Origin: Jimgerdemannia flammicorona
Taxonomy: Eukaryota
NCBI GenBank assembly: GCA_003990765.1
Contig: RBNJ01000238.1
Location: 1-35,803, forward strand
Length of the DNA: 35,803 nucleotides
Direction of reading: 5' to 3'
Numbering within the stretch: position 1 is the stretch's first letter; every line of letters starts with the position of its first letter. The translations under genes were made by a program, and so were the position numbers. Shown here piece by piece: positions 1-35,803 of the stretch. The notes beneath the pieces were generated by a model. The model had not been told where the DNA came from, searched no databases, and worked only from the letters and a program-made list of their open reading frames with translations.

Positions 1-908
1 AAAAAAAAAAAAAAAAAAAATCACAAGTATACTAATAAGATTAATCTAAAGATAAGAGATAAGATAGATAGTCTAGAGGTAATAATAGATAATTGGAGAT
101 ATAGAATAATAAATCAGATATAATTTGATCAACTCTCTATTTGAATAATATTTTTATATATAGATAATTAGTATGTATATAATAGCTGACTAAGCTATAG
201 AAATATATACTAATAGAGATAGTTTTTAAAATAAATATAAAGCTAAGAAAAGATAAATAAAATAATATTAAGTTATTAAATATTGGATTTGAAATTAATA
301 ATAAGATATAAAAAGTTTATTAATATATATATAGAGAGAATATTTATATATATTTGAAGGCTATAACTAAATATAATATACTGGATATATTTATATATAG
401 TTATACTACTTTGAGTAACTATGACTGCTAGTCAGAAATTTCTGTCAGAATTTCCATTGAAATTTCCAGAGACTTGTAGATATATATAATAATTTATTAT
501 AAGATTGATGATATTGATAAAAAAAAAATTATAAAAAATATTTAAATAGTATTATTTTATTAGTTATATTGCTTTATTGATAATGTAGATTAAATCTAAT
601 AGTTATAGAATATATCACCATAATTTCAAGATCAGGTTAGATTAAATCTGTTTATTACATTAATACTTCCAATAAATCAAATCAAATTGAATCAAAGGTC
701 CAATTTGATTTGAGATTCAATTTGAACTCTATTTTTTGAAATGTAATAACTTGACAAAAACATGTCCAAATTTAAAGATTGTTAAATTTGGACATGTTTT
801 CATCAAGTTATTACATTTCGAAAAATAGGGTTCGAAACAGACCCTCGAATTGAAAAATCCCCAATTTGATTCACAATATTCTGCAGTTGAAATTTGACTA
901 ATTCACTA
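1..908. mobile_element. Degenerate AT/TpA-rich repeat, probably the end of a hypermutated DNA transposon
   Basis: 1-660 is very AT-rich, TpA-rich and essentially CpG-free, like the TE interiors later in the window. 670-900 has aatcaa/attgaa runs (plausibly deaminated aatcga) and a 55-bp inverted repeat. Composition becomes normal near 910. No protein motif recognised. Confidence 0.5.
721..836. repeat. 55-bp inverted repeat with 6-nt spacer
   Basis: Arm 721-775 (tttgaactct...catgtccaaatttaa) pairs with arm 782-836 (ttaaatttggacatg...gggttcgaa); 5 mismatches, all transitions. Confidence 0.9.
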
Positions 909-1702
909 ACTGTCCTCGCACTATCCAGCCTTAGTAGCAGTCCCAAATTTTACAAATGTGCAAGCTCGCGATATCCCGTAATAAATTTCTAGTGCTCCAA
1001 CGGGACGAACTTATCCTGTTTCAACATAATGAAACAACGGCGATTATTGGTAAAACAGCTCGTTGTTGATGCGAGATAACATGTGTTATTTTGCATCGTC
1101 AAACTTCCCTTCGTTTTGGATGAGGACAGCTGCTAGACTTCGGGAAATGGCCATTATCCCTGCTGCTTCAACAGTTTAGTCAAAGTAATTCGTTATTATC
1201 CCTATTTTGTTCCTACCCTGAATGCACTTTTCAGCCTATAGAGGTCTTGAAGATCGAGGCTGCTGTGAGGTATACGTACGTGTGCATTGACTTGATTGCT
1301 TCATTCGCCAAGTCGATCAGTGTGATGTCAAGGTATGTGCGTGGCTTGAGGGGGGCGTGTTGGCTAAGAATTTTACTATGGGTGATACATCGATTTAGGG
1401 CACGTGACCTTACAATGAGCCAATGAAAGACTTCGACCATTTACATAAATATCGTCTAACGGTCCTTCTCGCTCTTTGCACGAAGTTGTGACTAATGAGT
1501 TTATGCGTGGCTCATCGGGTTCTTGGTTAGCTTTGCTTACTGGCTTGGGATGCCCGATCCATAGGTGTTGGTCGGATTAACCCACCGGTACACACCACCC
1601 AAGGGACCGGAAACTACTCTTGCTGGTGCCTAAGGCAATTGAGTCGGGGGCTGGCATTATGGCTACGACCTGGAAAGCCACCTCTTCGTGTCGCTTTCTC
1701 CC

Positions 1703-2400
1703 GCATGTATTCTATTACACATGTATCCTCTTACACATCCATTTTCTTACACGCATTATGTTCTTATTTTCTTACTCACGTTGTTTTCTCATCCAACGCG
1801 TTTCTCGCCCAACGCGTTGTTTTCTCACCCAACACGTTTTTTTCTTACCCACGCGTTGTTTTCCTGCCCACGTATTGTTTTCTTATGCACGCATTGTTTT
1901 CTTACCCGCGCGTTGTTTTCTTACGCCGCATTGCTTTCTTACACACGTAGTGTTTTCTTTCTCACGCATTCGCATTGTTTTATTACTCACGCATTGTTCT
2001 CTTACACACGCATTGTCTTCTTACTCCCGCATTGTTTTCTTACACACATACTGTTTTCTTACTCACACACTCGCATTGTTTTCTTACCCACACATTGTTT
2101 TCTTACCACGTATTGTCTTCTTACGCACGTAGTGTTTTCTTATTCATGCATTCGCATTGTTTTACCCACGCATTGTCTTCTTACACACGTAGTGTTTTCT
2201 TACTCATGTATTTGCATTGTTTTCTTACCTACGCGTTGTTTTCTTATCCGCGCATTGTTTTCTTACGCACGTAGTGTTTTCTAAATTACGCATTCACTTT
2301 GTTTTCTTATCCATGCATTGTTTTCTTACCAACGCATTGTCTTCTTACCCACGTAGTGTTTTCTTGCTCATGCGTTCGCATTGTTTTCTTACCCACGTAC
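1703..2400. repeat. Degenerate ~19-21 bp minisatellite (consensus ~ACCCACGCATTGTTTTCTT) with a higher-order unit
   Basis: Dozens of cgcattgttttctta / cgcgttgttttctta / cgtagtgttttctta units. The overlapping ORFs here are low-complexity artefacts. Confidence 0.9.
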
Positions 2401-2679
2401 TAACTTGTTAATCTAACACTTCTATTTCCCAACGACTTCGACTAACTTTTGGCACTGGTAGAACTCATTCCTCCCCCTTCCAACTCTCACGAGCCTACCC
2501 TAGATCCCAACCGCGATCGCCTTGCGCTTTGCGAGAACATGGCCAACGGAAATACACGGTGGGTTTGTTTTTTTTGGCTTTTGCGTATCCTTCACGATCT
2601 CGAAATCTTTCATGTTCGGTTAAAATGTTTAATCATCTTATTTACTCACTATTCCACCTTCATTTCAACTCCGCATAGG

Positions 2680-3500
2680 GAAAACAAAACCAAAGCTGAA
2701 CATTCTTGCGGCCAAAAAGAATCAGTAGCTGCACTGCACCACTCGGTGACGAAATCCCGTTGTTTCTGCCCAACATATAGCGACACCCGGAGGTGTATTT
2801 ACTTTTGGAACTTGGTATGTTGATAAGGCGGAGTGAGTGAGGGTGGGGGAATGTGTTGCAGTGGACTCGAGGCTGTGTGCAAGAAAAGACATGCTAATAT
2901 TATCATGTGCTAATAGCGTCCCTTTATCTCAGAAACCCTCGCCGACTTCAGCATCTATCCTCAAGGAGCACAACCCGTTGATATAGTGCTATCTTAATGA
3001 CTTCCCGACCTTCTCGTTGTACCACTATATCACTGTATGTAGCCAAAATCTTTGCCTTTTATTTTCGTTGATCGTGATTCCATATTGAAGGGCTACCATT
3101 AATGGAGGGCCAATTTTATTTTTATTTTTTATTTTTATTTTTTCAGAACAGCGAGCTCAAGCCTTTTGACGATGAACGAGGGAATTGGCTCTGACCACCT
3201 CACCGCCAACTTCAAGCTCTCCAAGGTTGAAGGTGCCCTCGTCTTATCTGAAAATTTAGCTTTTCTATTTCCATTTTCATTTCTGGTATCCAACCTTCAT
3301 CTCACATATATCTCCCACTCCAAATTTATCACCCCCTCAAAAGCTATATGAATGTCCCATCACCTCCAAACTGAGGGCCTCTTCGTGCGCGGAACTTGGT
3401 GGGTCCCGCGTGCGCAGCAGCTTCAGCACCCAATGGCCAACGTGATGGTGCTGTGCGATGGTGGAGACCGGTACATATGCAAGTGTTACAGCGAGAGAGA
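2680..3500 (+). pseudogene. Cysteine synthase (PLP-dependent) C-terminal remnant
   Basis: Fragments in the expected order: ASILKEHNP (~2952), KPFD/TMNEGIGSDHLTANFK (3147-3220), MSHHLQTEGLFV (3352-), VLCDGGDRY (3448-3474). These match cysteine-synthase motifs EGIG..LTANF, EGLFVG and LCD.G.RY. Frameshifts, stops and deletions are present. Confidence 0.65.
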
Positions 3501-4494
3501 GGTTGTTGAGGGAGAATGGATTCAACGAAGATGTGAGGATAGGGGAGGGGAGCGTGGGTGCTGGGCATTAAGGGAAGGCAGTGAATTGAGAGGCGTGGTA
3601 TCGGAGGGATTGGTACGGGTATGGCAATTTCAGTTGGCCAGAGTTGCAGTGATTTCCAGAGATTTGTATAATTTCCCAAGTTATGAAAATGGAATTGCTC
3701 TTCGTATCATTGGCATAATGGTAGAGAACTTCGACTTGTTGGCAGCCGAAGTGCCGAAGTGTCGGAAGCACGACAGCTGGATAAAAGTGTACTCATGAGC
3801 GGGTTTGGCGTCAACAGAAGGCTAACAAATTGTAATCGAAACTGATATTAGCGAGCTTCAGAACCGTCCTGCTTGAAATATCTTGTAGCTTAAGAGTCCA
3901 ACGCGGCACTCTCAGGATGTCAATTTAGATTCGCCACACCGACCGCCAAGAATGCGATCTTGGCTATTCCCAATATATTAATGTGTTGAAAAAGGCTTCT
4001 CGGTCTTGCGGCTGATAGGCAATACCAAAAGATGGTCTGCCAACAGAGATGTTTCCAGAAGCTAACAGATATGTATAAGCTTTATATCCTATGGCATTCG
4101 CAATAAAAAAAAATAAATAAAATTATGTTCGGCCTATCACAGTTGATTTCCATATTCCAAATCCACTCCCATGCATCCCATCGATATGGATTACAGCGTG
4201 GTCTCAACCTCCGTTTTTCTCCCGCGTGGATCCCTGGCCTTTCAGCCGGATTTTGAGCCTTAGAATTGGCATCCGTACAATAGTTAATTGGGAGAACATC
4301 CTTCGTTAAAAGACGCTAAATAAATGAGAATATTCACATATGGGAACCCCAACAAATTGTATATTCGATGTTCGACTATTTTGGTGGCATGAAAAAAAGG
4401 GGGGTCGAGTGTATTCCCAATTACGGTGCATATGCTACAAGAGCTGAGCAGCCCGGGCCACGTTCTCCCCGCCGGTTCATCCTTCCTAATAACC

Positions 4495-5345
4495 CGCCCA
4501 CTCCTCAGCTTTGTTTTATGAGAATAATGAACATTCCCTACGAACTGCAGCTCGTGAACTCCTCTCTCGACGCCTCCGCCAACGCCCATATATTCCTCGT
4601 CTGTGCACCCCATGGACTGTACCATCTGCGGCTTCACGCCGGCAATTTGCATCTCTTCAGCAGCTCACCCGCCCGACTCGGTCATCCACGGATTGTGAAT
4701 GACAGGTAGTCAGTCTCTATCCTCACGACATCAGCTGCTGCGAGATGCGAGCTTAGCTTTAAGGTCACCGTCAGATCGATGCCGCGGTAGGATGTTGCAG
4801 CGAGGACTGCAGTGAAGATGTTATAAATCGTAAGCTGGAGGAACACATTGGCGCAATAGCGGCAATCGTGTTTGGGGTTTTTATTGTGGTCAAAACCCGG
4901 TTTGGTACCCGTTTCCCACCCTCCCCTCCCCCATAAAAAAAAATGAATGAATGAAAAAGGCTTTATGGCAAGGTTGCTCTGAAAATACTAACATCACTCA
5001 AAAATGTATAGTTTGATCTCCGATCCTCGACTGTCAGGTCTACCTCCATCACCTCCACATAATCTTCAGGTTTTGTCACCCTAGCCTTTGCCCAATTTCC
5101 GCCGCAAACCACGCAATCATAACCCTACAGAGCCCTACCACCATAGGTAAGCACCGAACCAATCGGAAAACAACCACGAACGCGAGAAAAAGCACACTCA
5201 CCTTTGGAACACAAAAACAAACGTGTTATCTAGGAACGGCACTCCCGCCAGTGTATCAGCGACGTCGAAATGGACGTTTTGGAGCTCGGTATTTGGGGTA
5301 AAGTCGGCGATGTCGGTACCATGCATCTCGGATCTAGGGTTAGAT
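4495..5345 (-). pseudogene. SAM-dependent (class I) methyltransferase pseudogene, 3 exon remnants
   Basis: Exon ~5340-5202: PRSEMHGTDIADF...VHFDVADTLAGVPFLDNTFVFVFQR|gt. Exon ~5125-5000: RVTKPEDYVEVMEVD. Exon 4806-~4500: RGIDLTVT...ETDYLSFTIRG*PSRAGELLK...GVKPQMVQSMGCTDEEY. In-frame stop and frameshifts; motif-I exon not found. Confidence 0.75.
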
Positions 5346-5831
5346 ATATGGTACCGATAGCTGGCGAGGCGTTGAAGTATCTGAAATAAAGTAGTTAACC
5401 TATGCGCTACGATAGATGCGCAACCAGCGCTGTCCGAACATTCCGATGAGCTTTCGCTGTCAGCTACTGTATTGTAAAGGGGGGGGGGGTGGGGGAGGAG
5501 CTTGTCGCTTGTCAGCGTGAGAAATATTATCTCTGATCCGTCTTATCCTCATCACTTAAACTAAAGCTTTGTTAGTTGCAATAATTATATATGTCCAAAT
5601 ATTTACTCTCACGACGGAGTATTATTTTTCTAAAAAAAGGATATACGAACCCTGGGGCGGGTCGGAACGTTCGCAATATCAACTCCTAAGCTCGTTACAA
5701 TTTGATCATCCGTTCGACAAAATCCACTGTTCTAAGCACTTCCTATACTATATTTTGTGCGGGTGACGTAACCGATTCTTATCACCTGACGCGGAAGCCA
5801 CAAGACGCGCGGGTAACTGACATACCACGCC

Positions 5832-6868
5832 ATGAGCTCATTAAACAAGGAACTATTCGGCTCGGATGATGAAGATGACGACGACGAAGTTTTCGGCGCC
5901 CAATCCCCTTTTTCCGAACCAGATGATCTCCCACCTGACGACGCCACCGGCCGAACCTCGCACGACTTCCATCCCGATCTCTACACCCCTTCATTTGACC
6001 CCTCCAACCTTGACCTCTTCCCCTCCATACCGGGCCTCGTACTCTTACGGTCGGCCTTGACGCACGCCCAGCAGTCTGCCATCGTCAGGGCTGTCATCGA
6101 CGGCGGGTACTTCGCCACGCCGGAACAGAACCAGACAATGCATTTCGGGAAGCTGCCGCCGCACGTGGACTGGTTGGGTGGGTGGACGGTCGAGGTGCAA
6201 AGGAAGTTAAAGGAGGAGGGGAGAGAAGGGTTGTTCCCGAGAGCGATTGTGGAGAGGACGCCATTGTTCGATCAGGCAATTGTGAATTTATATACGAGAG
6301 GTGTGTAGAGTTTCAGACTTGACACAATCTTAGCAAGAACTCATTCGACGCACCATCCATATAATTGTCTCATTATATTAGGCGAAGGAATTAAAAGCCA
6401 CGTGGATCTCGCAAGGTTTGTACTACCCCTCCCATCCACGCTTATAGCATCTTCATATCCCTTTAATACCTCTCAATTCATTTCCACAGATTCGCCGACG
6501 GAATTTTAATTCTGTCCCTACTGACTTCCTGTGTCATGACCATGCGCCCGGCATCTGAGGCCTCCAAAGTCGCCACCACCTACAACACCAACACTCTCAC
6601 CACTTCCACCGTCTCTATTCCTGTTCTACTTCGGCCAGGCGACGTTCTCTCGCTCTCGGGCCCGGCGCGGTACGACTGGGAGCACGGGATTGAGGAGCGG
6701 ATGTTTGACGTGTTGCCGGATGGGGAGAGGATCCAGAGAGGGACTAGGATAAGTGTTACTTTGAGAAGAATGATGGGTGACGGAGTTGTGATTAGTGGAG
6801 AAGTGGAAGGAGAAGAGGAGAGAGGGAAGGAAAGGGAAAGCTGGGTAACTGCTGGGAGAAGGAAATAA
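5832..6868 (+). CDS. AlkB-family 2OG-Fe(II) dioxygenase; exons 5832-6300, 6382-6415, 6490-6868
   Basis: GT-AG splicing gives an open frame with DQAIVNLY..GEGIKSHVD (HxD), ILSL, LLRPGDVLSLSGPARYDWEHGI (distal H) and RISVTLR (RxxxxxR). Confidence 0.9.
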
Positions 6869-7125
6869 TTGTGTGGCAATACGCGAATGGCAAAGCTGGA
6901 CGTATAAGCGCGTTGTCAGGGGGGAATGGAAAATGAATAAAAATCAGGAGAGTGACAGAAACTAAGAATGACAATTTGGAGAAGTGGAAACCATACACTA
7001 ACGCTGTGAGGATGCCGATGAGGGGTTCATATTGGCGAAAGGAACAGTTATAAATGAAACAAGCGGAAGTGGCAATGTCTACATCCTCATATTGGAGGCA
7101 ACATTGCGCCATTTTCAAGCGACCA

Positions 7126-8040
7126 TTACACCCAATCCAGGGGACAATTGCCATCGGAGCGCCACCCATTTATGCAACCGGTGGAGGCCAATGTTGTTCC
7201 CTTTAAACGAACAGGGAATGAGCGAGCACGCATGGATTGTGAGCCTGATTCCTTCGTGTAGCTGCGCACAATTCTTCACATAGTTCCAACATACAAGAGA
7301 GATTCAGCTCGGTCAGGCCGTGTTTTGGTTCAGAGACTCGGATATGGCGCGTTTACCCTCGCCGCCGATGCTATTCCCTTAAAATGAACAGGGGATGTGC
7401 GATTACGTACAGACTGCGAGCTTGATTCCTTCACACAACAGACAAAATGCATCACATAGTTCTGACATCAGCTCGGTCAAGGTCATGTTCTGTTTCAGAC
7501 ATTCGGCTAGAGCACGGCTTAACAGAGATCCGATGTTGTTGGCTAAAATAAAATAGATTAAGAGCATGCCCAAAGCACGATCCGTATTTTGGCATGCTGC
7601 AGTAAACAATAATTGACATGGGTCGGGCATACAGCTGAGATCGAGTTTGTTCACGTTTGTGTTTTCCTTCAGAATCTGGACGATAATTCGTGATGCCCTA
7701 TCGTCGATGCCTTCCCTGAAGATAAACACGCAATGAGCGAACACACACGGAGATAGAGTTTGACTCCATCACTTATTTGAAAAGAGCGTGTTTCATACAA
7801 TTTTCTCATACCAGAGAGATTCAGCAGATTCGAAGTTGTGTTCTGCTTAAGAAACTCGGCTAGGATTCCCGCCAGTCCTGCTTCCTGAAGATAGGTGGAG
7901 AATAGCAAACACATATAAGCCATCACACCGCTGAAAACGATGGCTCACACAGTTATGACATACTAGAGACATCCAGCTCGCTCAGGATTGTGTTCTCAGC
8001 TAGGGCGTGGGATTCGGCCATGCCAGTACCTTCCCCTAGA
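7126..8040 (-). pseudogene. RNI-like LRR array remnant (six exon units), 5' part missing
   Basis: Units such as ANNIGSLLSRALAECLKQNMTLTEL, GNSIGGEGKRAISESLNQNT and EGIDDRASRIIVQILKENTNVNKLDLS are separated by introns homologous to those at 26766-28400. One donor is deleted and one exon frameshifted. Confidence 0.8.
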
Positions 8041-8224
8041 TATAGATGAGGTTGTGAGTCAATTGTGGTATGTCAAATCTGCTGTTGTAGGTCATTCATT
8101 AATCGGTCACCGCCGCCTCCCACTCGCCACCGTTGCCTGAACAAGACACGAAACAAGAATACAAATACCCTCCAGCTAACGTAATAATCTGTCGTCCCGC
8201 GATGCTACTGTGACAAGAAAACAT

Positions 8225-9179
8225 TATAGTATAGCCAGATGACGTGCAAAACACTCAGCATAGTTACCCCACATAGTTACCCTTTGTGCCACCCATTGTA
8301 TAAATAGCTGACATACTAAATTAGGACAAACTTTGTGCCTCCAGGGTACACCTATACCCTAAAGGAACACCTGTGCTCTGAAGGAACACCTGTTCCCTAA
8401 AGGAACACCTTCCTAAATTAGCCTTACTGTGCATTTTATAATTAGCTATATAATAATTAGTTAGCAACTATAACTATATAAAATACCTCAGTGATATGTA
8501 AAAGTGAATAAATCTTAGTTTGAAAAGTTCAAAAGCAAAAGACAAGTCTGCCTAATACACTTTGAGGAATATATCTGCCAAAAGCCACTTAATCCAGAAA
8601 GGATTGTAACACTTAGAAGAAATGTCTGCTCTACAACCATTACTTAGGAGATTGTGAGCTTCTTTTTTCACTCTAGTCTACTTTTCAATATAAAGAAGAG
8701 AAATCCCTTATCTCTTACCTAAGCCAGTCAACTATATACATCTTTATAGTAAACTCATTTATACAAATAAAGCAGTCAATTGATGAAACTTTGCTAAAAA
8801 AAAAGTCTGCTGATTTTGGTCTGCTTACTAAATTAAACCTAAATTTGAGAACTCTACTATTTTTAATCTACTTACTAAATGAAGCCTGAATTATCTACCA
8901 AAGTTTAAGTAAAGAACTTAGCTATAATATTCAGAGAAATCTGTCAGATACAGAACCTATGCTATTAGAGAATAATCTACTAAATCTGCCTTATTATACA
9001 GAATCTGTCTAATAAGAAAATTGCTAAAATTACTTATATTATATAAACTAAAGAACTCATACTTTTAGAAAACAACCAAATTTTTATTACTTTTGACAAA
9101 GTAACTAAAGACTTAAGCCAATCTATATAGTAGCTCCAATCTTATAATTTACCTCTCTTGAGCTAGTATGTATATTATA
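8225..9179 (+). repeat. 5' LTR
   Basis: Aligns with 14603-15476. Starts tatagt (<tgtagt) and ends tatattata (<tacactaca); carries extra internal blocks relative to LTR2. Confidence 0.85.
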
Positions 9180-9181
9180 TT

Positions 9182-9198
9182 TGGGAGCTCAACTAGGA
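9182..9198 (+). promoter_or_regulatory. Primer-binding site, tRNA-Pro type
   Basis: tgggagctcaactagga lies 2 nt after LTR1 and equals TGGGGGCTCAACCGGGA after reversing three transitions, the expected complement of a tRNA-Pro 3' end. Confidence 0.65.
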
Positions 9199-10650
9199 AG
9201 ATTTTTTTCAAATCTATATAACTTTTTAGCTTACAAAAATTTAACAACCAAATTGGATACATTTGATACAATACTAATCTCTACTATTATGGAAGATTAA
9301 ATCATTAGTAGTATTTAGACAGAAAGAAAAATAATTATCTTAAGACTTATCAACTATCTAGTATTAGAAGAATTTCAACCAGATATTAGTATAGCTTAAA
9401 ATTCTCAATTAGCATCAGCTCAATTACCTTGTAAATATTCCAAAAATACTAGCAGACTTATATATTACTAAGAGATCTGATCCAGCTAGACCAACTAGAT
9501 AATATAGAAAATTCTATCTAAAATTCAATAAACTTGCATAAGAACTTAAAGAATATATTATCAGATTTCTATTCTTCTTAAAAATCTCATCTATTTCTCT
9601 CTTATCTGGACCAGCAGATCTTTTAAGTCTAGTATCTTTAAGAATACCAAGAGATATCTCAGTACTCTAAAGACCAAGTATATATCCTTCAACTCTTTCA
9701 ACTTCCAGTAGCTCAATCAGACTTAGTATACTCATAATAAGTAAAATAGATTCAAAAACTAAAAAAGAACTATATAGAAGACAGTGACAACAAAATGATA
9801 ATACTATTATCTATATTTGTAGAATATCTAGAAGAAGACCTAAGGAAATTTCTAAATACTCTTGAAAAAATTACAGTTCTGAAGAATCTTACTTCCAGAA
9901 GATGAATTGTAGTCTTCAAAATATAACTAAGAGAGCTAGCTAAAGAAATATTTACCAAAATATCAAATAACCCAAACTCTGATCTAGGATAAGCTATAGC
10001 TGATATATACCATTATACAGACTAGTATAAAGCTATCTTCTACTGACTTATTGAAGAGTATACAAGAACAAAAACTTACTACAAAGTTTAAGAATCTATT
10101 ATAGATATAAAGATAAATCTTGAAAATCTCCATAAGTATTCTTCACAAACATTCAGAAGAGAATATATACTACTAAATTTAGTACTATTAATTAAGATAT
10201 TATTAATCTAATGATCTTTATATATAAATAGAATTCCTCTCAACATTACTTAGTATATCTATACTCTTAATATCAAGAAGCCTAATGAATAAGTAAATAT
10301 AGCCTAAGGATACTTTGATATCAAGTAAGGAATTACTTGGAATGATAATAAGAAAGAAGACAAGAAAGATCTCTTGACTAAAACTCTCCAAGGGATTCTT
10401 TAAAAAAACCTAAGAGAGAAGAAATCTATAAAGTAGAGGAAAGATAAGAATAAAATCCAAGACCTCAGCTCTAAACTAGACTAATTAGATAAATAAATCA
10501 AAAAGACTCACTATATGTGAAAATCAGAGCTACCTATAAGATAACAGAAGTTATATACTATAAAGAAATTAAAATTACCTATTTAGAGATAATAAAAGCA
10601 ACCAACTATAAGAAAAAAAAAAGTACTTACTCTGAGATAGAGCTCAAGTT

Positions 10651-10700
10651 CAATACTTCTACTGTGGATAGTTTGGATACTATACTATAGAATATTGCAA
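10651..10700 (+). pseudogene. Gag CCHC zinc knuckle remnant
   Basis: caa tac ttc tac tgt gga tag ttt gga tac tat act ata gaa tat restores to Q-C-F-Y-C-G-Q-F-G-H-Y-A-x-E-C (CX2CX4HX4C). Confidence 0.75.
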
Positions 10701-11329
10701 TAGAAGAAGTAACTAAAGAGATTCAGAATTACTAAATCAAAAGAATATAACCTATATAGTATAAGAAGACTAAAGCTCAAGATTTGAAAGAAGTAATAGT
10801 GAAGACTATAGTAATCTAGACTTAAGGTCATCTTTAAGAAGACAGTCTACCCTACTAAGAAAAGAAAAAGACTAGTAAAAAAGTCATCTAGAAGAGTAGA
10901 CAGAAGAACTATCCAGGAGGAAGATAGAGAAGATGAGAAAGAGCAGATTAAAATATCTCTCCAGTCTCTCTCATCTTTTATCTCTGAGACTACAACTTAT
11001 AAAGAAAGTCACTTATCTGAAAATAAAGAAATAGAGCAGAAAGAATAAGAGCCTATTACTTTAAAGCTAAAGAAGAAGTATGCCCCAAAAACCAAGTCTT
11101 GAGACATCTATAATGAAGCTTGGCAAAAGATTCAAGAAGTCAAGATAGAAGTTCCTCTCCTATAGTTCTTATAATTGATACTTACTGGAGTTTAAAACAA
11201 ACTACTGAGAACCATCAGATCCAACACTGACTGAGTCTCAATCTCACAATAAGAACTAGTACCAACTACTATCCAGATTGCCAAAAGATATATCAGTATA
11301 TATTTGCAGAGAAATATTAGAGAACAAAG

Positions 11330-11580
11330 GTGAAAATCCTCATTAACATAGAAGTAGTCATCTATATCATTACTAAAAGATTTCTAAATACTCTACAGTA
11401 ATCTATTGATAAGCTATCTAATCTCAGTATTATAGTAGCAAATGGAGCATAAACTCAACCCTTAAGAGAAGTATGAAATATCACTATCACTCTTAAATAC
11501 TTCTAGTTTTCTGTTCTGAAGGCTATTGTTACTAAAACTATTACTTATAATATAATCCTTGGTACTAACTGAATGAAAGA
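11330..11580 (+). pseudogene. Retroviral-type aspartic protease remnant
   Basis: ctc att aac ata gaa gta restores to LIDTGA; tat aat ata atc ctt ggt act aac tga restores to YDVILGTDW. Confidence 0.75.
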
Positions 11581-12769
11581 AATGTATATAGTTATTTATA
11601 TTGACTAACAAACAGATGCTCAAATTTGACTATAAAGAAAAGAAGTATCAAAATCAAGGTAACTATCTATAAGTAGTCTAAGAAGAAGAAGATTATTATT
11701 CAGGAAGAATATACTAGCAGTAAAGAATTTACTACAAAGAAGAGAGAAGAATCTAAAGATGAAAATAATTCTAGACTTTACCTACAAATCAATCTAGTAG
11801 ATGATAGACCAGAAGACAATATATAAATATAAGATACTATCACTATTACAATTAGAACTATTGCAAAATAAGCTGAAAAATGCTTTATCTGTCTCAAAGA
11901 CACAAGTACTCTAAACACTCTTCCAAGATTATTAGAATAAGAAACTCATCTGATACAGTCTGTCCTGAATATAGAAAAAGAAAGAAGAAATATAATTACT
12001 TATAAAAGATACTCAAAACTGAAGCTATAGAAGTACAAGTAATCTAAGAATAAGAAATAACTGATGAAGAAATTCCAAAACCAGAAAAACTCCCTGAATT
12101 AATTCTCTAAGATGACTCTTACTAGATATTATTAGAAGATGATGATCTCTGAAATATTGAAGAAGAACTAAGCATATTTACTATTATCTCAAGATAAGAA
12201 ATAAATAAGAAAAGAGCCTTTTAGCTAAGAAGATACCAGTATCAAATAGTCTTCTACTCTTTCCAAAACTACTACTATTAGTACTACTTATTGAATCAAT
12301 AAGAAAAATAAAGATACTATGAACTAATATCTCTAGTAATTATTATATAGATAATTATATTTTAAGAAATAACTACCATATTGACAAAATGATTCTATAG
12401 AAGAGACCACTTCATCTGTATAGAAGTATAGCCCTTAGCTACCTTTCTCTCTATCTATAACAGAGAGGATTACTGATTTTTAAAATAATAAGAAGTTGAT
12501 GACTAAAAACAGTACTTCTAAGCAATAGAATACTATCTTTATAGAAAATATCTATGCTGCTAAACCTACTAGCATGAGAAGATAAATCTCAGTTAAGATA
12601 TTATAGTATATATACTTAAGAGAGAAGATAACAGAACTAAGATCCAAAAAGACTAAGTCAAGAAATCTACAAAAAGGACCCTCAAGATCTGTGACCTAGA
12701 AGATAATATTTTAGCTCTTATCAGATATATAACTTGTAAACTCTCTTTTCTCTACTATCTTACTGGTCA

Positions 12770-13915
12770 CAAGATTTGGTAGACAACCTTCTGAGTTTCT
12801 TTTCTATAACTTATACTCTCTTTATCTTGGATTAGTTTGCTATACCTATTGTAGAATAGTGGAAGAAAGATAATAGTAATAAGTTATATCTTTATTGATA
12901 TCAAATCAGTATCTTCTTTACTTTTTTATAGTTTCTGATACCTCTGGCTATATCTGAGATATACCTGTTTAGTGTGGTATAATTATAGTATATTATAAGC
13001 TATATAGAGAGTTGGTTAATCTTAGGTATTAAGTATTAGTATAAGTTACCTATAGGTTATCAGTACCTATAGTGGGGCCCTCTGAGCTTTGGTGAGTTTT
13101 CTGATAAGTATAGTTCTAGCATAGATAATTGTTTTTTAAGTGAGATCAGAATAGAAGAGGAGATGGCCATTACAGATAAGAGGATGAGTGATAATAATAG
13201 ACTGGTCAGATATCAGACTAGTAATAATTATCAGGGCTAGAGTGAGTGCTGCATTAGTGGAGCCTTCTGATTAGTATAGAGTGATTAGGTAATAGGTGTC
13301 ACTCTTGGCTACTTTTGGTAATATATAAGATTAGACCATAGTTATTAAAGGTAGTCAGGGAGTTTGAGGCTATCTAGGTTAGATATCTTGACTATACTTA
13401 ACTGAAACTAGGAGCTGATATAGCAATATAATCAAGGCCCACAGGCTTAAGTAGTAGGGTATTGGGAATCTTTTTTTATCTCATGGATAAGTTTTCTACT
13501 CATCTTATTGGAGAAAATCAGATCTTATCTACTATTCTATATTTTGAAAGGAGTTTTTTATTGTCTTTTACTCTATTTAAAATAGTAGAGACTATACAAA
13601 TTGACTTGAGTATAGCCTTGTATATATGTTATGGTTTTGGCTATATACCTTTAGTTATTGACATATGGTTGCTTTTCTCCTAATAATAGAGAGAGTATAG
13701 TATACAGAATAAGATATAGACTAACTTAAGCCCTACTGTGTCTGGTATAATTGAGCTACTAGACAATAGCTAGCCTAGGTTTAATAGAGATATAGTGCTC
13801 AGAGAGTAATGAAAGAGGGGTTTGGTCTATATAGTCTAGGTTTTCTTTTAATAAAAATCTATAGAACTTGAGTCTATTAAAAAAAAATAAAAAAAAAAAT
13901 AAAAAAAATAAAATA
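12770..13915 (-). mobile_element. Nested opposite-strand insertion with a probable Tc1/mariner transposase N-terminal HTH remnant (~13440-13690)
   Basis: Purine/pyrimidine skew reverses relative to the host element. The minus strand restores to about RHIAKT...TVSTILNR...SGRDPIFSDRTSRKLVREVKKDPR. Boundaries are approximate and TIRs unconfirmed. Confidence 0.45.
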
Positions 13916-14147
13916 TACAACTTACTGAGAATAGATAAAGGATATCATCAACTTTATAGAAACTTTAGACTCTACTAACAGAAGAGAAATTAACTATCTC
14001 TAAGACCTCTCTACTGAAGCCAGATGGCTATATCTTGATATTAAAGTATAGAGACTCTTAACTACAAGAGCCTCAGCTCAAGAACAGCCTGCTCTCAGCA
14101 AGAATATTACATAGTATATCTTACTATATCTTGAAGCCAGACTCTCA

Positions 14148-14520
14148 ATGAAAGCTCACAAAGAAGATATAGATTATAATCTTTGCAGTCTCTAAGATAA
14201 AACTATTAATTCTGAAAACACAGTACTTTTTAGTATAAAACTTACTATATAGTCACCCAAAGGCTTATATTTAACTGATCTCAAGATCTGGACTTACAAA
14301 ATAAGGAGTTAGTATAGAAGAAGAAATAACAGACCCTGGATATATAGATAAAATCAAGGTTATTCTGAAGAATAGCAATACTAAATAGATTCAAATCTAT
14401 AGAGAAGAGAAAATTTCCCAAGTAGTCTTTATAAAGGTTAAGATATCTCAATTTCAGAAAGTTTCTAAACTAACCTAGATACAGAAGGAGTTAATAATAT
14501 AGATATCAATATAGAAGATA
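14148..14520 (+). pseudogene. Trimeric dUTPase remnant inside the LTR element
   Basis: Directly readable SRSGLTK, DPGY..KIKVILKN and EKISQVVF; restored KAH..DAGYDL, RSGLA, GGV.DPGYTGEIKVIL, GEKISQ (dUTPase motifs 1-4). Confidence 0.85.
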
Positions 14521-14602
14521 TCTATAAATATTAGAATAATGACTAAAGAACAATCTGAGGACAGACCATTCTTTAGTAAAGGTTAATATAATAAGTAAAT
14601 AT

Positions 14603-15476
14603 TATAGTATAGCTAGATAATATATAAAATACTCAGTATAGTTACTCTACATAGTTACTCTTTATACTACTTATTGTATAAATAGCTGATATACTAAATT
14701 AGAACAAATTTTATATCTCTAGAATATATCTATATCTTAAGAGAATATCTGTACTCTGAAGAAACATCTGTTCCCTAAGATAATACTTTTCTAAATTAGC
14801 CTTACTATATATTTTATAATTAGTCATATAGTAACCAGTTAGCAATCCCAACTGTATAAAATATCCTAGTAATAAAAGTGAATAAACCTCAGGATGAAAA
14901 GTTCAAAAGCAAAAGATAAGTCTATGTAATATACTTCAAGAGATATGTCTACTAAAAGTTACTTAATCTAGAAAGGATTGCAATACTTAGGAGATTGTGA
15001 GCTTCCTTTTCTACCCTTATCTGCTTTCTGATATAAAGAAGAGAAGTCCCTCATCCCTTGCTTAAGCCAGTCAACCAGATACATCTTTGTAGTAAATTCA
15101 TTTGTATAAATGAAGTAGTTAATTGATATAACTTTACCAAGAAAAGTCTGCTAATTTTAGTCTACTTGCCAGATAAAGCCTGGATTATCTGCCCAAAGTT
15201 CAAGTAAAGATCTTAGCCATGACATCCAGAGAAATCTGTCAGATACAGAATCTGCACCATTAGAGAATAATCTGCTAAATCTGCCTTGTTATGCTGAATC
15301 CACCTAATAAGGAAATCACCAAAATTGCCCACATTATGTGAACCAGAGAACTCATACTTTTAGAAAACAACTGAACATTTTGTTACTTTTGACAAAGTAA
15401 CTAGGGGCTCAAGCCAATCTACATAGAAGCCCCAACCTTGTAATTTGCCTCCATTGAGCCGGCACGTTACACTACA
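14603..15476 (+). repeat. 3' LTR
   Basis: Homologous to 8225-9179; ends ...gttacactaca (canonical CA end, inverted relative to the restored tgtagt start). Confidence 0.85.
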
Positions 15477-16449
15477 TACCGTTGTGAATTTTATCTCCGC
15501 CGATTTCTAAAAAAAAAAAAAAAAAAAAAAAAGAAAAATTACTTAGTGCTGCATGTTACAAACCTACACTTTTCCCAACAGTCGCGCTTATTAACTATGT
15601 TCCAGAACGGAGGTGTTGGGGTTATATGCAGTTTGACTTTCTGAATAATCTTATCAATCGTATCGTACGCACAGAATAATGTGGTTTAAGGTTGTTGTGC
15701 GGTTAATCAAAATATTATGTCCAAATGAACACTCGCTTACGCGAAAAATAAAATAAGATAAATAAAGGATACAACAAATACCATACTGCCTGGGATGATG
15801 GGACTGACTGGCGCCGTCCTACCTCTCTGTCGAATTCTTCGTCAGATTCAGGAAGAATCGTACACAAGCGTAATCACTACATACTCTCTAGTCTTGCCAA
15901 ACCGATAGCATATCCCATGGCTACTTGAAATCTCAAATTTATCAAATCGCCACACAACAAGGTGATGGTTTTTTCTTCTTTGACGAGTTTGTTCCGTTCA
16001 CGAAAGTCGAGTATTTACCAAGATAGCCATTTGATGTCGGGTCTTTGCTAACTTTTATATATACCACGTAGGAATATTCCCATCTCTGCCGGTTCGGGAA
16101 TGTTTGCCACGAATTGAACGACCCTGAACACCAACAATATCACATCCATAAACATCTGCCGAGCTGCTGGAACAATCGGATGGAATTGTGCACAGATCGG
16201 TGACTGGTCATACCGCGAGAGCTTTCAGCACAGCAGAATGCCCTACATTTTGATTCCATGCAATATTGATTTACAGTGCCCTAGAGCCAGCGACCCAGTG
16301 CATATCATGACCTACAAGCATGTTTGAGAGAGTGAGTGAGCAGTGTGGGATAGCTTATGGTGAATGACAATAAATGGTTATCCATTTTTCAGACCCGACG
16401 GTTAGACTCTTATTTTTTCGGAAGATGAAAGGGAATGATCTGCGCTTTT

Positions 16450-17200
16450 GTAGATGCCAACGGTAAACTCGATTCAATCAATATTAAAAATAAACAAAAA
16501 TAAAAAACGTGATACAATACCAACTCAAATTGTGAATGCCAACGCATACGATGAGGAAGTCGCAGGCAAAATCCAAATGCACCAAATTACACTCTTCACC
16601 TCCCACTGCGTAGTGATACGGCTTCCAGCCGAACAGGGTTTGGCGTATGTGCATGTAATTCAACAACCCGATGTACCGATTTTCCTTGGCCACATGCATT
16701 GCATCTCCTTTTAATCTATCTTCGTCAACGGTTGTATGATCAGTGTTCTAACTGACAATAATTGATTATGTGCCGCTGCACGATGGCAGAGCCAAAGAGT
16801 AATCAAACACGATCTCCAAGGGCTCCATTTTCCCACACCGCAACAACAACGGCGTCTAATCTCCCTCGCGCTCTTCCATTGTCAGTTTTGGCGGTTATCA
16901 AAAATCATTTCAATGTTTTTCCTGGTCTTCGATAATCCCAGTGGAAAGTAATCGAATCCTTGTACAATGTCTTTGTTTGGCGGTTTTGACGTTAAGAGTG
17001 CGAACTAAGCAGAAGTCAAAGGGCCTCCTCAATGGTCACTTTATCCACTTCAGTCGCCCATGACTAAGAGACATAATTTCGACTCGCCACGATAACGTCC
17101 CCGTCTGTTGCCGGAATAACGGTTCGTCGCCAGCCCTCTAAATGCGTCAATAGTTGCTTTGCCGTCGAAATGAAACCCATAAGACATGAGAATATTTTTT
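16450..17200 (-). pseudogene. Degenerate coding remnant, possibly a PD-(D/E)xK/REase-like domain
   Basis: Frameshifted minus-strand fragments GRARGRLDAVVVAVWENGA/LEIVFDYS and DHTTVDEDRLKGDAMH resemble the D...E...DH..D..KL pattern of expanded Mucoromycota REase-like families. Weak. Confidence 0.3.
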
Positions 17201-18149
17201 GAGATGCTGGAAGCAACATTTCAACATAATCTCGGATGCATCGCTTTGAAATATCCTTTCGGCACAGAAATTATTTTTTGAGCTTGATTGGAGCTATCTT
17301 ATCAGCTTTACTGGCGAAATAAAATAAAATAAATGGGGTTGGCTCAATAATTGGAATTCACTGAAAGATACCACATATGCAATTCTATATCCTTGCCAAA
17401 GCTTACGGTCACCGTTGAGCAACTACTATTGGCACATCTTACGGACGATTGACTGCCTAACAGCTGAAGCGACGATTAAACGATTAATTGCATTAGGTGC
17501 ATTAACTGCCAGGTTACCTGCTTCTTAAAATGGTTTATTGGATTTTAACCTGGGTTGGAGAGCGAAGTGGCTAAATATGAACTCCACAGAACCTTCAATC
17601 GCCATGAACGCACTTAATCGTTATATGCACAAAGAATCTGTCAAGTTGACAAAACTCCCTTTAGAAGTGAGTTCTTTTAACAAACTTTCTCTATTGGAGT
17701 ATCCGGTCACAAAGCATTGCAGGAACATCCTGCATAAAGTGGAAAATCATTTTCTGTGCGTGTCGACACATATTAATAAGCATTTTCCTGCCAAAATATG
17801 AAGAATGACAGAACCGAGACTAAGCATTACTCCACTATTTTTTATTGGGATCCCAATAATGGATTCATTGCTCGCCAAAAAAAAAAAAAAAAAATCACAC
17901 GTGCCATCCTCACATTGCACTCAGCCACTGGTTCGTAATCATCGATTTTGCGCCGCCAGTATCCCTCACAAAATAAAGCCAACAGCGACGGCGGTTCGTA
18001 AATGATTCTATTGTGTAACATCCAACGACATGACACTCTGAATATTTTTTACGGATTGGAAAATGCTACGGTGTCTATCAGACACGACAACACCGCCATA
18101 GTTAGCGGATTATCGGCTGACACGCTTATATTTTTATCTCCCTAGGAAC

Positions 18150-21100
18150 AATAATGATTACTCGGTAATCCCATTTTGATGGCAATGAAATCTTTGAAAT
18201 ATCGATCTGTAATAATGCTCTAACATAGATTATTCGCAATCGCTCCTTTGCCGTCGGGTCCGTCCGATTTTCATCAGTTCACCGCCTCCACTGATCAGCA
18301 AGGTCGAACGAACCGTTTCGTCCCTCGCAATGATGACGGAGAGGTAAAATATGAGAACCCGCAGACTTTTCTGGAATTTTTGCCATATCCACAGCCAACC
18401 CGAGGTGATGAGAGAGATGGCAGGAGCATCCAAGTTACTGGATTGTCATCTGCAACACCAACGGGACCCCCGCACCCTTACAGTTGTGAATCGAATGAAG
18501 AATATCAACTGTTCCACCCTCATTCCTGGAACCATCACGAAGGTGAGTTGTGGGATAGAATTTATGGCGAAAGGGCGTGTGCGCTCCAGGATTCGTTGAA
18601 GGAACACCGGGCGCATTTGCACGCATACTCATACCTCACCCACTGTAACCTTGCTTCTCTTCTATTTTATCCACAGCCGTCGCCGATGACAAGTAGATTT
18701 GCTCCATCTGCAACATGATCCTCGGCAACGATGTGAAGATCGTCAACTCCCATATCGATATCCGCCTTGCCAACAGCGCCAACGCTCCGTGCCGTCATCA
18801 CCAACCAAACGTTGCGAGTGTCGAGGCCATAGAAACTACCTCGTGCCCACTGGATGGCGAGAATTCAACGGTGTATCTGGTCGGGATACCCCAGAACTTT
18901 AACGAAGCACATATTATTAATATGGTATGTCAGATTAAAGTCAATTTGAGAAATGCGAATGCCTACATTGCAATTATCGCCGACATAATCTATTGTCGGT
19001 TTACATCAAACGCGCTTCCCTAAATCTACCTCTGCAGTTTTCCGCGGTTTTCGGGGATGTTCTTTGTTGCAAAATCGGCAGTGTGACGCGAATCGCTTGG
19101 CTGAAATTCGCGTGCGACGAATTTGCTAAGAACGCTTTGGCTGCTGAAAGCGTGATAATTCCGCCGGATGAAGGTGGAGAAATCGTTGAAGTAAAGATCA
19201 AGAAGAAGTGAGTCTTAATGTTCGGTTTGTGATTATGTTGAAATGTATCGCAGTCCCGAATTTTGCTTCACGTTTTACGCAACACCAACCAGGATGACAG
19301 CAACTCTCTATGTTGGAGGGAGTCTCGGAAACTTTCACGCGACCAACATACAAAATCACCTGTCTGAGGTATTCAAGGGCCATTGGAAGTGTGAAACCGA
19401 GAGTAGAATACAGGATGTCCTCGCTTTTGACTGTGATTTTGAAGCTGCCGAAAAGGCATTGGCCTTGCAGAAGTACGAAATCCAAATTATATGAAATTAT
19501 TATTATTATCTTGAGGAAATCTGCTTGTCTATGATTCAAACCAATCACCCAACCTACCATGCACAATCACTTTCTCTTTATTTAATAGATTCACCTATAA
19601 CCAACAGATCCTCACATTCCACACCAGTGTGATTTATTTGGAAGAACTACCTCCGACTGCTACACGCGAGAAGATCACCAATGTATTTCAAGACATGCTG
19701 CCCACAATCGGGAATATGAACGTGATTATACATAGTGAGGAAGGTACTGCGGTGGTTATGTTATCAAATTCTGCGTCAAAAAAAGAGCTGCTAGCGTTGA
19801 ATAATGTCCAAGTAAGTCGTATTCAACACATGGTGACTTAAACGCAGGTTCTACCCATGTTCGAATTGGGTGCCCAACGAAATTCGTTGTAATCCACTAG
19901 ATCGATAACAAACCGGTAATGATATTCCGTGAAGTTGTTCCGAAGGTCTGCATAGAGGACATACCACATGAATTGCTCCAACAGCCCCAGGATGCGTTTG
20001 TTCGGGCCATCAATATCATGTCAATCTTTGAAGGAATGATCACCAGCGTCGACTTGCGTAGGAGGGAGGGAATGGCTATCTTGTCACTGATCGACAACAA
20101 ACCCCGCTCCAGGTAAGTTGCAATCTCGGCCTCGGTATTAACGTAAATCGGTATGGAAACGCCATTTAAATCATTGGATTTCTCTATCATCTCCTAGGGT
20201 ATTGGGTTATTGTGAGTCATCCGCCCCGTTTCTCCAAGGGCGGCCAGTGTTCATCCGTGCCATGCGGGCAATGCCGGCAATTTTTGCGTTTTATGATGAA
20301 TGGTATCAATGCACCCAGGTTCACGGATCGATCGGTATGACAAAATCAATTGCGAGATCGAATTTAATACCTGACCGTAAACCTTTGAAGTTTATTTCCC
20401 GCTTTCCGAAAACGTGAAAAATTCGTCAGATAAATATGCCGCCGACGACTCGGTATTTTTGCGAGAATGGAAACCCGAAATATGGAAGCAATGGAAGTCG
20501 AAATACGCCGACGATCTCACAAAAGCGATGAGTGTGAGTTCAAAGACCGCTGTTATGGCCTTTTTTTCTTGTATGATAGAAGGCTCATTTTTCCTTACAT
20601 GGTACGATTTCAGAGAAACGATAACGAGGTCATCAGCCGCGCTAACCAGCAAATGCATGGAATTAGAATCACCGTAATGCTGGCCCCTTTGTCTGCTCTT
20701 CGCAACGGGTATTATTGTCCCTCTGATCGGGATCCCACTGTGAGGATCGACATCCCTCCGCCAAGTCAACATTCAGAACAGTTCTCCTCCGCGGCTCTTC
20801 CTCCAGCTTCGACAGCTAGCTATGATCGAACGTCGGTTTCCGTAATTAAACAAGATTGTCTTCTGGCGGCACTAAACATGAAGGAACGTGGACTTCGGCC
20901 GGTGGTCCTCATCGTGGCTTCAGTGTGTAAGCCAAAATCGTTTATCGGATGGTTCTATTTGTTCTTAGGGGCAACTCATTGATTTTTATGTCATTCTTCA
21001 ATTTTAGGCGACGAGTCCCGGCGGCGGATATCGGAAAGGAGATGGTGCTCAGGAAGAGAATATTTTTCGTTGATCAAACTACTTCTTGAGCCTCGACGAT

Positions 21101-21495
21101 CCCACGAATCAACGACGCCCCACCTATCCTATCGCCGAATTTGGTGGCATTTATACACCTGATATCACGATCTTTCGTGATTCGGAGGATTCGGGATACG
21201 TTTTTCGTCAGGTGCCTTTCACTGTGGATTTCGTAGCCGTTGCCGCTTATCGGTATGTCACGTGAATAGCAATGCCGAGTCTATGATGCCATCGACGCCT
21301 ACTAATTTCAATCCTCTTTGGTTACCGGTAGCAAACCGAAGCTGCAGAATAACCGTCTTTCCCATGAAGACGCTGCTCGGACGCGCAGAAAGATTGAAGC
21401 AATTTTTGCAATTGCACTCCATAAGGGTCATGACAGTTTGCTACTGTCGGCGTTTGGGTGCGGTGCTTTCCAAAATCCTCCAGCCCAAATTGCAG
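18150..21495 (+). pseudogene. Multi-exon gene: UBZ-like Zn finger + about 4 RRM-like domains + bacterial-type PARG macrodomain (DUF2263/TIGR02452); disrupted and 3'-truncated
   Basis: CSICNMILGNDVKIVNSHIDIRL (18700-18768). RRM-like TVYLVGIP...IAWLKF, TLYVGG, VIYLEELP, KVCIEDIP. PARG: DCLLAA...PVVLIVAS|ATSPGGGYRKGDGAQEENIFR, GGIYTPDITIFR, VDFVAVAA, GHDSLLLSAFGCGAFQNPP. Stops at 18694-18696 and 21071-21073; cut by DIRS at ~21500. Start approximate. Confidence 0.85.
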
Positions 21496-21499
21496 GTAA

Positions 21500-21918
21500 G
21501 GACCATTCCCGGATGGACGAGGCGCCGTAGGCGCCGAAGTCTGTCCCAGACTTTGCGAGCTTTGTGGAGGACCGTGAGGAGTTGGTTTCTGCCATCCTGA
21601 AAGTAAACATATATACATGTGGTTTTCATCTGTCTAAGACCTATGTGTGAGACATGTAAAACATAGTAATAAAAGAATGTCTCCCACTCCCACAGAGTCC
21701 CTTAGCCCAGAAAGCTTGGCATGTGAGCCCAGGAAAGGAAAACCCCGAAGGGGAAAAAGGAAAAAAGCCGAGTGGAAAGCATGACCGGAAGAAGGAAGAG
21801 AAGGAAAAACGGGTTGGGATAGGGCAGGAAACCAACTCCTCATGGTCCTCTACAAAGTTTTTAAAGTTTGGGACAGACTTCAGCACCTATGGTGCCTCAT
21901 CCATCTGGGACTAAGTCT
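21500..21918. repeat. DIRS terminal sequence (21500-21597) and its inverted internal complementary region (21817-21918)
   Basis: cccggatggacgaggcgccgtaggcgccgaagtctgtccc... aligns with the reverse complement of ...gggacagacttcagcacctatggtgcctcatccatctggg over about 100 bp. Confidence 0.9.
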
Positions 21919-24900
21919 TGCTTTGTTCTGGACCATTTCAGAGTTGGTTGTTCATAGACTGAAGGCAAGTAGAGCACCAGAGAGGTGTCTTGCAGATGTC
22001 CTGGCCCTTATGCTAGAGGACTATATAGACCAGAGAGGAAGCCCAAGCTTCTTCAGAAAGGGCAGGTGTCTGATGGAAAAAGATGGTAATGGTACTTGAA
22101 GGTTGTCTGAGAGCTCCAGTTACTGCTCTTGAGGATCTTACAATGGGTATGTCTTCTTCCAGGGCCTCAGTAGAAGACTCTACTCAGATAGAGTGTGAGC
22201 AGTAAATAGGATTAATATCTGCCACTACTATATACTTGGAAAATCAGTTATAAAGATGATCAGAGGTGAGGTTGTGATATAGAGAGTACATACTGATGAA
22301 AAGATAGTTATGTATCATTAATAGGGAGGTAGAGTGGCTTTATCTTGTAAGTTCAACAGAAAGCTCAGTAGACAAGATATAGATCCCTATCTTCTAGAAG
22401 AGTAAAGATGGAGTGGGAGACCTTGGTGGCAATGTTGAGAGTATATTTCTTGATCATATCAGTCATCAGGACTATCTTGGTCAGCCAATCATCCATGCTA
22501 CTGCAAAAACTAATAGTAGCCTGGTATCTAATAAAGTTGCTGGCCTCTCTCAAAGATATACATGAGGTCAGTAGAGTATGGATCTTCTTGTCATACATAT
22601 AAGATCTGAGATTTGAGATCATTATAAGAGCCCAAAGAAGTCAGCTACTATATAAGAGAGGCCACATCTCATTGGCTGAACTTGTTCTTAGAAGGAGGGA
22701 GTAAAGGTTAGTAGTACCTCAGATAAGATGAGTGATAAAAGAAAGGGTGAAAAAATGGGCTCTATATATCATGAGCATCTACTATCTAATGGTCATATAA
22801 ATACTATAAAGTTGATGAGTACTCATTCTCTCCTAGAAGAGCTGAGCCAAGCAGTAGATATACTATTTAGTAGTAGTATACATAGGATCAATATACTATC
22901 AATAGTACTAATGAGCATAGTATTAGAAGGCAGACTCATAGTTCTTATAGGAGGAAGTCTAAATACTAATCCAGATAAGTTGGTAAGTCTATAGTACTAG
23001 TATAGTAGTATTAGGAGATTGCTATTAATTTGTCATACTAGAGTGATCTAGCATATCATCTTGGTCATCAATGCTATTATTAGAAAGTAAGAAAAAAGGA
23101 AAATAGAAGATACTGTGGCTATACTGAGAAGTTTAGATTATTAGCTCTATTACATCTAAAATAGTATAATGAGAATGAGATATTAGTAGCAGTTTATCTT
23201 AACCTTGTATAGGATATAATTAATGAGAATCTAGAGCAGGTTAGTATATACTCTATAGGCTGACCAAAAGTATCAGAATACATCTATCTTCAGGGTCTCA
23301 AGATCTGCTCAATAACTATAAAAAAGTGGAGTTTGGACTATTATCTAGAATATAAAAAGATTCAGAAAGATGGGGCCCCATTGAAGGAGGTGGTAGAAGA
23401 CCTGAGAGTTTAGTTGTCAGTCATTAGAGTATAGATAGATATAGCTGAGAAAGTCTGTCCATATATTTTCAGTACTGGAGATATGTTTGACAAAGAGGAG
23501 AATCTTCTTTATCAGATAGAGATGATAGATCCAGACTATATCAGTATTTAGATAGTAGAGAGAGCTTCTCTACTTATTGATGAATATTTTTATAGTCATG
23601 TTGTCTATCTATATGAGAACTATGATTCTCTCAATGGTAGCTATTGATCTATAAGGCAAAAAGGACTATTTTGAGCTCTCAGTAATTGATGAATTGACCT
23701 CTCTCCCATGGAGTTCAGGAGCTCATTATCTGATATATGGTACATAAGATACTAATAGTAGAGGCAATATTGAAACCCCATCTATAATTACTTACATCAG
23801 TATTGATAGTAGCTTCAGAGTACTCAGAGAGTAGAGATCTATTATTCTACTCAGCCAGATCAAGAGACTACTACTGTAGATTATTACATAATATTAGAGA
23901 AATAGTTATCAGACTGTTTCAATTATTGTTACTTATTGTCAGGGCTCTCTGAATGTCCTGAATCAAAAATCAAACCTAGAAATAAGCTGAAAAAACCATC
24001 TGAGTTATAGAGTTATACAGGCCCACCAGAGATGTGATGTTGTAGATCAGAGTTAGGGCTACATAGTAAAGAAGAGAGGCATTTTTCTTATAAATCTTAT
24101 AGTGGTAGATATAGTTCTATCTTGATAGTATTGACCAGAAACCCCAAGAAAGTCTGTTGTTGATGGAGTTTTCAGATATATTTGATAGGGTGTAGGAGAA
24201 ACTCCAGCACTTCTAAATAGTAGTAGACAATCTTTCCATGACAAAGAACTTCTTCTATAAGAAGGCTAGAAGATAGATATCATTAATATAGTAGGTCAAC
24301 CAGATGCTCTATAATTAGAGAAGTATCAGAATAGCTACTATTATCTTCATCTATATCTAGAGGGCAGATAATAGCCTAAATAACATAATCTAGAACTTCT
24401 AGTTGATCTGGTATTAGCAAAAGGTCAGAAACTATTAATTATCTAGGTAGAGAAAAATGTGAAGGTAGGTGTCCTTGATATTGATATTGATGAGATAGTC
24501 ATTCAGATGAACCATATGATAAAGAGTTTAGATTTCCTCTATCTTGAAATATAGATACTATATAAATTTATTCAATAAATATATATTAAGGTATATCTGA
24601 ATCTTGTCAATCTGGAGAACAGTAAAGATGTTGAAAAAGTATAGTAGTTTCTCTTGTAAGGTAATGTAGATAGTATCCTTATTTTAAAACTTAGTAATAG
24701 TAGTATTCACTAGAGCCTTCTCTATCTGGAATATTCTCTATTTATAGAAAAACAGAGTTTGATCCAAAGAAGGTTTAGAAAACTTATCTATTTGATCTGT
24801 ATCTTATTGTAAACAATATTGATAATTTACTAGTCAATGCCCAAGTTCTTCCATATGGCCTTAAAGATTATAAAGAGGTATGTCCCTATCTTAGAGATAA

Positions 24901-35785: not shown

Positions 35786-35803
35786 GAGTTTTTTTTTTTT
35801 TTT

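Follow-up and report, generated by a model that had tools for sequence, protein, structure and literature searches.

A reciprocal C-to-T gradient in the LTRs of a decayed retrotransposon of Jimgerdemannia flammicorona and its dependence on depth inside the transposon block

The element and its surroundings

The window, the whole 35,803-nucleotide stretch of Jimgerdemannia flammicorona DNA analysed here, carries on its + strand at 8209..15471 a decayed and apparently non-autonomous LTR retrotransposon with TG..CA termini and a 4-bp target duplication. A preliminary description had placed an element at 8225..15476; it is indeed there, but its limits are corrected by the duplication CTAC, both copies of which are unmutated (8205..8208 and 15472..15475, +). 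LTR1, the 5' LTR, spans 8209..9179 (taken as 8209-9173 in queries and scripts) and LTR2, the 3' LTR, spans 14587..15471, both on the + strand. Segments of 31 bp and approx. 47-49 bp are missing from LTR2, and both are flanked by short direct repeats in LTR1. Directly 3' of LTR1 (9180..9200, +) lies a primer-binding-site-like motif, common to 16 5'-LTR copies, which we take to resemble a tRNA-Pro primer site.

The interior holds a gag-like remnant and stop-broken remnants of an aspartic protease (approx. 11320..11575, +, in window frames) and a dUTPase (approx. 14190..14480, +). A less decayed copy matches PF00692 (dUTPase, E=1e-11), and a 42-aa piece of such a copy matches RVP (PF00077) weakly, below the cut-off (E=0.007). 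A nested mobile insertion of approx. 1.19 kb with an A-rich run at its end (12730..13918, strand not assigned) is missing from the same site in the C3 copy and present at other family sites. No reverse transcriptase or integrase was seen in the element, 64 ORFs of other elements gave no tblastn match to it, and Pfam annotation of window ORFs yielded 3/10 and 0/4. The element is thus of LTR type by its termini, target duplication and primer-binding site, but the Ty3/Gypsy order PR-RT-RH-IN is not found in it, and we assign it to no superfamily.

From 8245 to 15459 there is no CpG in 7.2 kb, at a GC content of 25-35%; the entire element has three CpGs in 7263 bp, compared with 50 and 43 in its 1-kb flanks, and CpGs are still present within 10 bp of either end. 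The window also contains a decayed DIRS-like element, at 21507..25580 (strand not assigned, right limit approximate), which has the same edge taper.

A reciprocal gradient in the LTR pair

The preliminary description had reported a reciprocal deamination gradient in the two LTRs and proposed that they be aligned and the transitions polarised by context and edge distance. The alignment (980 columns: 715 identical, 163 transitions, 15 transversions, and 87 gap columns) confirms the gradient, with both outer ends spared (Mann-Whitney p=2.5e-17, Spearman -0.67). At discordant sites, C/G is kept 41 times by LTR1 and twice by LTR2 within the first 200 columns, and three and 33 times, respectively, within the last 200; by halves, the ratios are 66:22 vs. 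13:62 (Fisher, p=9e-14). Retention of C/G falls along LTR1 from 1.0 at the outer 5' end to 0.55 toward the inner end and rises along LTR2 from 0.47 at the inner 5' end to 1.0 at the outer 3' end, which a logistic slope describes somewhat better than a single step (log-likelihood -71.1 vs. -74.8). That C/G is ancestral is borne out by at least two other copies at 148 of the 159 testable transition columns. Nothing points to a chimeric pair, since the three tested indels (4, 31, and 47 bp) and the majority of transversion states each occur in one LTR only.

Between the LTRs, retention is flat (9200..14600, +; 0.55-0.71 in 400-bp bins, against 13 other internal copies). The earlier statement that mutation is strongest in the interior therefore holds in that the outer ends are spared, but the inside is a plateau and the taper occupies only the outer approx. 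1 kb. By context, 17/17 CG, 82/118 CA, 37/82 CC and 17/120 CT sites are discordant, counting both strands, which agrees with the changes previously noted at CpG, CpA and CpC; it had been overlooked that CpT is largely spared.

Depth inside the block, not the repeat end, sets the load

A search for the LTR family gave at least 79 LTR matches (from 40/2747 candidates). The taper was modelled, with column and copy effects, on 29 family copies and 8333 non-CpG site observations, with p-values that ignore relatedness among copies. From CpG-normal DNA inward (a class that may include young insertions), the C>T rate multipliers are 0.06, 0.12, 0.28, 0.42, 0.57, 0.71, 0.79 and 0.89 for bins from 0-50 to 800-1000 bp, with half of the plateau rate reached roughly 350 bp inside the block and nearly the full rate by 1 kb. 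Block-edge distance improves the model when added to homology-end distance (+167 in 2dLL, 8 df), whereas homology-end distance adds nothing to block-edge distance (+7.1, p=0.53, 29 copies). The result is unchanged without the window's LTRs and alike on both strands, the CG, CA, CC and CT contexts all taper, and three held-out copies behaved as predicted. In 11 fully embedded copies, there is no end effect (p=0.37). At intact ends, CA+CC retention is 0.86 beside CpG-normal DNA (n=11 ends), compared with 0.37 at outer ends beside CpG-free DNA (n=12) and 0.44 at inner ends (n=19; open vs. closed ends, p=5.5e-5). An insertion that is present twice (C2597 and C20224) behaves similarly: its flank differs by three transitions and five transversions in 303 bp, and discordance at C/G sites rises inside the insertion from 0.05 to 0.19-0.28 with transversions near 2% throughout.

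The DIRS-like family, which is unrelated to the LTR family, follows the same curve in 23 copies (CG 0.07 to 0.87; non-CG taper, p=2e-15; open vs. closed, p=0.001); as an exception, one copy (L118) was scored closed and yet kept its edge. In a sister copy of the window's DIRS-like element, a tyrosine-recombinase motif falls below the cut-off (PF00589, E=0.0015).

The 28 other LTR pairs, all in CpG-poor surroundings, have changes distributed 486:467 between outer and inner positions, compared with 35:128 in the window pair. Outer changes number 435/867, where 256 (sd 13) would be expected if element ends were protected, and the three most decayed pairs give 77:80. Two pairs depart from this: C1088 is biased toward the inner side (7:22, p=0.008) and C3 toward the outer side (14:4). 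An inverted gradient in young nested elements, hinted at by terminal bases, is supported neither by the 486:467 count nor by flank GC, with which the ends do not correlate (rho 0.13, p=0.39, 50 ends). The preliminary description had made its claim depend on a trend in other LTR pairs: there is none in the 28 nested pairs, but single open ends of family copies do taper. No second complete isolated pair was present among 39 direct-repeat pairs or ten loci. The window's is the only complete pair available whose two flanks are both CpG-normal, and replication consists of single ends. Load thus depends on depth inside the decayed block and not on the repeat's own ends.

Spectrum and tempo of the changes

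The C:G>T:A transitions are confined to repeats. In the 28 pairs there are 953 transitions vs. 75 transversions, with discordance of 0.52 at CG, 0.17 at CA, 0.11 at CC and 0.04 at CT; CpA is therefore not the preferred target (CG > CA > CC > CT). Relative to transversions, the transition rate in the 25 younger pairs is 182 (115-291) at CG, 29 at CA, 19 at CC and 5 at CT. In the three old pairs CA reaches 79 times the transversion rate vs. 29 times in the younger ones, which is only a hint because the groups were chosen on load. The rate is set by the 3' neighbour and the 5' neighbour has little effect; among CpGs, TpCpG is least hit (123/304; ApCpG, 122/197). Load rises with transversion divergence (rho 0.65, p=1.6e-4, 29 pairs). 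Both the spectrum and its gradual accumulation are shown by these data.

No strand coordination was detected (388/811 vs. 384 +/- 13) by a test that loses power after many rounds, nor was there excess variance between left and right loads (p=0.30). No clustering by copy was seen either: same-copy succession (370/839) is below the shuffled value (421 +/- 14), probably as a result of CpGs losing the target on both strands once either is hit. The C3101 tandem duplication, considered as an unmutated gene-duplicate control, was discarded because it proved to be a mutated transposon (CG discordant, 71/157). Six AT-rich flanks suggested spill-over into unique DNA, and the one tested (C525) consists of a young repeat family and an AT-rich remnant.

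Candidate machinery

Genes for methyltransferases, RID among them, had been proposed as a check; DIM-2-type enzymes were found, and RID and DNMT1 were not, in weak searches. Three DIM-2-type paralogues carry catalytic PC motifs (C8187, C11271, and C3657); domain matches are a weak RFD, DUF7893, a weak BAH and DNA_methylase. The C8187 protein has Neurospora DIM2 as its best PDB match (9BAQ/9BAP, 136 bits vs. 92 for DNMT1) and Phycomyces proteins as its best named relatives outside Endogonales; a tree of 14 methyltransferase domains has long branches and does not decide DIM-2 orthology. No RID-like gene surfaced in three low-sensitivity searches (exon-wise, 8, 20 and 4 candidates scored, with non-RID queries), and a DNMT1-like query matched only the DIM-2-type loci, which is weak evidence on canonical DNMT1. 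One chromo/pre-SET/SET gene is of the Clr4/DIM-5 type.

Of two chromo-shadow (HP1) loci, one is a retrocopy with a stop. Lying inside a transposon, this retrocopy has 23 C>T-type changes, 19 of them at CpG, compared with five in the other direction and none at CpG in the parent (95-97% identical), a moderate test, as the two are unlinked and only about 400 bp are contiguous.

Interpretation and alternative explanations

We consider it probable that the pattern reflects an H3K9me/DIM-2 methylation domain, predicted from the sequence, in which gradual C>T decay tapers toward euchromatin. Transposon blocks would be packaged as silent chromatin, in which HP1 and DIM-2-type methyltransferases recognise Clr4-type H3K9 methylation. 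Cytosines of the block would be methylated with the preference CG>CA>CC>>CT and would decay slowly to T on both strands, either passively or with the assistance of an enzyme. The strength of the process depends on depth inside the block, being about 6% of the plateau in the first 50 bp. An isolated block has one of two initially identical LTRs at each margin, and each would be spared at the outer end, whereas a repeat end within other decayed repeats would have no margin and no sparing. More tentatively, Endogonales may possess a RID-independent, DIM-2-driven genome defence that works during vegetative growth and needs no repeat pairing, actively converting C to T in heterochromatin some 20-180 times as fast as transversions arise. 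Against the methylation-domain reading, 5mC on Phycomyces TEs is highest at their starts and ends, and methylation level is no simple predictor of mutation in the accessible accounts of fungi such as Zymoseptoria and Neurospora.

The comparison of nested with isolated elements upholds the earlier view that load depends on position rather than sequence, and favours a probable chromatin/5mC-domain reading over pairing-based RIP. The host, an early-diverging mycorrhizal member of Endogonales (Mucoromycota) and not an ascomycete, likewise fits the earlier supposition of a lineage without classical RIP; one protein encoded in the window has 98% identity to a J. flammicorona protein. The use of the reciprocal LTR pattern as an argument against RIP fared less well: its conclusion is supported, but the pattern alone is insufficient, as Neurospora repeat-linker-repeat constructs show the same.

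It is indeed conceivable, though unlikely, that DIM-2-mediated RIP is triggered by pairing at the sexual (zygospore) stage, homology recognition spreading over a few hundred bases in many weak rounds, so that neighbouring repeats fill the margins and only ends facing single-copy DNA look spared. An LTR element does consist of direct repeats around a linker, the Neurospora enzyme set (DIM-2, DIM-5 and HP1 types) is encoded here, and transitions accumulate very fast (at CG, 182 times the transversion rate). However, nested pairs share the layout of the window pair and are ungraded, which argues against pairing, and the boundary effect in Neurospora is about 150 bp, compared with 0.5-1 kb here. 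Leakage into unique flanks would also be expected, but CpGs persist up to the element's ends and the target duplication is intact. In addition, CG is the main target, neither strand nor copy clustering was seen, the HP1 parent gene is unmutated (within that moderate test), and the low-sensitivity searches revealed no RID-like gene.

Quite unlikely, too, is that methylation reaches the edge of the element undiminished and that neighbouring open or transcribed chromatin (6mA/H3K4me) confers better T:G repair, or demethylation, over approx. 1 kb. Protection is tied to a CpG-normal neighbour, and all four contexts taper as a repair effect would have them do; in the accessible text on Phycomyces, 5mC covers TEs over their full length with maxima at the ends, and is anticorrelated with 6mA (PMC11258239). 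However, a common taper is equally expected from one H3K9me-dependent methyltransferase, and the like taper of the two strands argues against simple transcription-coupled repair.

An AID/APOBEC-like deaminase acting on retroelement cDNA or silent chromatin might account for the non-CpG C>T excess, and the family has a dUTPase remnant, but this is very improbable, as the changes are post-insertional, on both strands and without strand-coordinated clusters. Moreover, APOBEC signatures depend on the 5' neighbour, unlike the pattern here, in which the 3' neighbour sets the rate. Scarcely credible is an artefact (assembly or read-insert effects, subfamily template switching, or gene conversion of outer ends): the half-distance is near the short-read insert size and the assembly is in 35354 contigs, but copies share only 70-85% identity and so escape collapse, the gradient runs smoothly, depends on flank state and recurs in two families, indels and most transversion states are private, and the twice-present insertion has independent graded changes.

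Implications

A kingdom-wide screen placed RIP-like signatures in ascomycetes only, according to its accessible text (PMC12543289), and our search of the main text of open papers found neither hypermutation of Endogonales transposons outside CpG nor an edge taper that depends on the neighbourhood. If the more tentative, actively converting defence exists, the heterochromatin branch of RIP would predate the Dikarya split, and the C>T load along any transposon would be a fossil read-out of chromatin-domain shape, the boundary being about two to five nucleosomes wide, for fungi that are not culturable for study. If the proposed methylation domain is real, it bears on how RIP arose, heterochromatin-guided DIM-2 mutation coming first and pairing and RID later, and a single nanopore methylome would face a sharp prediction. 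LTR-divergence dating would then be inflated about tenfold in a manner dependent on insertion context (window pair, 20% total vs. 1.7% transversion divergence). In addition, what reverse transcription copies presumably includes the inner half of each LTR, where damage is greatest, whereas the outer promoter end is spared.

Comparison with known systems

Canonical RIP is episodic, with strand-coordinated mutation in each round. The decay described here shares with RID-dependent RIP of Pezizomycotina its repeat-restricted transitions, both-strand action and AT-rich relics, but differs in its order (CG>CA>CC), in that RT-bearing candidates whose frames are long and open persist in their thousands, in an extent not set by homology, and in an unmutated HP1 duplication partner (a moderate test). 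By available accounts, canonical RIP prefers CpA and is restricted to ascomycete clades (PMC12543289). As in the TpCpG hypermutation of Pucciniomycotina, or in passive 5mC deamination at CpG, repeats are hit most at CpG (PMC3318451, accessible part); unlike there, TpCpG is hit less than any other CpG context, and CA and CC are strongly hit too.

The DIM-5/HP1/DIM-2 branch of RIP in Neurospora is closer. According to the accessible parts of the reports, direct repeats around a linker mutate more on their linker-facing sides (bioRxiv 10.1101/344036), and the linker itself is mutated by DIM-2, DIM-5 and HP1 (bioRxiv 10.1101/115501, 10.1101/344036). Heterochromatin-coupled C>T change, reciprocal direct-repeat profiles and the enzyme set are thus common to both. 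That branch is, however, described as pairing-triggered and premeiotic, leaking into single-copy DNA with an approx. 150-bp boundary, whereas the taper here tracks the neighbourhood, extends up to 1 kb, is missing in nested pairs and belongs to a load that looks clock-like. Neurospora mitotic mutation-accumulation lines, as far as available accounts go, carry H3K9me3 domains without C>T excess.

Phycomyces blakesleeanus, also of Mucoromycota and the nearest relative with a methylome, has DIM2 and, in the accessible text, 5mC in CG and CHH on TEs, peaking at TE starts and ends without a taper (PMC11258239). DNMT1, which did not surface here, is present there as well, and that text reports no mutational outcome. 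Finally, in Zymoseptoria tritici, the accessible text places more than 98% of the mitotic, Dim2-dependent transitions at CA, with CG spared (PMC8016269), whereas CG is fastest here; that fungus is an ascomycete, and the same text describes no edge taper. Nonetheless, C>T change is limited to TEs in both, a DIM-2-type enzyme is present in both, and Dim2-dependent 5mC on Z. tritici TEs, which coincides with H3K9me3, follows the order CG>CA>CC and is nearly absent from CT (PMC8016269), so that the order of mutation in J. flammicorona is the order of methylation in Z. tritici.

The reciprocal pattern of the LTRs

The LTR retrotransposon at 8209-15471 has TG..CA ends, an unmutated CTAC target duplication and 3 CpGs, compared with 50 in one adjoining kilobase and 43 in the other. 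A formal alignment of its LTRs (8209-9179 and 14587-15471) spans 980 columns, of which 715 are identical, 163 are transitions, 15 are transversions, and 87 are gaps. Along it, C/G retention swaps sides, with an LTR1:LTR2 ratio of 41:2 over the opening 200 columns and 3:33 over the closing 200 (Mann-Whitney p=2.5e-17), which bears out the reciprocal gradient seen in the preliminary description. With other copies as reference, C/G is ancestral at 148 out of 159 columns; indels are each private to one LTR, and C/G retention in the element interior forms a flat plateau. The discordant fraction of sites is 17/17 at CG, 82/118 at CA, 37/82 at CC, and 17/120 at CT. Protease and dUTPase remnants (the latter at 14190-14480) occur in this family, which seemingly lacks RT and integrase, as neither was found for it. 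The element also contains a nested 1.19-kb insertion (~12730-13918); this mobile piece lies in varied positions and orientations in or beside LTR-family copies (also loci L007, L010, L020, L029, and L068), which suggests targeted insertion, and its L010 copy is GC- and CpG-rich, i.e., young.

One protein of the window shares 98% identity with a protein of Jimgerdemannia flammicorona, which places the host in Endogonales (Mucoromycota), and canonical RIP in an ascomycete, the explanation that the preliminary description had held against its own reading, falls away. However, that description also took the reciprocal pattern to speak against pairing, and as a sole argument this is insufficient. 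According to the parts of 10.1101/344036 and 10.1101/115501 available, Neurospora direct repeats flanking a linker are mutated more heavily on their linker-facing sides (~150 bp), and the linker is mutated by DIM-2; the profile in 10.1101/344036 is similar to that seen here. It must therefore be asked whether sparing tracks the limit of homology or that of the CpG-free block.

Homology end or block edge

In the LTR family search, 40 of 2747 candidates were scored; the 36 copies extracted fell to 34 once a chimeric cluster and a duplicate insertion were removed, and to 29 without the five whose flanks are truncated at the end of a contig. Block-edge distance was set by flank CpG density alone, with non-CpG C>T within the LTR as the response. 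In a model that includes column and copy effects, the rate multipliers were 0.06, 0.12, 0.28, and 0.42 at 0-50, 50-100, 100-200, and 200-300 bp from the block edge, and 0.57, 0.71, 0.79, and 0.89 at 300-450, 450-600, 600-800, and 800-1000 bp. Block-edge distance improved on homology-end distance by 167 units (8 df), homology-end distance added no fit once block-edge distance was in the model (p=0.53), and the curve was absent from 11 fully embedded copies (p=0.37), these p-values taking no account of kinship between copies. The curve is present for both C and G and is the same after removal of the window's LTRs. Intact ends showed a retention of 0.86 next to CpG-normal DNA (11 ends) and of 0.37 next to CpG-free DNA (12 ends); four ends at intermediate distance gave 0.62, and 19 inner ends 0.44. 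Three later copies agree (open 5' ends 31/36 and 22/37, closed 9/37). Hypermutation thus tapers toward CpG-normal DNA independently of homology ends.

The window block from 21507 to ~25580 is a member of a DIRS-like family, 23 of whose 30 copies were used (excluded were six in which no long match starts at the left end and one with a truncated flank). This family repeats the LTR distance curve (CG from 0.07 to 0.87; non-CG p=2e-15), and edge minus interior retention is 0.29 in 13 open copies vs. 0.05 in 10 closed ones (p=0.001).

The other LTR pairs show no such gradient. Among 39 direct-repeat pairs in the extracted DNA, 28 LTR pairs and that of the window were kept, three were possible controls, and seven that were not clean LTR pairs were dropped. 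Flank CpG in the 28 pairs (two left flanks excluded) is at most 10 per 400 bp vs. 18-19 at the window element, and outer:inner mutations number 486:467 vs. 35:128 in the window pair. The ratio is 212:213 at non-CpG sites and 77:80 in the three most decayed pairs, while two single pairs deviate in opposite directions (7:22 and 14:4). Among 867 trimmed events, 435 were outer, against 256 expected (sd 13) if element ends were protected like open ends.

Time-matched comparisons

One insertion is present on two contigs (G000:C2597 and C20224; loci L026 and L027) whose flanks are 97% identical, representing either heterozygous alleles or a segmental duplication. Its flank holds 3 transitions and 5 transversions over 303 bp; inside, C/G-site discordance goes from 0.05 to 0.19-0.28, with transversions at ~2% throughout. 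The host heterochromatin gene HP1 has been retrocopied or captured into a transposon (L146, G000:C3142, locus bases ~800-1690), where the copy is intronless, has one stop, and shares 95-97% identity with the second gene of an HP1 tandem pair (L147, G000:C8222). The retrocopy carries 23 C>T-type changes, 19 of them at CpG; the parent gene has none at CpG. Two very young LTR elements are nested within CpG-poor surroundings (G000:C62 23669-28974 and C2081 6962-12248); they still have ~60 CpG per kb, yet their LTR differences are 8/8 transitions each, chiefly at CpG.

Spectrum and tempo

The C>T changes are confined to repeat blocks. In the 28 pairs, there are 953 transitions and 75 transversions, and discordance is 0.52 at CG, 0.17 at CA, 0.11 at CC, and 0.04 at CT. 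Relative to transversions, the rates in the 25 younger pairs are 182 (115-291) at CG, 29 (19-46) at CA, 19 (13-30) at CC, and 5 (3-8) at CT, slightly inflated by reverse T>C changes. CA load follows transversion divergence (rho 0.65, 29 pairs); the load is roughly clock-like and looks gradual rather than burst-like. Neither strand coordination nor excess variance between left and right LTR load was detected in the LTR pairs.

Methyltransferase genes

The genome contains three related DIM-2-type methyltransferase genes (C8187, C11271, and C3657; loci L035, L069, and L038), as well as HP1 and Clr4-type genes. Methyltransferase pieces on C58 and C2181 are, judging from motifs, presumably DNMT2-like. 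The C8187 protein matches Neurospora DIM2 structures (9BAQ/9BAP) with 136 bits vs. 92 for DNMT1 and has DUF7893 in common with Trichoderma proteins, although the methyltransferase tree does not settle DIM-2 orthology. A DNMT1-like query matched two of the three DIM-2-type loci and nothing else, so that no canonical DNMT1 emerged, and shallow searches of the genome showed no RID. In Phycomyces, by comparison, a single DIM2 and a single DNMT1 are reported; DIM-2 in Phycomyces is noted in the available part of PMC13297926.

Other features of the window and repeat families

At five of six loci, a young repeat family (L110-L115; 88-94% identity between copies where they match) terminates in AT-rich DNA free of CpG, which suggests a preference for insertion into old TE blocks. 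Two genes whose translations resemble leucine-rich repeats, at 26776-28420 (+) and 7190-7997 (-) and built of repeated exon-intron units of ~160-180 bp, are CpG-normal although the repeats are 60-85% identical; one ORF tested from them had no Pfam match. A degenerate tandem array with a 19-bp unit (1750-2452) shows strong strand skew and is CpG-rich and undecayed, and a third CpG-free AT-rich block (1-818) runs from the contig start to near a 55-bp inverted repeat (721-836). The window further holds a cytidylyltransferase-like gene with few close, mostly environmental, matches (32950-33888, -), an AlkB-like 2OG-Fe(II) oxygenase piece (5832-6868, +), a C2HE zinc finger (29367-29702, -), and a tRNA-Asp (32589-32661, -).

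Mechanism and comparison with known systems

Edge-tapered hypermutation is real. Its cause is probably methylation of a domain, a prediction made from sequence: repeat blocks would form H3K9me/HP1 domains in which DIM-2-type enzymes would methylate cytosines in the order CG>CA>CC>>CT, and 5mC would be lost to T by passive or enzyme-assisted deamination, mitotically or sexually. Against the simple form of this model, the accessible portions of two sources describe 5mC as highest at TE ends in Phycomyces (PMC11258239) and H3K9me3 domains as free of any surplus of C>T in Neurospora mitotic lines (10.1101/2022.03.13.484164). RIP triggered by pairing and executed by DIM-2, which would match the Neurospora linker profile, is unlikely. 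Protection from outside, in which the taper would lie in repair and not in methylation, is similarly unlikely. A deaminase or an artefact as the source of the C>T load is, even jointly, very improbable.

No paper on such hypermutation in Endogonales or on such an edge taper was found in the literature, supplements being outside the scope, and the available part of PMC12543289 confines RIP-like signatures to ascomycetes (its genome list may show whether Endogonales were screened). The nested-vs.-isolated test and a single distance curve common to two families are new here. The Jimgerdemannia process lacks both a preference for CpA and an extent set by homology, two features that define canonical RIP. 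In Zymoseptoria TEs, as far as the available text of PMC8016269 goes, the context order of Dim2-dependent 5mC equals the mutation order in Jimgerdemannia, whereas mutations occur almost solely at CA, unlike the Jimgerdemannia order of CG > CA > CC > CT. The process in Jimgerdemannia works like the fungal heterochromatin/DIM-2 branch of C>T mutation.
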